NCBI GenBank assembly: GCA_045117495.1
Contig: JBGUNT010000089.1
Location: 75-64,074, forward strand
Origin: Candidatus Limimorpha sp.
Lineage (GTDB): Bacteria; Bacteroidota; Bacteroidia; Bacteroidales; F082
Direction of reading: 5' to 3'
DNA: 64,000 nt
Shown here one piece after another: positions 1 through 64,000 of this stretch. Made by a program: the position numbers and the translations under genes. The first letter of the stretch is position 1, and each line of letters begins with the position of its first letter. The notes under the pieces were generated by a model. The model saw nothing but the letters and a program-made list of their open reading frames with translations, was not told where the DNA came from and did no database searches.

Positions 1-40
1 GAGATTTACTTTCTCGTAAAACGGGCAAAGCCCGAAAAAG

Positions 41-391
41 TTACAGCCCGTAGGCGTTTTTCACGTCGTCGAGGCTGATGCCCAGCAACTTCATCTTCTT
101 CACCACCTCGGGCAGCTCCTTCTCGAGGAACTCCTCGCGCATCTGCTTGAGGACGATGTCCTTGGCCTCGGGTGAGATGAAATAGCCGATGCCGCGTTTG
201 TTGTAGATGATGCCCGCAGCGGTCATGGTCTCGTAGGAGCGCATGATGGTGTTGGGGTTCACGCCGAGTTGTATGCCGTAGTCGCGCACCGATGGGATGC
301 GGTCGTCAGCCTTCAGCTCGCCGCGCAGGATCTGCTCGTAGATCTGCGAACAAATCTGCAAGTATATGGGTTTGTGTGCGTTGAATTCCAT
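41..391 (-). CDS. GntR-family (YtrA-like) transcriptional regulator
   Basis: 116 aa. Winged-helix signature IPSVRDYGIQLGVNPNTIMRSYE. Last gene of a three-gene minus-strand operon with an ABC ATPase and a membrane protein. Confidence 0.85.
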   Translation of the reverse strand: MEFNAHKPIYLQICSQIYEQILRGELKADDRIPSVRDYGIQLGVNPNTIMRSYETMTAAGIIYNKRGIGYFISPEAKDIVLKQMREEFLEKELPEVVKKMKLLGISLDDVKNAYGL

Positions 392-394
392 GGC

Positions 395-1231
395 TTAGTA
401 TTTTTGGGTCTTGATTTTACGATAGGTGAAGAAGAACAGCAGGGCGGTGACGAGGATGCCGATAATCATGCCCCAAATGGTCGCATTATGGGCTATACGA
501 AACATCTCACTCTTCGGGAGTCCCTCTATGGTTTCCATCCAGTGTTGTAGGCGCCCACTCGTGATGAAGAGCAGTCCGAAAACCGTGGAAAGCACGTAAC
601 CAATGCCAAGATAGCAGGCAAAGGTCTTGCCGGCCTTGTGTTTCTTGAAGAGCATGTTGCCCAACATGAAGATGGCCGCCCACTGAAGGATGGTGACATA
701 GAGCGAGGTACGCATCATGCCTACGGAGAATACGTCAGTAAAGTTAAACGTTGCCTCGCCAACCCGAACTGCGCCAGAGTGGTCGTTCATCATACGGCCA
801 ATCTCACCAATGCTATAAAGATGGATAGGCTTCTCGAAACCACCAAAGGGGAAAATCGACAAGAAGGCGTCGACCAAGTAGCCGCCGAAGAAGACGATGA
901 TAGGCGTCGCCACGGCGCAGTAGAGGAACATGCTGAGGAACTTCTCCAAGGAGGAGGCGGGCATCATGGCGAAGCTCACACCCTCACGCGAGAGATTGGC
1001 CTTACCGTAGACTTTCTCCGGCACAAGCATCATGGCCAAAGCCGTCCAGACACATAACATTCCAAAACGAACTGGCGACATGGTTTCGGAACCGAAGAGC
1101 AGGTTGAAGATCCAATAGATGGCATTCAGGCAGCAGAACACGATGAGTGCGGTGCCGAAGTTGCGGAAGTATTTCTTGCCGTCGTTGACCAAAAGGTTCT
1201 TGAAGCGGTTGAATTCAAATGTGTTATTCAT
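395..1231 (-). CDS. polytopic membrane protein, putative permease partner of the adjacent ABC ATPase
   Basis: 278 aa with multiple hydrophobic segments. Tightly packed between the ATPase gene (14-nt gap) and the GntR gene (3-nt gap). Confidence 0.6.
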   Translation of the reverse strand: MNNTFEFNRFKNLLVNDGKKYFRNFGTALIVFCCLNAIYWIFNLLFGSETMSPVRFGMLCVWTALAMMLVPEKVYGKANLSREGVSFAMMPASSLEKFLSMFLYCAVATPIIVFFGGYLVDAFLSIFPFGGFEKPIHLYSIGEIGRMMNDHSGAVRVGEATFNFTDVFSVGMMRTSLYVTILQWAAIFMLGNMLFKKHKAGKTFACYLGIGYVLSTVFGLLFITSGRLQHWMETIEGLPKSEMFRIAHNATIWGMIIGILVTALLFFFTYRKIKTQKY

Positions 1232-1245
1232 GGCTTGTCCTCCTA

Positions 1246-2070
1246 TTAGCTAAAAAGTTGTTTGATGGTTTCCTTGTTTTTCATGACGGTGTTGAAGAGC
1301 ACCTCGATGCTGACCTTGCTGTCGAGGCCCTCGGGGTTGCGGGTCACGTTGACGTAGCCGCCGGGAATCATCTCGCTGTAGAGCGCGGTGTCGTCCTTCT
1401 CCATGCCGTAGTCGAAATAGAGGCGGTCGGTGATGTCGCGGAACGAGGCCTTGAGCAGCACCTCGTCGTGGTCGAGGATGATGATGGGGTCGATGAGGTT
1501 CTCCACGTCCTTCACCTGGTGGGTGGAGATGATGATGGTGCGCTCGTCGGTGGCGTGCTTGGCGATGACCTGACGGAAGAGGGTCTTCGAGGGAATGTCG
1601 AGGCCGTTGGTGGGCTCATCGAGGAGCAGGTAGTCGGTGTTGAGCGACAAGGCCGAGGCGATGAGGCACTTCTTCTGCTGGCCAAACGACATCTCGGCGT
1701 ATTTGCGCGTCGGGTCCACATCCAACTCCTTGCAAAGTTCGAGGAAGAGGCTCTCGTCGGATTTGGGATAGAACTTGCCGAGTTCCTTTATATTATTAAT
1801 AGGTGTGCCCTCCGGGATGGCAAAGTCCTCAGAGATGAAGTAGATCTTCTGGAGGGTTTCGGGCAGGCGGTTGAAGGGAGCTATGCCGTCAACCTCGCAA
1901 GCGCCCGCAGTGGGCTTTTGCAAGCCGCTGATGAGTTTCAGCAGGGAGGTCTTCCCCACTCCATTTTCGCCCAGCAGCCCGTAGATGTTACCCTTTTCGA
2001 AGCCGAGGCTGATGTTTTTGAAGACTGGCTGATTCTTGTAGCCGAAGTCTAAGTTGCTGATTGTAATCAT
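1246..2070 (-). CDS. ABC transporter ATP-binding protein
   Basis: Walker A GENGVGKTS, ABC signature-like SFGQQKK, Walker B LLLDEP. Confidence 0.9.
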   Translation of the reverse strand: MITISNLDFGYKNQPVFKNISLGFEKGNIYGLLGENGVGKTSLLKLISGLQKPTAGACEVDGIAPFNRLPETLQKIYFISEDFAIPEGTPINNIKELGKFYPKSDESLFLELCKELDVDPTRKYAEMSFGQQKKCLIASALSLNTDYLLLDEPTNGLDIPSKTLFRQVIAKHATDERTIIISTHQVKDVENLIDPIIILDHDEVLLKASFRDITDRLYFDYGMEKDDTALYSEMIPGGYVNVTRNPEGLDSKVSIEVLFNTVMKNKETIKQLFS

Positions 2071-2113
2071 ATTGTTGTATTTTGTGTTAGTGTATTAGTT
2101 AAATAGAACACTG

Positions 2114-2121
2114 CAAAAGTA
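2114..2121 (-). promoter_or_regulatory. Bacteroidota -7 box (TACTTTTG on minus strand) for the ABC/GntR operon
   Basis: Plus-strand CAAAAGTA is the reverse complement of TAnnTTTG. It lies 44 nt upstream of the ATG at 2070. Confidence 0.5.
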
Positions 2122-2181
2122 CAACAATTTTTATTACTGTCAAGAAAAAAGTGATTTTTTTTGAAAAAATTTTCTTTGGGC

Positions 2182-2210
2182 AAAAAAAAGGAGCCTTTAC
2201 AAAGGCTCCC
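2182..2210 (-). terminator. intrinsic terminator overlapping the stop codon of the 153-aa gene
   Basis: Minus-strand hairpin GGAGCCTTTGTAAAGGCTCC followed by a T8 run. The stop codon lies in the loop. Confidence 0.7.
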
Positions 2211-2658
2211 CTGTAGGTAATTCGATAGGCAGTTCTTGTGGCAGTTCCGCGTTGTTGATCGACAGCACGCTGTCGACCACATACTTGCTCATGCCCCTCC
2301 ATGGCAAGGCGCCGAGATACTCCTTGTAGTGGAGCTCCACAAACTTGCCAGCGCTGCGTTCCAGCTGTCGGGCCACGTTCTCGTCCTTCACCGAGAAGTT
2401 GAACTCGTTCGACTGGATGGTCGCATTGCTGTTCTTTGAGTTGTAGCCAGCCTGGATGAGGCGTCCCTCATAGGTCTTAAAGACATAGCCTTTGTAGACA
2501 AACAGGTTCAGCTCGCCGGCCTTCACGCCGCTACCGAACACAAAATAGAACTTGAAAAAGACAAAGCCTGCCGCTGCCAAGAGTAGGATGAAACCTATGA
2601 TAGCAAAGATCCGGCAACCCGCTCTTTTCTTTTTGGGTTTTTCTGAGTATTCTTCCAT
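2197..2658 (-). CDS. hypothetical N-terminally membrane-anchored protein
   Basis: 153 aa. Basic N-terminus followed by one hydrophobic helix (IFAIIGFILLLAAAGFVFF). No recognised catalytic motif. Confidence 0.5.
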   Translation of the reverse strand: MEEYSEKPKKKRAGCRIFAIIGFILLLAAAGFVFFKFYFVFGSGVKAGELNLFVYKGYVFKTYEGRLIQAGYNSKNSNATIQSNEFNFSVKDENVARQLERSAGKFVELHYKEYLGALPWRGMSKYVVDSVLSINNAELPQELPIELPTGEPL

Positions 2659-2673
2659 AGTGTGTATTCTTTA

Positions 2674-3327
2674 TTATTGATGTTTCTTCTGATAATAGTC
2701 GCAAATCGTAGTGATGCCACATTCTTCGCATTTGGGCTTTCGGGCCAGGCACACGTAGCGCCCATGCAGGATAAGCCAATGGTGTGCCTTTGCCATCACT
2801 GCCTTGGGCAGGTGTGCCACCAAGGTCTTTTCCGTTTCCAACACGTTTTTCGAGTTACGGGTCAGACCGATGCGGTTCGACACCCTGAATACGTGTGTGT
2901 CGACAGGCATGGCGGGTTGTTTGAATGCCACCGCCATCATCACATTGGCGGTCTTGCGGCCTACGCCAGGCAGTTTTTGCAGGTCTTCCAAGTTGTCGGG
3001 CACGATGCCATCAAAATCCTTCACCAACGTTTGCGCCATCCCTAGCAGGTTCTTCGCCTTGTTGTTGGGATAGGAGATGCTTTTGATATAGGAGTAGATC
3101 TCCGCTGCCGACGATTGCGCCATCTCCTGTGCTGTAGGGAAACGCTGGAACAAGGTGGGCGTTGTCATGTTGACGCGTTTGTCGGTGCATTGTGCCGAAA
3201 GGATGACCGCCACCAACAGCTGATAGGGGTTCTCATACCTCAGCTCCGATTCTGCCACAGGCATGTGTTCCTCGAAATACGCCACAAAGGCGTCATACTT
3301 CTGTTGGATTTTCGTAACGCTCATCAA
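2674..3327 (-). CDS. nth: endonuclease III (DNA glycosylase/AP lyase)
   Basis: HhH-GPD motif LPGVGRKTANV. C-terminal 4Fe-4S cluster loop CLARKPKCEECGITTIC. Confidence 0.92.
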   Translation of the reverse strand: MMSVTKIQQKYDAFVAYFEEHMPVAESELRYENPYQLLVAVILSAQCTDKRVNMTTPTLFQRFPTAQEMAQSSAAEIYSYIKSISYPNNKAKNLLGMAQTLVKDFDGIVPDNLEDLQKLPGVGRKTANVMMAVAFKQPAMPVDTHVFRVSNRIGLTRNSKNVLETEKTLVAHLPKAVMAKAHHWLILHGRYVCLARKPKCEECGITTICDYYQKKHQ

Positions 3328-3776
3328 ATGATATCTCCCTGTTCGTCAACAAGCACGCCCCAGCTGACCGCCGTCATCGCGCCGTCTTCAAAGAAGAAGT
3401 CGATCAAGGCATCCTCGAACGAAACGCGCAACTCGCCATCCTCGGTTTCCTCTTCCAAATCCTTGAAACCGTTGTCTTTCATCAGCTTGACGACTTCGTC
3501 CTTCTTCAATTCAAAGACCTTCTTCCCAAACAATGTAGCCTCCTTGTTCTCGGTCTCGAAGCAAGCCACCACCGATTTGGTGATGCCTTCAAAATAGATA
3601 TTGGTTTGGATGCCATCGTATTCATAATAGATGGAGCGATTGCCCGTCTCCTCCATATCACTCAGTTCCTCATAGAAATCAGGCATTTCCAGGATCTTAA
3701 CGGTGTCGTCGAGCGTCATTCCGAAAGGTATCTCTCCATAGCCTTTCAGGGGATTAATGGTAAAGTCTTTCATCAT
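3324..3776 (-). CDS. hypothetical acidic cytoplasmic protein
   Basis: 150-aa ORF with no signal peptide. Its stop overlaps the nth start by 4 nt, which suggests translational coupling. Confidence 0.5.
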   Translation of the reverse strand: MMKDFTINPLKGYGEIPFGMTLDDTVKILEMPDFYEELSDMEETGNRSIYYEYDGIQTNIYFEGITKSVVACFETENKEATLFGKKVFELKKDEVVKLMKDNGFKDLEEETEDGELRVSFEDALIDFFFEDGAMTAVSWGVLVDEQGDII

Positions 3777-3846
3777 AATTATTGGGATTGGGCTGCTAAG
3801 ATAAGTATTTTATCATAACACCAGGCAAAAAAGACATTTTTTTCGC

Positions 3847-5085
3847 TTATTCGAAGCGAATCGACTTGGTAGGGCTGATGCGGTTGATGACAGAGGTCGG
3901 GATGAGCAGCATCAAGACCCAAAGCAGGAAAGTGCCCAGATTGATGAGCAGTACCGTCCAAAAATGCAATTCGATAGGCACTGCAGACAGATAATAGGTC
4001 TCGGCCGGCAGCTTGATCAAACCCGTGTATTTTTGCAGGAAACAAAAGCCTAGACCGATAGCATTGCCAATGAGCATCCCGATGAGCAGTATGCGCAACG
4101 AACGACGCAAAAATACCTCGCGAACGAACTTGTTGCTGGCGCCCATCGCCTTCAGCAGGCCGATGGTCGAAGTACGTTCTATTATGATGATGAGCAACAT
4201 GCTGACGACCGTAATACCAGCGACCAAGAGCATCAGGGCCATAATCAACCAGACGTTGGTATCCAACAAATCGAGCCAGTCGAAAATTTGCGGATGGCTT
4301 TCGCGGGCGGTATAAGAGGCCAATTCAGAGGGCAAGGCATAATAGAGTTTCTCATTGACTTGATTGGCATCGGCATCCTTGTCCAATGCGATTTCAAGCA
4401 GTCCGGCCTCGTTGTCTTCCCAGTCGTTCAGCTTGCGGATTTGGTTGAGATCGGCGAACACATAGCGCTCGTCAAACTCATAGAGTCCTGTCTCGTAGAT
4501 GCCTTTTACAGTGAATTTGCGACCTCTCGCCTGCTGGTCCTTGTCAATAAACCATACGCGTACATCATCGTCCACATTGAGCAGCATCTTGTCGGCGATC
4601 ACCTTGGACACCAGCACTTCCGTTGAGCGTTCACCAGCGGCATATTTTGGCGTTTGGCCACCGATGAGGCAGTGGGCGAAATAGCTCCAGTCATAGTTTT
4701 CGTCCACACCCTTCAAAATAACCCCCTGAATCTCGTCGTCAGTCTTGATCATGCCCGCCTTGTCGGCCACCATCTGGTAATGACAGATGCCTTCTACGGC
4801 ATCCAATCTGCTCATCAGAAGCGAATCCAACTGAAACGGCGTTTCTTCCACCGACTCATTCTTGTCGAGCGACTGCACATGGATGGGTGCCACAAAGCCC
4901 ACCACCTTGTCGCGAATCTGGTTCTTGAAGCCCACCACGACAGCCCAGGCGATGAGCATCACGATGATGGCCAAGGCCACACTCGCCACTGCCAATCGCA
5001 TCACCGTCGAAGACAAATTTTCCTTCGAAAGCGAAAAAATCCGGTCTGCTATGAATTTTGGGCCCGACATTTGTAGGTTTTTCAA
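3847..5085 (-). CDS. FtsX/LolC/LolE-family ABC transporter permease
   Basis: 412 aa. N-terminal TM helix, large periplasmic domain, three C-terminal TM helices with an FtsX-like region (IIIIERTSTIGLLKAMGASN). Confidence 0.8.
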   Translation of the reverse strand: MKNLQMSGPKFIADRIFSLSKENLSSTVMRLAVASVALAIIVMLIAWAVVVGFKNQIRDKVVGFVAPIHVQSLDKNESVEETPFQLDSLLMSRLDAVEGICHYQMVADKAGMIKTDDEIQGVILKGVDENYDWSYFAHCLIGGQTPKYAAGERSTEVLVSKVIADKMLLNVDDDVRVWFIDKDQQARGRKFTVKGIYETGLYEFDERYVFADLNQIRKLNDWEDNEAGLLEIALDKDADANQVNEKLYYALPSELASYTARESHPQIFDWLDLLDTNVWLIMALMLLVAGITVVSMLLIIIIERTSTIGLLKAMGASNKFVREVFLRRSLRILLIGMLIGNAIGLGFCFLQKYTGLIKLPAETYYLSAVPIELHFWTVLLINLGTFLLWVLMLLIPTSVINRISPTKSIRFE

Positions 5086-5093
5086 TAATTTTG
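5086..5093 (+). promoter_or_regulatory. -7 box TAATTTTG
   Basis: Matches TAnnTTTG, 22 nt upstream of the ATG at 5115. Confidence 0.5.
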
Positions 5094-5114
5094 CAAAAGT
5101 AAAAATAAAACCCG

Positions 5115-6347
5115 ATGAAACGACATTTCTTTGCCATCACTTTGCTGTTTTGCGTGTTTCTCCCGCAATGTCACGCCCAAGTCAGCCAAAACCATAACGA
5201 ACCAACAAGCATCATTACGACAGAGCAAGAGCCTTTATTGGCTTTTGTCGACAAGGCGCATTACATCTCTGCCGCAATGCAGATGGACGACTATCTCACG
5301 CTCCTGCAGGGAAAACGTGTCGGCGTAGTCGGCAACCAGACGAGCATCGTAGGAGAAAGGCATCTGGTGGACACTTTGCTCTCGCTGGGCATCGACATCC
5401 GTAAGATCTACACGCCTGAGCACGGCTTCCGCGGCACTGCCGACGCCGGCGCCAAGGTGAACAGCGGCAAAGACGAAAAGACGGGTATCGCCATCGCTTC
5501 ATTATACGGCAAAAACAAGAAGCCCACACCAGAAATGCTGCAAGGGATCGACATCATACTCTTTGACTTACAAGACGTCGGGGTTCGTTTCTACACTTAT
5601 ATTTCCACCATGAGCTACGTGATGGAAGCCGCTGCCGAAAACGGCATCCCCGTTGTCGTCCTCGACCGTCCCAATCCGAACGGCTTCTACGTCGACGGCC
5701 CTGTCCTGAAGGCTGAAAACCATTCTTTCGTGGGCATGCACCAGGTGCCTGTCGTCTACGGCATGACCATCGGTGAATACGCCCTGATGGTAAACGGCGA
5801 AGGCTGGCTTAAAAACGGCATTGCCTGCGACCTGACCGTGATTCCCATCAAGGGTTACATCCGCAACGCCATCTATGAATTGCCCGTGAAGCCCTCTCCC
5901 AACCTACCCAACTGGGAGTCGGTGTACCTCTATCCTACCCTTTGCTTCTTCGAAGGCAGTAGCGTCAGCGTGGGGCGCGGCACAGAGACGCCTTTCCAGG
6001 TTTATGGCCACCCCGACATGCGAGGGAGCTTTACTTTCACGCCCCAAAGCACCAGCGGTGCCTCAAAGCCCCTACTCGAAGGCCAACGTTGCCGCGGCGA
6101 GAACCTCGTGGAGTTCGCCCACGACTTTCCACACAACGAAAACCAGCTCCACTTAGAGTGGATTATCGATGCCTATCAACAAATGAAAGACAAAGGCTTC
6201 TTCAAGGATTACTTCCGTCTGCTGGCCGGTGACAAGCAACTGCAGCGCGCCATAGAAAACGGAAAAAGCGCGGACGAAATCCGCGCTTCATGGAGCGATG
6301 ACCTTGCATCGTTTTTGGCCATCCGGCAGAAATACCTACTCTACTGA
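5115..6347 (+). CDS. DUF1343-family protein (NamZ-like exo-beta-N-acetylmuramidase family)
   Basis: Signal peptide. Family-typical segments RVGVVGNQTS and ILFDLQDVGVRFYTYISTM. Confidence 0.7.
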   Translation: MKRHFFAITLLFCVFLPQCHAQVSQNHNEPTSIITTEQEPLLAFVDKAHYISAAMQMDDYLTLLQGKRVGVVGNQTSIVGERHLVDTLLSLGIDIRKIYTPEHGFRGTADAGAKVNSGKDEKTGIAIASLYGKNKKPTPEMLQGIDIILFDLQDVGVRFYTYISTMSYVMEAAAENGIPVVVLDRPNPNGFYVDGPVLKAENHSFVGMHQVPVVYGMTIGEYALMVNGEGWLKNGIACDLTVIPIKGYIRNAIYELPVKPSPNLPNWESVYLYPTLCFFEGSSVSVGRGTETPFQVYGHPDMRGSFTFTPQSTSGASKPLLEGQRCRGENLVEFAHDFPHNENQLHLEWIIDAYQQMKDKGFFKDYFRLLAGDKQLQRAIENGKSADEIRASWSDDLASFLAIRQKYLLY

Positions 6348-8015
6348 TTACATGAAACTGCTGCCACCGATAAACTGGCGCAACATAGATGTAGCCGGAA
6401 TCTCCTTGTCGGAGACAGGCGTGAAATAATGCAGGAAACGCAACAGACGGTGCGCTTCGGTGTATTCGCGGCAGTTGTTTGGCACCGTAGCCAAGGTACT
6501 CTCGGCATGGTTGCGCATGACGGCAAACTCCAAGAGATAAGCCGAGTTGAACATCACGTCGGCATTCTCCTGATAGGGATAGATCCACTTCTCCTCGGCG
6601 GCACGCACGCTGGCCCACTGGCTGATGGTTTGACGCGCTGTAAACGCACCTTTGTTATAGTCGCGCACGATGCGGCGCAGCAGTCGGTTGTCGTCAGTCG
6701 GGATGGTGTTGTGGTCATCCAATGCCGTGCTGGTCAAGGTGGAAATGAAGATGCGGAACTTGGTTGACTCGGGTATCTGGTCCGTCAGCATGGGATTTAA
6801 GGCGTGTATGCCTTCCAGCAACAAGACAGAGCCCGGCTTCAGCTGCAGTTTCTTGCCGTTGTATTCGCGCATACCCGTGACAAAGTTGTATTCAGGCACT
6901 TCTATCTCCTCGCCTTTCAGCAAGGCGATCAGGTCGCGTTCAAGGGCTGCGTGGTCGACCGTATCGAAGTTGTCAAAGTCATAGGTGCCATCAGGCAGCT
7001 TGGGGGTGTCCACACGGTTGACGAAATAATCGTCGGTGGAAAACGAGATGGGCTTCAGTCCGCAGGCCTTCAGCTGGATGCTGACGCGGCTGCAGAAGGT
7101 GGTCTTGCCGCTGCTGCTCGGTCCGGTGATGAGCACCAGACGGACGGGGTTTTCACTATGATAACGCCTGTTGATCTCCTCGGCGATCTGCACGATTTTC
7201 TTTTCTTGCAAGGCCTCAGCCACCTGCACCAACTCGCGCGCCATCCCATTTTGGCAGGCATGGTTGACATCGCCCACCGTGCTCAAGCCCATGATGTCGT
7301 TCCACTTCAGGCTTTCCGAAAACACCTCAAAGGTCTTAGGCTGGTCATGCATCTCGGCCAGCTGGTCGGGATGGTCACGGTCAGGAACACGGACCAGAAT
7401 GCCATCGCGATAGGAATCGATGTCCCAGATATTAAGATAGCCAGTGGATGGGACCAAACGGCCGTAATAATAGTCGGTGGTGCCATCCAAGGTGTAATAA
7501 TCGGTATAAGCCTCTCCGCTGGTTTCCAAAAGCTTCACCTTGTCTTCAAGCCCGAGTCCTCTGAACATGTTAATGGCATCCTCGATGCGGGCTTCATGGC
7601 GACGAAATTGGATGTCGTCGGCCACGATGGTCCTCATCCGCACCCTAAGGGCGGCGATGTCGTTGCCATCGAGGTTTTTCCCGTCGCTTTTCTTGATACG
7701 GTAATAGAAACCTTTAGAGATAGGATGCTCCATGCTCAGCTTACTGCCTGGAAACAAGTCCTGTGCGGCCTTATAAAGCAGGAAGCCCAACGACCGGAAA
7801 TAAACCAGACGTGCGGTATGGTGCGTGAGATCGAGAAACTCGACATCGCGGCTATTGTAGACACGAAATTTCAGCCCCTGCGACACATTGTTGACCATGG
7901 CGGAGACGATGGGATAAGGCCTGTCGAATTCAAACTCAGGCAACATCTCGAGCAAGGTCGTCCCCTCCTTGAACTCCTTTGTGGTTTGGTTGTTGATGCA
8001 ATAGACTTGAAGCAT
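6348..8015 (-). CDS. uridine/nucleoside kinase-family protein with N-terminal TGS-like extension
   Basis: 555 aa. P-loop ITGPSSSGKTTF within a C-terminal uridine-kinase-like domain. Confidence 0.7.
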   Translation of the reverse strand: MLQVYCINNQTTKEFKEGTTLLEMLPEFEFDRPYPIVSAMVNNVSQGLKFRVYNSRDVEFLDLTHHTARLVYFRSLGFLLYKAAQDLFPGSKLSMEHPISKGFYYRIKKSDGKNLDGNDIAALRVRMRTIVADDIQFRRHEARIEDAINMFRGLGLEDKVKLLETSGEAYTDYYTLDGTTDYYYGRLVPSTGYLNIWDIDSYRDGILVRVPDRDHPDQLAEMHDQPKTFEVFSESLKWNDIMGLSTVGDVNHACQNGMARELVQVAEALQEKKIVQIAEEINRRYHSENPVRLVLITGPSSSGKTTFCSRVSIQLKACGLKPISFSTDDYFVNRVDTPKLPDGTYDFDNFDTVDHAALERDLIALLKGEEIEVPEYNFVTGMREYNGKKLQLKPGSVLLLEGIHALNPMLTDQIPESTKFRIFISTLTSTALDDHNTIPTDDNRLLRRIVRDYNKGAFTARQTISQWASVRAAEEKWIYPYQENADVMFNSAYLLEFAVMRNHAESTLATVPNNCREYTEAHRLLRFLHYFTPVSDKEIPATSMLRQFIGGSSFM

Positions 8016-8041
8016 AGTGACTTAAGGAATGGAAATAAAAC

Positions 8042-9076
8042 TTATTCCGTAACTTGGTTTTGTATTCTATTGACGCCATCAATGGCAAGGCGATAATCAG
8101 GCTGCGTACTCAGCACCTGTTTATAGATATCCAGCGCCTCCGAATAGCGCCCCATCTGTTCCAAGACCCTTCCTTTGTTGTAACGGGCGTCAAGATAATT
8201 GGGATTCACTTCCAATGCCTTGTCAAAATACTCCAGGGCCACCTCATTGTTTTCCATATAGACGAAGTTGACATAGGCGATGTTATACAACAGGATGTAA
8301 TTGTCAGGTTGTTGCATCAGCAGCGTATCGTAATGGTGCAAGGCCTCCTCGGGCTCGCCATGGCTTTGCTGGTACAAAGCCAACTCATAGCGCGCATTGG
8401 TTTGATCGGGGAATTGTTGCTGCACCTTTTTGATGTAATCCAATGCATAAGGAGGCTGTTGTACAGCATAAATCCTACAGATTTGCTCGACCGGATCGTA
8501 AAACTGCTCATCCTGTTCGGCAGCATATTGGAAATTCTTCAATGCATTCACCGTATCATGCTGAGCCACGATATAGTACATACCTTTCACAAAATAGGCT
8601 CTTGGATTGTAGGGCGCCAATTTCAAAGCCTTGTCGACATAGGCAGCGGCAAGGTTATAGTTTTGTTGCAACAGGTTGAGCTCGCCTAGCTTGACGACAG
8701 GACGGGGATCCATGGGGTCGATCTCGCAGGCCTTGTTGAGGGTAGTGCTGATATTGCCATCATCGCCCAAGCCATAATAGACATCCGCCAATAGCAGATA
8801 GGTGTCGATATTATTGGGATCGAACTGCAGCGACTTGTTGATGTCGATCATAGCCTGTCCGATTTGCTCGTTGGCAAAATACGCCTGTGCCCTTCTACGA
8901 TATAGGCCGGCATTGGTGCTGTCCATAGCGATGGAGTCGCTCAGCAGTTGGACGGCCTCGCTCATAGTGACGGGAGCCGTTGACACTTGGGCTGTATTGT
9001 CGGTTTCAGGTTTCGGCGTGTTGTTGCAGGCTACAAAAGCGAGCAGCAAGCCGAGGAAAAGGATGAATTTTTTCAT
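8042..9076 (-). CDS. TPR-repeat lipoprotein
   Basis: Start moved to MKKFILFLGLLLAFVAC (lipobox). Multiple 34-aa TPR-like repeats. The longer ORF start at 9142 runs into a repeat element. Confidence 0.8.
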   Translation of the reverse strand: MKKFILFLGLLLAFVACNNTPKPETDNTAQVSTAPVTMSEAVQLLSDSIAMDSTNAGLYRRRAQAYFANEQIGQAMIDINKSLQFDPNNIDTYLLLADVYYGLGDDGNISTTLNKACEIDPMDPRPVVKLGELNLLQQNYNLAAAYVDKALKLAPYNPRAYFVKGMYYIVAQHDTVNALKNFQYAAEQDEQFYDPVEQICRIYAVQQPPYALDYIKKVQQQFPDQTNARYELALYQQSHGEPEEALHHYDTLLMQQPDNYILLYNIAYVNFVYMENNEVALEYFDKALEVNPNYLDARYNKGRVLEQMGRYSEALDIYKQVLSTQPDYRLAIDGVNRIQNQVTE

Positions 9077-9103
9077 TGTCAACTGAATTGTCTTTGTTAT
9101 TAC

Positions 9104-9140
9104 CGCTTTGCGCCACTGCTTCGTTCCTCGCAATGACGAC
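9104..9140. repeat. solo arm of the family-A palindromic element (CTTCGTTCCTCGCAATGACG)
   Basis: Matches the right arm of the complete elements at 11825-11920 and 29924-30008. Lies between the recA stop and the TPR gene start. Confidence 0.7.
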
Positions 9141-9145
9141 AAGGA

Positions 9146-10174
9146 TTATTCTTCACTCTTCTCGAGTGCCTCGAAGATCTTGGCGGTCAGTTCGTCGGCG
9201 AGTTCGGGGTTGTCTTCGATGAGTTTCTTGACCGAATCGCGACCTTGGGCCAGCTTGGAGTCGCCATAGCTGAACCATGAGCCACTCTTCTTGATGATGC
9301 CCATCTCAACGCCGAGGTCAACGATTTCGCCCGAGCGGGAGATGCCTTCGCCATAGAGGATGTCGAATTCGGCCTTACGGAACGGCGGAGCCACCTTGTT
9401 CTTGACGACCTTCACCTTGACGCGGCTACCCTGAACGTTCTCGCCATCTTTGATCTGGCTGATCTTACGGATGTCGATGCGCACTGAGCTATAGAACTTC
9501 AAGGCATTGCCGCCCGTGGTGGTCTCTGGATTGCCAAACATTACGCCGATCTTCTCACGCAACTGGTTGATGAAGATGCAGACGCAGCCCGTCTTGTTGA
9601 TGGTGGCAGTAAGCTTACGCATGGCTTGGCTCATCAGTCGGGCCTGGAGACCCATCTTGCTGTCGCCCATCTCGCCTTCAATCTCGCTCTTGGGCGTCAA
9701 GGCAGCCACGGAGTCGACCACGATGACGTCGATGGCACCGGAACGGATGAGGTTCTCGGCGATTTCGAGAGCTTGTTCGCCGTAGTCGGGTTGTGAGATA
9801 AGGAGGTTCTCCACGTCCACACCGAGTTTGGCGGCATAGAAACGGTCGAATGCATGCTCGGCATCGATGAAGGCGGCAATACCACCTTTCTTCTGTGCTT
9901 CGGCGATGACGTGCAATGCCAGCGTCGTCTTACCCGAACTCTCTGGGCCATATATCTCGGTGATGCGGCCCTTCGGCAAACCGCCTACGCCGAGGGCGTA
10001 GTCAAGGCCGATTGAACCGGTGGAGATGCTCTCCATCTTCTCAGCCTCGGCACCCAAGCGCATGATGCTTCCCTTACCGAAGCTCTTCTCAATGTTTCCC
10101 AATGTGGCTTCCAAAGCCTTCAGTTTCTCCTGCCTCAGTTTCGCAGCTTCTTCTTGTGTTTTCTCTGTAGTCAT
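9146..10174 (-). CDS. recA: recombinase RecA
   Basis: Walker [10 protein letters not shown]. Highly conserved RecA core ([13 protein letters not shown]). Confidence 0.97.
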
Positions 10175-10268
10175 AGTTTTGTGGGTTTTTTAATTAGTTA
10201 GTATTTAATGATTTAAAATTTAAAGATTCAAAATTTAAGATTCGATTTGTACGAATCAATTAAAAGGA

Positions 10269-10276
10269 CAAAGATA
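10269..10276 (-). promoter_or_regulatory. -7 box (TATCTTTG on minus strand) upstream of recA
   Basis: Plus-strand CAAAGATA. About 95 nt upstream of the recA ATG. Confidence 0.4.
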
Positions 10277-10461
10277 GTGATTTTTGACATGGCGATAGCG
10301 ATTTGCGGTGAATTATTTTTTCGCTGCAAAGTAACGGAGTTTGTCAAGACCGAGCCGTTGATTAAACGTTTGTAGTCGACAGCAGTCGTTTGTTGTCGTT
10401 TGTTGTCGGGTATATTATTGGTTTGCAATATTTTCTATTCAACAGAGATTGAAACCTCCGT

Positions 10462-11790
10462 TCATATCCGCTTCCTTCCCCAGTCAGCCTTCCAAATATA
10501 CACCAGCGAAATCAGGCCGATGGAGATGTTGTAGACCCACTCGGCGGTCCACACGCCAGCGATGGTGGAGGTCTTCGACATCAGGAAGACATAGATGATG
10601 TAGATGATGAGGATGCCAAATTCCAAGGCCATGGCGGCCGTGGTGTTGCCCGTGCCCGAGACAGCCTCGAAGAAGGTCATGGAGAAAGCGCCCAACAAGG
10701 TGGCGGCACAGATCACATACACCGAAGGAATGGCCGCCTGCGCCAAGGTGGTGTCGTCCGTGTAAATCTGAAGGACGAGATGCGGGATGATCGCAACAAT
10801 GACAACCAACACCAACGAGCATAAGAAGCTGTTCTTCACCACTTTCCAGACGCTCGACATCACCTCGTTGCTCTTGCCCTCACCAATGATGCGGCTCGTC
10901 AAAGTGTTGGCAGTCGAGGCAAAGGCGATGCCTGGGATGATGAGGATCATATAGGTGCTGCGGACCACCGACGAAACGCCGATGGCGGTCTCGCCCATCT
11001 TCTCAATCATGACGAAGAAGATGAACCAGGCACCGAACGAGAACAGCCGCTGTATCATGCTCGGGAAAGCCACCTTGAGGATGTCGCCCATCAAAGCGGG
11101 CTGCCACTTGTGCCAACGAAACATGCCATATTCCTCATGCGGTATCTTGATGTAGGTGTAAATCCAGAAGAAGAAAAACGCCGTGATTTCGGCCAACAGC
11201 GAAGCCAAAGCCGCGCCACCGATGCCCATCTCGGGCAGACCCACGTGGCCGAAGATCAAGGCCCAGTCAAAAAAGATGTTGACCACGGCCATGATGATGG
11301 TTGAGAAGGTGATCACCTGGGTGCTGCTGATGCCGACATAAAAGGAGCGGAACAGGAAGTTGAACACCACGAACATGATGCCGAACTGCCTGAATCTCAA
11401 ATACTCGCTCGCCGCCGCATAAATGTTTTCCGACTCAATGATGACATGCAACAGCCTATGGCTGAAGAAGAATAGGATACTGAACAGCAAGATGCCCAAA
11501 CCCAGCACAAACAATGCCCCATGCTGAAACACCACGCCGATTTTGCTGAAGTTGCCCTCTCCGTAACGCCGCGCAATAAAGATCTGTATGCCCACGGCAA
11601 AGCCCATCGCTAGGGTGGTGAAGACGAAATAATACAAGCCCGCCATCATGGAGGCACTCAGCTCGATGGTGCCGAGGTGACCCAAGAAAGCGGTGTCGGT
11701 GAAGGTGATGATGGTCTGCGCCAGGTTACCCAACATGATAGGGTAAGCGATGCGCCAGATCTCGCGGTTCGATACGGTGGTTTTAATCAT
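10462..11790 (-). CDS. MATE-family efflux transporter
   Basis: 12-TM profile. N-terminal MATE signature IWRIAYPIMLGNLAQ. Start placed at MIKTT; the ORF is open to 11838. Confidence 0.85.
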   Translation of the reverse strand: MIKTTVSNREIWRIAYPIMLGNLAQTIITFTDTAFLGHLGTIELSASMMAGLYYFVFTTLAMGFAVGIQIFIARRYGEGNFSKIGVVFQHGALFVLGLGILLFSILFFFSHRLLHVIIESENIYAAASEYLRFRQFGIMFVVFNFLFRSFYVGISSTQVITFSTIIMAVVNIFFDWALIFGHVGLPEMGIGGAALASLLAEITAFFFFWIYTYIKIPHEEYGMFRWHKWQPALMGDILKVAFPSMIQRLFSFGAWFIFFVMIEKMGETAIGVSSVVRSTYMILIIPGIAFASTANTLTSRIIGEGKSNEVMSSVWKVVKNSFLCSLVLVVIVAIIPHLVLQIYTDDTTLAQAAIPSVYVICAATLLGAFSMTFFEAVSGTGNTTAAMALEFGILIIYIIYVFLMSKTSTIAGVWTAEWVYNISIGLISLVYIWKADWGRKRI

Positions 11791-11824
11791 GCTGCAAAGA
11801 TAGGAATTTATTAGCACATTAATG

Positions 11825-11920
11825 TCGCTTTGCGTCACTGCGAGGAACGAAGCAGTCCAGACATCAAGCTCTTTATCTGGATTGCTTCGTCGTTCCTCCT
11901 CGCAATGACGCGAAGCGGCT
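11825..11920. repeat. complete family-A palindromic (REP-like) element
   Basis: Left arm GCGTCACTGCGAGGAACGAAGCAGTCCAGA and right arm TCTGGATTGCTTCGTCGTTCCTCCTCGCAATGACGC form a long imperfect hairpin in the MATE/nnr intergenic region. Confidence 0.8.
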
Positions 11921-11925
11921 CAAAT

Positions 11926-13434
11926 TCACTTTGAGCGAAGCGAAAAGAAAGCCTTCCCCAGATGCTCCGTGATATCAGAAGCAATCAAAGCCTCCTGCCC
12001 TATCTCGTCAACGGCGAGGTCGCCAGCGAGGCCGTGGAGATAGACACCCAACACTGCGGCTTCCTCAGGAGAATAGCGTTGCGCCAAGAGCGAGAGGATA
12101 ATGCCCGTCAGCACATCGCCGCTACCCGCCGTGGCCATGCCGGGATTGCCTGTGGTGTTGAAGAAGATGGTGCCGTTAGGCATCGCGACGGTGGTATGCG
12201 CGCCTTTCACGATGACGATGAGGTTGTATTTGGTAGCCAGTTCGCGCTGTTTTTCAAGGCGCTCAAAAGAGTTCGAGGTCTTACCCACCAAGCGTTCAAA
12301 CTCCTTGGGATGCGGTGTCAGTATCGTTTTGGCTGGCAGGAACGGCAGCCAAGTTGGGTTGTCGGAGAGGATGTTCAAGGCGTCGGCATCCATGACGAGT
12401 GGCACCTGCACTTCTTGGATGAGTCGTTTCAGGGCATGGACAGTGTCGTCAGCCTTGCCCAAGCCCGGACCTACGCCCACAGCGGTATAGGCATCCAGAT
12501 GTCCAAACGATGAGAAGCAGGTTTCGGAATCATCACCATCAATCATCGCCTCGGGGATGGCGGTCTGCAAAGGCAGTTGCGCCACCTTGGGCAAATGTAC
12601 GCTCAGCAAACCGACACCCGTGCGCAGACAGGCTTTCGTTCCTAGCAAAGCCGCACCCGTCTTGCCTTCGGAGCCAGCGATGAGCAGTGCGTGACCGTAG
12701 GTGCCTTTGTGGGAATATTTCGTGCGGTTGTGCAGTATCGGTCTCACCATCGCCTTGACCGTCAGCAGGTTGTTGGTCTCCACCTCTTCCAAATAGCGAG
12801 GGTGCAAACCGATGTCCAAGACCTCGAAGCGACCCACATACGGGTCGTTTTCGGGCAACAGGTAAGCCAACTTAGGATTTTGGAAGGTCAGCGTGTAGTC
12901 GGCCTTGAAGATGAAACCCAAGGCGCTGGGTTGGTCAGCGAAGAGGCCCGAGGGGATGTCGATGGCCACGCGGATGGCTTTGGTCTGGTTGAGGTAGGCA
13001 ATTAGGTCGGCGGTCATGCCCTGCGGCGGACGGTTGAGGCCCGAGCCAAAGATGGCATCGACCACCACATCGTTTGCATCCACTTTCGGGAAGTCGTCCT
13101 CGGTGAGGATGTCGAACATCGGCACCTTGGTCTCGTTCACAAGGCGGTAGTAGTTCACCTCGCAGTCGTGGCTCATGCGGTCGCTATGGCGCACCATAAA
13201 CACTTGCGGGACAATGTCTTGTTGGTTAAGCAGTCGGGCCACAACGAGGCCGTCGCCGCCGTTGTTGCCCATGCCGCAGAAGATCTTGATGGTCTTGTCG
13301 CGCGGCGCACGACGGTAGAGCCACTCGAAGACTTTCGTTGCCGCCCGTTCCATCAGGTCGACGGACTCGATGGGTTCGTTTTCTATCGTGTATTTGTCCG
13401 CTTCACGGATTTGTTCAACTGACAATATCTTCAT
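11926..13434 (-). CDS. nnr: bifunctional NAD(P)H-hydrate epimerase / ADP-dependent dehydratase
   Basis: YjeF N-terminal motif GNNGGDGLV. C-terminal carbohydrate-kinase motif GSGDVLTG. Confidence 0.9.
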   Translation of the reverse strand: MKILSVEQIREADKYTIENEPIESVDLMERAATKVFEWLYRRAPRDKTIKIFCGMGNNGGDGLVVARLLNQQDIVPQVFMVRHSDRMSHDCEVNYYRLVNETKVPMFDILTEDDFPKVDANDVVVDAIFGSGLNRPPQGMTADLIAYLNQTKAIRVAIDIPSGLFADQPSALGFIFKADYTLTFQNPKLAYLLPENDPYVGRFEVLDIGLHPRYLEEVETNNLLTVKAMVRPILHNRTKYSHKGTYGHALLIAGSEGKTGAALLGTKACLRTGVGLLSVHLPKVAQLPLQTAIPEAMIDGDDSETCFSSFGHLDAYTAVGVGPGLGKADDTVHALKRLIQEVQVPLVMDADALNILSDNPTWLPFLPAKTILTPHPKEFERLVGKTSNSFERLEKQRELATKYNLIVIVKGAHTTVAMPNGTIFFNTTGNPGMATAGSGDVLTGIILSLLAQRYSPEEAAVLGVYLHGLAGDLAVDEIGQEALIASDITEHLGKAFFSLRSK

Positions 13435-14027
13435 AGCTTCTCAAATTCTTTTTGCAGTTTCTCCTTTCCCTCAAACAATATCCCCGTAATTCCCAAAGCA
13501 TTCGCTGCTGCGACATTATTCGGATTATCATCAATAAACACCGTCTCCTCGGCCTTAATGCCGAAGCGCTGCAAGGCTAATTGGAAAATCCTCGGGTCGG
13601 GCTTCATCACCCGCTCGATGCCCGAAATCACCATGTCTTCCATAAGGTTGAGGACGGGATAAACAGGTCTTACCAAAGCAAAGGTCTCCTCCGACCAGTT
13701 GGACAGTCCAAACACACGGAAGCCTTTGTCCTTCAGTTCCTTGACCAATTCCTCCATGCCAGGTATCTGTCCGCCCATCATCTTCATGAAGTCGCCGTAA
13801 TATAGCTCGATTTCCTTCTTCCACTCGGGATACTCGGCAATGAGTTCCGCCGTGCCTTCTGCCACAGGACGACCATTGTCGTGTTGGGCGTTCCATTCGT
13901 AGGTGCAGATGTGGGTGAGGAACCATTCGGCCTTGTACACATCGCCGAAATAAGGATCATAGAGGTAATGCGGGTTCCAGTCGAGGAGCACGCCGCCGTA
14001 GTCGAATATAATGTTTTTGATCATCAT
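13431..14027 (-). CDS. HAD-superfamily hydrolase
   Basis: Motif I FDYGGVL and motif IV FIDDNPNN. Start moved to MMIKN because the upstream ORF extension translates a repeat element (PAMTV). Confidence 0.8.
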   Translation of the reverse strand: MMIKNIIFDYGGVLLDWNPHYLYDPYFGDVYKAEWFLTHICTYEWNAQHDNGRPVAEGTAELIAEYPEWKKEIELYYGDFMKMMGGQIPGMEELVKELKDKGFRVFGLSNWSEETFALVRPVYPVLNLMEDMVISGIERVMKPDPRIFQLALQRFGIKAEETVFIDDNPNNVAAANALGITGILFEGKEKLQKEFEKL

Positions 14028-14061
14028 TCCATTTTTACGAAGGACATAACCGAGCCCTTTT

Positions 14062-14197
14062 ACCGTCATTGCGGGCTTGACCCGCAAATCGAAGATTAGC
14101 TACGCTGAATCAAAGATTTCGACGTAGTCAATCTCCTATACGTAAGGGTGTCGTCTCCGCACGTAGGAGATGGCGGATCCTTGTCCGCCATGACGGG
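14062..14197. mobile_element. gene-less miniature element bounded by inverted hairpins (CCGTCAT-hairpin-AATC ... GAGAT-hairpin-ATGACGG)
   Basis: Left end at 14062-14090 has the GCGGGCTTGACCCGC hairpin. Right end at 14167-14197 has the GGCGGATCCTTGTCCGCC hairpin. Same terminal architecture as the two GIY-YIG cassettes at 57.3 and 58.8 kb. Confidence 0.6.
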
Positions 14198-14284
14198 TAT
14201 AGGATGAGTGTTGTTTTACCCGGTACAATGTCCACACTCGTCTATATTTTGCCGCAAAGTTAACGAAAAACTCAAAGAAAACCG

Positions 14285-14292
14285 TATTTTTG
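14285..14292 (+). promoter_or_regulatory. -7 box TATTTTTG
   Basis: 20 nt upstream of the tex ATG at 14312. Confidence 0.5.
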
Positions 14293-14311
14293 CATCTTTA
14301 AACCAGAAAAC

Positions 14312-16447
14312 ATGCCCAACACCATAGACTTCGCTGCGCAAATCGCACAGGAACTCGACCTCGCCACGCATCATGTGGCCAACGTCATTCGCCTCTTCGA
14401 CGAAGGCGCCACCATCCCCTTCATCGCCCGCTACCGCAAGGAAATGACCGGCACGATGAATGAAGAGAATGTGGCCGCCGTGCAGAAACGCCTGGAGCAA
14501 CTCGTTGAACTCCAAAAACGCAAGGAAAGCGTCATCGCCTCCATCCGCGAGCAGGAGAAACTCACGCCCGAACTGGAACAAAGGATACTGAACGCCAAGA
14601 CTTTGCAGGAAGTTGAGGATTTATATCTCCCCTACAAGCCCAAACGCCGCACCCGCGCCGCCATCGCCCGCGAGAAAGGCCTGGAGCCACTGGCCGCACA
14701 AATCATGGCGCAGAACGTGGACATGGTGGACCGCCTCGCGGCACGATACGTCAACGCGGGCAAGGGTGTCAACGACATCGAGGAAGCCCTGCAAGGTGCC
14801 AAGGACATCATGGCCGAATGGGTCTCGGAGAACATCAACGGGCGCAACCGCATCCGCAAAATCTTCCACATGCAGGGCGACATCAGCTCCGCCGTGGTCA
14901 AAGGCAAAGAAGAGGAAGGCAAGACCTACCAGCAGTATTTCGACTTCCGCGAGCCGATTTCCGAAGCGCCCTCGCACCGCCTCCTCGCCCTATTCCGCGC
15001 AGAGGAAGAAGGCATGGTGAAGCTGAAAATCAAGGTGGACGACGACTTTGTGCTGAACTCGTTGGAGAGCATCTTCCTGAAGAACGACAACGAATCGTCG
15101 GAGCTCGTACGCGAAGCCATCGCCGACTCATGGAAACGCCTCTTGGAGCCTTCCATTGAGACCGAGATCCGCAATTATTATAAGGAGAAGGCCGACGAGA
15201 CCGCCATCCGCGTCTTCGCCGAGAACCTGAAACAGCTGCTTTTGGCCGCCCCGTTGGGCCAGAAGCGCGTACTTGCCATCGACCCGGGCTTCCGCACGGG
15301 CTGCAAAGTGGTGGTCTTGAGCGAAACGGGAGCCTTGCTCCACAACGAGACCATCTACCCTCACCCGCCCAAGTCGGACACGGTGGGTGCCATGCGCAAG
15401 ATCAAGAGCCTCGTGGATGCTTACCGCATCAAGGTCATCGCCATCGGCAACGGCACGGCGGGACGCGAGACCGAGGACTTCATCCGCTCCATCAAGTTCG
15501 ACCGCGACCTGATGGCCGTGATGGTGAGCGAGAGCGGCGCCTCAGTGTATTCCGCCTCCAAGATCGCCCGCGATGAGTTCCCCGACTACGACATCACGGT
15601 GCGCGGCGCCGTCAGCATCGGGCGCCGACTGATGGACCCACTGGCCGAGTTGGTGAAGATCGACCCGAAGAGCATCGGCGTGGGACAATACCAGCACGAC
15701 GTCGACCAAAAGAAACTCGGCGAGAGCCTCGACCAGACCGTGGAGAGCTGCGTGAACGCCGTCGGCGTGGAACTCAACACCGCCAGCCAGCAGCTGCTGT
15801 CGTATGTGAGCGGCGTCGGGCCCACCTTGGCCTACAACATCGTCCACTACCGCGACGAAATCGGGGGCTTCAAGACGCGCCAACAACTCTATGGCGTGCC
15901 GCGCCTCGGCGACAAGGCCTTCGAGCAATGCGCCGGTTTCCTGCGCATCCATAACGGCGACAACCCCTTGGACCAAAGCGCCGTCCACCCCGAGAGCTAC
16001 CACATCGTGGAAAAGATGGCCAAGAAGCTGAACGTGAAGGTGAAAGACCTCATCGGCAACAAGGAACTCATCGCCCGAATCAACCCGAAGGACTTCGTGG
16101 AAGAGCATTTCGGCTTGGAGACCATCAACGACATCTTGGCCGAACTCGACAAGCCTGGCCGCGACCCGAGAAAGTCGTTCGAAGCCTTCGAGTTCGACAA
16201 GAACATCCGCGAAGTCAAGGACTTGCGCGTTGGCATGACGCTCAACGGCATCGTCACCAACATCACCGCCTTTGGCGCTTTTGTCGACATCGGTGTGCAT
16301 CAGGACGGCCTCGTCCACATCAGTCAGATGGCCGACCATTACATCAAAGATCCGAATGAAGTGGTGCATTTGAACCAGAAGGTTAAAGTCAAGGTACTGG
16401 ATGTGGATGCCAGCAGGAACAGAATCAGTTTGACGATGAAATTGTAA
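14312..16447 (+). CDS. tex: Tex-like RNA-binding transcription accessory protein
   Basis: 711 aa. N-terminal motif IARYRKE, YqgF/HhH middle region, C-terminal S1 domain (GIVTNITAFGAFVDIG). Confidence 0.9.
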   Translation: MPNTIDFAAQIAQELDLATHHVANVIRLFDEGATIPFIARYRKEMTGTMNEENVAAVQKRLEQLVELQKRKESVIASIREQEKLTPELEQRILNAKTLQEVEDLYLPYKPKRRTRAAIAREKGLEPLAAQIMAQNVDMVDRLAARYVNAGKGVNDIEEALQGAKDIMAEWVSENINGRNRIRKIFHMQGDISSAVVKGKEEEGKTYQQYFDFREPISEAPSHRLLALFRAEEEGMVKLKIKVDDDFVLNSLESIFLKNDNESSELVREAIADSWKRLLEPSIETEIRNYYKEKADETAIRVFAENLKQLLLAAPLGQKRVLAIDPGFRTGCKVVVLSETGALLHNETIYPHPPKSDTVGAMRKIKSLVDAYRIKVIAIGNGTAGRETEDFIRSIKFDRDLMAVMVSESGASVYSASKIARDEFPDYDITVRGAVSIGRRLMDPLAELVKIDPKSIGVGQYQHDVDQKKLGESLDQTVESCVNAVGVELNTASQQLLSYVSGVGPTLAYNIVHYRDEIGGFKTRQQLYGVPRLGDKAFEQCAGFLRIHNGDNPLDQSAVHPESYHIVEKMAKKLNVKVKDLIGNKELIARINPKDFVEEHFGLETINDILAELDKPGRDPRKSFEAFEFDKNIREVKDLRVGMTLNGIVTNITAFGAFVDIGVHQDGLVHISQMADHYIKDPNEVVHLNQKVKVKVLDVDASRNRISLTMKL

Positions 16448-16513
16448 TTTTGCACCTCTATTCGCAATAAAAACCGACGTAATTCAGTTTATAGAAACAA
16501 ATCGTTTTAAACA

Positions 16514-17344
16514 ATGAAGAGAATCAGAATCGCTACCCTATTGCTGACTTTATTATTGGCCATTCCAGCCCTACTTCATGCCCAGATCATCAAAGGTGAA
16601 GTGTTTTTGGGTGCCAATGGCTGCCAAGTGGATGGAGACGAGTGCTACGGCTTCAAGAAATTCGGCGTTCATGCCGGCGCCGGTGCTTTGGTGCCTCTCA
16701 CCAGCTGGATGGATGTCGGCCTCGAAGTGCTCTTCAACCAAAAAGGCGCTTTCAAACGCGACAGCATCACCTACAACAGCACCTATCCACACGCATATAA
16801 CTTAAAACTCAACTACGTGGAAGTGCCCTTGATGCTTTATATCACCGACAAGAATTCCGTTTCGGCAGGCATTGGCGTCTCCTACGGACGTATCGTCGGC
16901 ATCGATGAAAAGAACGACGGCGTCTCGACGGGCATCGGCATCGGCGACGGACACCTTCACTGGAAAGAAAACGAGGAAAGCATGCCCGACATCAGCGGCG
17001 TGACCAACCTCGATCAATTGGCCGACATTGTATATTCCTCTGGGTTCCATGACACCATCCCCATCCCTCAAGTCATTGCCAACTCCAACACCTATAGGCC
17101 ACACGATTTCAACATCTGCGCCAACATCAGGTTTCGTTTATGGGAAGGTTTCCATGCCGAGATGCGTTACCAATACTCTCTCCGACCCATCCGCACCCGT
17201 CTATACTATTCCAACGTTACTGAAACACTGCCGAGCCAGGTCCGTTTGCAATACAACAACACATTCACCCTCAGGCTCGTTTACATGTTCAATGAACGCA
17301 GAAGTAAAGTCAACAAGGAAGACATGAAAAAAGGAGGGCAATAA
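16514..17344 (+). CDS. outer-membrane beta-barrel (porin-family) protein
   Basis: Signal peptide ending LHAQ. Alternating beta-strand pattern with aromatic C-terminal strands. Confidence 0.55.
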   Translation: MKRIRIATLLLTLLLAIPALLHAQIIKGEVFLGANGCQVDGDECYGFKKFGVHAGAGALVPLTSWMDVGLEVLFNQKGAFKRDSITYNSTYPHAYNLKLNYVEVPLMLYITDKNSVSAGIGVSYGRIVGIDEKNDGVSTGIGIGDGHLHWKENEESMPDISGVTNLDQLADIVYSSGFHDTIPIPQVIANSNTYRPHDFNICANIRFRLWEGFHAEMRYQYSLRPIRTRLYYSNVTETLPSQVRLQYNNTFTLRLVYMFNERRSKVNKEDMKKGGQ

Positions 17345-17347
17345 AGC

Positions 17348-18058
17348 CTAACCCAAGTAATAGTCTTTTAGGAATTCCGTGTATTGTTGTGTGAAGTGAT
17401 TGTCGGCACCCCGAATCACGAACATTTCCTCTTTGACAACGTCGCAAGGCGAAAACCCCAATTCCAGATTCACCCGATTCGGTTCCCTCTCTGCTATGGG
17501 AACGATGGCCATACGTTTCTGAAGAAACAAGCCCATATGCTCGGCCACCTTCAAGAAATCGACTGATTCGTTAAGAGGAAGCACCAAGGCAAAACGGCCG
17601 TCGGGTTTCAACAGTCTACCAACCTCACGGCATAAAGAAGCATACGGCAAGGTCTCATCGGTATGGCGGGCGCGGTTCTTACGGTCGGCCTCACATTTAT
17701 AGGAACGGTTGAAAAAAGGAGGATTGGAAATGATAAGGTCGTATCTTTTATCGGTCCGAAAATCAACGATATTTGTACAATAAGCTTGCAAAAGATCTCG
17801 CCACTGAGAGGCCTCAAAATTCGTTTTGGCCTCCTCGAAAGAAGCTTCATCGATATCAACGGCATCAACATGAGCCACGCCCTTCTGAGCCAACATCAAA
17901 GGCAATATACCACAGCCTGTACCAATGTCAAGCACATAATCTGTCGCACGCACCTCCACCCAACGTCCTAACAAAACGGCATCGGTCCCCACCTTCATCG
18001 TTGAACGGTGATGGTAGAGACTGAAATGCTTAAAGTGGAAGGGGCGTGCATCGATCAT
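17348..18058 (-). CDS. tRNA (adenine37-N6)-methyltransferase (TrmN6/YfiC-like)
   Basis: SAM motif LDIGTGCGILPL. Catalytic NPPF motif. Confidence 0.8.
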   Translation of the reverse strand: MIDARPFHFKHFSLYHHRSTMKVGTDAVLLGRWVEVRATDYVLDIGTGCGILPLMLAQKGVAHVDAVDIDEASFEEAKTNFEASQWRDLLQAYCTNIVDFRTDKRYDLIISNPPFFNRSYKCEADRKNRARHTDETLPYASLCREVGRLLKPDGRFALVLPLNESVDFLKVAEHMGLFLQKRMAIVPIAEREPNRVNLELGFSPCDVVKEEMFVIRGADNHFTQQYTEFLKDYYLG

Positions 18059-18579
18059 TGCAAATACATGTCTATCAGCCCCTCGGGAGCTGTTATAGTA
18101 AGGATTTTTTTATTGCGGTCAACACTTTGGATCACCTGGTCAAGAATCGGGACAAGGATTTCTTTCTTATCCTTCATGACTTGCAGGATGGCTTGGGTGG
18201 GGTATTCCAACACCTGACTGACAGGTCCAAGCTCACCTTTCTCCGTGTCGACCACGGTGAAGCCTACGATTTCATGATAATAGAACTGCTTCCCACTGAG
18301 CTTAGGCAGCATCTCCAAAGGCAGGTAGGCCTGCTTGCCGACCAGGTGTTGCGCCGCCTCTATAGTCTTCACATCTTGAACAGCGATAAAGAATTTATCG
18401 CCGCTCATCGTGATCTTCTCCACAAAAAATGGTGTCAACACCTTGTTGATTTCGAGGAAAAAATGCTTCATCTCGAGGTAAGCCGATGGATCATCGGCGT
18501 CCACCTTGAGGGTCACCTCCCCTTTCAAGCCATGGGTCTTGGCAACCGTGCCCAGGTAAAAACAATCTTCTTTTTTCAT
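18055..18579 (-). CDS. rimM: 16S rRNA processing protein RimM
   Basis: N-terminal signature GTVAKTHGLKGEV. PRC-barrel C-terminus. Confidence 0.88.
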   Translation of the reverse strand: MKKEDCFYLGTVAKTHGLKGEVTLKVDADDPSAYLEMKHFFLEINKVLTPFFVEKITMSGDKFFIAVQDVKTIEAAQHLVGKQAYLPLEMLPKLSGKQFYYHEIVGFTVVDTEKGELGPVSQVLEYPTQAILQVMKDKKEILVPILDQVIQSVDRNKKILTITAPEGLIDMYLQ

Positions 18580-18596
18580 AGTCGTTTTTTATGCTG

Positions 18597-18604
18597 CAAA
18601 GATA
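18597..18604 (-). promoter_or_regulatory. -7 box (TATCTTTG on minus strand) for rimM
   Basis: Plus-strand CAAAGATA, 18 nt upstream of the rimM ATG. Divergent partner box TATTTTTG at 18613-18620 precedes the plus-strand gene. Confidence 0.5.
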
Positions 18605-18637
18605 AGAATTATTATTTTTGCCGCTCATTTTTATGTC

Positions 18638-19723
18638 ATGCACGAGTTTTCGCATTTGTTTTTGGATGTGCTGAGAAACAGCGTCTTAATCACCGGCTTG
18701 GTGATTATCATGATGCTGTTGCTTGAGTTTGTCAACCTCAACTCGCATGGGAAGTGGTTCAACAGGCTACGCCAGCGACCTTTCGGACAGATTGTTTTGG
18801 GCACGGGTTTGGGGCTCATCCCTGGCTGCATGGGTGGTTTTGCTGCCGTTTCGATGTATTCGCACAAGTTGCTGACTTTCGGCGCGTTGGTAGCCATGAT
18901 GATTGCCTCATCGGGCGATGAAGCCTTCGTCATGCTCGCCATGATACCGAAACAGGCCTTGTTGCTGATGGGCATCTTGTTTGTCATCGCCATCCTCACG
19001 GGCTGGCTTGTGGATAGGTTTTCCAAACCGAATGTCAAGGCCCAACACGAAGGCTGCGAGGACGGCTACCAGATCCATGAGGAAGACCACCACGATGAAA
19101 CCCACAAGCCAGAAAAAGCATCGTTCCGCCATATGCGCCACGCCAGCGCAGAGCGTATCGCCTTGCTGCTTGGCGTCATCCTTTTCATCGTGGCTTTAGC
19201 GTTCGGCATGTTCGAGCATGGGCACGAGGAAGTGACTCACACGCAGCTCAATATCTTTGACGAATACTGGATGAATCTCATCTTTGCACTCCTTAGCCTA
19301 TTCGTGGTGTGGTTCATCGCCACTGCACCCGAGCATGTCGTCAAGGAGCACCTCTGGGAGCACATCATCCGCAAGCATTTCCTGAGCATCTTCCTTTGGA
19401 CCTTTGGCGCCCTATTCGTCATCCAAGTCGGTTTGCATTACTTTGATATTGAAACACTTATAAGCAACAACATCCCATGGATGGTCCTTTTGGCTGTCTT
19501 GGTGGGCATCATCCCCGAGTCGGGACCGCATTTGCTGTTCGTCACCTTGTTTGCCACGGGCACAGTGCCCTTCTCGGTGCTGTTGGCCAGTTCCATCTCG
19601 CAGGACGGCCACGCCTCGTTGCCTTTGCTTGCAGAGAGCAAACGTAGTTTCGTCAAGGCAAAGATTGTCAATGCTTTGGTGGCGGCAGTTTGTGGGTATT
19701 TGTGTTATTTTATTGGTTTTTAA
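18638..19723 (+). CDS. 10-TM putative metal/arsenical exporter (ArsP_2-like family)
   Basis: 361 aa, polytopic. Recalled family-like segments SSGDEAF and IPESGPHL. His-rich central loop. Confidence 0.5.
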   Translation: MHEFSHLFLDVLRNSVLITGLVIIMMLLLEFVNLNSHGKWFNRLRQRPFGQIVLGTGLGLIPGCMGGFAAVSMYSHKLLTFGALVAMMIASSGDEAFVMLAMIPKQALLLMGILFVIAILTGWLVDRFSKPNVKAQHEGCEDGYQIHEEDHHDETHKPEKASFRHMRHASAERIALLLGVILFIVALAFGMFEHGHEEVTHTQLNIFDEYWMNLIFALLSLFVVWFIATAPEHVVKEHLWEHIIRKHFLSIFLWTFGALFVIQVGLHYFDIETLISNNIPWMVLLAVLVGIIPESGPHLLFVTLFATGTVPFSVLLASSISQDGHASLPLLAESKRSFVKAKIVNALVAAVCGYLCYFIGF

Positions 19724-19730
19724 GAGCATT

Positions 19731-19756
19731 GAGATTCCCTTCGGGAATCTTTTTTC
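19731..19756 (+). terminator. intrinsic terminator, family-D hairpin GAGATTCCCTTCGGGAATC plus T6
   Basis: Perfect 7-bp stem and T-run, 8 nt after the stop. The same hairpin sequence recurs at 28773, 47414 and 47522. Confidence 0.8.
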
Positions 19757-19779
19757 GCTTGACATATCGAAAAAAGCTG

Positions 19780-19787
19780 TATTTTTG
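19780..19787 (+). promoter_or_regulatory. -7 box TATTTTTG preceding the TPP riboswitch
   Basis: TAnnTTTG match about 10 nt upstream of the riboswitch 5' end. Confidence 0.5.
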
Positions 19788-19795
19788 CCGCCGAT

Positions 19796-19892
19796 ACCAA
19801 TAGGGGTGCCTTATCTGCTACGCAGATTGAAAGACAGGCTGAGATCAAACCCTTTGCACCTGATACGGATAATGCCGAAACAGGGAATCGAG
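19796..19892 (+). promoter_or_regulatory. TPP (THI-box) riboswitch
   Basis: Conserved elements AGGGGTGCC ... GCTGAGA ... ACCCTTTGCACCTGATACGGATAATGCCGAAACAGGGAA match the TPP aptamer consensus. Confidence 0.85.
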
Positions 19893-19948
19893 TTCCTCAT
19901 CTTTCCTCTATTGATTTATTGAATTATTAATCATTAAATCAACGAGTT

Positions 19949-22342
19949 ATGCTCAAAGAACAATCTTTTTTTCTAGCTTTCGCCACCTTAGTGACGATAG
20001 GTCTTCATGCACAGTCTACCCTTACAGGTTACGACACCCTTAATGTCCAAAATTTGGACGAGGTAGTGATCAACGGCGTGCGCCTTCAAAAAAACGCCCC
20101 TTTCTCCGTCACCAACATCGAGAAAACAGAACTCAACGACTTTTCGAAGACCGGTCAGGAGCTCCCCTTCCTGTTTGCGAAGACACCCGGCATCATCGCT
20201 TGGGGTGAGAACGGCATAGGCTCCGGTACTTCTTATATGCGCATCCGTGGCGCCGGCGACTCGCGCATCAATGTCACCCTCGACGGCGTTTCGCTCAACT
20301 CGCCCGAGGACCAGTGCGTGTTCTGGGCCAACATGAACAGCTACGGTTCGCTGCTCAGCTCGGTACAGATCCAACGCGGAGTTGGCAGTTCCACCAACGG
20401 CGACGGCGCCTTTGGCGGCACAGTGTCGCTGACATCGGCCAAGCCTTCCTTTGTGCCGAGTGCCGAAATCACGGGTTCCTACGGCTCGTTCAACACGCTC
20501 AACTTCGGTGCCAAGGCCTCCACGGGATTGCTGTGGAACCACCTCATCGTCGAAGGAGCCTACCACGAGACCCACACCGACGGCTTCATCCACGGCACCA
20601 AAGGCCGCAGCGGCAGCTACTATGGCGGCCTCACCTGGATGGGCAAGAACTTTGTCCTCCGCTACAAGAACATCGGTAACTTCGAGATGACCGGCCAGGC
20701 CTGGAACGGCGTGACGGCTGGCAACAACGACATGAGCCTCATGGACGGCACCTACGGCATCCCGACGGGCATCAAGACCTACGCCGATATGTATAAGGTG
20801 GGTCTAGGACAATTCAACTCGCTCTACGAGTACCTCGTCACCGACGAGGACGGTAACTTCGTCAAAGACGAGAATGGCAATTACATGACCCAACGCTACC
20901 AGATGAACGATGGTTCCTTCTGGGACCGCACCACCGACAATTTCTGGCAAGACCACAACCTGCTCTCCGCCGCTTGGGAGATCAACGAGCACTGGTCAAC
21001 CACGGCCACGCTGCACTATACCTACGGCTACGGCTATTACGATGAGTTCCGCCCCAACAACAAGCTCTCGAAGTTCGGTATGACCTACTACGACGCTGAA
21101 GGCAACCAAGTGAAAAAGACCGACTTCGTCCGCAAGAAAGGACTGCGTCAGGACACCTACGGCCTCGTGTGGTTCACCCGTTACAAGAACGCAAACTGGA
21201 ACGTCATTGGCGGCATCTCCGCGCAGAATTTCCAAGGCAACCACTTCGGCTATGTGACTTATATTGCCAACGAAGGCGTGGCTAACAAATACCTCGCCGA
21301 TGGCGACTACAAATATTACGACTCAGACGCACAGAAGCTCGACGGTAACATCTTCGTCAAGGCTGCCTACACCTTTGGCAATTACTGGACCATCTTCGGC
21401 GACATGCAGTTCCGCTATGTGGACTACAAGACCAACGGCATCAACGACAAGTTCTACGATGACGAGAGCGGCTACTACAACCAGCCACTCGACATCCACG
21501 AAACCTACCCCTTCTTCAACCCCAAGGGCGGCATCTCCTTCGATAAGGGCAGCCACCATGCTTACGCTTCCGTAGCCATGAGCCACCGCGAACCCGAGCG
21601 AAACAACTTCACCGACAACGGCTCCTATCCCTTCCCCAAGCCCGAGCAACTCCTCGACTATGAACTGGGCTACAACTACGACGGAAGCATCTTCCAGGCT
21701 GGCGCCAACCTCTATTATATGGACTACACCGACCAGTTCGTGCAGACCGGTGCCGTCAGCGACATCGGCGAGGCCCTCACCACCAATATCAAGGATTCGT
21801 ACCGCATGGGCATCGAGTTGCAAGCTGGCGTAAACGCCACCAAATGGTTGACCATCGAGGCCAACGCCGCCTTGAGCCAAAACAAAATCAAGGACTTCGA
21901 TGAGGTCGTCGAAGACTGGGACAATTGGGACACTGGCACCGCCACCATCCATTATGACAACTCCACCCTGGCCTTCTCGCCCTCGGCCATCCTAAACGGC
22001 TTTGTCACCTTCCACCATAAAGGCTTCGAGGCCACCTGGCATAGCAATTACGTCTCGCGCATGTATCTTGACAACACCGAGAACCTTGACCGCTCGCTGC
22101 CTGCCTACAGCACCTCCAACGTCAGCCTCGGCTACACGCTGAAGCCCAAGAAAGTCGTCAAGGAAGCCATCGTGAAGGTGAACTTCAACAACATCTTCAA
22201 CAAACGCTACGCCGCCAGCGGCTGGGTCTACTCGGCCATCTGCGACAGCTACGGCCACCCCAACGACAACCGTTACTACCAAATCGGTTTCATCCCGATG
22301 GCAGGATTCCATGTCATGGGCAACCTGACACTGCGGTTCTGA
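19949..22342 (+). CDS. TonB-dependent outer-membrane receptor (thiamine-regulated)
   Basis: Signal peptide, plug domain (IRGAGDSRINVTLDGVSLN), 22-strand-type barrel ending in the aromatic residue F. Preceded by the TPP riboswitch. Confidence 0.85.
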   Translation: MLKEQSFFLAFATLVTIGLHAQSTLTGYDTLNVQNLDEVVINGVRLQKNAPFSVTNIEKTELNDFSKTGQELPFLFAKTPGIIAWGENGIGSGTSYMRIRGAGDSRINVTLDGVSLNSPEDQCVFWANMNSYGSLLSSVQIQRGVGSSTNGDGAFGGTVSLTSAKPSFVPSAEITGSYGSFNTLNFGAKASTGLLWNHLIVEGAYHETHTDGFIHGTKGRSGSYYGGLTWMGKNFVLRYKNIGNFEMTGQAWNGVTAGNNDMSLMDGTYGIPTGIKTYADMYKVGLGQFNSLYEYLVTDEDGNFVKDENGNYMTQRYQMNDGSFWDRTTDNFWQDHNLLSAAWEINEHWSTTATLHYTYGYGYYDEFRPNNKLSKFGMTYYDAEGNQVKKTDFVRKKGLRQDTYGLVWFTRYKNANWNVIGGISAQNFQGNHFGYVTYIANEGVANKYLADGDYKYYDSDAQKLDGNIFVKAAYTFGNYWTIFGDMQFRYVDYKTNGINDKFYDDESGYYNQPLDIHETYPFFNPKGGISFDKGSHHAYASVAMSHREPERNNFTDNGSYPFPKPEQLLDYELGYNYDGSIFQAGANLYYMDYTDQFVQTGAVSDIGEALTTNIKDSYRMGIELQAGVNATKWLTIEANAALSQNKIKDFDEVVEDWDNWDTGTATIHYDNSTLAFSPSAILNGFVTFHHKGFEATWHSNYVSRMYLDNTENLDRSLPAYSTSNVSLGYTLKPKKVVKEAIVKVNFNNIFNKRYAASGWVYSAICDSYGHPNDNRYYQIGFIPMAGFHVMGNLTLRF

Positions 22343-22373
22343 GATCGACATTGCTTGTGATCAAAACTATCAT

Positions 22374-22401
22374 AAATCCCGCTCTTAGGAGCGGGATTTT
22401 T
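22374..22401 (+). terminator. intrinsic terminator
   Basis: Hairpin AAATCCCGCTCTTAGGAGCGGGATTT followed by a T-run, after the receptor gene. Confidence 0.8.
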
Positions 22402-22403
22402 CA

Positions 22404-22411
22404 TATCTTTG
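22404..22411 (+). promoter_or_regulatory. -7 box TATCTTTG
   Basis: 21 nt upstream of the ATG at 22432. Confidence 0.5.
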
Positions 22412-22431
22412 CGCTCAATAATAACACGATC

Positions 22432-23223
22432 ATGAAAAAAACGATTCTGAGTATTGCAATTATTGTCACCGCCATCCTGTTTGGATGCAGCGAGCCACAG
22501 CCTCTCACCATCTATATGGTTGGCGACAGCACCATGGCCGACCGATACGACACCATCGAAACGCCTGAACGTGGCTGGGGACAGGTATTCCCCACCTTTC
22601 TGAGCGAGCAAGCCCTCGTTAAAAACCATGCTAAAAACGGTAGAAGCACGAAATCCTTCCTCAACGAGGGTCGCTGGGAGAAAGTGATGGAAACGCTTGA
22701 CAAAGGCGACGTCGTCATCATTCAATTTGGCACCAACGATGCGAAAATTGAAGACTCCACGCTCTTTGCCGACCCTCATCATTATGCCCAAAACCTGTCT
22801 TTCATGATTCGCCAAGCAAAAACCGTCGGCGCCTTACCCATACTTTGCACACCCATCGCACGACGCCATTTCAATGGAGATGAACTACAGTATGTGCACG
22901 GCGACTATCCCGCTGCCGCCATTGAAGTAGCAGAAAAGGAAGACGTCCCCTTGGTGGATATGACTACCATCACCATGAGATGGCTTGAACCGCTTGGCGA
23001 AAAAGGTTCAAGGCCTTATTTTGTATATAAGATCAAACCTGGTGAATACAGCAAATATCCAGAGGGCAAGTCTGACAACACTCATCTGCGCGAAAAAGGT
23101 GCTCTAAAAGTGGCTGAATTGTTTTCCCGTGCCGTTACAAAGCAAAACATCAAGCCTCTGAAGGATTACATACAATCGAACAACAAAGAAATCAAATACA
23201 CCATCCCTTGTGGAATAGAGTAA
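22432..23223 (+). CDS. SGNH/GDSL hydrolase (rhamnogalacturonan acetylesterase-like)
   Basis: Signal/lipoprotein N-terminus. Block I MVGDSTMAD and block III FGTNDA. Start moved from the TTG at 22351 to the ATG. Confidence 0.8.
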   Translation: MKKTILSIAIIVTAILFGCSEPQPLTIYMVGDSTMADRYDTIETPERGWGQVFPTFLSEQALVKNHAKNGRSTKSFLNEGRWEKVMETLDKGDVVIIQFGTNDAKIEDSTLFADPHHYAQNLSFMIRQAKTVGALPILCTPIARRHFNGDELQYVHGDYPAAAIEVAEKEDVPLVDMTTITMRWLEPLGEKGSRPYFVYKIKPGEYSKYPEGKSDNTHLREKGALKVAELFSRAVTKQNIKPLKDYIQSNNKEIKYTIPCGIE

Positions 23224-23268
23224 GCTCAGACGACATCTATTAAACTCATCACTCCAAAACAAAGCCCC

Positions 23269-24588
23269 ATGATCTGGCCTGAACTGTTATCCAACAAACG
23301 CTATGCGCAGTCGCACAAGAGCACCGACATCCGGAGCTCTTTTCAACGCGACTATGACCGCATCCTCTTCTCAAGCCCTTTCCGCCGTCTGCAAAACAAG
23401 ACACAAGTTTTTCCTTTGCCAGGCGCACAGATGGTCCATAATCGTCTCACCCACAGCCTCGAGGTGGCCAGCGTCGGACGCTCTATCGCCTGCCGTACAG
23501 TAGAAAAGCTGGCAGTCAAACATCCTGAACTGAAGGAGCGCATGTCCGACATTGAGAACATCGTCGCCGCGGCTTGTTTGGCTCATGACCTAGGCAACCC
23601 GCCCTTCGGCCATTCGGGCGAAGACACCATCAGCAGCTTTTTCAATGATGGTCCAGGAAAAGCCTTGCAAAGCGCAATGCTACCCGAGCAATGGAGCGAC
23701 CTCATCGCCTTCGAAGGCAACGCCAATGCCTTTCGGCAGCTCACCCACCAATTCACGGGACGTCGTGCCGGTGGATTCTCTCTAACCTCTGCCACACTGG
23801 CAACGCTACTGAAATATCCTTATCCTTCCTTCAACAAAGGCAACCGCAAAAAATACAACGTTTTCTACTCCGAGATTCCCGCCTTCGAAGAGGTCGTCAA
23901 AGAGTGCGGAATGCCTCGTGTCGACAGTGAACGCCTCGTTTATGCCCGCCACCCTCTCTCCTACATGATGGAAGCCGCCGACGACATCTGCTATCTCATC
24001 CTCGACATGGAAGATGCCCATAAACGCGGCATCGTCAGCACCGAAGCCATCGAGGGCTGCTTTGTCTCGTTCTTCAACCCTTCCGACGAATCCGACAAAG
24101 GATTTTTCCAGCACAAGGACGAGGTCTATCGAGACGTGACCGACACCAACGAACGCATGGCCTTCATCCGTGCCATGCTCATCAACAAATTGGTAAACTG
24201 TGCCAGCGACATCTTTGTCAACAACCATGAGGCCATCATGAATGGATGCTTCGAGAAAAGCCTCATCGCACACCTGCCTGACTTCGAAAAAAAGGCCCTC
24301 GACCTTTGCCGCGATGAGTCTGTAAGACATATCTACCGACACCCTTCCGTGGTGAAGATCGAACTGACCGGCTTCAATGTCATCGGAACACTGTTGGAAG
24401 AATTCACCGATGCAGTGCTGAGTCCTAACACACCCTACAACAAGAAGCTGCTATCCCTCATCCCAGAGCAATTCAAAGTCGAGACCGACGACACCTACAC
24501 CAAGTTGCAATCCGTCATCGACTTCATTTCCAACATGACAGACCTTTATGCCGTACAACTTTATAAAGACTTAAGAGGAATCGACTGA
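23269..24588 (+). CDS. dgt: dGTP triphosphohydrolase-like HD-domain protein
   Basis: HD motifs RLTHSLEV and HDLGNPPFGH. Confidence 0.88.
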   Translation: MIWPELLSNKRYAQSHKSTDIRSSFQRDYDRILFSSPFRRLQNKTQVFPLPGAQMVHNRLTHSLEVASVGRSIACRTVEKLAVKHPELKERMSDIENIVAAACLAHDLGNPPFGHSGEDTISSFFNDGPGKALQSAMLPEQWSDLIAFEGNANAFRQLTHQFTGRRAGGFSLTSATLATLLKYPYPSFNKGNRKKYNVFYSEIPAFEEVVKECGMPRVDSERLVYARHPLSYMMEAADDICYLILDMEDAHKRGIVSTEAIEGCFVSFFNPSDESDKGFFQHKDEVYRDVTDTNERMAFIRAMLINKLVNCASDIFVNNHEAIMNGCFEKSLIAHLPDFEKKALDLCRDESVRHIYRHPSVVKIELTGFNVIGTLLEEFTDAVLSPNTPYNKKLLSLIPEQFKVETDDTYTKLQSVIDFISNMTDLYAVQLYKDLRGID

Positions 24589-26111
24589 TGAAAAAGAGTG
24601 TAACCATCATTTGCCTGTTGTTGTGCGGAGTGTTGTCCTTCGCCCAAGACCCTTTTGTTTCCAGGAGCACAAAATCATATTTGATAGCAGAATACAACCC
24701 AAAAGACACTTCTTTTTTGCAAGAAAAATGCCGTCAGGCTGGCTTGGACTTGGGAATCTCTGTTTTAGCCAACCGCATCCCCACCAACAGTCGTCTCGTT
24801 AGTCCCAAACCATCGCCGCACCTGTTGAAACAAGGGACGCTGCAGCTCCAAAGCAGCATCGATGACAACCAGATTGAGATTGCCGTCTACCTTTCCCCTT
24901 TGTTTGACCAGCCCCAAAACATCAACGTAATTCAAATCGACGATGAGCTGATTGTCTACCGCACCACGGAAGCCAGCACCTTCTTCCACCTGCTTCACCA
25001 TTGCAAACGCGGCGCCTTTGGCACCAAGGCCACCAGCCATGCCAAGAACGCCGTGGTATACAAGCTTTGGGACACTCCCGAGCGAGCCCTACTTCCCGAC
25101 CTCGAGGTGCAAAACCAAATGGCACAAGCCGAAGCCAAGAGATGGGCCAAAACCAATTCTCCCCTTTTGATTTTCAACGACCTGAAGAGTTACGCCCTCA
25201 ATGAGCTAGGCGACGAGGCCATAGGCCTTTTTCTTGACACGATGCACAAGTACAACCCTGGCAAACTCCTACAAGCCGACTTGCTCACACCCTCATCGAA
25301 GCAATATCTAAGCCGCGTCAACGAAAACCAATATTGGAATGAGTCGATGCGAACCAAGATCATCGAAACACTGACAGAGAAACAAGTTTACTACCACGAG
25401 AACCAAATGCCATGGATGATAGGAAACTTCAATATTCACCTTGCCGACAAGAACCGGAAAGCGACCTCGATGGAGGAATTGGAATGGTTTCTTTCCAAAG
25501 CCGCCGCCTTCGATGCAGGCTTCGGCCTTGATTTCAGCGCAGATGCCATGCGTAAACACGGTCTCACCAATATAATGCTAAACACAATTAAGATATGGGA
25601 GACCCTTCGCTTATCACAAGCCTTCAGCGACGACATCAAGGAAACGCTTAAAGACCCATATTGCGATTGGCACATCAAAAGGGACAAAGACTCCACCTTC
25701 CTCCTCTATCCGCAGCACAATTCTCGCCGCTATTATTGCAATCTATACAACGACCAATGGGAATGGAATTCCCCATACACGAGCCGCTTTGCGCTTTGCA
25801 TTACCGTTGAAGGTAAAGGAAGCATTAGCAATCCTGTCGTCAGAACCCTTAATGGAATTCTAGAATTTCCTTGCACCATAAAGGCCGGACAATATCTCAT
25901 TTATGATTTTGAAGGCAACGCTTGCATTACCGACTTTAACTACAACAAAATTGCCAACGTGTACGCGCTAGGCGAATCGTTCTTGGACGAAGGCATTTCA
26001 GAGGTCTCTTTCAGTTGCGAGGTGAAAATGGAAGAAAGGAAAAAACCTGAAGTAAACGTACGTTATTATACCCACGGCCATGCCAAGGAGTTGCGGATGC
26101 GGTCAAAATAG
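24588..26111 (+). CDS. hypothetical secreted protein
   Basis: 507 aa. Signal peptide MKKSVTIICLLLCGVLSFAQ. Start overlaps the dgt stop (TGATG). No motif recognised. Confidence 0.55.
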   Translation: MKKSVTIICLLLCGVLSFAQDPFVSRSTKSYLIAEYNPKDTSFLQEKCRQAGLDLGISVLANRIPTNSRLVSPKPSPHLLKQGTLQLQSSIDDNQIEIAVYLSPLFDQPQNINVIQIDDELIVYRTTEASTFFHLLHHCKRGAFGTKATSHAKNAVVYKLWDTPERALLPDLEVQNQMAQAEAKRWAKTNSPLLIFNDLKSYALNELGDEAIGLFLDTMHKYNPGKLLQADLLTPSSKQYLSRVNENQYWNESMRTKIIETLTEKQVYYHENQMPWMIGNFNIHLADKNRKATSMEELEWFLSKAAAFDAGFGLDFSADAMRKHGLTNIMLNTIKIWETLRLSQAFSDDIKETLKDPYCDWHIKRDKDSTFLLYPQHNSRRYYCNLYNDQWEWNSPYTSRFALCITVEGKGSISNPVVRTLNGILEFPCTIKAGQYLIYDFEGNACITDFNYNKIANVYALGESFLDEGISEVSFSCEVKMEERKKPEVNVRYYTHGHAKELRMRSK

Positions 26112-26212
26112 CAACGTTCACCATAGGGGAAACCTTCCTTTTCCCTATTGATGATGAGCATTTATTTAAAAAAGCATCATTAATAAGGATAAAAGCGTAT
26201 GAATTGTCTTTG

Positions 26213-26220
26213 TATTTTTG
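26213..26220 (+). promoter_or_regulatory. -7 box TATTTTTG
   Basis: 23 nt upstream of the feoAB ATG. Confidence 0.5.
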
Positions 26221-26242
26221 CAGCATCAAACAATAGACCCAA

Positions 26243-28603
26243 ATGACAACCCTCGATAAACTCGAAATAGGACAATCCGCACGCATCAAAGCCGTAGGAG
26301 GTGAAGGCCAACGCCGTCAGCACTTTCTCGACATGGGCCTCATCCCCGATGCCTTCATCAAGATTGTGAAATATGCGCCTCTTGGCGACCCCATGGAAGT
26401 AACGATTCACGGCTATGCGCTCACCTTACGCAAAGCCGATGCCGCCCTCATCGAAGTGGAACCATGCGACGACACACAAGCCGAAGAAAGAGCCGACAAC
26501 CTTGACCAGCTATATATCACCTCCCTTCCCGACCATAACGCCCACCCAGGCTTGGGCGAGGAAGGCATCTACCACGACAAGACCCATGAGACGCCACTGC
26601 CCAAGGGCACCCAACTCACCTTCGCCCTTGCCGGACAGCAGAACTGTGGCAAGACCACACTCTTCAACCAACTGACAGGCGCCAACCAACATGTGGGCAA
26701 CTTCCCTGGTGTCACCGTCGACCGCAAAGACGGCACCATCAAAGGGCATCCCGACGCCTCCGTCACCGACCTGCCTGGCATCTATTCTCTCTCCCCTTAT
26801 ACCTCCGAGGAGATCGTCTCGCGCGAATTCATCATGAAGGAGAAGCCAAAAGCCATCATCAACATTGTGGACGCCAACAACATCGAACGCAACCTCTATC
26901 TGACCATGCAACTCATGGAATTAGGAACGCCTATGGTGTTGGCCCTCAACATGATGGACGAGGTGCGCAACAACGGTGGCAGCATCTTGGTGAACGAGAT
27001 GGAACAGATCCTCGGTCTGCCCGTAGTACCCATCTCCGCTGCCAAGAATGAAGGCATCAACGAGCTCGTCGACCACGCCATCCACATCGCTAAATACCAA
27101 GAAGCCCCAGTGCGTCAGGACTTCTGCGACAAGGACGACCATGGCGGTGCCGTGCACCGCTGTCTCCACAGCATCATGCACCTCATCGAGGACCATGCGC
27201 AACGAGCCGACATCCCTGTGCGTTTTGCCGCCTCCAAACTCATTGAAGGTGACAACATCGTCATGGAGGCCTTGAAGCTCTCGCAAAACGAGAAAGAGAC
27301 CCTCGAACACCTCATCCTGCAGATGGAAGAGGAACGTGGCCTCGACCGCGCCGCAGCCATGGCCGAGATGCGCTTCGCCTTCATCAAGAAGCTATGTGAC
27401 AAGACCGTCGTAAAGCCCAAAGAAAGCAAAGAATACCAACGCAGCCGACGCATCGACCGCATCCTGACGGGCAAGTGGACTGCCATCCCCATCTTCATCC
27501 TCGTCATGATGGGCATCATATGGCTCAGCATCGACGCCCTCGGAGCACCTTTGCAGGACTGGCTCGACCAAGGCATCTCGTGGCTCGCAGGAGTGACAGG
27601 CAACGCCTTGGCCAACTGGAATGTCAGCCCCGCAGTGCAGTCACTCGTTGTCGACGGCATCTTCGGCGGCGTCGGCAGCGTATTGAGTTTCGTGCCTATC
27701 ATCATCCTGCTATTTTTCTTCCTCAGTCTGCTGGAAGACAGCGGCTATATGGCACGCGTGGCTTTTGTCAGCGACAGCTTCTTGCGTAAGCTCGGTCTCA
27801 CCGGCCACAGCATCGTGCCCATGCTCATCGGCTTTGGCTGCACCGTGCCCGCCGTGATGGCCACGCGCACCCTGCACTCCACCCACGACCGTTGGCGCAC
27901 CATCCTGTTGACGCCGTTCATGAGCTGTTCGGCAAAGATTCCCATCTACGCCTTCTTTACCAGCGTTTTCTTCCCGCATCATGGTGGGCTGGTGTTAATC
28001 GGATTATACCTCCTGGGCATCATCGTTGGCATCGTCACTGCTTTGTTCACCAAGTGGTTTGGCGACAAGGGCGACGTGGCGCCTTTCGTCATGGAGCTGC
28101 CCAACTACCGTCTGCCAAGTCTCAAGAACGTGGCGCACCTGCTATGGGACAAGACCAAAGACTTCTTGCAACGCGCCTTCACCGTCATCTTCATCGCCTC
28201 CTTGGTGATCTGGCTCCTGCAGACCTTCGACTTCCACTTCCAGATGGTCGAGAACGGTGAAGGCAGCATGCTAGCCAGTGTGGCCGGCTGGATTGCACCT
28301 ATATTCCGCCCCATCGGTCTTGGCGAGTGGCAGATCGTCACCGCCTTGGTGAGCGGCTTTATGGCAAAGGAAAGTGTGGTGGCCACCCTCGAGGTCTTGA
28401 ACGCCATGCCTTTGTTCACCACCGTCACCAGCATCTCCATGTTGGTCTTCTGCCTGCTCTATACGCCTTGCGTGGCCGCCATGGCCGCCGTCCGTCGCGA
28501 GTTGGGCACTAAGTGGATGCTGTTTATCATCCTGTTCCAATGCGTCGTCGCCTGGCTCTGTGCCTGGTTTGCTTACCTCATCGCCAACGCCATCATCGCA
28601 TGA
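26243..28603 (+). CDS. feoB: fused FeoA-FeoB ferrous iron transporter
   Basis: N-terminal FeoA SH3-like domain. G-domain motifs GQQNCGKTTLFN and DLPG. Polytopic C-terminal permease. Confidence 0.93.
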   Translation: MTTLDKLEIGQSARIKAVGGEGQRRQHFLDMGLIPDAFIKIVKYAPLGDPMEVTIHGYALTLRKADAALIEVEPCDDTQAEERADNLDQLYITSLPDHNAHPGLGEEGIYHDKTHETPLPKGTQLTFALAGQQNCGKTTLFNQLTGANQHVGNFPGVTVDRKDGTIKGHPDASVTDLPGIYSLSPYTSEEIVSREFIMKEKPKAIINIVDANNIERNLYLTMQLMELGTPMVLALNMMDEVRNNGGSILVNEMEQILGLPVVPISAAKNEGINELVDHAIHIAKYQEAPVRQDFCDKDDHGGAVHRCLHSIMHLIEDHAQRADIPVRFAASKLIEGDNIVMEALKLSQNEKETLEHLILQMEEERGLDRAAAMAEMRFAFIKKLCDKTVVKPKESKEYQRSRRIDRILTGKWTAIPIFILVMMGIIWLSIDALGAPLQDWLDQGISWLAGVTGNALANWNVSPAVQSLVVDGIFGGVGSVLSFVPIIILLFFFLSLLEDSGYMARVAFVSDSFLRKLGLTGHSIVPMLIGFGCTVPAVMATRTLHSTHDRWRTILLTPFMSCSAKIPIYAFFTSVFFPHHGGLVLIGLYLLGIIVGIVTALFTKWFGDKGDVAPFVMELPNYRLPSLKNVAHLLWDKTKDFLQRAFTVIFIASLVIWLLQTFDFHFQMVENGEGSMLASVAGWIAPIFRPIGLGEWQIVTALVSGFMAKESVVATLEVLNAMPLFTTVTSISMLVFCLLYTPCVAAMAAVRRELGTKWMLFIILFQCVVAWLCAWFAYLIANAIIA

Positions 28604-28770
28604 ACTGGCCTACCGTCATAGTGCTGTTGGTCGTTTTGGCCCTTGTCGTGGTCGCCGTAATGGCGATGCGACGCGGAAAAGGCTCATGCTCTTGTGGCGG
28701 AAAAGGCAAAAAAAATGAAAGCTGCAACGGATGCCAAGGATGCACGGTGGATTGTCCGTTTAGACGGTGA
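28600..28770 (+). CDS. FeoB-associated Cys-rich membrane protein
   Basis: 56 aa. One TM helix, then CSCGG..CNGCQGC..C. ATG overlaps the feoB stop (ATGA). Confidence 0.7.
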   Translation: MNWPTVIVLLVVLALVVVAVMAMRRGKGSCSCGGKGKKNESCNGCQGCTVDCPFRR

Positions 28771-28772
28771 TT

Positions 28773-28791
28773 GAAATTCCCTTCAGGAATC
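28773..28791. repeat. family-D hairpin (GAAATTCCCTTCAGGAATC) between convergent genes
   Basis: Sequence relative of the hairpins at 19731, 47414 and 47522. Confidence 0.6.
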
Positions 28792-30038
28792 TATTCTTCC
28801 ACTAAATGATAGTATTTCGGCTCATATCCCTCCCACGCCCCTGTCAACAGCTCGGGGTGGAAGAAATGGATGAAATCAGCCAGCAATAGGTCGGGCTCGC
28901 ATTGCGACTGCTCAAAATAACCCGTTGAAAGGATATCGCAGACGATGATTTTATGGTTTTTAAAAGCATCGAAAAGCGTATAGACAGGGTTCTCTTTCCC
29001 TAAGGATTCATATGTCATCGGAAAAGGATTGGAGTTGATGACACGCCAATATTCGGCCTGCTGTGCCTTGGCGAGGATGCTCTCGGCGTCCATGGGGACG
29101 CTAGCCGTCGACGGGTTGTCTTTCCATATGTAGTCGGCACCGGCATCGGCAAAGAGTTTGGCGATATAGCTGCGGCCTCCCGCCACATACCACTGCCCGT
29201 TGAAAGCCAAGTCAGAGAATACAGTGGGACGATGCTCCACCCCGGCACAAAGTGTCGAGAGGGCTTTGTAGCGTCGTTCGATGTCGGCAAACCAAGCGTC
29301 GGCCTTATCCTCACAGCCTGCCATGATGCCGATGACACGGATCCATTCGGCACGGCCCAAGGGCGTGTTCTCCATATAATCGGCAAAGGGGAACAACACA
29401 GCACCTGTGACATTGAGACCGCCTTGGTTGCCATCGAAATAGGGCGAATACAACAAGGCGTCGGGCTTGATTTGTATCATACGCTCGATGTCAGCAGCGG
29501 CCTCCGTACCGATGTCGTAAACTTTCTCCTCTGCCAATAAGGCGCGCATGGTGGAGTCGGTGACAAAACGACCCTCAAGGATGCCTTTCACGCGGTCGAT
29601 CTCGCCAAGGCGAAGAAATACTGCCCATTGTGTGGCTGAGAACGAGACCACGGACTTGACTGGGACTCGAAGTACGCCTTTCACATCCGTATCGACGGCT
29701 TTCGTCGTGTCTTTGACCATGGCAAACTTGCCCAGCGACAAGGTGGTATCCCACGGGCAGATCACTTCCATCAGATAGCCGTAGTCTTTCTCGCTGACGA
29801 CGACATTATGCGCATAGCGCATCAGGTTGTCGACCTCGGTCTTCTCTTCCTTGACTTGATGGTTGAACCTACAGGATGATGCGGAGAACAATAATCCTAA
29901 TATCAGCAACAACCCTAATGCGTGTCGCTTCGCGTCATTGCGAGCGTAGCGCGGCAATCCAGATGTGATGCTTCCTTTCTGGATTTCTTCGTTCCTCGCA
30001 ATGACGGAATCCGTCAGTATTGGTTTATCGTTTTCCAT
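28791..30038 (-). CDS. periplasmic-binding-protein-type (BtuF/FhuD-like) ABC substrate-binding lipoprotein
   Basis: Peripla_BP_2-like segments (VKSVVSFSATQWAVFLRLGEIDRV, IKPDALLYSPY). Lipobox LFSASSC. True start is uncertain: the ATG at 30038 precedes a repeat element, and an alternative TTG at 29957 lies inside the element. Confidence 0.75.
   Translation of the reverse strand: MENDKPILTDSVIARNEEIQKGSITSGLPRYARNDAKRHALGLLLILGLLFSASSCRFNHQVKEEKTEVDNLMRYAHNVVVSEKDYGYLMEVICPWDTTLSLGKFAMVKDTTKAVDTDVKGVLRVPVKSVVSFSATQWAVFLRLGEIDRVKGILEGRFVTDSTMRALLAEEKVYDIGTEAAADIERMIQIKPDALLYSPYFDGNQGGLNVTGAVLFPFADYMENTPLGRAEWIRVIGIMAGCEDKADAWFADIERRYKALSTLCAGVEHRPTVFSDLAFNGQWYVAGGRSYIAKLFADAGADYIWKDNPSTASVPMDAESILAKAQQAEYWRVINSNPFPMTYESLGKENPVYTLFDAFKNHKIIVCDILSTGYFEQSQCEPDLLLADFIHFFHPELLTGAWEGYEPKYYHLVEE
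29924..30008. repeat. complete family-A palindromic element embedded in the 5' end of the binding-protein ORF
   Basis: Arms GTCGCTTCGCGTCATTGCGAGCGTAGCGCGGCAATCCAGA and TCTGGATTTCTTCGTTCCTCGCAATGACGG. Translated in frame as VIARNEEIQ...LPRYARNDAKRH. Confidence 0.8.
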
Positions 30039-30192
30039 TGATTTCCTCCAAGCAGTCTTTACACAGGCAGTCGCTGTAGTGTTCCTTCAGATAGGCTTTG
30101 GTGCTGTCATTGAGCTGTACTTTCACGCACCAGCAGTCGATGGAATGCACGCATTCAAACGTTTTTCCGCAACGGGGACAAGTCTTTTTCAT
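30025..30192 (-). CDS. cysteine-rich CWC-family protein
   Basis: 55 aa. CPRCG...C..IDCWC...C.CKDC pattern. Start moved to MKKTCPRCG. Confidence 0.7.
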   Translation of the reverse strand: MKKTCPRCGKTFECVHSIDCWCVKVQLNDSTKAYLKEHYSDCLCKDCLEEINGKR

Positions 30193-30252
30193 AGTCAAAA
30201 AAGGGCGTGAGACTTTTGTCTCCAAAAGCCTCACGCAAAATAAGAATATCAA

Positions 30253-31332
30253 TTATTTAAACAACATTGCACTGGGAATGACGCCCGCCTCAAATGAATT
30301 GAGCAACACACCGTCATCAGAATAACGACACACGGTACCGTTCATCATATAATTTTTGGCATCGGTCACATAGACATCACCCGTATTCGGGTTGACGGCC
30401 ATGTTATAAAGCAAACCCTGGGGCTCAGCTTCAATACGGAACGTCTCTGAAAGGATCTGCGTTCCAAGATCGAAACGACGCACTTCGTTATTATAGATCA
30501 AATAAAACATACTGCCAGTAGGATTGGCTCTCAAAGTAGAAACCGTACCTTCAAATTCATACCGTTTGGAAGCCGTCTTCATCATCGGGTCAATCTCCCA
30601 TAAGGAAGGTTGCTCGCCATAGTCTTCATCCCAAGAACGGCCCTCGCAAAGCACCCATACATGGCCATTCCTGTCAACGGCCATGCTGTTAGGCTCTTTT
30701 CCCACTTCAATTTCGGCCACCTTGACGTCGTTGTTCATGTCGATGACCTGAACCGTGTTGTAACTGTCATGCGAGGTGTTATCCACATAATAGTATGACC
30801 AGTTGCTGACATACAGTTCGTTGCCTACAGGCACCATCTTCTCGGTGGTCTTACCCGTTTCGATAAACCCGCAATGGGTCATATCTTTGGGATTCACAAT
30901 CCACAGGCCAGTACCGATGATGTCGCTGACATAAGCCTTTTCAGGCGTCACGAAGAACATCTCACGCGGCGAATAGAAGTCGGTCAGTTTAAACGGCTTC
31001 GTGGTGTCGCAAACAATCGAGTTGGCATCCACCTTATAGATAAGGTTGCTGTTGTTGACCACAATGTAAAGCTTGCCGTCAACAAGCGTCATGCTTTCGC
31101 CCACATCGCCAAGCGGTGCATCGTTCACCTTATAGAACAGGTTGTTGCAAACCGTGTCGGCTATGGGATCATAAAACGTCAAAGACGCATTTGAAAATTG
31201 GAAGTTGCCCTCGTTGAGCACCAGCACGCCTGAACCCACCGTAAAACCATTCGGATCAACGGATGGAGTGGGCTTGCAGGCGAACAGCAAGGCGGCGAGG
31301 CATGCCAACAAAAGCAAGTTAATTCTTTTCAT
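30253..31332 (-). CDS. beta-propeller surface lipoprotein (YncE/DUF5074-like; BtuG-type candidate by context)
   Basis: Lipobox LLFAC. About seven repeated blade motifs (LYIVVNNSN, AYVSD, LYVSNW, VWVLCEG, VYVTDAKN). Lies in the cobalamin-riboswitch operon. The BtuG assignment is inference. Confidence 0.65.
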   Translation of the reverse strand: MKRINLLLLACLAALLFACKPTPSVDPNGFTVGSGVLVLNEGNFQFSNASLTFYDPIADTVCNNLFYKVNDAPLGDVGESMTLVDGKLYIVVNNSNLIYKVDANSIVCDTTKPFKLTDFYSPREMFFVTPEKAYVSDIIGTGLWIVNPKDMTHCGFIETGKTTEKMVPVGNELYVSNWSYYYVDNTSHDSYNTVQVIDMNNDVKVAEIEVGKEPNSMAVDRNGHVWVLCEGRSWDEDYGEQPSLWEIDPMMKTASKRYEFEGTVSTLRANPTGSMFYLIYNNEVRRFDLGTQILSETFRIEAEPQGLLYNMAVNPNTGDVYVTDAKNYMMNGTVCRYSDDGVLLNSFEAGVIPSAMLFK

Positions 31333-31345
31333 TGAAGTTTGTATT

Positions 31346-32326
31346 TTATTGTTTTACAACTCTTTTCGTAATAGTATTCCCATCAGCTTTGATGCAGACG
31401 AAATAAATGCCTTGGTTCAAGCCACTCATGTCGACAATAGAAGATGTAGAAATCATCACCTGCTGTCCCATAAGGTTATAGATCTCAACCGATTCCAGAT
31501 TTTCGACCTTGATGGTAAGTCTGTCCCTCACGGGATTGGGATACATGGCAACAGTTTCGTCCTCATTCTCAACAACGTCATAATGATCCAAATCATGAAT
31601 CACGCCTACGGCATCCAAGTCAAAGCCACTGGAAGGAAATCCCGTTGGCCACGGGTCGTTGATAACATGACCTTCCGAGTCGTTGTTGGCATATTCAGGT
31701 TGTATACAACCCACCACGTCGACAATACGGACGTGTGTCACCTTGTTCTTGTCGAGCAATTCGTTGTCCTCCACCTCATCCAAGTCAAAAGGCGTCCCAT
31801 AAAAAGCACCGTATTTACTGGCGAAGTTATGGAGTTGTGAAGGAACAATGGAGCCTGCATTGCCTAATTGGGTCTCGGTTTGGACGTAAGTTACAGCAGG
31901 AAAACGGAAAAAATTCTCGCCATCGGAACTAACCTCCACGAAGCCAAGCTCAAGTGCCCACGTATCAGGGTTTTGTGCGTTGGCGAAGCCATTTTCGAAC
32001 ACGGCGAAATCGGGGCCAGGGCCATTATAAATCGGTGAGGCAAAAGTCAAGACGGCATTTCCACCATCGCCGAGGCTGACGACATCCATCGTCCCGCCAG
32101 GACGGCCCAGGGCCAGCGACTCATTGCCAAACGAGGCCACGCCGTTTTCAGGCTTGTCGATCCTCATCGGACCGCGCTCTACAATGCAGCCTGTAGCCCA
32201 TGCCACAAAGGCCGACGAGTCGGCATGCATGGCTGTGGTGCCAGGTTTATCTTGTGCAGGTGCAAATTGCGCCCACATTGCAACCGGCACCATAGCCATC
32301 AGCAGAAATGAGATCCTTTTTTTCAT
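31346..32326 (-). CDS. secreted protein with T9SS C-terminal sorting domain
   Basis: Signal peptide. C-terminus MYPNPVRDRLTIKV...GIYFVCIKADGNTITKRVVKQ is typical of Por_Secre_tail. Start overlaps the upstream stop (ATGA). Confidence 0.7.
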   Translation of the reverse strand: MKKRISFLLMAMVPVAMWAQFAPAQDKPGTTAMHADSSAFVAWATGCIVERGPMRIDKPENGVASFGNESLALGRPGGTMDVVSLGDGGNAVLTFASPIYNGPGPDFAVFENGFANAQNPDTWALELGFVEVSSDGENFFRFPAVTYVQTETQLGNAGSIVPSQLHNFASKYGAFYGTPFDLDEVEDNELLDKNKVTHVRIVDVVGCIQPEYANNDSEGHVINDPWPTGFPSSGFDLDAVGVIHDLDHYDVVENEDETVAMYPNPVRDRLTIKVENLESVEIYNLMGQQVMISTSSIVDMSGLNQGIYFVCIKADGNTITKRVVKQ

Positions 32327-33582
32327 TTCACCACAAGTTTGGCGGTAGTCACATTGCTGTTGTTGCTCACGCTAATGAAATACATGCCAGCATTCAGCAT
32401 TTCGGTGCTGACACGCACTTGTTCACCAACTTGTGCATCAACACTTTGCTTGCCGACCAAACGGCCTTGTAAATCGTAAACCGAAACTTCGTTAAGGCCA
32501 GCGTTTTCAAGGGTCACAAATGCCTCGCCAACAGCGGGATTCGGATAGACAACCAGGGTACTGGATTGGCTCTCGTTCACGCCCGTGTTGTCGATGGCGG
32601 GCTCAATGGGTTGTTCCCAAGAAATGGTGGTCCAGTCGGAAGACATGATACCGCAAGCATAACCGCCAACCTTCACGAAGTCACCGTCATGAATCGGTTC
32701 AGCCGACATTGCATTCTGACCCATCAAGCCATTCACGCTATGCATAGGCACATCATAGTCGGGATCGCCCCACTGTGCATCCGGGTTGGGGCACATGGTC
32801 AGATCATATTGATCATCCACATAAGTGACGTTGGTGGGAGCCGAACCGATGACCGTCAAACGGCTGTCGGCAGCGGCAATATCAGTAAGAGCTTGGAAAA
32901 CGGTGGCTTCACCATCGAAACGGTAACCCCAAGCCAAAGCAGCCTCAGTGTAGCTGCACCAGCTGATGGCAACTACAACTTCGTTTTCGCCTTCGCCGAC
33001 CCAGAACAAAATCTCGTCAGCTGAAATAGTGGCATCAATGACCTCTCCACCTGCATTCGGGTCAGTAGCAGGAATGATTTCGGTAGTCCAAGAAATAGTG
33101 GTCCAATCAGTGGACATAATACCGCAAGCATAGCCACCAACCTTAACGAAGTCGCCATCATGAATGGGTTCAGCCGACATCATGTTCTGACCCATCAAGC
33201 CATTCACGCTATGCATGGGAACATCATAGTCGGGATCGCCCCACTGTGCATCCGGGTTGGGACACATGGTCAGGTCATACTGATCATCCACGTAAGTGAC
33301 GTTGGTGGGAGCAGAACCGATGACCGTCAAACGGCTGTCGGCAGCGGCAATATCAGTAAGAGCCTGGAAAACGGTGGCCTCACCGTCGAAACGGTAGCCC
33401 CATGCCAGAGCGGTCTCAGTGTAACTGCACCAGCTGAGGGCAACCACGACTTCATTTTCGCCTTCGCCGACCCAGTATTGGATGTCGGCAGGATCGATAG
33501 TAGCATCTTGTTGTGCAAACAGGTTGGTCGTAAACAGACCAAACATTCCAAGAAGGAATAAAAGGGTAAAGTTTTTACGCAT
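32323..33582 (-). CDS. secreted T9SS-sorted protein with an internally duplicated 140-aa domain
   Basis: Signal peptide. Two near-identical domains (aa 26-165 and 183-322). C-terminal T9SS domain VYPNPAVGEAFVTL...GMYFISV. First gene after the cobalamin riboswitch. Confidence 0.75.
   Translation of the reverse strand: MRKNFTLLFLLGMFGLFTTNLFAQQDATIDPADIQYWVGEGENEVVVALSWCSYTETALAWGYRFDGEATVFQALTDIAAADSRLTVIGSAPTNVTYVDDQYDLTMCPNPDAQWGDPDYDVPMHSVNGLMGQNMMSAEPIHDGDFVKVGGYACGIMSTDWTTISWTTEIIPATDPNAGGEVIDATISADEILFWVGEGENEVVVAISWCSYTEAALAWGYRFDGEATVFQALTDIAAADSRLTVIGSAPTNVTYVDDQYDLTMCPNPDAQWGDPDYDVPMHSVNGLMGQNAMSAEPIHDGDFVKVGGYACGIMSSDWTTISWEQPIEPAIDNTGVNESQSSTLVVYPNPAVGEAFVTLENAGLNEVSVYDLQGRLVGKQSVDAQVGEQVRVSTEMLNAGMYFISVSNNSNVTTAKLVVK
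32617..33507. repeat. in-frame tandem duplication, 471-bp period (copies 32617-33036 and 33088-33507)
   Basis: The string GACCCATCAAGCC recurs at 32718 and 33189 (offset 471). The translated copies differ at about 10 of 140 residues, 6 of them in the first 11. Many nucleotide differences are synonymous. Confidence 0.9.
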
Positions 33583-33694
33583 AATAATATAATTTTAGGT
33601 TTGACATTCAATCCATTACATTAAAATGCTTTAGGGAAACGTGGATACACCTTATGCTATAAGGAAAGCCAGCTCTTGTCCCGAAAGCCTCGTT

Positions 33695-33860
33695 TCGTCG
33701 ACAGGCGGCAGGTCTTCTGACTTACTCCTTGAAGCGGGTCGCCTTCCCGAAAAACAATGTTTTCAGTGGCATAGTGACCAGCGTGAAGAGCTTACAGCAG
33801 CGGGAACTGTCCAGGATTTGCACCCGATTCCCTATTGAGCCTTGAGGCACCGCTTATCGG
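33695..33860 (-). promoter_or_regulatory. cobalamin (B12) riboswitch aptamer
   Basis: The minus strand reads GGTGCC...AATAGGGAATCGGGTGCAAATCC...GACAGTTCCCGCTGCTGTAA...GCCACTG...GGGAAGGC...AGTCAGAAGACCTGCC. The B12 box is at 33707-33722. The expression platform continues to the ATG at 33582. Confidence 0.88.
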
Positions 33861-33863
33861 TTG

Positions 33864-33871
33864 CAAAGATA
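33864..33871 (-). promoter_or_regulatory. -7 box (TATCTTTG on minus strand) driving the B12 riboswitch operon
   Basis: Plus-strand CAAAGATA immediately upstream of the riboswitch 5' end. Confidence 0.55.
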
Positions 33872-33915
33872 CAGCATTTTCTATAATAAGGTATACTATC
33901 TTCGAAAAAAGTTCC

Positions 33916-33923
33916 TATTTTTG
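33916..33923 (+). promoter_or_regulatory. -7 box TATTTTTG for the divergent large surface-protein gene
   Basis: 31 nt upstream of the ATG at 33954. Confidence 0.5.
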
Positions 33924-33953
33924 CACATCAAACAACAAATTCATCCAGTCGCA

Positions 33954-36900
33954 ATGAAAAAAGCATTTACCCTTTTTGTCACCCTGCTGTTTATGCTCGG
34001 CTTTGCCAACGCCCAAGATGTTTATTTTTCTGGCAATGGCAACGGCATAGGCAAGATTTGGAAAAACAACACTTTGATTTATAGCATCTCCGATAGCGTT
34101 AACCTCCAAGTGGAGGACCTTCATGTTGCCACAAACGGAACCGTTTATACTGCAGGCCGCGCTATTGCCTCCTCCTATGTGCTGGGACGCGTTTGGATGA
34201 ACGACTCGTGCGTCTTCAGTGCCGACACCAACACCATTATCGACCATCTGGTCCTCACCAACGACGGTTGGATGGCGGCTGGCTTCAACAACGTCTGGCA
34301 AAACGGCGAACTCCTTTATTCTTACAGTTACGAAGAAGCCGAATGCTATATCCATAGTGTAGCCTTTGACACAAACATGGACGACTTTTATGCAGGCGGT
34401 GCCATCTCCTTCAATAGCGACTCCCTCTTTCACGCCAGTGTTTGGAAAAACGACTCGCTCCTTTGGATGGAAGATACCGTTTCGAGCGTCCAAAGCATCT
34501 GTTTCGATGGCGAGGACCTCTTTGCAGCGGGATTCATGGTTGAAAACGACACCCTTTACGGTGTCATTTGGCAAAACGACTCCATCATCTACCAAATGGA
34601 AAACGCCAACTTCGGGCACATTGCTGAATTCAACGGAAGTCTCTATTGGTCGGGGCTTTCCTTGTCGGATACCATAGTCTACATTTGGCAAGACGGCGAG
34701 GTCCTTTACGCCTTGCCCGAGCTTTCTGGAATCAGCAATTTGGTCGTCAACGAGAGCGGTGTTTATTATACCGATGCACAAACGGTTTACAAAGACGGCG
34801 AAGTCCTCTATCAGCCAGGTTACACCCTCACGGGCCTTGCCGTGCTGCCCAACGAGGAAATCGCAGTCCACTCTTTACCCTGGTACGACGGTTTTGAAAC
34901 CGACAGCACTTATTGGGACGAATGGACCATCCTCGACTTCGACGGCAACGCCGAAATCGGATGGCAGCGTAACGACGAGGATGCCGCCACCGGCGACTAC
35001 AGCGCCCGTCACCAAGCTTGCGACAACATCCAAGAAGGCTGGCTCATCACCCCGCCCCTTTACCTGCTGCCCGATCAAGACTCTACTTGGATGACCTTCA
35101 AAACCATGGAGGTCAACCCGGAGAATTTCACCACCAGCAGCCTCCTGGTTTCGACCACAGGCACCGAACTCGCCGACTTCACCCAGATTTGGGCACAAGA
35201 CAATCCCACAGAAGATTGGGCTTCCGTCCGTGTCGACCTCTCTGATTACCAAGGCGACACCATCTATCTTGCCTTCAAATACAGCGGTCACCACGGCCAC
35301 GACTGGTACATCGATGACATCGCCGTTGAAGAGACTCTGACCCTCTACAACATCATCGTTGAGGCCGACAGCACCGGCTGGGGCACCGTCACTGGTGGCG
35401 GCGCCTACCATCCTGGCGACACCATCCAAATCGAGGCCTTCCCTACCGTGGGACATGAGTTCTTGCATTGGAACGACAGCATCGTCGACAACCCACGCAC
35501 CATCGTAGTCACCCAAGACAGCACTTTCACTGCCTATTTCGGCACGCTGCAATTCCTCATCGAGACCTATGCCTCACCCGAAGCCTATGGCATCGTGACG
35601 GGAGGCGGCACCTATCTTTATGGCGACACCATACAGATCGAAGCCATCCCCAACCTCGGCTACGTTTTCTTGGGCTGGGACGACGGCATCGCCGACAACC
35701 CACGCACTATCGTCGTCACCGAAAATGCCTCCTACACCGCCAACTTCGACGTACAACAATGTGTCATCACCACGGGAGTCACCCCTGAAGGGGCAGGTAC
35801 CGTGACAGGCGGCGGCACTTACGGCTATGGCGAGACAGTGACCCTGACAGCACAAAACAACGAAGGATACGTCTTCAGCCAATGGTATGACGGCGTCACC
35901 GACAGCCAACGCGACATCCTCGTCGAAGGCGACGCTACCTATATCGCCATCTTCACGCCCCTGCAATACGAAATCACAACCGCATGCCTTCCTGCCGAAG
36001 GCGGCTTCGTCGACGGTGGCGGCATCTACGACTGCGGCAGCACGGCAGTGCTCACCGCTGTAGCCAACGCAGGCTACTCCTTCCTCTGCTGGAGCGATGG
36101 CATCACCAGCAATCCGCGCTACGTCACCGTGACCCAGAACGCCACTTATACCGCCCGCTTCTTAGCAAACGCCCCGACGCAATACACGGTCACCGTACTC
36201 GCCAACGACCCGTCGCTGGGAACGGTAAGCGGCGGTGGCACCTATAATGAAGGCTCCGACATCGAAATCAGCGCCGAACCCTTTGAAGGCTGCTTCTTCA
36301 AACAATGGGACGACGGCAACACCGACAACCCGCGTCGCATCACCGTCACCGAAGACATGACCTTCATCGCCATGTTTGGCACCACTGAAACCTATACCAT
36401 CCAGGTCAGGCCTGAGAACCCGCTCTACGGCAGCGTTTACGGCGGCGGCACCTATCCTGTCAACACGGTCATCACCATCGGCGCCTTACCCGCCCAGGGT
36501 TATTACTTCTCGGGATGGCAAGACGGCAACGTCGATAACCCGCGTACCATCACCGTCACCGAAAACGCCCTTTATACCGCTTCCTTCTCTCCCAATCCTG
36601 TGGTGACCTACAATGTCACCATCAACTACGACGCTAATCATGGCTACGTCGTTGGAGGCGGCACCTTTGTGGCTGGCAGCATTATCTCTATCGCCGCCAT
36701 CCCTTATGACGGCTACCTGTTTGACAGATGGAGCGACAACTCCACCGACAACCCCAAAGAGATTCTTGTCGACCACGACATCACCTTGACTGCCTTCTTC
36801 CGATTCACCAACGTGGATGAACATGGCTCAGTCGCCTACACCCTATACCCCAACCCCGCCGACGACATGCTCCACGTGGAAGGCCTTGACGGCTCCAATG

Positions 36901-37043
36901 AAATCAAGATTTACAATACCATGGGCATGTTGGTCAAGTCAATGAACGCCGAAGGCGACGCGCTCATCCCCGTCGATGACCTGTCGTCGGGCTTGTACCT
37001 CCTGCGTATCGGGCAACATACCACTACGTTCATCAAGAAGTAG
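33954..37043 (+). CDS. large T9SS-sorted surface protein
   Basis: Start moved to MKKAFTLFVTLLFMLGFANAQ. N-terminal WxN-type repeats such as IWKNNTLIYS and VWQNGELLYS. A choice-of-anchor-J/MAM-like domain (LPWYDGFE...WLITPP). Seven B-repeats (GxVxGGGTY...F.GW.DG..DNPRTI.VT). T9SS tail LYPNPADDMLHV...GLYLLRI. Confidence 0.8.
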   Translation: MKKAFTLFVTLLFMLGFANAQDVYFSGNGNGIGKIWKNNTLIYSISDSVNLQVEDLHVATNGTVYTAGRAIASSYVLGRVWMNDSCVFSADTNTIIDHLVLTNDGWMAAGFNNVWQNGELLYSYSYEEAECYIHSVAFDTNMDDFYAGGAISFNSDSLFHASVWKNDSLLWMEDTVSSVQSICFDGEDLFAAGFMVENDTLYGVIWQNDSIIYQMENANFGHIAEFNGSLYWSGLSLSDTIVYIWQDGEVLYALPELSGISNLVVNESGVYYTDAQTVYKDGEVLYQPGYTLTGLAVLPNEEIAVHSLPWYDGFETDSTYWDEWTILDFDGNAEIGWQRNDEDAATGDYSARHQACDNIQEGWLITPPLYLLPDQDSTWMTFKTMEVNPENFTTSSLLVSTTGTELADFTQIWAQDNPTEDWASVRVDLSDYQGDTIYLAFKYSGHHGHDWYIDDIAVEETLTLYNIIVEADSTGWGTVTGGGAYHPGDTIQIEAFPTVGHEFLHWNDSIVDNPRTIVVTQDSTFTAYFGTLQFLIETYASPEAYGIVTGGGTYLYGDTIQIEAIPNLGYVFLGWDDGIADNPRTIVVTENASYTANFDVQQCVITTGVTPEGAGTVTGGGTYGYGETVTLTAQNNEGYVFSQWYDGVTDSQRDILVEGDATYIAIFTPLQYEITTACLPAEGGFVDGGGIYDCGSTAVLTAVANAGYSFLCWSDGITSNPRYVTVTQNATYTARFLANAPTQYTVTVLANDPSLGTVSGGGTYNEGSDIEISAEPFEGCFFKQWDDGNTDNPRRITVTEDMTFIAMFGTTETYTIQVRPENPLYGSVYGGGTYPVNTVITIGALPAQGYYFSGWQDGNVDNPRTITVTENALYTASFSPNPVVTYNVTINYDANHGYVVGGGTFVAGSIISIAAIPYDGYLFDRWSDNSTDNPKEILVDHDITLTAFFRFTNVDEHGSVAYTLYPNPADDMLHVEGLDGSNEIKIYNTMGMLVKSMNAEGDALIPVDDLSSGLYLLRIGQHTTTFIKK
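35343..36800 (+). repeat. seven tandem roughly 70-aa B-repeat (Listeria-Bacteroides repeat-like) modules, coding
   Basis: The motif TVTGGGTY..G.T..I.A.P..GY.F.GW.DG..DNPRTI.VTE...YTA.F recurs seven times in the translation. Confidence 0.8.
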
Positions 37044-37062
37044 GAAACGGAACACCTATAAT

Positions 37063-37096
37063 AAAAAGAGGTGGCCTTTGGGGCCACCTCTTTTTT
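37063..37096. terminator. bidirectional intrinsic terminator
   Basis: AAAAAGAGGTGGCCTTTGGGGCCACCTCTTTTTT lies between convergent genes. Confidence 0.85.
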
Positions 37097-37110
37097 ATTC
37101 ATCACAAACT

Positions 37111-38142
37111 CTAAAGCAATCCTTCTTGCTTTTTGCTCCAAAACGTTTTGAAATCTTCATAGTTTTTCTGCAACAGCTTCGGAGTGTCCAACGAATATGG
37201 GCACTTCTCTCGACAGGTGTTGCAATGCTTGCATTGTTCAATCTGTTTCATCTTCTCTGCCCATTCCTCGGTGAGATACACACTTAAAGGCGCCCTGCGC
37301 AGGAACAAGCTCATGCGTGCGCAGTCGTTGATTTGGATGCCAGCTGGGCACGGCATGCAATAGCCACAGCCCCTACAGAAATCGCCTGCCAGCTCCTCGC
37401 GTTCTTTCTCGATCTTACGCCACGACGTCAGCGAAAGTTCTGGGGCCTGCTCTTGGTAGGAGATAAACTCGTCAAGCTCGCTCTCACGTTGTATACCCCA
37501 GATAGGCAGGGCATGGTCAAACTGGTTCAAAAAAGCATATGCCAAAGCCGAGTCGGTGATAAGGCCACCTGCCATCGCCTTCATGCAGATGAACCCCATA
37601 TTGTGCTTGTAGCAAGCCTCCACAATCTTCTGGTCTTCAAGTGACGAAAGGTATGAGAAAGGATACTGCAACGTGTCGTAGCAATCCCTTTCAATGGCTT
37701 CCATGGCCACCGACTGGCGGTGGTTACTGATGCCAATGAAACGTACCTTGCCTTGTCGCTTGGCCACCTTCATCGCATCATAAAGGCCTTGCTTGTCACC
37801 CGGACGAGGGCAATAGCTTGGATTGTGGAATTGATACACATCCAGGTAATCCGTGCGCAAATTGGTCAAAGTGGTATGAAGATCCTTCCAAAAATCCTCA
37901 ACGGTAGTAGCCGCCGTCTTGGAAGCAATGATCACCTTGTTGCGACGACCCTCGAAAGCGGCACCTATCTTCTCTTCGCTATCCGTATAGAAACGGGCCG
38001 TATCATAAAAATCGATACCATGATCGAAAGCCTTATGCAACAAGTAAACGGCCTCTTTTTCGCTGATCCTCTGAATAGGCAACGCACCAAAGCCATTCTT
38101 GTTCACTTTTAGGTTGGTCTTCCCTAACGTTATAATCTTCAT
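37111..38142 (-). CDS. aldo/keto reductase fused to a C-terminal 4Fe-4S ferredoxin-like domain
   Basis: AKR N-terminus (GFGALPIQR, DFYDTARFY). C-terminal Cys clusters CRGCGYCMPCP and CKHCNTCREKCP. Start moved to MKIITLG. Confidence 0.85.
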   Translation of the reverse strand: MKIITLGKTNLKVNKNGFGALPIQRISEKEAVYLLHKAFDHGIDFYDTARFYTDSEEKIGAAFEGRRNKVIIASKTAATTVEDFWKDLHTTLTNLRTDYLDVYQFHNPSYCPRPGDKQGLYDAMKVAKRQGKVRFIGISNHRQSVAMEAIERDCYDTLQYPFSYLSSLEDQKIVEACYKHNMGFICMKAMAGGLITDSALAYAFLNQFDHALPIWGIQRESELDEFISYQEQAPELSLTSWRKIEKEREELAGDFCRGCGYCMPCPAGIQINDCARMSLFLRRAPLSVYLTEEWAEKMKQIEQCKHCNTCREKCPYSLDTPKLLQKNYEDFKTFWSKKQEGLL

Positions 38143-38254
38143 ACCTAATTGATTTAAAAGCACAAAAATAATAAAAGTTTTTATATAATCCTGTCTTTCA
38201 GAAAAAAATAAATCCCAAGTGCCTGAAAAAGAGGCCTCGCAACCAAAAAAACTC

Positions 38255-38262
38255 TATCTTTG
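38255..38262 (+). promoter_or_regulatory. -7 box TATCTTTG
   Basis: 16 nt upstream of the aroQ ATG. Confidence 0.5.
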
Positions 38263-38277
38263 CAGCAAAAGAAAACC

Positions 38278-38691
38278 ATGGACATCCTCATCCTAAACGG
38301 GCCCAATCTCAACCTGTTAGGGAAACGCGAACCGGAGATATACGGCCACGTCTCCTTCGAGCAGTATCTGGCAACACTCCAAAGCCGATTCCCGCAGCAC
38401 CGGATGACCTATCGCCAATCGAACCACGAAGGTGTCCTTATCGATCTGCTCCAAGAGGCGGATGGACGATACGATGCCGTTGTGATGAACCCTGGTGCCT
38501 ATGCCCACACTTCCATCGCCTTGGCCGATTGCATCCGCGCCATCAGCATCCCTGTTGTCGAGGTGCACATCTCCGACATCAGCAAGCGGGAGCCTTACCG
38601 CCGCCATTCTTATACAGCAGAAGCCTGCCAAGCTTGTTTCTCAGGATTTGGCATGGAAAGCTACGATAAAGCCATTGATAGCCTTGGATAA
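38278..38691 (+). CDS. aroQ: type II 3-dehydroquinate dehydratase
   Basis: ILNGPNLNLLGKREPEIYG signature and HISD motif (VEVHISDI). Confidence 0.92.
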   Translation: MDILILNGPNLNLLGKREPEIYGHVSFEQYLATLQSRFPQHRMTYRQSNHEGVLIDLLQEADGRYDAVVMNPGAYAHTSIALADCIRAISIPVVEVHISDISKREPYRRHSYTAEACQACFSGFGMESYDKAIDSLG

Positions 38692-38696
38692 AAGGT

Positions 38697-39719
38697 TCAG
38701 GAGAAATCCTTTTCTTTCAATTCGCTGTACTTGTTCTTCTTCAGAACCATGCTGTCGAAAACGATGTTGCGTTGATAGACGCAGCTCGCCTTCTTATGCG
38801 TACCATTGGCACGATAAGCACGCAAGGCTTTCATGCGCTTGAAGAAGTCACGATGTGCCTTGAAGACCATCCTGAAGTCGCCGAAGCATCCTTCCAACAA
38901 AAACTTCAATGACGCCACCCAATCGAGGATCAGGCGGTAGGCGATGACGGGCCAGACATGCCCGTCGGGAAGGTTCTTCACCAAGAGTGAAAGGTTGTTC
39001 CTGAAATTGAGGTAAGTCTTGCGTGGCGAGTTCTTCGGCAACGTGCCGCCTCCGATATGATACACCTTCGAAGCGGGACAGCAGTAAATCTTGTAGCCGG
39101 CATTCTTCAGCCGCCAGCACAAGTCGATTTCCTCCATATGGGCGAAGAAGCTGTCGTCGAGACCGCCAATCTGCTTGTACAGGTCAGCCCTGACAAACAT
39201 GCAAGCGCCTGTGGCCCAAAAAACCTCCATGGGCTCATCATACTGCCCTTCGTCGTTCTCAAGGTTCTGAAACATGCGTCCACGGCAGAAAGGATAGCCG
39301 TACTTGTCGATGAAACCGCCACAAGCGCCGGCATACTCAAACTGTTCCTTATGGTAATACGACAAGATCTTCGGCTGACAGGCCGCAATCATCGGGTCGG
39401 AATCCATCAAGGCGATGACGGGCTCGATCCATTGAGGGACTACTTCGATATCGGAATTCAGCAGCACATAGTACTCGGACTCTATCTGCGCCAATGCGAG
39501 GTTGTAGCCCGTGGCAAAGCCGCCGTTGCTACCGTTTTCAATCAAACGGATCTCGGGGAAATGCGCTTGCATGAAAGCGACCGAATCGTCGGTAGAGGCA
39601 TTGTCGGCCACGACGACCTCCGCCAAAGCCGGGTCGCAGTTGGCAATCACCGTAGGAAGGAAACGTTCCAAGAACGTCTTCCCATTATAGTTCAATATGA
39701 CGACAGCCACTTTTTTCAT
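38697..39719 (-). CDS. family 2 glycosyltransferase
   Basis: N-terminal VAVVILNYNG, DNASTDDS and DxD-like segments typical of GT2. Confidence 0.85.
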   Translation of the reverse strand: MKKVAVVILNYNGKTFLERFLPTVIANCDPALAEVVVADNASTDDSVAFMQAHFPEIRLIENGSNGGFATGYNLALAQIESEYYVLLNSDIEVVPQWIEPVIALMDSDPMIAACQPKILSYYHKEQFEYAGACGGFIDKYGYPFCRGRMFQNLENDEGQYDEPMEVFWATGACMFVRADLYKQIGGLDDSFFAHMEEIDLCWRLKNAGYKIYCCPASKVYHIGGGTLPKNSPRKTYLNFRNNLSLLVKNLPDGHVWPVIAYRLILDWVASLKFLLEGCFGDFRMVFKAHRDFFKRMKALRAYRANGTHKKASCVYQRNIVFDSMVLKKNKYSELKEKDFS

Positions 39720-40606
39720 GCCTTTTCTGTATTTCTAACGTGCTTCCATCTACGATGCGACCAAAGCCAGTTGTCGGGTTGTTCGACAATCAAACGCTCC
39801 ACATGCCTCACGTATTGTTCCACAATTTCATTCTTTGCGGTTTCTTTCGGGTTGATGCTGACAGGATGCAAGGTCACCTCATAGCGTCCCCTTCCCTGTC
39901 GCGACATCTCCACGAAGACCACTGCATAGTCCAGAAGCTTGGCCATACGTTCCAGCCCCGTAAACCAGCATGTCTCGCGATGGAGAAACTCCGTCCAATA
40001 ATCGCTCTCAACCCCTCTTGGCGACTGGTCGGCGACGATCAGGCATGCCGTGGGGATACCTTTGCGTTCCGCCAAGCCTCTCAAAGCCACATCAGCCTCC
40101 AGCATATATTCCTTGTCGGTGCGATTGAGCTGGCGTATCTTCAACATGAAAGCGTCCAGATAAGGGTCGTGGAGCCGCTTGTAGATGCCCGTGCTCTTGT
40201 GATCCGACAAGGTGCGCATCAACATGCCGACCCACTCCCAGTTGCCCGAATGGGGCGAGGCAAAGAAAACGCTTTTCCGCTGTTCATAGAGCTCCTCGAT
40301 CAGTTCAGGATTCGTGAACGTCACCCGCTGACGCAAGTCTTCTAGGCTAACATGCAACATCTTACAAGTCTCCAAAGCCACGTCACACATGTTTCTATAG
40401 AAACGTTTCTCTATAGCTTTCAGCTCCTTGCGACTTTTTTCAGGAAACGACTGTTGCAGGTTCTCCCTTACCACCTTCCTGCGGTAACGAACCACATGAT
40501 ACAACATGAATGCGTAAAAGTCGGACCTCAGGTAGAGCAGGCGAAATGGCGTATAGGCCACCCCATAAGCCCACAGCTTTGCCAGAAGGAAACCGACCTT
40601 GCCCAT
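39716..40606 (-). CDS. lysophospholipid/lipid A (LpxL-like) acyltransferase-family protein
   Basis: HSGNWEW acyltransferase motif. 4-nt overlap with the downstream GT2 gene. Confidence 0.78.
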   Translation of the reverse strand: MGKVGFLLAKLWAYGVAYTPFRLLYLRSDFYAFMLYHVVRYRRKVVRENLQQSFPEKSRKELKAIEKRFYRNMCDVALETCKMLHVSLEDLRQRVTFTNPELIEELYEQRKSVFFASPHSGNWEWVGMLMRTLSDHKSTGIYKRLHDPYLDAFMLKIRQLNRTDKEYMLEADVALRGLAERKGIPTACLIVADQSPRGVESDYWTEFLHRETCWFTGLERMAKLLDYAVVFVEMSRQGRGRYEVTLHPVSINPKETAKNEIVEQYVRHVERLIVEQPDNWLWSHRRWKHVRNTEKA

Positions 40607-40612
40607 AACGGA

Positions 40613-42091
40613 TTATCTCGGGTTGTTGTACAAGTCGCCCGCATGCGAGCCCCAGCCCTTCTCGTATTCGGTTTGGTCGACACCCTGGTCATAGCCCTCG
40701 CCATAGATACGGGAATAGATCTCGAGCTGCCAGCGGTAGTTGTTGATCTCGCCCACCACATCGGAGTGAATCAGATGGTAGTCGTTGGTTGAGTTGTCTT
40801 TCGACATGAACACAAAATGCTTGTTGCGTTGGTTGGCCACTTGGTAATAATGCCAGATCTCGTAAGGATAGGCGCCTGGCTCGTTGGGGCTTTCCACGAT
40901 CTTGTCGGGTTGTCCGTATTTGAGGAACACATAGCCTCTGTCGGTACGATAGCCTGGATATGAGGTGGTCTTGAACGACATGTTGACACGCTTGACGGCA
41001 TTCAGATAGTCATTCCATGCAAAGCTTGGGTTCAAAGGAGCACGCGAGCTCCAGAAGTTCAGGAAAAACTGCTGCATGGTCTTAAGGTCGTCGGTCTTCA
41101 CCAGTCCAGCGGTATAGTCACGCTCAGCCTCCGAACAGATCGGGTCGAGGTAGCGGATATACTGGCGCAAGGTATCTATGTTATTGATTTGCGAGACAAA
41201 GGAATTGGTGATGTTGACGGCGGCGATGTTCGACATGTCGTAGCCCACGCCTGGGTTGCTGCGTTGGAAGAAGGCGCTATGCGAACATATCAAGGCATTG
41301 GAGCGGTCGCGCATCTCGACGACAAGGTAATAGTTGCCAGACGGCAGCTCTGTGATGTCGAGCGTGTTGAGCAGGATGTTGACATTGTCCACATCAAGGC
41401 GTTGCCCATAGCTGAATTCCGGCAGCTTCATCATCGACTCGCTAGCCTCGATATAGTAATTGACGAGGTATTTGCCGTCCTCGTGGATCTTGTTGCTGTT
41501 GTACAATTCGACATAGAACTTCAACTTGTCATCGTTGACGCCATAGAATGGATAGACACGAGGCAGGAAGTCCATGCCGCTCTTGGTGCAAGAGGTCGGC
41601 TTCTCAGCCTTTTGGTAGCTGTCGAACAGCAGGATATCCGAGATGCCTGGTAGGCCATCCTTGTAATCCACCGTCACCGTGACCATGTCTTTTGAAGGCC
41701 TGCTGTTGGCATTCAAGTCCCTGACTTCGATATCCATCTCGTACTCACCGTTGGGCAACGAGAAGCGCTGCTGATCGATGAAAGCACCGTCTAGCGCGGT
41801 GGTGTCGGTCACTACGGGGCTGTCGAGGGCAATTTTGGAATAGTTGCAGATCAACGAGTCGCCGGCGTGGCGGAAAGTAGTAGTGATTTCGACCGTGGCC
41901 TTGAACTTGCCAGGTTCGAATTCCTTATATACGGCAGACCTGCATTCGAATGCCAAGGCGTTCTCCACGTAAGGCGTGGTGCCGGGCAGGTCATATACCG
42001 TGGTCGACAGATAAGGTTTCAACATCTTCACCTGCGCCTCGCCCATGAACGGCAGCAGGAAAAGAGGGAATAACAAGAGTAGTTTTTTCAT
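40613..42091 (-). CDS. GWxTD-domain secreted protein
   Basis: Signal peptide. C-terminal segment [20 protein letters not shown]...YEIWHY is typical of the GWxTD family. Confidence 0.65.
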
Positions 42092-42162
42092 TTTCGTTCA
42101 GTATTGGAGCACAAAAATAACAAAATTTTGCCAATAAAGTGTTACACGAACTAGATTTTTTG

Positions 42163-42170
42163 TACTTTTG
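42163..42170 (+). promoter_or_regulatory. -7 box TACTTTTG for the tRNA-Ser pair
   Basis: Ends 5 nt before the mature 5' end of the first tRNA. Confidence 0.55.
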
Positions 42171-42174
42171 CAGC

Positions 42175-42262
42175 GGAGATATGGCTGAGTGGTCGATAGC
42201 GGCGGTCTTGAAAACCGTTAAGCCGAAAGGCTTCGGGGGTTCGAATCCCTCTGTCTCCGCCA
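42175..42262 (+). tRNA. tRNA-Ser (anticodon TGA), CCA encoded
   Basis: Acceptor GGAGATA pairs with TGTCTCC. Anticodon loop CTTGAAA. Long variable arm. T-loop GGTTCGAATCC. Confidence 0.92.
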
Positions 42263-42296
42263 AGCGGCAATTGTCGCTTTCTTTTTTTCCTGTTTT

Positions 42297-42382
42297 GGAG
42301 AGATGCCGGAGTGGTCGATCGGGGCGGTCTCGAAAACCGTTGAACGCTTTGCGTTCCAAGGGTTCGAATCCCTTTCTCTCCG
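42297..42382 (+). tRNA. tRNA-Ser (anticodon CGA)
   Basis: Acceptor GGAGAGA pairs with TCTCTCC. Anticodon loop CTCGAAA. Long variable arm. T-loop GGTTCGAATCC. Confidence 0.92.
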
Positions 42383-42385
42383 CAA

Positions 42386-42416
42386 CAAAAAAGCCAGCAA
42401 AATTGCTGGCTTTTTG
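42386..42416 (+). terminator. intrinsic terminator after the tRNA pair
   Basis: Hairpin AGCCAGCAAAATTGCTGGCT followed by a T-run. Confidence 0.85.
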
Positions 42417-42439
42417 TTTTCATATTATCGCAAAAAATG

Positions 42440-42447
42440 TATTTTTG
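42440..42447 (+). promoter_or_regulatory. -7 box TATTTTTG
   Basis: 34 nt upstream of the ATG at 42481. Confidence 0.5.
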
Positions 42448-42480
42448 CATCTTCATCAATTGTCAAAAAACACCCTTTCT

Positions 42481-42972
42481 ATGAAACACTATTTGAAACA
42501 TGCATTTATGCTTTTCGCATTGGCGATGGGCTTATCTGCCTTGTCGTATGCACAAAGCACCGACGTGCTTCTTGTGGTCAAGACGAATGACGGGCAAGAG
42601 ATCTCCCATGAAATGTCGAGCGAATCAAGATTCTATTTTGAAGACAACGCCTACCTCGTCATCGAAGACATGGTTGGCAATCGCGCCATAGCAAGATATG
42701 CTTTGGCCGACATACAAAAAATCACCTGTCAAGAGACGACAGGCACCTCAGAAACAGAAGAAGTCATGGCCGTATACCCCAACCCTGTTCACGACTCCAT
42801 GGTGCTATTGCACTTCGAAGGAGCCCAAACCATCAACATCTACGCCGTCGACGGACGCCTGATGCGCTCCGCAGTGGTCAGTAGGGGGCAAGCCATCGAC
42901 GTCTCAGACTTCCCCGCCGGCTTGTACCTCGTCAAGACACAACAACAGACCCTTAAAATGATCAAGCTATGA
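42481..42972 (+). CDS. small secreted protein with T9SS C-terminal sorting domain
   Basis: Signal peptide ending SYAQ. C-terminus VYPNPVHDSMVLL...GLYLVKTQQQTLKMIKL. The longer ORF from 42139 runs through the tRNA genes and is rejected. Confidence 0.65.
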   Translation: MKHYLKHAFMLFALAMGLSALSYAQSTDVLLVVKTNDGQEISHEMSSESRFYFEDNAYLVIEDMVGNRAIARYALADIQKITCQETTGTSETEEVMAVYPNPVHDSMVLLHFEGAQTINIYAVDGRLMRSAVVSRGQAIDVSDFPAGLYLVKTQQQTLKMIKL

Positions 42973-45251
42973 GAAAGACCTTATTAATATTGGGCCTGCT
43001 GATAGCATGCAAGGGCCTGTACGCACAAGACTACCATATCAACCTGCATAGCAATGGCTCTGTGGTATACAACAACGACGTGAACGACATCAACGACATC
43101 CGTTTCCAAGGAAGCCAGCCTGCCAACATGCTCATCAACGCGGGCGGTAGTTTCGGCTCCTTCCCTATCACCAGTTTTGACAGCATCACGTTTATCCTAC
43201 AAGAACCCCCTGCGGGCGATGTGGTATACATCACCTACAACGGCTCGGGCGTGGATATCATCAATCCATTCAGCGACAGCGGCGTAAGCATCAGCACAAA
43301 TGCAACCAACGTTACCGTAAACTCTACCAAGGCCAATGTGCCTTACGTCGTCTCTGGTTCTTCCGACGATGGCTCGCTGACGATGTATAGCTCTTCATCT
43401 TTCAACTTGACACTCAGCGCTTTGTCGCTAGCAAGCAACACCACTGCCGCCATCAACATATCCTCACCAGTGGATGTCACACTCGCCGTCGAAGGCACCT
43501 GCACTCTCGCCGACGGTGCCAACAGCAGTGCCAATGCAGCTTTATATGCTATGGGCAACCTCACCTATGAAGGGGACGGCATCTTGCGTGTCACTGGCAA
43601 CGCCAAACATGGCATCTTGGTCGATGGCATCTTAACCGTCAACAACGGCGAAATCGACATCATAAACACCGACAGCGACGGCATCCACGGTAGTAGCAAC
43701 CTCATTTGGAATGATGGAACGCTTAACATTGCCTCTGCCGGAAGCGATGGTCTCGACATTTCTGGTGACGTTACCATACAAAGCGGCGACCTCAGCATCC
43801 ATACCACTGCCGAAAGCCAAAGAGGCATCAAAGTGTCGGGCATCTTCACCATGAACGACGGCACGTTGACCATCCACAACAGCGGCCAGGACGGCAAAGG
43901 CATCAAAGGTGACGGTCTCATCAACATCAACGGTGGCCACCTCACCATCGAGCATTCGGGCGACATGTCGAAAGGCATCAAATGTGACGCCGACATCACC
44001 ATCACGGGCGGCACTTTCGACATCACGTCTTCGGGCAGCACCGTCTTGGAAACGGTCGACGGACAAAACGTGCCCGCCTACTGCACCGCCATCAAGTGCG
44101 ACACCGACATCCACATCACAGGCGGTGACTTCACCATCACCCTGCCCACCACCAACCATGGCGGCAAGGGTATCAGCGCCGACGGCAACCTGACCATCGA
44201 CGGCGGCACCTTCGTCATCACCACACAAGGTAATGGTGCCTCCTACACCGTCAGCGGGAACACCAAAGACGCCTACACCTCTGCCTGCCTACGTTCCGAC
44301 GGCAACATGAGCATCCTTTCAGGCCAAATTACCCTCAACAGTTCAGGTACAGGTGGAAAAGGCATCAACGTGGGTGACGACGACCACACCACCTCTACGC
44401 TGACACTCGGCACACAAGGCGGCAACGACGACGGCCTCATCCTCAACGTGACCACCAGCGGTGAGCGCATCACCATCACGAGTGGCGGCGGCGGTCCCTG
44501 GGGCGGTGGCGACTATGCCAACCCGAAGGGCATCAAGAGCCGTGGCAACCTGACCATCAACAGCGGCACCATCACCGTGAACTGCACCCAAAACAACGAA
44601 GGCGGCGAGTGCATCGAGAGCAAGTCCACCTTGACCATCAACGGCGGCCACATCGAGACCTACTCAAAGACTGACGACCCCATCAACGCGGCACAAAATC
44701 TCACCATCAATGGTGGCACCGTCTACTCGCACAGCGACAACAACGATGGCATCGACTCAAACGGCACCATGTTCCTCAACGGTGGCTTTGTCATCTCCAA
44801 CGGCGCACGCCAACCCGAAGAAGGCTTCGACTGCGACAACAACCAGTTCAAGATCACAGGAGGCACCCACATAGGCACCGGTGGCGGCACCAGCAACCCC
44901 ACGCAAAACGTCTGCACCCAACCCACCCTAAAAATCAACACGCAACCTGGCTACGCCATCCAAATCACCAAGTCAGACGGCACCGTCATTTGCACCTACC
45001 AATGCCCGCAATTCACCGGTGGCGGCGGTGGCGGTCCTGGATGGGGCAGCAGCATGGTCATGCTCTTCACCGACCCACAGCTACAGACTGGCCAGAGCTA
45101 CACCGTAAGATACAACGGCACCATCAGCGGCGGCACCAACTGGAACGGCTACTATACAGGTAACGTCACCTACTCGGGCGGCAGCCAGACTACGGTCAAC
45201 GTCAACTCGATGGTCACCACAGTAAGCGCCGGAGGCGGTGGAGGCTGGTAA
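42969..45251 (+). CDS. secreted parallel beta-helix protein (Cthe_2159-like carbohydrate-binding family)
   Basis: Signal peptide. More than 15 repeats of the form G.GI...G.L.I.GG.L.I.S..DG(I/L). Gly runs near the C-terminus. ATG overlaps the upstream stop (ATGA). Confidence 0.6.
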   Translation: MRKTLLILGLLIACKGLYAQDYHINLHSNGSVVYNNDVNDINDIRFQGSQPANMLINAGGSFGSFPITSFDSITFILQEPPAGDVVYITYNGSGVDIINPFSDSGVSISTNATNVTVNSTKANVPYVVSGSSDDGSLTMYSSSSFNLTLSALSLASNTTAAINISSPVDVTLAVEGTCTLADGANSSANAALYAMGNLTYEGDGILRVTGNAKHGILVDGILTVNNGEIDIINTDSDGIHGSSNLIWNDGTLNIASAGSDGLDISGDVTIQSGDLSIHTTAESQRGIKVSGIFTMNDGTLTIHNSGQDGKGIKGDGLININGGHLTIEHSGDMSKGIKCDADITITGGTFDITSSGSTVLETVDGQNVPAYCTAIKCDTDIHITGGDFTITLPTTNHGGKGISADGNLTIDGGTFVITTQGNGASYTVSGNTKDAYTSACLRSDGNMSILSGQITLNSSGTGGKGINVGDDDHTTSTLTLGTQGGNDDGLILNVTTSGERITITSGGGGPWGGGDYANPKGIKSRGNLTINSGTITVNCTQNNEGGECIESKSTLTINGGHIETYSKTDDPINAAQNLTINGGTVYSHSDNNDGIDSNGTMFLNGGFVISNGARQPEEGFDCDNNQFKITGGTHIGTGGGTSNPTQNVCTQPTLKINTQPGYAIQITKSDGTVICTYQCPQFTGGGGGGPGWGSSMVMLFTDPQLQTGQSYTVRYNGTISGGTNWNGYYTGNVTYSGGSQTTVNVNSMVTTVSAGGGGGW

Positions 45252-45280
45252 CAAGAATTCAATCCATAAACAAACATAAC

Positions 45281-47407
45281 ATGTCAAAAAAACTCTTACA
45301 CGTGATCGCTTTAAGTATCATCGCATTAAGCGCTTGCGACAACAAGCAGGCAAAACAAGAGGAGGCTCCTGCAGCCAACCCCTTCCTGACCGAATACACA
45401 ACGCCCTTCCAGGTGCCACCGTTCGACCAAATCAAGAATGAACACTATATGCCTGCCTTCGAAGCCGGCATCAAAGAACAACAAGGCGAGATAGACGCCA
45501 TCGTCAACAACGCCGAGACGCCGACCTTCGAGAACACCATCCTGCCCTTCGACAAGTCGGGCCAGACCCTCGACCGCGTCAGCAACGTGTTCTTCAACCT
45601 CAACGAATGCCTCACCAACGACGAGATGATCGCCATCGCCGAGCAGGTATTGCCCATGCTCTCGAAACATAGCGACGCCATCATGATGAACCCGAAACTC
45701 TTCGAGCGCATCGACTACGTCTACCAGCACCGCAACGAGATGGGCCTCGACGACCAGCAGATCCGCGTGGTGGAGAAGTACCATCAGGACTTCATCCGCA
45801 GCGGCGCCGGCCTGAATGCAGAGCAACAAGCCGAGCTGAGCCAAATCAACGAGCAACTCTCCACGCTAAGCTTGCAATTCGGCAACAACCTGCTGAAGGA
45901 AAATGCAGGCTACAAACTCGTCATCGAAGATGAAAAAGACCTCGCCGGTCTGCCGCAGACCAGCATCGACGCCGCTGCCGAGCAAGCCAAGGCTGACGAC
46001 ATGGAAGGTAAGTGGGTGTTCACCCTCAGCAAGCCCAGCCTCATCCCCTTCCTGCAGTTTGCCGACAACCGCGACCTGCGCGAAAAGATGTACAAAGCCT
46101 ACTACAACCGCGGCGACAACAACAACGAATACGACAACAAGAAGCTCATCAACGAGATGTGCAAGCTGCGCGTGCAGAAAGCCAAGCTCTTCGGCTATAA
46201 CAACTATGCCGACTACGTCCTTGCCGTCAACATGGCACAAGACTCCAAGACGGTGGACAAGTTCCTCATCGACATCTTCAACCCTGCCCAGCAGCTCGCC
46301 AAGAGAGAACTCGCCGAGATGCAAGCCATCGCCGACGCCGAAGGCGCTGGCATCAAGCTTGAAGGCTGGGACTGGTGGTACTACGCAGAGAAGCTCCGCA
46401 AGGCCAAATACGACTTCGACGAGAACTACATCAAGCCTTACCTGACCGTTGACAATGTGCGCAACGGCATGTTCACGGCTGCCAATAAGCTGTATGGCAT
46501 CACCTTCACGCAAAACACCAATCTGCCTGTCTATTATCCGGGCGTGGAGACCTACGAGGTGAAGGAAGCCAACGGCGACTTCCTCGGCATCCTCTACATG
46601 GACTATTATCCGCGCGACTCGAAGAGCGGCGGTGCCTGGTGCACCAGCTTCCGCGAGAGCGGCTACGACATCGAAGGCAACAAGGTCTATCCCGTCGTCT
46701 CCTTGGTGATGAACTTCACCCCTGCCTCGGGCGACACCCCTGCCCTGCTCACTTGGGACGAGACCGAGACCATGTGGCATGAGTTCGGTCACTCGCTGCA
46801 TGCCTTCTTCAGCGACGGCCTCTACGACCGCACCTGTGGCAACGTGCCCCACGACTATGTGGAGATGCCCTCGCAAATCATGGAGAACTGGGTCGCCGAG
46901 CCCGAGGTCATCCGCATGTACGCCAAGCACTACCAGACTGGCGAGGTCATGCCCGACAGCCTCATCAACAAGATCGAGAACAGTGCCTTGTTCAACCAAG
47001 GCTTCATGACCACCGAGCTTATCGCCGCCTCCATCCTCGACATGAAATACCACGAGCTGACCGAGCCACAGGACCTCGACGTCGATGCCTTCGAGAAGCA
47101 GCAGATGGACGCCATCGGCCTGATGCCCGAGATCTTGCCGCGTTACCGCAGCACCAACTTCAGCCACATCTTCAACGGTGGCTACAGCGCCGGTTACTAC
47201 GCATACACCTGGGCTGAGGTGCTCGACAAGGACGCCTTCAACTACTTCAAGACCTCTGGCAACCTCTTCAATCCTGAGTTGGCCGCCTCGTTCAGGAAGA
47301 ACTGTCTGCAGGAATGCGGCAATGACGAAGGCATGGTGCAGTACCGCAAGTTCCGCGGCCAGGACCCGGACTATGAGCCTTATTTGAAGGCCCGCGGACT
47401 GAAGTAA
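45281..47407 (+). CDS. dcp: M3-family peptidyl-dipeptidase
   Basis: Lipoprotein-like N-terminus. Zinc motif WHEFGHSLH with downstream E. Overall M3A architecture. Confidence 0.9.
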   Translation: MSKKLLHVIALSIIALSACDNKQAKQEEAPAANPFLTEYTTPFQVPPFDQIKNEHYMPAFEAGIKEQQGEIDAIVNNAETPTFENTILPFDKSGQTLDRVSNVFFNLNECLTNDEMIAIAEQVLPMLSKHSDAIMMNPKLFERIDYVYQHRNEMGLDDQQIRVVEKYHQDFIRSGAGLNAEQQAELSQINEQLSTLSLQFGNNLLKENAGYKLVIEDEKDLAGLPQTSIDAAAEQAKADDMEGKWVFTLSKPSLIPFLQFADNRDLREKMYKAYYNRGDNNNEYDNKKLINEMCKLRVQKAKLFGYNNYADYVLAVNMAQDSKTVDKFLIDIFNPAQQLAKRELAEMQAIADAEGAGIKLEGWDWWYYAEKLRKAKYDFDENYIKPYLTVDNVRNGMFTAANKLYGITFTQNTNLPVYYPGVETYEVKEANGDFLGILYMDYYPRDSKSGGAWCTSFRESGYDIEGNKVYPVVSLVMNFTPASGDTPALLTWDETETMWHEFGHSLHAFFSDGLYDRTCGNVPHDYVEMPSQIMENWVAEPEVIRMYAKHYQTGEVMPDSLINKIENSALFNQGFMTTELIAASILDMKYHELTEPQDLDVDAFEKQQMDAIGLMPEILPRYRSTNFSHIFNGGYSAGYYAYTWAEVLDKDAFNYFKTSGNLFNPELAASFRKNCLQECGNDEGMVQYRKFRGQDPDYEPYLKARGLK

Positions 47408-47413
47408 TCTGAT

Positions 47414-47543
47414 GAGATTCCCTGCGGGAATGGAGCAAATGTGCTAGTAAACAAGCGGCGGCTTGTGACGTTTACGACCTGTAAGCGTTACTTGCCGCCG
47501 CGGTTTACATTATGATCATAACTCCATTCCCGAAGGGAATCTC
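47414..47543. repeat. 130-nt composite palindrome: two inverted family-D hairpins flanking an internally self-complementary core
   Basis: GAGATTCCCTGCGGGAATGGAG (47414-47435) is the reverse complement of CTCCATTCCCGAAGGGAATCTC (47522-47543) except in the loop. The inner pair is GTAAACAAGCGGCGGC and GCCGCCGCGGTTTAC. Confidence 0.75.
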
Positions 47544-47566
47544 AACTCTAGGCATCGCCCACACAC

Positions 47567-47639
47567 ACGCTTCGCGCGTCATTGTATGAGCGAGACCGCC
47601 GCGAGCGAAGCAAAGCGGCAGTCAGGCGCGAAGCGACGC
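47567..47639. repeat. degenerate family-A-like palindromic element
   Basis: Contains GCGTCATTGTATGAGCGAG. Outer stem ACGCTTCGCGCGTC with GGCGCGAAGCGACGC. Confidence 0.5.
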
Positions 47640-47640
47640 A

Positions 47641-47680
47641 AAAAAAAAGAAGGCCACCACAGATGTGATGGCCTTCTTAT
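47641..47680. terminator. bidirectional intrinsic terminator
   Basis: A8 run, hairpin GAAGGCCA...TGGCCTTC, T-rich tail. Lies between convergent dcp and the phosphatase gene. Confidence 0.75.
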
Positions 47681-47698
47681 TCTATTTTGTTTTTAAGC

Positions 47699-48433
47699 TT
47701 ATTCAAACAACTTCTTGTTGTTCTCCAGCAGGCGCTGCAGCTGCTCCAGCTCCTTGTCCTTCAGCTTGATCTCGGGCACAAACTTTCGGAAGTTCTCCAG
47801 ACCATGCATGTCGGAGCCCACATAGTCGTACATGCCTTCCTTCAGCATGTCGTGCGACTTCTCGTAGGCCGGATCGCCATAGACGCCCGCCAACGAAAGC
47901 AGGTTAAGCTGGAACTTATAGTTCTTGTCCTTCCAACGCAGGTAGTTGGCCTTGTTGGCGTATTGATAGCGCTCAGGATGGGCGATGACGGGCTGATAGC
48001 CCTCACACATGATGTCGTACAACATCTCGGTGATGCCATGCTCATACATCAGATAAGACGTCTCGCACAACACGTGGGTGCCCGCCTTGTCCAAACACAA
48101 GAATCCTTGCTTGTAATGCTTCATGAACTCGGCATCGAGCATGTACTCGGCCGCCAGCCGCAGCTCTATCTTGCTCACCTTGGTGGCTTCGGCCTTGAAG
48201 TCTTCAAAAGCCTTCATGATGGTCTCCCGTTCGTTGTCGGGATATTCCTTCATGAAATGCGGTGTAAGAATCATCTTGGTCACTCCCTTCGCCTCGAGCG
48301 TCTTCAGAGCTTCGAGCGACTTGCCCGTCGAGCGGAAACCGTCGTCGACGCCAGGGAGCAGGTGACAATGCATGTCGCAGGCTCCTTGGAAGAAGCCTTC
48401 AGGCAGTTTATGTCGGAATGAGAATAGTGGCAT
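47699..48433 (-). CDS. PHP-family protein-tyrosine phosphatase (CpsB/YwqE-like)
   Basis: N-terminal metal motif DMHCHLLPGVDDG. Later HPER motif. Adjacent to the tyrosine autokinase gene. Confidence 0.85.
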   Translation of the reverse strand: MPLFSFRHKLPEGFFQGACDMHCHLLPGVDDGFRSTGKSLEALKTLEAKGVTKMILTPHFMKEYPDNERETIMKAFEDFKAEATKVSKIELRLAAEYMLDAEFMKHYKQGFLCLDKAGTHVLCETSYLMYEHGITEMLYDIMCEGYQPVIAHPERYQYANKANYLRWKDKNYKFQLNLLSLAGVYGDPAYEKSHDMLKEGMYDYVGSDMHGLENFRKFVPEIKLKDKELEQLQRLLENNKKLFE

Positions 48434-50922
48434 CAGTTCTTGTCTTCTTCAGTGGATTCGGACGATTTATGGTGCTTGTGGTGATGGCGTTTCTTGAACA
48501 GGCCTTTCTTCTCGTCCTTTCCTTCGTCAATGCCATATCCGTAGCCGTAACCATAACCGTAACCATAACCATAACCGTAACCATAGCCGTAACCATAGCC
48601 GTAATAGCCATAACCGCGTTTCTTCTTGTTGACGGAGTTGAGCACCAGGCAGAGGTTCGGGAACTTACCATCTTTGTAGAACTTATCCACGTCGAAGAGC
48701 AAGCGCTTGTCGGTCTTGCCGGCCCTCAGCACGAAGATGGTGGTGTCGGCCACGCGCTTCACGATGTCGGAGTCGGCCACCATGCCCACCGGCACGTTGT
48801 CGAGGAAGACATAGTCGTAACGCTTGCGCAGCTCAGCGACCATAGCATCCAGGCGGTTGCTCATGAGTAGCTCGGCGGGGTTGGGCGGCACGGGGCCTGA
48901 GAAGATGATGTCCATATTGGGCACCGTAGTGTCGGAATGGATGATATCATCGATACGATCGGTCTTGCCCGACAGGTAGTTCGACACGCCAGCGCGGGTG
49001 CCTACGCCGAAGACCTTGAACATGGTACCCTTTCGGATGTCCAAGTCGACGAGGACCACCTTACGCGAAGCCCATGCGAAGCTCGAAGCCAAGTTGGACG
49101 AGACAAAGGTCTTGCCCGACGACACCATGAAGGAGGTGAACATGACCACATGCGAGCCTTCCTTCTGGGCTTTCATATACTCGAGGTTGGAGCGGATCAG
49201 GCGGAACGACTCCGAAATGGAATCGCGGCCGTTCTCACGCACCACGATGGCATGGCCTTCCACACTCTTCTCATAAGGCACATCGCCCAAGAACGGCACC
49301 TTGGTAGCCTTTTCCACATCTGCCCTGTCGTGGACAGCGGTATCAAGCAGCCTGCGGAGCAGCATGATGGCGGCAGGGATGGCCAAACCGATCAAAATGC
49401 CCATCATAACGGACTTCTTCTCGTCGGGTGCCACCGGCCTGTTGTTGGGAGCAGCGTAGTCAATGACACGGGAAGCTGCTTCCAATTGAGGGCCTGTCAA
49501 AAGGAGCTCCTCACGTTTAGTCAGTAACTGCAGGTAAAGCTTCTCCTTGATGTTCTGCATACGTCCCACCTCGTTCAGTTCCAACTGGGCAGTAGGCACC
49601 GACTGGATCTGGGCATTGGCAATGCTACGCTCACGGTCGGCTGCATCGATACGGGTCTGCAAACCTTGCAGGTTGCTTTCCAACATAGCCAAAATCGACG
49701 AACGCAACGTCCTTTGTGATTCCTGCAGGTTAACTGCCACAGGATTGTTCATAGTTCCATCAGCCCTATATTCTTCCAGCGTGGTTTGATTGTCATTATA
49801 CTTCTTGATGATAGCAGCCGCTTCTCCACTAATACTCACAGCACCAATGGGAATCACCTGACCCTCATTATTTTCAATGAAGTTGATCAAAAACCGCACA
49901 TTACCCGCTTGGTCTCTTAATTTTTTTGCCTCTTCAGTAGAAGCCGCACTGCTGGCAACATAGGTCTGGCCAAAGGATTTGGTATCAATCAAATTATGCG
50001 AACGCTTGAAGTCTACAAATACTCTCTCATAATCCTGAATGTCGTTCATCAAGTAGGTAATACGGTCATTGATAAAAGCCTCAGAATAATCCAAGATCCT
50101 TTGTTGGTCATCAATGGACTCCTGGTTGTACACATCAATCAAGGTATTAAGAGCATCAGCTGCGCGCAAAGGCGAGGTATCTTGTAGTGAGAGTCTCAAA
50201 ATGGAGTTACGATCGTTATCCCTTCTCACGCCAATACGTCCACGATAAGAAGCCGCCACCGCTGAAAGCGGCTTACGACTCACAGTAATAGGCGTGTTGA
50301 TATAATCCTTATAGATCCAAGTAGGGGCAATCACCACGCGACCCTGGGGAATCATCACCGTATCGTTCAGCTTTACCTTCATGGAGGGCACATTGCCACC
50401 GACATCTTCCAGCATGACAAAACTGTTGTCGACAGGACGCACCGTAAAGGAAACACCAGCTTCTTCTTCCATACCAGGGAAGGCCACTTCAACCGGTGAG
50501 GTCTTATAAAGGTCCTTATTACGCTTGGCCACCTTCGTCTTGTATGAATACATGGTGTTCAGATTCAGCTGACGCACCATGTTTTCCATATTGGTCTGCG
50601 ACTTCAGCACCATCATCTCATTTTGAACAGAGCTAATGGCCACACCTTGCCCCGTGATGGCACTGATAGCCGTTGAACCTCGGGAATCCGAGCCGCCACT
50701 AGCCACCGTTTTGACCATAATGGAAGCCGAACTGGCATAAATCCTTTCCTGATTTCGAACCTTATAATAGGCATACATTCCACAAATAGCAGCACAGAGA
50801 ACAAACCAATGCAGATTGCGCAGCACCAAAAAGAGAAAGTCCTTAAACTTAAAACCGCTATTGTTATCCTCATCCAAAAATGAGGTGTTATTGGAATTGT
50901 TGTTAATCTGATTGTTATCCAT
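48433..50922 (-). CDS. polysaccharide co-polymerase / tyrosine autokinase (Wzc-like)
   Basis: Wzz-type periplasmic region flanked by two TM helices. Walker A SSGKTFVSSNLA, A' VLVDLDIRKG, Walker B YVFLDNVP. C-terminal Tyr cluster. Confidence 0.9.
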   Translation of the reverse strand: MDNNQINNNSNNTSFLDEDNNSGFKFKDFLFLVLRNLHWFVLCAAICGMYAYYKVRNQERIYASSASIMVKTVASGGSDSRGSTAISAITGQGVAISSVQNEMMVLKSQTNMENMVRQLNLNTMYSYKTKVAKRNKDLYKTSPVEVAFPGMEEEAGVSFTVRPVDNSFVMLEDVGGNVPSMKVKLNDTVMIPQGRVVIAPTWIYKDYINTPITVSRKPLSAVAASYRGRIGVRRDNDRNSILRLSLQDTSPLRAADALNTLIDVYNQESIDDQQRILDYSEAFINDRITYLMNDIQDYERVFVDFKRSHNLIDTKSFGQTYVASSAASTEEAKKLRDQAGNVRFLINFIENNEGQVIPIGAVSISGEAAAIIKKYNDNQTTLEEYRADGTMNNPVAVNLQESQRTLRSSILAMLESNLQGLQTRIDAADRERSIANAQIQSVPTAQLELNEVGRMQNIKEKLYLQLLTKREELLLTGPQLEAASRVIDYAAPNNRPVAPDEKKSVMMGILIGLAIPAAIMLLRRLLDTAVHDRADVEKATKVPFLGDVPYEKSVEGHAIVVRENGRDSISESFRLIRSNLEYMKAQKEGSHVVMFTSFMVSSGKTFVSSNLASSFAWASRKVVLVDLDIRKGTMFKVFGVGTRAGVSNYLSGKTDRIDDIIHSDTTVPNMDIIFSGPVPPNPAELLMSNRLDAMVAELRKRYDYVFLDNVPVGMVADSDIVKRVADTTIFVLRAGKTDKRLLFDVDKFYKDGKFPNLCLVLNSVNKKKRGYGYYGYGYGYGYGYGYGYGYGYGYGYGIDEGKDEKKGLFKKRHHHKHHKSSESTEEDKN
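48532..48616 (-). repeat. coding (Gly-Tyr)n dipeptide repeat, about 13 units, in the Wzc C-terminal tail
   Basis: Translation RGYGYYGYGYGYGYGYGYGYGYGYGYGYGID. Codons alternate between GGT/GGC and TAT/TAC. Confidence 0.9.
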
Positions 50923-50984
50923 TGCTCAAATATAATTGTAAAACAACTCTTAGATTGCAAAAGAGATATGCTTATTGATTGGGT

Positions 50985-51779
50985 TTAATGATTCTGCTTA
51001 TTGATAACTTCACGGAAAGTCAGGTATAGGGTAACCATAGATCCAATCGAGGTAATGGCCGACAGCAGCCAAGTCCAGTTGGAATAGCCCTCGCGGAGGA
51101 AACGGCGGGTGCCTGCTTCGGTGAAAATGATATCGTTTTGCTGCAACAAGTAGAACTCGTCATCAAAGATATCTACGGATCGTGGATCCAGATAATGGAT
51201 TACCATCCTGCCATTCACCTCGCGCATCACGCCAATGCGGTCACGACGGGTATACAACTCTAATCCTCCAGCCATAGCCAAAGCCTCCAAGAAAGTGCAA
51301 CGCTCTTCCGTAATGTTCAACACCTTGCCGCTTTCCGTACCAAGGAAAAACACCTTGAAATTCAAAAAACGAACCATCACATTGGGATTACTCAAATAGC
51401 CATTGGATTTCAGCTTATTCATTATCAAGTCCTGCAACTGCAAACGCGTCAAACCGGCCACATGTAACTCACCCAGAATGGGAAATTCAATGTTGCCATT
51501 TACATCCACTAAATAACCCATACGATTGTTTGTATTATTGGTTCCTACCGTACCCAACACATTGAAAGGCTTCACCAACTCATCATTCTTGCCATCACTT
51601 AAAACATAGATACTCAACTCGTCATAAGGAACTATGGTGGCCTCAAACTTATCGTTCAAAGGTACCCCATATTCGGGCATGTCGCGCAAATAGCGCACTT
51701 TTTTGGAAGTGACACAAGAAGTGGTAATCAAGCCCAAGAGGGCGATTGAAAACAGGAACAAAAATATTGATTTTTTCAT
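50985..51779 (-). CDS. polysaccharide export outer-membrane protein (Wza-like)
   Basis: Start moved to MKKSIFLFLFSIALL with lipobox-like TTSC. Poly_export and SLBB-like segments. Confidence 0.82.
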   Translation of the reverse strand: MKKSIFLFLFSIALLGLITTSCVTSKKVRYLRDMPEYGVPLNDKFEATIVPYDELSIYVLSDGKNDELVKPFNVLGTVGTNNTNNRMGYLVDVNGNIEFPILGELHVAGLTRLQLQDLIMNKLKSNGYLSNPNVMVRFLNFKVFFLGTESGKVLNITEERCTFLEALAMAGGLELYTRRDRIGVMREVNGRMVIHYLDPRSVDIFDDEFYLLQQNDIIFTEAGTRRFLREGYSNWTWLLSAITSIGSMVTLYLTFREVINKQNH

Positions 51780-51802
51780 AGAAACGCGCGTTTTTGAATG
51801 TG

Positions 51803-51810
51803 CAAAAATA
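51803..51810 (-). promoter_or_regulatory. -7 box (TATTTTTG on minus strand) upstream of wza
   Basis: Plus-strand CAAAAATA, 24 nt upstream of the ATG at 51779. Confidence 0.45.
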
Positions 51811-51852
51811 CAAATTATTCTGAAAAATGGTATGCTTTTTATCCCCAAAAAC

Positions 51853-52659
51853 TCAACTTTTCCAATAGGATTCTACCAACTTACGGTATACCTTGGCAAC
51901 GCCCTTGTTGTTTTTGGCCATCAGCTTCAGGTTATTTCTCAACAACTCCCTAAGATGCAGCCAGTTCCATTGAGCCCAACTGCCTGTCCACAAGGTATGG
52001 GCTAGGATCATCGCCTTTTCGGGAAAACCGCCCTCTTCAATGCATTTCACAATCTCTTGGGTGGTATGGAATTTCAGCCCGAAGCCACTTTCCACCACAT
52101 CACGGACAGCGTATTTGCCACCATCCCAGGCATAGCCCGTGTCGGTAAGATAGAAAACCTGGTTGAAATCAACAGACAAATAAGGCTCGCCCACCAAACC
52201 ATAATCGGAAAGTTGGTGGTTCTTCCACAACAAGCGGTTATCATATTTCGAAGTCGAGCTGCCATGCATGCACACCGAGCGCACGGGGTAGTATTCCCTG
52301 AAATATGCTAAATGCTTCTCAAACGAAGCCATGGCTTTCGCCTCATCGCCTTCGGCCAGGGCCAAGTCCTCGTAATGATAGCCCACCTCATGACCAAGTT
52401 CCGCGATTTGCCGGATCACTTCGGGCACATTGCTCTGCTTGACGATGCGGAAAAAGTAGGTGGCACGAATGCCAAGGCTGTTCTCAAGCTGTGCCATCTT
52501 CAAGGCATTCCAAGCTTTTTCGTCCACATCATGGCGCAACACCACGGTCTTGCCTTGAGCAGGGGAAAGCATGAAGTCGCCGAAGGTTTGAAAGGTATAA
52601 CCTGCCTCCTTCAATGCGACCATCAGTGTCTTATAGGACTTTAAGGTAAAATCACGCAT
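51853..52659 (-). CDS. polysaccharide-deacetylase-like (CE4-related) protein
   Basis: 268 aa. LRHDVD motif and conserved His residues resemble divergent NodB-fold enzymes. Sits in a capsule locus. Confidence 0.45.
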   Translation of the reverse strand: MRDFTLKSYKTLMVALKEAGYTFQTFGDFMLSPAQGKTVVLRHDVDEKAWNALKMAQLENSLGIRATYFFRIVKQSNVPEVIRQIAELGHEVGYHYEDLALAEGDEAKAMASFEKHLAYFREYYPVRSVCMHGSSTSKYDNRLLWKNHQLSDYGLVGEPYLSVDFNQVFYLTDTGYAWDGGKYAVRDVVESGFGLKFHTTQEIVKCIEEGGFPEKAMILAHTLWTGSWAQWNWLHLRELLRNNLKLMAKNNKGVAKVYRKLVESYWKS

Positions 52660-52662
52660 GCC

Positions 52663-53190
52663 TCATTTCTTGTCGAAGGGTTCAAGAAGCGGATTCAAGT
52701 CTTTCACCACCTTGGCTGGGACACCCGCAACCAACACGCGCGGGGGCACGTCCTTCGTCACCACGGAGCCCGTCGCCACCACCGCCTCGTCACCAATGGT
52801 AACGCCCGGGATGATGGTCACATTCGGCATGATCCAAACGCCCTTGCCGATGGTGGTCTTCTTGATGGTCCGAGGATAGATGTTTTTCAAGATTGTGTCG
52901 GAAGGTATGTTGGCGTGTGCCGTGATGATGGCGCGGTCGCCAATCGACGAATGGTCGCCGATGCTGATTTGGTCCGTAAACACCCGGTCAAAAATCACCT
53001 CATGGCCAATATAGACGCCCTTCCCTATTTTCACTCCACGCCAACGCTGCATCACCGTCCGCCACGACTTGATGGGCGTGATGAAAATCAACTTGTCAAG
53101 AAAGAAACGCCACAGGAATTTGATGGCGTACCAAATCTTTCCGAAAAAGCTGTCCAAACCATAAAACTGAAGTACTTCTTTTGCTGGCAT
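52663..53190 (-). CDS. hexapeptide-repeat O-acyltransferase (WcaF/Mac-like)
   Basis: Left-handed beta-helix repeats (IGDHSSIGDRAIIT, IGKGVWIMPNVTIIPGVTIGDEAVVATGSVV). Confidence 0.8.
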   Translation of the reverse strand: MPAKEVLQFYGLDSFFGKIWYAIKFLWRFFLDKLIFITPIKSWRTVMQRWRGVKIGKGVYIGHEVIFDRVFTDQISIGDHSSIGDRAIITAHANIPSDTILKNIYPRTIKKTTIGKGVWIMPNVTIIPGVTIGDEAVVATGSVVTKDVPPRVLVAGVPAKVVKDLNPLLEPFDKK

Positions 53191-53192
53191 AA

Positions 53193-54125
53193 TTATTCCG
53201 ATTTACGTTGATAGAGTTCTTTGCAGGTAATAAACTCAAATGACTTCTTTTGGAAGAACGACAATTCCTTCTCAAAAATGGGTAAGGCTTTCTCGCCCAG
53301 GTTTTTCACTTTGAGCTTGTGGCGTAGCACATCGCCCAAAAGATAAGAGATATAATTGTTTGCACGGCGTTCGATCTTGCCTCCTTCCCAGTCCTCATCG
53401 ATAAACTCGTTGGGATGGGTGAGAAACACAAACTGTCGGCCGTTGCAACAGGTCTCCCAATACAAGACGCGACGGGTCATTCGATTCAAGCCTGGAGCAA
53501 TGCGCATGAAGGTACCAATATACGGGAAACCCATAGCAGAAATGGGCACCTCAAGCACTTGAGAATCGCCTTTTTTAAAGATGTTGTCTAGGTTGACGAA
53601 ATAGGCTTTACGTGGTGCCGTAATCCAATGGAGCTTCTTCAGAGCGCCAAAAGAAAACATCATATCGAAGCGCTGTGAGGCAACCGAGCTGTCCACTTTG
53701 AAGCCCGCCTCCTTCATGATCATCGGGAAGTGTTCATCCACACGTGCTGCCGGTGCCCTAAACGAGACCACTTCGTCTCCGATGATATTTTCGAGAATCT
53801 GCTTGGATTGTTTCAGATGAGCGAGTTGTTCTTCAGGGGTAAGCACGTCGAAGGCTTTGCTCACCTCGTGGGTCAGGCCGTGGGAGCCCACCTCGTGGCC
53901 GCGTTCGTAGGCCATCTTCACCACCTCAGGATAGAGTTGGGCAATATGGCCCGTGTAGAAGAACGTGGCTTTAACGCCAAACTTGTCGTAGAGGTCAAGT
54001 AGGCGTGGCATGCCTTGGGTCAGCACATACCCGCCCGTCTTGTCACGAAGCTTGTGATTAAGGATCGACGTGGTCTCCACGTCATTGGTGATAAGACAAA
54101 TGCGTTCTTTATTCATTCGCAACAA
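53193..54125 (-). CDS. polysaccharide deacetylase (NodB homology domain)
   Basis: Motifs TNDVE, HGLTHE and FRAP. The start may be the second Met, at 54116. Confidence 0.78.
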   Translation of the reverse strand: MLRMNKERICLITNDVETTSILNHKLRDKTGGYVLTQGMPRLLDLYDKFGVKATFFYTGHIAQLYPEVVKMAYERGHEVGSHGLTHEVSKAFDVLTPEEQLAHLKQSKQILENIIGDEVVSFRAPAARVDEHFPMIMKEAGFKVDSSVASQRFDMMFSFGALKKLHWITAPRKAYFVNLDNIFKKGDSQVLEVPISAMGFPYIGTFMRIAPGLNRMTRRVLYWETCCNGRQFVFLTHPNEFIDEDWEGGKIERRANNYISYLLGDVLRHKLKVKNLGEKALPIFEKELSFFQKKSFEFITCKELYQRKSE

Positions 54126-54155
54126 AGATACAAATATATTACAATCCTGTCAATT

Positions 54156-54479
54156 CTAAAAAATCCGTTCCATCCTTTGCCACTTCTCGGTTGAACTCGC
54201 TCCGGCGGCGCAGCTCTGGAATTGCGAGACGTAGGCTTCCCACTCTGCTTGCCTTGGCAGCATGGCCAATCGGGCCATGTCGCGGTCGAAGTCGAAGTCG
54301 TCTACCGTGTCCATGATCATGAAGAGCTGGCGGCCGTGGCGGTAGATCTGCATGTCGAGGATGCCTACCTCGCGCTGACCAGCTATGACTTCGGGCCAGA
54401 CGTGGGAGTGGGCTTCGCAGTATTTCTCAATGAGATAGGGATCGTCAACGAGCGTTAGGGTTTGGCAATAACGTTTCAT
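54156..54479 (-). CDS. L-rhamnose/L-fucose mutarotase-family protein
   Basis: 107 aa. RhaM-family signature HSHVWPEV...MQIYRHGRQLFMIMDT. Directly downstream of fucP. Confidence 0.78.
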   Translation of the reverse strand: MKRYCQTLTLVDDPYLIEKYCEAHSHVWPEVIAGQREVGILDMQIYRHGRQLFMIMDTVDDFDFDRDMARLAMLPRQAEWEAYVSQFQSCAAGASSTEKWQRMERIF

Positions 54480-54568
54480 TTCACTCAGATTATATGTTTT
54501 TTTATTTCACACAGATTACACGGATGGCACAGATTTTATTCACCTACGGTGAATTTGTCATACAGATA

Positions 54569-55864
54569 TCACATATTTTGATTCACCTTGCGGTGAATTG
54601 ATGAAGCACGAACACCATATATAGTGACGATAATGAAACACAACAAAGGCAGCGCATAACTGACATTCACGGCAGGATGTCCCATGACCGTGCCACAATC
54701 GATAATCATCCCTTGCAGCGGGGGCATGAGGGCGCCACCCACGATGGCCATCACGAGGAAAGCGGCTCCCAACGAAGCATCCTCGAGGCTCACATCCTCC
54801 AAGGCCGTGCCATAGATGGTGGGGAACATCAGGCTCATGAAAAAGCTGATGCCTATCAGGCAGTAAAGTCCCGCTTTACCTACAATCAAGATGGCTCCCA
54901 ACGTGCATAGCGCTGCACAAATCCCAAAGATGGTCAGCAGACGTCTGCCGTCGGTGTATTTCATCAGCCAAGTGGAGAGGAAACGCCCTACCAAGAACAG
55001 GCACATGGCAAGGATGTTATAGTTCTGCGCCGTGGCCTTGTCGATGCCCAAGTTATCGGCATAGTGGATGATGAAGGTCCATACCATAATCTGCGCCGCC
55101 ACATAAAACACTTGCGCGATCACACCTTCGCGATAGACTTTGTTGGTCCAAAGCCGTTTCATCGTACCCCTAGTGGCCATTGTCGCTTGTCCCTCGGCCT
55201 TTGGCACTTTGACCAGCGCGATGATCACGAACATCACGACCACTACAATGCCCAAGGCCACATACGGGTCGCGTATCACCGCCAAGTCGTGCAACCTGAT
55301 CTCAGCCTTCTCTGCCTCGCTCAGCATCGGAAACAGGATGTTGCCTGCGGCATCCCTCTTGTCGGAAAGCAAGTTGGGCAGCACAATCATGCTGGCCACG
55401 GCCATGCCTGCCAGCGAACCCATGGGGTTGAAGGCCTGTGAAAGGTTGAGCCGTCGTGTGGAATTCTCCTTCGGGCCTAATGAAAGGATGAAGGGATTGG
55501 CCGTCGTCTCAAGGAAAGCCAGGCCGAAGGTAAGGATATAGAGGCTGAAGCAGAAGAAGGTGAAGCTCTGACGAGCAGCAGCTGGGATGAATAGAAAGGC
55601 TCCGATGGCATAGAGCGCAAGTCCTAACAAGATGCCTTTCTTATAGCTGTAACGCCGGATGAACAGGGCTGCGGGCACCGCCATGGTGGCATAGCCGCCA
55701 TAGAAGGCGAACTGAATGAGCGACGCCTTGGCAGCGGGCAGTTCCATCAAGGTCTGGAACGCAGCCACCATTGGGTTGGTGATGTCGTTGGCGAAGCCCC
55801 ACAGCGCGAAGAGGGTTGTGATGGCGATGAAGGGCAGCAGGTACTTTTTCTCAACGAGCTTCAT
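54569..55864 (-). CDS. fucP: L-fucose:H+ symporter (MFS)
   Basis: N-terminal signature LFALWGFANDITNPMV. 12 TM segments. Confidence 0.88.
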   Translation of the reverse strand: MKLVEKKYLLPFIAITTLFALWGFANDITNPMVAAFQTLMELPAAKASLIQFAFYGGYATMAVPAALFIRRYSYKKGILLGLALYAIGAFLFIPAAARQSFTFFCFSLYILTFGLAFLETTANPFILSLGPKENSTRRLNLSQAFNPMGSLAGMAVASMIVLPNLLSDKRDAAGNILFPMLSEAEKAEIRLHDLAVIRDPYVALGIVVVVMFVIIALVKVPKAEGQATMATRGTMKRLWTNKVYREGVIAQVFYVAAQIMVWTFIIHYADNLGIDKATAQNYNILAMCLFLVGRFLSTWLMKYTDGRRLLTIFGICAALCTLGAILIVGKAGLYCLIGISFFMSLMFPTIYGTALEDVSLEDASLGAAFLVMAIVGGALMPPLQGMIIDCGTVMGHPAVNVSYALPLLCFIIVTIYGVRASSIHRKVNQNM

Positions 55865-55937
55865 TATATTAAAGTTGAGAGTTTAGAGTTTAGAGTTTAG
55901 AGTTGTGGAAAGTGTAGAGTGTAGAGTTATTGAGTAT
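55865..55937 (-). promoter_or_regulatory. G-free heptamer-repeat leader (CTCTNNA)n upstream of fucP
   Basis: 73 nt with no C on the plus strand. The minus strand reads ...CTCTACACTCTACAC...CCACAACTCTAAACTCTAAACTCTAAACTCTCAACTTTAATATA-ATG. It fills the whole spacer between the kinase stop and the fucP ATG. Confidence 0.7.
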
Positions 55938-57143
55938 CTAAGGGCGGCGGATAGTGAGTGGGATGGATTCGGGGTGGGTTTGGCAGAACGAATGTGCGTC
56001 TTTGACGACGCAGGCAAGATAGCCGCCTCCGCCGGCGCCGGGCATTTTCCAAGCTAGGACATCGGGGATAGCGGAATAGCGTTTGATGAAGTCTTCAATC
56101 GTAGGAGATTGCGGGTCTTCGCCCGCAATGACACCATGGGGGTGAACCATTCCAGGAAACATGGAAGTCTGGGCATTAAACGAAGCTTTGTAGGCCTTAG
56201 CAAAGGCGTCCAAGTCCTTATGCATGATGGCTTGCCAGCAGTCGTCGGCAGCTTGGGCCAAGGCCTTCACTTTCGGCTCGGTGATGTCTTTGCCTTCCAC
56301 CACGGAACAGCCCGGTTGGCGTGGCTCCATGGGAATCATGACGAGATGCTGCTCGAGCCAACTCAAAATGTCTTCGTCTTGACAAGTCTCAATCTTGATG
56401 GGCCAATAGAGTTTGTCGTAATAGTGTCGCACCAGCCCCGGCATGCAGATGCCAATGCTGTCCTGTGCCCCACTGATGATGCCGTCGCTACGCTCCGGAT
56501 CGTTCTCGAAACAGAAGACGAGCTTGGCGAGGGTCTCAGGGTCCATGTCGGGCAGTCGCATCGGCCATATCCTTTTGATCATGTTGCGTGTCGAGGTGGA
56601 GAGGCCGCAGCGCTCGCGCACCTCGAAAGTGGGCTCCAGCGAGATAGTGATGGCCCATCCTGGGGCGAAGCAGGAGACGTAGGGCTGGTCGATCCATGTG
56701 CCGGCGAGGTCCAAGCGGGTGGGAATCTGGCAGAGGTCCTGTTTCAGCGCGGTGGAAGAACGGGCTTCCAACCCTTTGGAGGGGGTGCGTTGCAGCACAA
56801 TGTATTGGATGCCTCGCTCCTCGCAAAACTTACGTTTCGCTTCGGAGGCACCGTCCTCGTTGACCACAAAGATATCAGGCTTCACCCGATCGACAGTGCC
56901 GATGAAATCCATCACGCCGTCGCCATCGTTGATGAAGGCGTCTTTCACGTAGCGGATGGCCTTCACCATGAAGAGGCGCTCCTTTTCGGGATAGAGCGTC
57001 TTATGGTTTTTGTAGTGCAGGATGGTCTCGTCGGAGCCAATGCCCACATAGAGGTCGCCATACTGCGCCGCCTGGCGGAAGAACTCGACGTGGCCGCTGT
57101 GGAGGAGGTCGTAACAACCGCTGACGAAAACCTTCGGTTTCAT
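55938..57143 (-). CDS. fusion of a cytidylyltransferase-fold nucleotidyltransferase and a GHMP-family sugar kinase
   Basis: N-terminal VFVSGCYDLLHSGHVEFF (HxGH). C-terminal GHMP motif II-like CGLSTST and motif III MPGAGGGGY. Start moved to MKPKV. Confidence 0.7.
   Translation of the reverse strand: MKPKVFVSGCYDLLHSGHVEFFRQAAQYGDLYVGIGSDETILHYKNHKTLYPEKERLFMVKAIRYVKDAFINDGDGVMDFIGTVDRVKPDIFVVNEDGASEAKRKFCEERGIQYIVLQRTPSKGLEARSSTALKQDLCQIPTRLDLAGTWIDQPYVSCFAPGWAITISLEPTFEVRERCGLSTSTRNMIKRIWPMRLPDMDPETLAKLVFCFENDPERSDGIISGAQDSIGICMPGLVRHYYDKLYWPIKIETCQDEDILSWLEQHLVMIPMEPRQPGCSVVEGKDITEPKVKALAQAADDCWQAIMHKDLDAFAKAYKASFNAQTSMFPGMVHPHGVIAGEDPQSPTIEDFIKRYSAIPDVLAWKMPGAGGGGYLACVVKDAHSFCQTHPESIPLTIRRP
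56105..56132. repeat. family-B hairpin (GAGATTGCGGGTCTTCGCCCGCAATGAC) lying in frame inside the kinase CDS
   Basis: Nearly identical to the intergenic hairpin at 57708-57738. Translated as GVIAGEDPQSP. Confidence 0.75.
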
Positions 57144-57216
57144 TAGTGTAGAGTTTAGAGTTGTGGTTTGTTGAGAGTTCAAAGTTTAGAGTTGTGGTTT
57201 GTTGAGAGTGTATAGT
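57144..57216 (-). promoter_or_regulatory. G-poor heptamer-repeat leader upstream of the kinase gene
   Basis: One C in 73 nt on the plus strand. A 27-nt perfect direct repeat AGTTTAGAGTTGTGGTTTGTTGAGAGT occurs at 57152-57178 and 57183-57209. Confidence 0.7.
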
Positions 57217-57699
57217 TTAAGAGTTGTTAGTGTCATTTGGTTTGTAGGAGTTGAGGAGGCCTGAGAGAAGACGAGCGTCTTCTTGCCCTTCCTTATAAGG
57301 CACTCTATGGGCCGTACCGCGGCCCTCATCGCGGGCTTGACCCGCGATCTCCGCGATTTCCCCTTTCTCTTCATACGCCTCTTTCACCCCCCGCATATAA
57401 TCAGCATCAACTCCAATGGCTTCAGCCAAATCTTTCCAATCAGGATTAAAGCCATTGATCAAGTCCTCTTTCCACTCTCTACGCCACTTCTTCAGTTGTT
57501 TCTCTCTATGTATTCCAACATCCAAGCGATCATACTCTTCATAATACACAAGTTTTTCAGTATTATACCTGTCAGAGAACCCTTGATTGATGTGTAACTT
57601 ATGTTCTGCAACTCTCCTTTTTAGGTTCCTTGTGACTCCTGTGTAAAGAGTGGTGTTGTACTTGTTGGTTAATATGTAAACGATTCCTTTTGGGCCCAT
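57217..57699 (-). CDS. GIY-YIG nuclease-family protein, copy 1 (C-terminally extended)
   Basis: GIVYILTN...LYTGVT..L..R..EH GIY-YIG core. About three quarters identical by eye to copy 2 over roughly 110 aa. The ORF then reads through the flanking hairpin (EIAGQARDEG). Confidence 0.8.
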   Translation of the reverse strand: MGPKGIVYILTNKYNTTLYTGVTRNLKRRVAEHKLHINQGFSDRYNTEKLVYYEEYDRLDVGIHREKQLKKWRREWKEDLINGFNPDWKDLAEAIGVDADYMRGVKEAYEEKGEIAEIAGQARDEGRGTAHRVPYKEGQEDARLLSGLLNSYKPNDTNNS

Positions 57700-57738
57700 A
57701 GCATTATGAGATTGCGGGTCTACGCCCGCAATGAGGGG
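57323..57738 (-). mobile_element. GIY-YIG cassette 1 bounded by inverted family-B hairpins
   Basis: Left end CCCTCATCGCGGGCTTGACCCGCGATCTC (57323-57351). Right end GAGATTGCGGGTCTACGCCCGCAATGAGGGG (57708-57738). These are reverse complements, with compensatory stem changes. Confidence 0.5.
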
Positions 57739-57851
57739 TTAACAGCATTGAGAGGGGCTAACAACGATTGGATTTACGCACGCAACGAAAGGTTAACAGC
57801 ATTGAGGGGGTCTACATGGATTATGCCAAAAGCCAATGGCCAAAGGTGCGA

Positions 57852-58793
57852 TTATCGCTCCGCGCGCATAGGGTTATTCAAAAAGTCATCATACGCCAAG
57901 CGGATGCCGTCCTCCAAGTCGGTCTTGTAGGTCCAGCCGAGGGCAGTGGCCTTGCTCACATCCAACAGCTTGCGAGGTGTGCCGTTGGGGCGGGTGGTGT
58001 CCCACTTGATGTTGCCTTCGTAGCCAATAACCTTGGCGACCAGTTCGGTGAGTGCCTTGATGGTCAGCTCCTTCCCTGTCCCAGCGTTGACGGTCTCGTT
58101 GCCGCTGTAGTTGTTCATCAGGAAAACGCAGAGGTTGGCGAGGTCGTCGACATATAGGAACTCGCGCAGCGGCGAGCCGTCGCCCCAGCAGATTACCTCC
58201 TTCAGCCCGTTGACCTTGGCTTCGTGGAAGCGGCGGATCAACGCGGGCAGCACATGGCTATGCTCAGGATGGTAGTTATCGTTGGGGCCATACAGGTTAG
58301 TCGGCATCACGCTGATGTAGTCGGTGCCATACTGGCGGTTGAGGAACTCACAATACTTCAGGCCGCTGATCTTCGCCAAGGCATAGGCTTCGTTGGTCTT
58401 CTCAAGCTCGCCTGTGAGCAGGCATGACTCCTTCATAGGCTGTGGCGCCATACGGGGATAGATACAACTGCTGCCGAGGAACTCCAGCTTCTTGCAGCCG
58501 TTCTTCCAAGCCGCATGGATGACGTTCATCTCGAGGATCATGTTGTCGTACATGAAGTCGGCCAGGGCGTTCTGGTTGGCGATGATGCCGCCGACTTTGG
58601 CCGCGGCGAGGAAGACGTATTCGGGCTTTTCGGCTTCGAAGAAGGCCTCCACCTGGTCCTGACGCGTCAAGTCCAGTTCTTTATGCGTCCTGGTGATGAT
58701 GTTGGAATAGCCTTGTCGTTGCAATTCACGGACGATGGCCGAGCCCACCATCCCACGGTGACCAGCAACGTATATTTTGCTGTTTTTGTTCAT
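57852..58793 (-). CDS. fcl: GDP-L-fucose synthase
   Basis: Rossmann motif KIYVAGHRGMVGSAI. Catalytic YxxxK (YALAK). Start moved to MNKNSK. Confidence 0.93.
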   Translation of the reverse strand: MNKNSKIYVAGHRGMVGSAIVRELQRQGYSNIITRTHKELDLTRQDQVEAFFEAEKPEYVFLAAAKVGGIIANQNALADFMYDNMILEMNVIHAAWKNGCKKLEFLGSSCIYPRMAPQPMKESCLLTGELEKTNEAYALAKISGLKYCEFLNRQYGTDYISVMPTNLYGPNDNYHPEHSHVLPALIRRFHEAKVNGLKEVICWGDGSPLREFLYVDDLANLCVFLMNNYSGNETVNAGTGKELTIKALTELVAKVIGYEGNIKWDTTRPNGTPRKLLDVSKATALGWTYKTDLEDGIRLAYDDFLNNPMRAER

Positions 58794-58847
58794 TGTTTTT
58801 GTATTTGCTTCTAATACTGCGCTATCGGACAAACCCAAAACGGGAGA

Positions 58848-59301
58848 CCCTCATGGCGGACAAGGATCCGCCATCTCTCACGCTTAGGGTGGCTCTGGAT
58901 CATAATATCCATTTTCATACGCATCTTTTACAGACTGCATATATTCCTCATTCAATCCTATCGAATCCGACAAGTCTTCCCATGTAGGATTGAATTCGCT
59001 TATCAACTTCTCTTTCCATTCCCTACGCCATTTCTTCAGCTGTTTTTCTCTGTGGATACCATCAACGAGAAGATCATAGACTTCATAATACACCAGTTTC
59101 TCTGTGTTGTATCGTTCAGAGAAGCCATTATTAATATGGAGCTTATGCTCGGCCATCCTACGTATGAGGTTTCTGGTCACTCCTGTATAAAGGGTTGTGT
59201 TGTTTTTATTTGTGAGGATGTAGACAATTCCTTGGAGAGGCATAGGAGCGAGTGTGTCGTTTCGTGTCAGAGATCGCGGGTCTGACGCCCGCGATGAGGG
59301 G
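58848..59301 (-). mobile_element. GIY-YIG cassette 2 bounded by inverted hairpins
   Basis: Left end CCCTCATGGCGGACAAGGATCCGCCATCTCTC (58848-58879). Right end GAGATCGCGGGTCTGACGCCCGCGATGAGGGG (59270-59301). Same CCCTCAT...ATGAGGGG termini as cassette 1. Confidence 0.5.
58884..59243 (-). CDS. GIY-YIG nuclease-family protein, copy 2
   Basis: 119 aa with GIVYILTNKNNTTLYTGVTRNLIRRMAEHK. Confidence 0.85.
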   Translation of the reverse strand: MPLQGIVYILTNKNNTTLYTGVTRNLIRRMAEHKLHINNGFSERYNTEKLVYYEVYDLLVDGIHREKQLKKWRREWKEKLISEFNPTWEDLSDSIGLNEEYMQSVKDAYENGYYDPEPP

Positions 59302-59384
59302 TTTGGGGTGTGAGTGGGTCGTTAACGGGAAAGGTTGGTGAGAGCGTTGGATGCAATGCATTTCTACCACGAAGGAATATCCCA

Positions 59385-60464
59385 CTAATCCTCCATGTGT
59401 GTCTTCAAATACAACTTCTTCACAAACCTCATATCATGCTCGACCATGATCCTGACGAGGTCTTCGAAGGATGTCTTGCGGGGGTTCCAGCCGAGGAGTG
59501 TCTTGGCCTTGGTGGGGTCGCCGAGCAGCTGCTCCACCTCTGCCGGGCGGAAGAAGCGTGGGTCGACCTCGACCAGGCTCTTGCCCGTAGCGATGTCGAT
59601 GCCTCTCTCGTCGACGCCTTCGCCTTCCCAGCGTAGGGTAATGCCCACGTGCTTGAAAGCCAAGGTGCAGAACTCGCGGACGGTGTGGTACTCACCCGTG
59701 GCGATAACGAAGTCTTCAGGCTTCTCCTGCTGCAGGATGAGCCACATGCACTCCACGTAGTCCTTGGCATAGCCCCAGTCGCGGAGGGCATTGAGGTTAC
59801 CGAGATAGAGCTTGTCCTGATAGCCTTGCTTGATGCGTGCCGCCGCTAGGGTAATCTTGCGGGTGACGAAGGTCTCGCCGCGGCGTTCGCTCTCATGGTT
59901 GAAGAGGATGCCGTTGACGGCGAACATGCCATAGCTCTCGCGGTAGTTCTTCACAATCCAGAAGCCGTACTGCTTGGCCACACCATAGGGCGAGCGTGGA
60001 TAGAAGGGTGTGGTCTCCTTCTGTGGCACCTCTTGCACGAGGCCAAAGAGCTCGGATGTGGAGGCTTGGTATATCCTGCATTTCTTCTCCAGCCCGAGGA
60101 TGCGCACGGCTTCGAGAAGGCGCAGTGTGCCGACGGCGTCGGCTTCGGCGGTGTACTCGGGGCAGTCGAACGACACCTTGACATGGCTCTGGGCGGCCAG
60201 GTTATAGATTTCGTCGGGTTGTATCTTTTGGATGATGCGAACGAGCGACGACGAGTCGGTCATGTCGCCGTAGTGCAGGGTGAGCAGGCGCTTGTTCTTC
60301 ATGTCGCGCACCCATTCATCGAGGTAGAGGTGTTCGATGCGACCTGTGTTGAACGACGACGAGCGACGGATGATGCCGTGCACCTCGTAGCCTTTTTCCA
60401 AAAGGAACTCGGCAAGGAATGAGCCATCTTGGCCCGTGATGCCGGTGATTAATGCGGTTTTCAT
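59385..60464 (-). CDS. gmd: GDP-mannose 4,6-dehydratase
   Basis: [27 protein letters not shown]. Catalytic YGVAK. Highly conserved throughout. Confidence 0.96.
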
Positions 60465-60537
60465 TCTTTTTGAAAGTTGAGAGTTTAGAGTTTAGAGTAG
60501 TTGAGAGTGTAGAGTAGTTTGTTAAGAGTGTAGAGTT
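60465..60537 (-). promoter_or_regulatory. G-free heptamer-repeat leader upstream of gmd
   Basis: Positions 60467-60537 have no C on the plus strand. The minus strand shares the 26-nt block ACTCTAAACTCTAAACTCTCAACTTT with the fucP leader. Confidence 0.7.
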
Positions 60538-60846
60538 TTAACCTTTATTTAGTTTTGCTGGAAGTATTCTATCTACAATCACATAGTTTCCTTCAATATG
60601 ATAGACATAAATCCAGCGACGATTGTGTGACACCATCCTACGAGCTTTGGGATGTATCATACGCAAAGTCTTGGACGTTGTGCAGCCATAACAATCAGCA
60701 TATACTGCCAGCATCTTAATTTCGGCGCGCATATTATTGGCATAGCGGACAGCTCCTTCTTCTGATAACATTTCGTCAAGAAAGATTCGTAGCTTGTCCA
60801 TGTCAGCTCGTGCTGAATAGCTGATTCTAACCTCATAGATTTGCAT
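60538..60846 (-). CDS. RelE/ParE-family type II toxin (putative)
   Basis: 102 aa. C-terminal pattern RRMVSHNRRWIYVYHIEGNYVIVDRILP is typical of ParE/RelE. Overlaps a small upstream ORF by 14 nt. Confidence 0.6.
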   Translation of the reverse strand: MQIYEVRISYSARADMDKLRIFLDEMLSEEGAVRYANNMRAEIKMLAVYADCYGCTTSKTLRMIHPKARRMVSHNRRWIYVYHIEGNYVIVDRILPAKLNKG

Positions 60847-61033
60847 AGTCCTTACGCACTAATGAAATCAATTCATCAAAATAGGCATCGACCGACATCG
60901 TGTTTGCCAATACGTTCTCGGTTGGAATAGCACCTGCATTGGGAGCATAAGTGGCGCTAGAAACACCATATGCAGCTGCTGGCTCTGATGCCTTGAGCGG
61001 ATCGTTTTGTGTATCTTGATAAGTTTTACTCAT
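60833..61033 (-). CDS. putative cognate antitoxin (unclassified)
   Basis: 66-aa ORF overlapping the toxin start. -7 box TATATTTG (minus strand, 61062-61069) lies 29 nt upstream. Confidence 0.4.
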   Translation of the reverse strand: MSKTYQDTQNDPLKASEPAAAYGVSSATYAPNAGAIPTENVLANTMSVDAYFDELISLVRKDYANL

Positions 61034-61402
61034 ATAATATCTTTACTCGTTTGTACCACTGCAAATATACAAATAATACCTTTATGACGCAGGTATAGAT
61101 TGACTACGCCGAATCGTAGATTTCCACGCTCGCGCGCAAATCCTCCACAGGGATGACATGCCTGCTGCTGAGGTGCGCGAGCCCGATAAGGGCGAAACGC
61201 AAAGATTTATGATAGATTTGTGGAAGATTTGTTTCCTTCTCTTCAACGTTACCAGTTATTTTTTCGCAAAAATACATATTTTGTCATAAAATGATTATCA
61301 TAAAATGACAAAATCTTTGTTTTTCATTTTGCTCATCAAAGCAGGCATTGGATGCCAATCAGGCAACGGTTCCTTGATCTGTAATGTCAAATTATTGGTT
61401 AA

Positions 61403-61879
61403 TCATTTGTACCGGCGGAAGGAATAGACGGTCCTTACGCCCAAGGCTTCTTTCTGTAAGACAAGTTTCAACCGCGACATCTCCACGACTTGATAGGTGC
61501 CTGACAGGCGCATTTCATAGCGAAGACCCTCCGTGAGCCAGAGCGTCTTCGTGAAACTTATCCGCTTCTTGGAAGCGTTGAAGGAGAACTGCGAGCCGTC
61601 CACATCCACGTCATCGAGGTCGAACTGCGTGAAACTACCTTTCTTTGCAAGCGCGATGCGCGGTTCGCTCAAGGAAAGATAGAAATGGACACCGGAATAA
61701 TCGACTTGATTCTGGGCGTCCTGCCCGACCGTACCGGCGGGAACGACACTCTTGGACTCCAGGGCCCACACTCCGTAGATGGATCCCGTGAGATCTCCAG
61801 TATGACTGACCCTATTCACCCCGCAGGATGTAAGCAGGGCCGTGCAGGCTATAACAGCCACAATCAACATTCTTTTCAT
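61403..61879 (-). CDS. hypothetical lipoprotein
   Basis: Start moved to MKRMLIVAVIACTALLTSCG (lipobox LTSC). No other motif recognised. Confidence 0.55.
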   Translation of the reverse strand: MKRMLIVAVIACTALLTSCGVNRVSHTGDLTGSIYGVWALESKSVVPAGTVGQDAQNQVDYSGVHFYLSLSEPRIALAKKGSFTQFDLDDVDVDGSQFSFNASKKRISFTKTLWLTEGLRYEMRLSGTYQVVEMSRLKLVLQKEALGVRTVYSFRRYK

Positions 61880-61984
61880 GGTATTATCGATTATTAAAAT
61901 CATTGGTGGCACTATATGTAAACACTTACGAAATCGTATTACTTGCCCGTTCTTCTTGATAAAAACGGAAAATAACAAGCACCA

Positions 61985-62641
61985 TCATTTTCTCTTCAGT
62001 GGAGCCAGCGAATACACCTTATTTGGCGCATCGGTCATTTTCACGACTCTTTTCAATATGGATGCAAAGTCAAATGAATAACCAAGCATCCTGATTTCAG
62101 GAACAAGAAGCTCGTCTATATCGCCAAAATAAATGATGGCCTTGTCAACCATGATTGGGTCGTAGGCAGGATAACGTTCAAGCAAAAGATGCTTTATTTG
62201 ATTATATGAAAAACGGGTTGAAAGAAACGCTATGTCCACAAAATCTTTGGGGCGCTTACCAGAATTAATAATCGCATGCATTTTCATGGCAGCGATATCT
62301 GCAATAGATGCAAGTCGCATTCCATCTTCATTAAGTGATCCCTCCAACCATGGGAAAGGATGGTGAATGACATCGATCTTAACTCCATTTATAAAACCAA
62401 TAAGCGTGTTCTCTTCTATAACCGAAGGAGTAAGACCATACTTGTCTATCAAAAGTGACTGCACCACCATCATATCCATCAGCTCAACACTGAACAAGTC
62501 CAAGTCGTCGCTTTCGCGGTGCCCAATCTGGAGTGACAATGCAGTACCACCAACCAATCTGGTTGTGGCAAGAGCCGGCTCAGCTTGCAAAGACTTTAAC
62601 AGCTCAAGTGTACTTCCCTTAATTGTGCTTGTTTGTAACAT
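61985..62641 (-). CDS. AbiEii/AbiGii-family nucleotidyltransferase toxin
   Basis: N-terminal signature LVGGTALSLQIGHRESDDLDLF. Confidence 0.72.
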   Translation of the reverse strand: MLQTSTIKGSTLELLKSLQAEPALATTRLVGGTALSLQIGHRESDDLDLFSVELMDMMVVQSLLIDKYGLTPSVIEENTLIGFINGVKIDVIHHPFPWLEGSLNEDGMRLASIADIAAMKMHAIINSGKRPKDFVDIAFLSTRFSYNQIKHLLLERYPAYDPIMVDKAIIYFGDIDELLVPEIRMLGYSFDFASILKRVVKMTDAPNKVYSLAPLKRK

Positions 62642-62925
62642 CTTGTTTCTGTAATATCCAAATTAAGCGCTTTGCACATAAAATCCAAATTGCGCGGTGA
62701 CAAATCGACCACCTCGTCACGAGCAATCTTTCGGAAACCGCGTATGCCTCCATACAGGTCAAAAGCCCCATACCAATCTGACAAACGGCCCATAGAAATC
62801 ACACGTTCCGCCACGGTCTTCCGGTATTTCTGCCAGTCGAAGTTTTCCAGCTGATACTCCCAAAGCAATCCTCTGTTGATTTGGTGTTTCCCTCTTTCCA
62901 ACTTATATGTAGCAAATACTTTCAT
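62596..62925 (-). CDS. DUF6922-like putative antitoxin partner of the AbiEii toxin
   Basis: Pattern LLWEY...AERVISMGRLSDWYGAFDLYGG..I...L..RNLDFMC. Overlaps the toxin ORF by 46 nt. -7 box at 62977-62984 (minus strand). Confidence 0.55.
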   Translation of the reverse strand: MKVFATYKLERGKHQINRGLLWEYQLENFDWQKYRKTVAERVISMGRLSDWYGAFDLYGGIRGFRKIARDEVVDLSPRNLDFMCKALNLDITETRCYKQAQLREVHLSC

Positions 62926-63314
62926 TTGAAAATATCAATTCAAAATAAGGATGATAACTGGAATATTATGATTATGCAAAGATACACAAATTATGTGAAA
63001 TATGCAACACCTTTATCTGTGTTTTTCGTTCATTCTCCTTGATAAGGGCGAACTAAGAATCAAGTCCGAGCATCATCGGTCTTCGGCAAACGATGACTTT
63101 GGATAAAAAGGGCAAGTAGGCATGTCATCCCCGCGGCACGCAGTGCGACAGAAAGGAATCTATGACTGCAGCTTAAATTAGCTAGTCCATCTGACGATTC
63201 CCATGCCGTCGATTTGTGTCATCGAAAGGATTAAAGTAACACAAACTGATTATGCAAGGGAACAATCAACTTTAATTTTGAGATTTATTTTCTCAAAATG
63301 CCTGCTTATTCGTA

Positions 63315-64000
63315 TTATAGTTTTGGCCCTTCATAATCTAAGACCTCTGTATAGATTGCCGAAACCAACATACCACTAACACCTCTCGAACTATCCCCAA
63401 ATATTTTCACTGCATAACGAGCACGCGTAACGGCTACGTACATTCGACTATGCCAAGCATAATTCATAAAATGGTATGCTTCCTTTTCGGTTGAACGAGA
63501 AGGTGGTACTCGTCCATCATCCACACCCACCATAACAACTGCATCAAACTCAAGGCCTCCCACATAATCAATACCTCCTAATACAAATTTCCCTCCCAGC
63601 TCGGCTTTTTTCATAGTTTTCGTGTCACTTCGGCTTTGTAATTTCTCAAAACCTTTGTGATTCGCCAGCATATATTTCTCAAACTTGGAGATAAGTTCTT
63701 CTGAAGTAGGAATAAAGACAACTTTCGATTTTGAAACTCGTTTTTGGCCACAATAGTTTTCAGCCCATTCCACTGCCTTCTCAATTGATACAGCATCACC
63801 TTGGACAAGGGAATAGGAAGGACGGATTGATTTTAACTCATCATCGTTAATGAAATTGAAAGCAGCGTAATTCAACGGATTCTCGAAAGTAAACAAAGTG
63901 GCTCCAGATGAAAGGATGTTGAATGCGAGGTTTACAATGTCAGGAGAGCATCTGAAAACAGTGTTAAAACTGTTCTCCTTGGTTTCCCCTTCAATTGCAT
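63315..64000 (-). CDS. SF1 (UvrD-like) helicase, C-terminal part; ORF open to the window edge
   Basis: C-terminal helicase motif MYVAVTRARYAVKIF. Manual translation upstream of the listed TTG start shows no stop codon up to position 64000 (..AIEGETKENSFNTVFRCSPDIVNLAFNILSSGATLFTFENP..). Confidence 0.6.
   Translation of the reverse strand, partial: AIEGETKENSFNTVFRCSPDIVNLAFNILSSGATLFTFENPLNYAAFNFINDDELKSIRPSYSLVQGDAVSIEKAVEWAENYCGQKRVSKSKVVFIPTSEELISKFEKYMLANHKGFEKLQSRSDTKTMKKAELGGKFVLGGIDYVGGLEFDAVVMVGVDDGRVPPSRSTEKEAYHFMNYAWHSRMYVAVTRARYAVKIFGDSSRGVSGMLVSAIYTEVLDYEGPKL

Follow-up and report, generated by a model that had tools for sequence, protein, structure and literature searches.

A probable Ssn/SRM cassette in the gmd-fcl spacer of a rumen Bacteroidales genome

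The Ssn family of GIY-YIG nucleases and its SRM repeats were described in 2025 (Chenal et al., Nat Commun 16:2388, PMC11893778). In Neisseria, the gene is arranged as NTS-ssnA-NTS and the enzyme cleaves only single-stranded DNA (ssDNA), upstream of the motif and with a requirement for flanking nucleotides. When the stem sequence was altered with the hairpin kept, SsnA activity was abolished. The role demonstrated for SsnA in Neisseria is the modulation of transformation, and mobility was only hypothesised, with the IS-like architecture noted. The biochemistry so far comes from Neisseria and Wolbachia, and the main text of that paper does not mention Bacteroidota (PMC11893778).

A second set of hairpins, the CGTC-tagged REPs, was described by Di Nocera et al. 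(2013, BMC Genomics 14:522, PMC3733652). These include dRS3 of Neisseria as well as RPE-4 and RPE-6 of Rickettsia, which were equated with CGTC REPs. They have 8-bp stems starting with AT, occur with CCTC or TGTC variants of the tag and were reported in Bacteroidetes. No associated enzyme was found for them, and they were said to "lack a dedicated transposase" (PMC3733652).

We analyzed a 64-kb stretch of DNA (the window) in which a small GIY-YIG gene lies between inverted hairpins in the spacer between gmd and fcl. We are confident that this unit, cassette 2, is an Ssn/SRM cassette inserted into the gmd-fcl spacer. It falls in the already described Ssn/SRM category and leaves the element category unchanged. 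The locus extends the Ssn system to uncultured rumen Bacteroidales and displays a hairpin type that goes undetected by the published search motif.

The nuclease gene and its product

Cassette 2 (58848-59301) consists of a hairpin unit, a GIY-YIG open reading frame and an inverted hairpin unit, and the gene is co-oriented with the gmd-fcl operon (Table 1). The bracketing unit is about 30 nt, CCCTCAT-[8-bp-stem hairpin]-ATCTC, in two inverted copies. The preliminary description had delimited a 454-bp unit by its termini, and these were found in the sequence as described. The left end is CCCTCAT-GGCGGACAAGGATCCGCC-ATCTCTC (58848-58879) and the right end is GAGAT-CGCGGGTCTGACGCCCGCG-ATGAGGGG (59270-59301), and the block of homology shared with other copies fits these coordinates. 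The spacings of 5 and 27 nt given there were measured as 4 nt from the stop codon to the left unit and 26 nt from the right unit to the ATG, a trivial difference. The 5' unit reads CCCTCAT-CGCGGG-CGTCAGA-CCCGCG-ATCTC on the minus strand, which is the forward orientation on the coding strand, and the 3' unit reads CCCTCAT-GGCGGA-CAAGGA-TCCGCC-ATCTC on the plus strand. A promoter for cassette 2 was sought by eye only and none was recognised. Since the gene is also co-oriented with the operon, it is probably expressed by read-through transcription.

Table 1 Features of the window. The start of fcl was set at the ATG at 58793.
Feature	Position	Strand	Remarks
5' hairpin unit, cassette 2 (SRM, a CCTC-tagged REP)	59270..59300	-	ssDNA fold -9.5 kcal/mol
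ssn-type GIY-YIG nuclease gene, cassette 2, 119 aa	58884..59243	-	Pfam, SsnA alignment
3' hairpin unit, cassette 2	58848..58877	+	inverted relative to the 5' unit
Mosaic sequence outside the 5' unit (AACGACNCACT...ACCCCAAAC)	59301..59328	-	common to some, not all, independent copies
Mosaic sequence outside the 3' unit (TCTCCCGTTTTGGGTTT, coding strand)	58831..58847	-	common to most independent copies
gmd, GDP-mannose 4,6-dehydratase; operon gene upstream of cassette 2	59385..60464	-	
fcl, GDP-fucose synthase type epimerase/reductase; operon gene downstream of cassette 2	57852..58793	-	
5' hairpin unit, cassette 1, CCCTCAT-TGCGGG-CGTAGA-CCCGCA-ATCTC	57708..57737	-	
Paralogous ssn gene, cassette 1, 160 aa	57217..57699	-	
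3' hairpin unit, cassette 1, CCCTCAT-CGCGGG-CTTGA-CCCGCG-ATCTC	57323..57351	+	
Solo unit GTGTCAT-TGCGGG-CGAAGA-CCCGCA-ATCTCCT, in frame inside a cytidylyltransferase/kinase ORF	56103..56134	-	
Gene-less mini-element: two units tail to tail, tags outward, 71 nt between	14063..14196	.	14063-14093 forward, 14165-14196 reverse

The product of the gene matches Pfam PF01541 (E 1.7e-14, residues 5-78), and no second domain was found in Pfam or NCBIfam. It was compared with the SsnA orthologue of N. gonorrhoeae (locus L182) rather than with N. meningitidis CAX49033.1. The gonococcal protein has 94 residues, among them Y6, Y17 and E64, and nine exact NTS copies surround its gene. The two proteins are 48% identical over 89 of the 94 residues (pairwise E 3e-30), and Y8, Y19 and E66 of the cassette 2 nuclease align with Y6, Y17 and E64. 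Among 36 clade members, Y8 and Y19 are invariant and E66 is nearly so. The protein lies within the limits used for the Ssn family both in homology (BLASTP E < 1e-10 and at least 75% coverage against Neisseria SsnA) and in size (a single-domain GIY-YIG protein of <150 aa). Judged from these alignments, it is a homologue of Neisseria SsnA with its catalytic residues intact, and it resembles the Neisseria enzymes in being a small single-domain GIY-YIG protein that keeps the catalytic Tyr, Tyr and Glu.

Unlike SsnA, the protein has an extra conserved C-terminal helix in a tail of about 25 residues. This tail (residues 95-119, with the helix at 99-110) is clade-specific, and the AlphaFold model (pLDDT 83.7) showed a GIY-YIG fold with one extra C-terminal helix. 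The helix may relate to altered hairpin specificity; if so, it would be useful for assembling a panel of ssDNA cutters with different specificities. The best fold matches of the model in the PDB were UPF0213 BH0048, Slx1 and the UvrC N-terminal domain, and no solved Ssn structure was among the matches. BH0048 was the top structural match and leaves the subfamily unsettled. A search of the PDB by sequence gave no match for the nuclease. The exact protein is on record only on a 1.2-kb contig, and an exact-protein look-up of fcl from the window returned no record.

A GIY-YIG catalytic domain encoded between conserved genes, in a cassette that is polymorphic for presence and absence, is also what a free-standing homing endonuclease of the Seg/I-TevI type would present. 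Such an enzyme would cleave double-stranded DNA at the gmd-fcl junction of genomes that lack the cassette, its gene would be copied into the cut by repair, and the hairpins would be there incidentally, as terminators or mRNA stabilisers. There is a weak match to TIGR01453 (group I intron endonuclease) that is consistent with this explanation, although at 19.5 bits it lies far below the cut-off of 56. We consider homing very improbable. The protein is a single domain of 119 aa with one short helix and a DNA-binding domain is absent, while its closest characterised relative is the ssDNA-specific SsnA. No homologue was found in the phage collection, hence there is no sign of phage origin. Homing is site-specific, whereas the same cassette occurs at unrelated sites. 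In addition, the flank sequence and orientation of the hairpins are conserved across phyla, and hairpins also occur without the gene.

Hairpin units in the window and around homologous genes

The window holds seven units in its 64 kb, five of which lie within 3.4 kb. Each of the seven forms a hairpin as ssDNA, with a stem of 8 bp (AT and a further 6 bp), folding energies of -8.3 to -12.8 kcal/mol (z -3.1 to -4.5), loops of 5-7 nt and a CTC tail. The tag is CCTC in four units, CGTC in two and TGTC in one. The pattern CCCTCAT-N(12-26)-ATCTC occurs four times in the window as opposed to 0.14 times expected, and all four occurrences are cassette ends.

These units share the invariant NTS flanks, namely xTCAT before and ATC after an 8-bp stem that begins with AT. 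In both systems, the gene lies between inverted repeats of about 30 nt with the layout xTCAT-stem-loop-stem-ATC, and the repeats occur elsewhere without the gene. They also cluster near genes for surface structures, which are membrane proteins in Neisseria and polysaccharide operons here. On the other hand, the NTS stem is TCCCGCG...GCGGGA, whereas the local stem is NGCGGR...YCCGCN, in which the 5' arm is the G-rich one, and the local tag is mostly CCTC instead of CGTC, with loops of 5-7 nt. The units were likewise compared with the CGTC REPs. All seven have the tag and stem of that class (CGTC, TGTC or CCTC; 8-9 bp, first pairs A-T and T-A), but not its loop of 4-5 nt or its tail near CCA, since the loops here are longer and the tail is CTC. 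Both sets have a tag at one end and a short unpaired tail, frequently form inverted dimers, commonly as heterodimers, and have some copies inside genes. Unlike those of the CGTC REPs, the local dimers are arranged tail to tail and may have a nuclease gene between their units. We take the site in cassette 2 to be an Ssn-related motif, the same thing as a CGTC/CCTC-tagged REP hairpin, and presume that it is the recognition site of the nuclease. Because a change of stem eliminates SsnA activity in Neisseria and the stems here differ, the specificity of the nuclease must, if the analogy holds, have co-evolved with the local stems.

The published SRM string, HGTCWYN(0-2)YYVSBRHN(0-5)WNVSBRGN(0-2)RNCYNB, matched none of the seven units even when position 2 was relaxed, because their G-rich arm is on the 5' side. 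It does match beside the gene in about 30 of 80 homologue loci, which indicates that the local repeats are a divergent SRM type. With such a hairpin type missed by the published motif, the census of Ssn repeats is probably an underestimate. We dropped this expression as a detector for the clade and relied on a generic scan for TCAT followed by a perfect stem (5 bp or longer) and ATC, which was controlled by a Markov simulation. Enrichment and orientation statistics were used in place of counting covariation on a hairpin alignment, since such a count would be circular for units chosen for perfect stems.

The scan was applied to 80 genome loci with homologues that are 48-62% identical. It found 192 TCAT-hairpin-ATC units around these genes in contrast to 2.75 in the simulation. 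Their density was 1.48 per kb beside the gene, compared with 0.15 per kb elsewhere. Of the units closest to the gene, those upstream were forward in 25 of 36 loci and those downstream were reversed in 26 of 34. Inverted flanking units also bracket the gene in the relatives L002-L007 and L162-L165. The commonest stem at the homologue loci, TCCCGC, is the canonical NTS stem. Pairs of unlike hairpins are the rule in the clade, with CGTCAGA-type loops upstream and CTTGA, CGAAGA or CAAGGA loops downstream; the "hybrid" hairpin pair ascribed to cassette 2 in the preliminary description is real and turns out to be usual.

An inverted copy of the stem GGCGGACAAGGATCCGCC lies at 14169-14193, within the miniature element (14167-14197) to which the earlier reading had traced the left stem of cassette 2. 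The mini-element at 14063-14196 has the architecture of a cassette without the nuclease gene. Separately, L162 and L164 have a module of about 95 nt between head-to-head units. Both arrangements are reminiscent of the NIMEs of Neisseria and the BIMEs of E. coli, in which hairpins of alternating orientation are separated by conserved modules of 50-150 nt, although the sequences differ and some of the local modules contain a nuclease gene.

Rickettsia palindromic elements are known inside protein-coding genes. The solo unit in the kinase gene resembles them, as it is in frame and is translated as HGVIAGEDPQS, adding 12-13 residues. It differs from them in being shorter, a single case in the window, and in a free-living gut bacterium. 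The only Rfam matches in the window were a cobalamin riboswitch, a TPP riboswitch and two tRNAs.

Occupied and empty spacers among relatives

The spacer was compared in 80 metagenomic loci whose fcl is 90-96% identical. The majority of these loci have no GIY-YIG gene in the gmd-fcl spacer. In L082 (gmd 97.5% aa identity), L104 and L124, the gap between the two genes is only 2-5 bp, with 5 bp in L082, and a GIY-YIG gene is absent; in most other relatives in the sample the spacer is 29-77 bp. L002 (about 98% aa identity), apparently of the same species as the host of the window, has cassette 2 in place and a 23S_rRNA_IVP gene where cassette 1 sits. In other lineages, this spacer is occupied by a hairpin dimer without a gene or by a small nuclease gene of an unrelated kind. 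The comparison shows that the hairpin-gene-hairpin unit was inserted into the spacer, which measures 2-5 bp in close relatives. Among the other small-nuclease cassettes seen in these spacers were PDDEXK_3, with its own inverted repeats, and 23S_rRNA_IVP.

Cassette 2 has 91-92% aa and 85-88% nt identity to copies in unrelated sugar operons. These copies sit among genes for UDP-glucose dehydrogenase, an unknown protein and an NMN transporter instead of gmd and fcl, and all contexts seen are sugar-nucleotide or polysaccharide loci, with two to three cassette copies per operon. Alignment with copies in unrelated contexts ends at 59299-59328 and 58831-58847, which makes the minimal shared block one that extends from hairpin tag to hairpin tag. 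Near-identical copies between unrelated genes, with homology that stops at the tags, indicate that the unit moves independently of its neighbours. Some copies share 17-45 nt outside the hairpins, so a simple model of cutting at the tags and moving is insufficient.

The preliminary description had argued for insertion over ancestral linkage and had proposed a comparison of intergenic lengths in related species. The short, cassette-free spacers of close relatives, the alternative occupants and the near-identical copies elsewhere bear this reading out. It had also named the pattern that would speak for linkage, an orthologous GIY-YIG gene without hairpins in all related spacers; instead, empty sites are present. 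An ancestral origin of the gene within the gmd-fcl-kinase operon, with the hairpins as ordinary regulatory RNA structures, is therefore refuted by the empty sites, and we give this explanation almost no weight. Co-orientation with the operon and the same location in L002 would agree with it, but the gene is missing from most of the 80 related loci, including L082 with its closely similar gmd. Moreover, the cassette 2 hairpins have no T-run, and a gathering-threshold Rfam scan of the whole window found nothing at the cassette sites.

The related loci did not include an empty and a filled site that were strictly isogenic. Alignment of filled with empty spacers did not define the junctions either, since the spacers have diverged too far even in the nearest relatives. 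Neither cassette 1 nor cassette 2 shows a target-site duplication, and none is visible at the mini-element or at the L139 and L174 dimers. Of the features of TIR transposons and MITEs, inverted ends are present and a duplication is not visible at the sites, which were compared without an isogenic empty site.

Cassette 1 encodes a nuclease with 75% aa identity to that of cassette 2 over 110 aa, in agreement with an earlier estimate by eye of about three quarters. Its reading frame has no stop ahead of the 3' hairpin and reads through it to give 160 aa, and the part conserved among homologues stops near 57364. Cassette 2 is nearer to the copies in unrelated operons (91-92% aa) than to cassette 1 (75%), as anticipated by the earlier view of two independent paralogous cassettes, and we rejected cassette 1 as a local tandem duplicate of cassette 2 on the same figures. 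We also considered whether the fcl-kinase copy in L174 (P0055) is an orthologue of cassette 1, but this is not supported, as its identity is 75% with cassette 1 and nearly the same, 74%, with cassette 2. The occurrence of several diverged paralogues within one operon, and a rumen Bacteroidales as host, set this system apart from the Ssn of Neisseria.

Proposed nicking and spread of the unit

Mobility was only hypothesised for Ssn (PMC11893778), whereas insertion polymorphism is documented here. Movement of the hairpin-bounded gene is indicated by empty sites, by hairpin dimers that lack a gene at those sites, by near-identical copies in unrelated operons and by one hairpin translated within a gene. 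The nuclease may drive this movement. By analogy with SsnA and NTS, the cassette 2 nuclease would bind the hairpin only as ssDNA and in one orientation only, and would nick about 3 nt 5' of the CCTCAT tag. This predicts one cut a little beyond either end of the cassette, at about 59302/59303 (minus strand) and 58845/58846 (plus strand). Such nicks may arise where ssDNA is exposed, as at replication forks, or where it enters by conjugation, and they could let the hairpin-bounded unit spread, through recombination or gene conversion, to further hairpin sites or dimers. Such spread would parallel that of RAYT with REPINs, but by way of a GIY-YIG nuclease. We regard nicking in exposed ssDNA followed by spread of this kind as plausible, if somewhat short of an even chance.

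Alternatively, the nuclease may be a domesticated host function that is not self-mobile and that restricts or trims incoming ssDNA at hairpins in surface-polysaccharide loci, a role of the kind suggested for Neisseria SsnA. Its patchy distribution would then have resulted from horizontal exchange and recombination of entire segments of a locus or from recombination between scattered repeats, instead of from transposition driven by the nuclease. The role in Neisseria is the modulation of transformation, with mobility there only hypothesised (PMC11893778), and the contexts here are all sugar-nucleotide or polysaccharide loci, which are recombination hot spots. The mosaic sequence beyond the hairpins in some copies and the lack of target-site duplications at the sites compared are likewise consistent with domestication. 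It is less easily reconciled with copies of 85-88% nt identity between unrelated genes, with homology that ends at the tags, or with the presence of two to three copies in one operon. The scatter of solo hairpins and gene-less dimers over spacers, with one hairpin in an open reading frame, is a pattern typical of proliferating repeats. We rate domestication as rather unlikely, though a serious competitor to spread by nicking.

Nicking and spread could be part of a broader proposal, which we offer tentatively. The Ssn nuclease may be the missing mobilising enzyme of the CGTC-tagged REPs. The hairpin-ssn-hairpin unit would be the autonomous element and the gene-less tail-to-tail dimers its non-autonomous, REPIN-like partners, still colonising spacers and occasionally open reading frames in rumen and gut Bacteroidales, where unrelated small-nuclease cassettes would contest the same spacers. 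If true, the system would be mobile in the manner of a REPtron but would use a GIY-YIG hydrolase instead of an HUH transposase.

The REPs and REPINs with RAYT (REPtrons) and IS200/IS605 also have a small nuclease gene between inverted hairpin repeats, and REPtron-type hairpins also occur as gene-less singlets and doublets, as they do here. Their hairpin is recognised in ssDNA by the REPtron-type enzyme; for the cassette 2 nuclease this is presumed by analogy with SsnA. The enzymes differ, GIY-YIG nuclease here and HUH/Y1 transposase there, as do the tags, CCTC/CGTC here and GTAG there. GIY-YIG nucleases are hydrolytic and a covalent DNA intermediate is not expected. Both cuts of IS200/IS605 are on one strand, whereas the inverted hairpins of the cassette place the predicted cuts on opposite strands.

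Architecture of cassette 2 and its hairpin units

The two ends of cassette 2, the hairpin-bounded GIY-YIG gene unit between gmd and fcl (58848-59301), are inverted copies of a single unit, CCCTCAT-[hairpin]-ATCTC, in agreement with the terminal sequences and hairpins given in the preliminary description. The window contains four matches to this pattern, where 0.14 would be expected, and every one is an end of cassette 2 or of cassette 1, its paralogue in the fcl-kinase spacer. GIY-YIG is the sole Pfam domain of the cassette 2 protein (PF01541, E 1.7e-14), and the two nucleases are 75% identical, matching the earlier estimate of about three quarters. The minus-strand order is gmd, cassette 2, fcl, cassette 1 and the cytidylyltransferase-like/kinase gene, with both cassettes in the orientation of the operon. 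RUG12545, a rumen MAG from an uncultured Bacteroidia bacterium, is a near relative of the source organism, with a 98% identical nuclease.

Features of the window bearing on the cassettes (window coordinates)
Feature	Position	Strand	Remark
gmd	59385-60464	minus	
Right end of cassette 2, GAGAT-CGCGGGTCTGACGCCCGCG-ATGAGGGG	59270-59301		plus-strand reading
Cassette 2 nuclease ORF, 119 aa	58884-59243	minus	Pfam GIY-YIG
Left end of cassette 2, CCCTCAT-GGCGGACAAGGATCCGCC-ATCTCTC	58848-58879		plus-strand reading
fcl	57852-58793	minus	
Cassette 1	about 57323-57737	minus	
Cytidylyltransferase-like/kinase gene	55938-57182	minus	
Solo unit GTGTCAT-TGCGGG-CGAAGA-CCCGCA-ATCTCCT	56103-56134	minus	in frame within ORF 55938-57182
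Mini-element	14063-14196		gene-less, two units

A looser scan of the 64-kb window returned seven units: the four cassette ends, two in the mini-element and one inside an ORF. As single-stranded DNA, each of the seven forms a hairpin whose 8-bp stem comprises AT and six further pairs (-8.3 to -12.8 kcal/mol, z -3.1 to -4.5). The mini-element sits between divergent genes and is a tail-to-tail dimer with its tags outward (CCGTCAT-TGCGGG... and ...GGCGGA-type-ATGACGG) and 71 nt between the units, which is the architecture of a cassette without the nuclease gene. The stem of the left hairpin of cassette 2 recurs in it, as had been noticed previously. The tail of its left unit reads AATC, not ATC.

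The solo unit is translated in frame as HGVIAGEDPQS and adds 12-13 residues to the cytidylyltransferase/kinase. This insert is carried by the window and by the comparison loci L002, L084 and L126, while ten other orthologues have no insert at the site and the L090 kinase has an unrelated one at the same position. A hairpin repeat in frame inside a gene is a likeness to the Rickettsia palindromic elements found in ORFs.

The cassette 1 ORF (57217-57699, minus) has no stop before the 3' hairpin and continues through it for about 48 extra residues, giving 160 aa in total; many database homologues have annotated lengths of 130-184 aa as well. In at least some of these, including P0003 and P0005, the called ORF begins at the stop of the upstream gene and hence includes the 5' hairpin.

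Relation to the Ssn family and CGTC-tagged REPs

Ssn proteins (CDD cd10448) are about 94 aa long and consist of a single GIY-YIG domain, and SsnA of N. meningitidis binds the NTS, a ~28-nt hairpin repeat (CGTCAT-TCCCGCG-MAV-GCGGGA-ATCYRG), only in single-stranded DNA and in one orientation only, cutting a few nucleotides upstream (Chenal et al. 2025, Nat Commun 16:2388, PMC11893778). Ssn-related motifs (SRMs) typically flank ssn genes, and the authors likened NTS-ssnA-NTS to an insertion sequence and to REP/RAYT (PMC11893778). The same kind of hairpin has been classed as CGTC-tagged REPs, which allow TGTC or CCTC tags, have an 8-9 bp stem starting with AT, include dRS3 and RPE-4/-6, occur in Bacteroidetes and are said to "lack a dedicated transposase" (Di Nocera et al. 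2013, PMC3733652).

As a reference we used the 94-aa SsnA orthologue of locus L182, which is surrounded by nine exact NTS copies within 2.7 kb and retains Y6, Y17 and E64, the residues mutated in PMC11893778. Over 89 residues the cassette 2 protein shows 48% identity to this orthologue (E 3e-30), with Y8, Y19 and E66 aligned to these three positions. L182 is N. gonorrhoeae NZ_CP119140.1, 1881075-1883741, a 2.17-Mb chromosome filed as a plasmid in PLSDB, and this orthologue is unannotated in the record's gene table.

The wider family was examined in 80 genome loci with homologues, mostly 48-62% identical and from many phyla. TCAT-hairpin-ATC units numbered 192 in these loci versus 2.75 in simulations, an excess of about 70-fold, and were ten times denser adjoining the gene than elsewhere (1.48 versus 0.15 per kb). 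The nearest upstream unit was forward in 25 of 36 cases and the nearest downstream unit reversed in 26 of 34. The commonest stem was TCCCGC, the canonical NTS stem.

In common with the NTS, the window units have a stem starting with AT between two invariant flanks, xTCAT on the 5' side and ATC on the 3' side; their CCTC, CGTC and TGTC tags fit the description of CGTC-tagged REPs (PMC3733652). Unlike the NTS, the stems of the clade read NGCGGR...YCCGCN, with the G-rich arm 5', and none of the seven window units matched the published degenerate SRM string. The closing pair varies with compensation (CGCGGG/CCCGCG, TGCGGG/CCCGCA, GGCGGG/CCCGCC, AGCGGG/CCCGCT, GGCGGA/TCCGCC). Loops differ by side, being CGTCAGA-type upstream and CTTGA, CGAAGA or CAAGGA downstream. 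The two ends of cassette 2 do differ, as the preliminary description stated; since the difference is systematic, this "hybrid pair" is the norm in the clade. The protein carries a C-terminal extension of about 25 residues (IGxxxEYxxxVKxAYE), conserved in 36 clade members, with a predicted helix at 99-110 (AlphaFold model pLDDT 83.7). The best PDB matches of the model were the GIY-YIG domains of UPF0213 BH0048, Slx1 and UvrC, and no Ssn structure was among the matches.

Judged from these sequence comparisons, cassette 2 belongs to the Ssn/SRM system, with hairpins that are REPs of the CGTC type; it departs from the known class only in the published degenerate motif and in minor loop and tail features. 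Assignment to RAYT/REPtrons, to IS200/IS605 or to the classical homing endonucleases was rejected. What it adds to the known system is a divergent hairpin type, the extended C-terminus, a host in the Bacteroidales and evidence for mobility from the comparison of loci.

Spacer occupancy and copies in other operons

Spacers were compared in 80 metagenomic loci with fcl 90-96% identical. In L082 (gmd 97.5%, fcl 96.5% at the amino acid level) the gmd-fcl spacer is 5 bp and the fcl and kinase genes overlap; the spacer is 2-4 bp in L104 and L124 and 29-77 bp in most others, and no GIY-YIG gene is present in any of these gmd-fcl spacers. L002, apparently of the same species as the window (~98% amino acid identity), has cassette 2 at the same place, with a 23S_rRNA_IVP gene (PF05635; 5394-5804) where the window has cassette 1. 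The gmd-fcl spacers of L084 (2947-3500) and L087 (2831-3500) hold a PDDEXK_3 gene (PF13366). Across strains, three unrelated small-gene families occupy the same operon spacers. An inverted repeat of its own (TCACACAGAT...ATCTGTGTGA) flanks the L084 gene, and the same pair occurs without the gene in L088 (1024-1194), which suggests a second nuclease-plus-repeat cassette family.

Hairpin units also occur in these spacers without a gene, as tail-to-tail dimers with outward tags and cassette architecture between gmd and fcl (L139, 2439-2515; L174, 2350-2461) and as solo units (L114 gmd-fcl spacer, about 3470-3500; L126 fcl-kinase spacer, 1620-1664). These may be either landing pads or cassette remnants. 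The fcl-kinase spacer of L174 contains a different ssn copy; its identity to each of the two window nucleases is 74-75%, so that orthology to either is not evident.

Proteins 91-92% identical to that of cassette 2 are encoded in other sugar operons, amid genes for UDP-glucose dehydrogenase, an unknown 463-aa protein and an NMN transporter. They occur twice per locus, co-oriented with the operon and with the same hairpins. Their DNA is 85-88% identical to cassette 2, and homology stops at 59299-59328 and 58831-58847, the minimal common block running from tag to tag. In some copies the homology extends for another 17-45 nt into mosaic sequence, which in L162 and L164 also builds a module of ~95 nt between units placed head to head, a likeness to NIMEs and BIMEs. 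In L162 the 5' hairpins of both cassettes (about 2040-2090 and 4100-4150) hold a second small hairpin in the loop with its own CCTCAT-like tag (CCTCATCGCGGGC-CCTCATTCCGCGAAGGCGGAA-CCCGCGATCTCC); L165 has a plain loop there.

From the empty spacers of 2-5 bp in close relatives, the alternative occupants of these spacers in other loci, and copies elsewhere whose homology ends at the tags, we conclude that cassette 2 is an insertion moving independently of its neighbors, which upholds the earlier proposal of insertion over ancestral linkage. Neither a target-site duplication nor a strictly isogenic empty site was found among the loci compared here.

Possible mechanism and expression

The analysis established an SsnA homologue with intact catalytic residues, its gene between inverted SRM-type hairpins, in a polymorphic, multi-copy unit. 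By analogy with SsnA biochemistry, the protein would bind the hairpin in single-stranded DNA in one orientation and nick about 3 nt 5' of the tag; in cassette 2 one nick would fall immediately beyond each end, the two lying on opposite strands. More tentatively, such nicks, made at replication forks or in DNA arriving by conjugation, might help the hairpin-bounded unit to be copied into further hairpin sites or dimers, in the manner proposed for RAYT and REPINs. The chief rival reading makes the enzyme a domesticated recombination modulator at surface-glycan loci, in line with the proposal for Neisseria, with spread that is passive.

Both cassettes are co-oriented with the operon, their hairpins lack T-runs and no Bacteroidetes-type promoter motif was seen by eye, which makes expression by read-through plausible.

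The sequence CCCTCAATGCTGTTAACC (plus-strand reading GGTTAACAGCATTGAGRGG) occurs twice just beyond the 5' hairpin of cassette 1 (57738-57810), at a distance of ~55 nt; given its similarity to the opening 10 nt of a hairpin unit (CCCTCATTGC), the two copies may be decayed half-units. A direct repeat, CTCAACAAACCACAACTCTAAACT, is present in two copies at 57143-57215, directly upstream of the likely kinase start, and in L085 the gmd-fcl spacer, 75 bp long, is filled with similar repeats rich in AACTCTAAAC. Rfam matches elsewhere in the window, unrelated to the cassettes, are a TPP riboswitch, a cobalamin riboswitch and two tRNAs (19792-19903, 33690-33869, 42175-42382).
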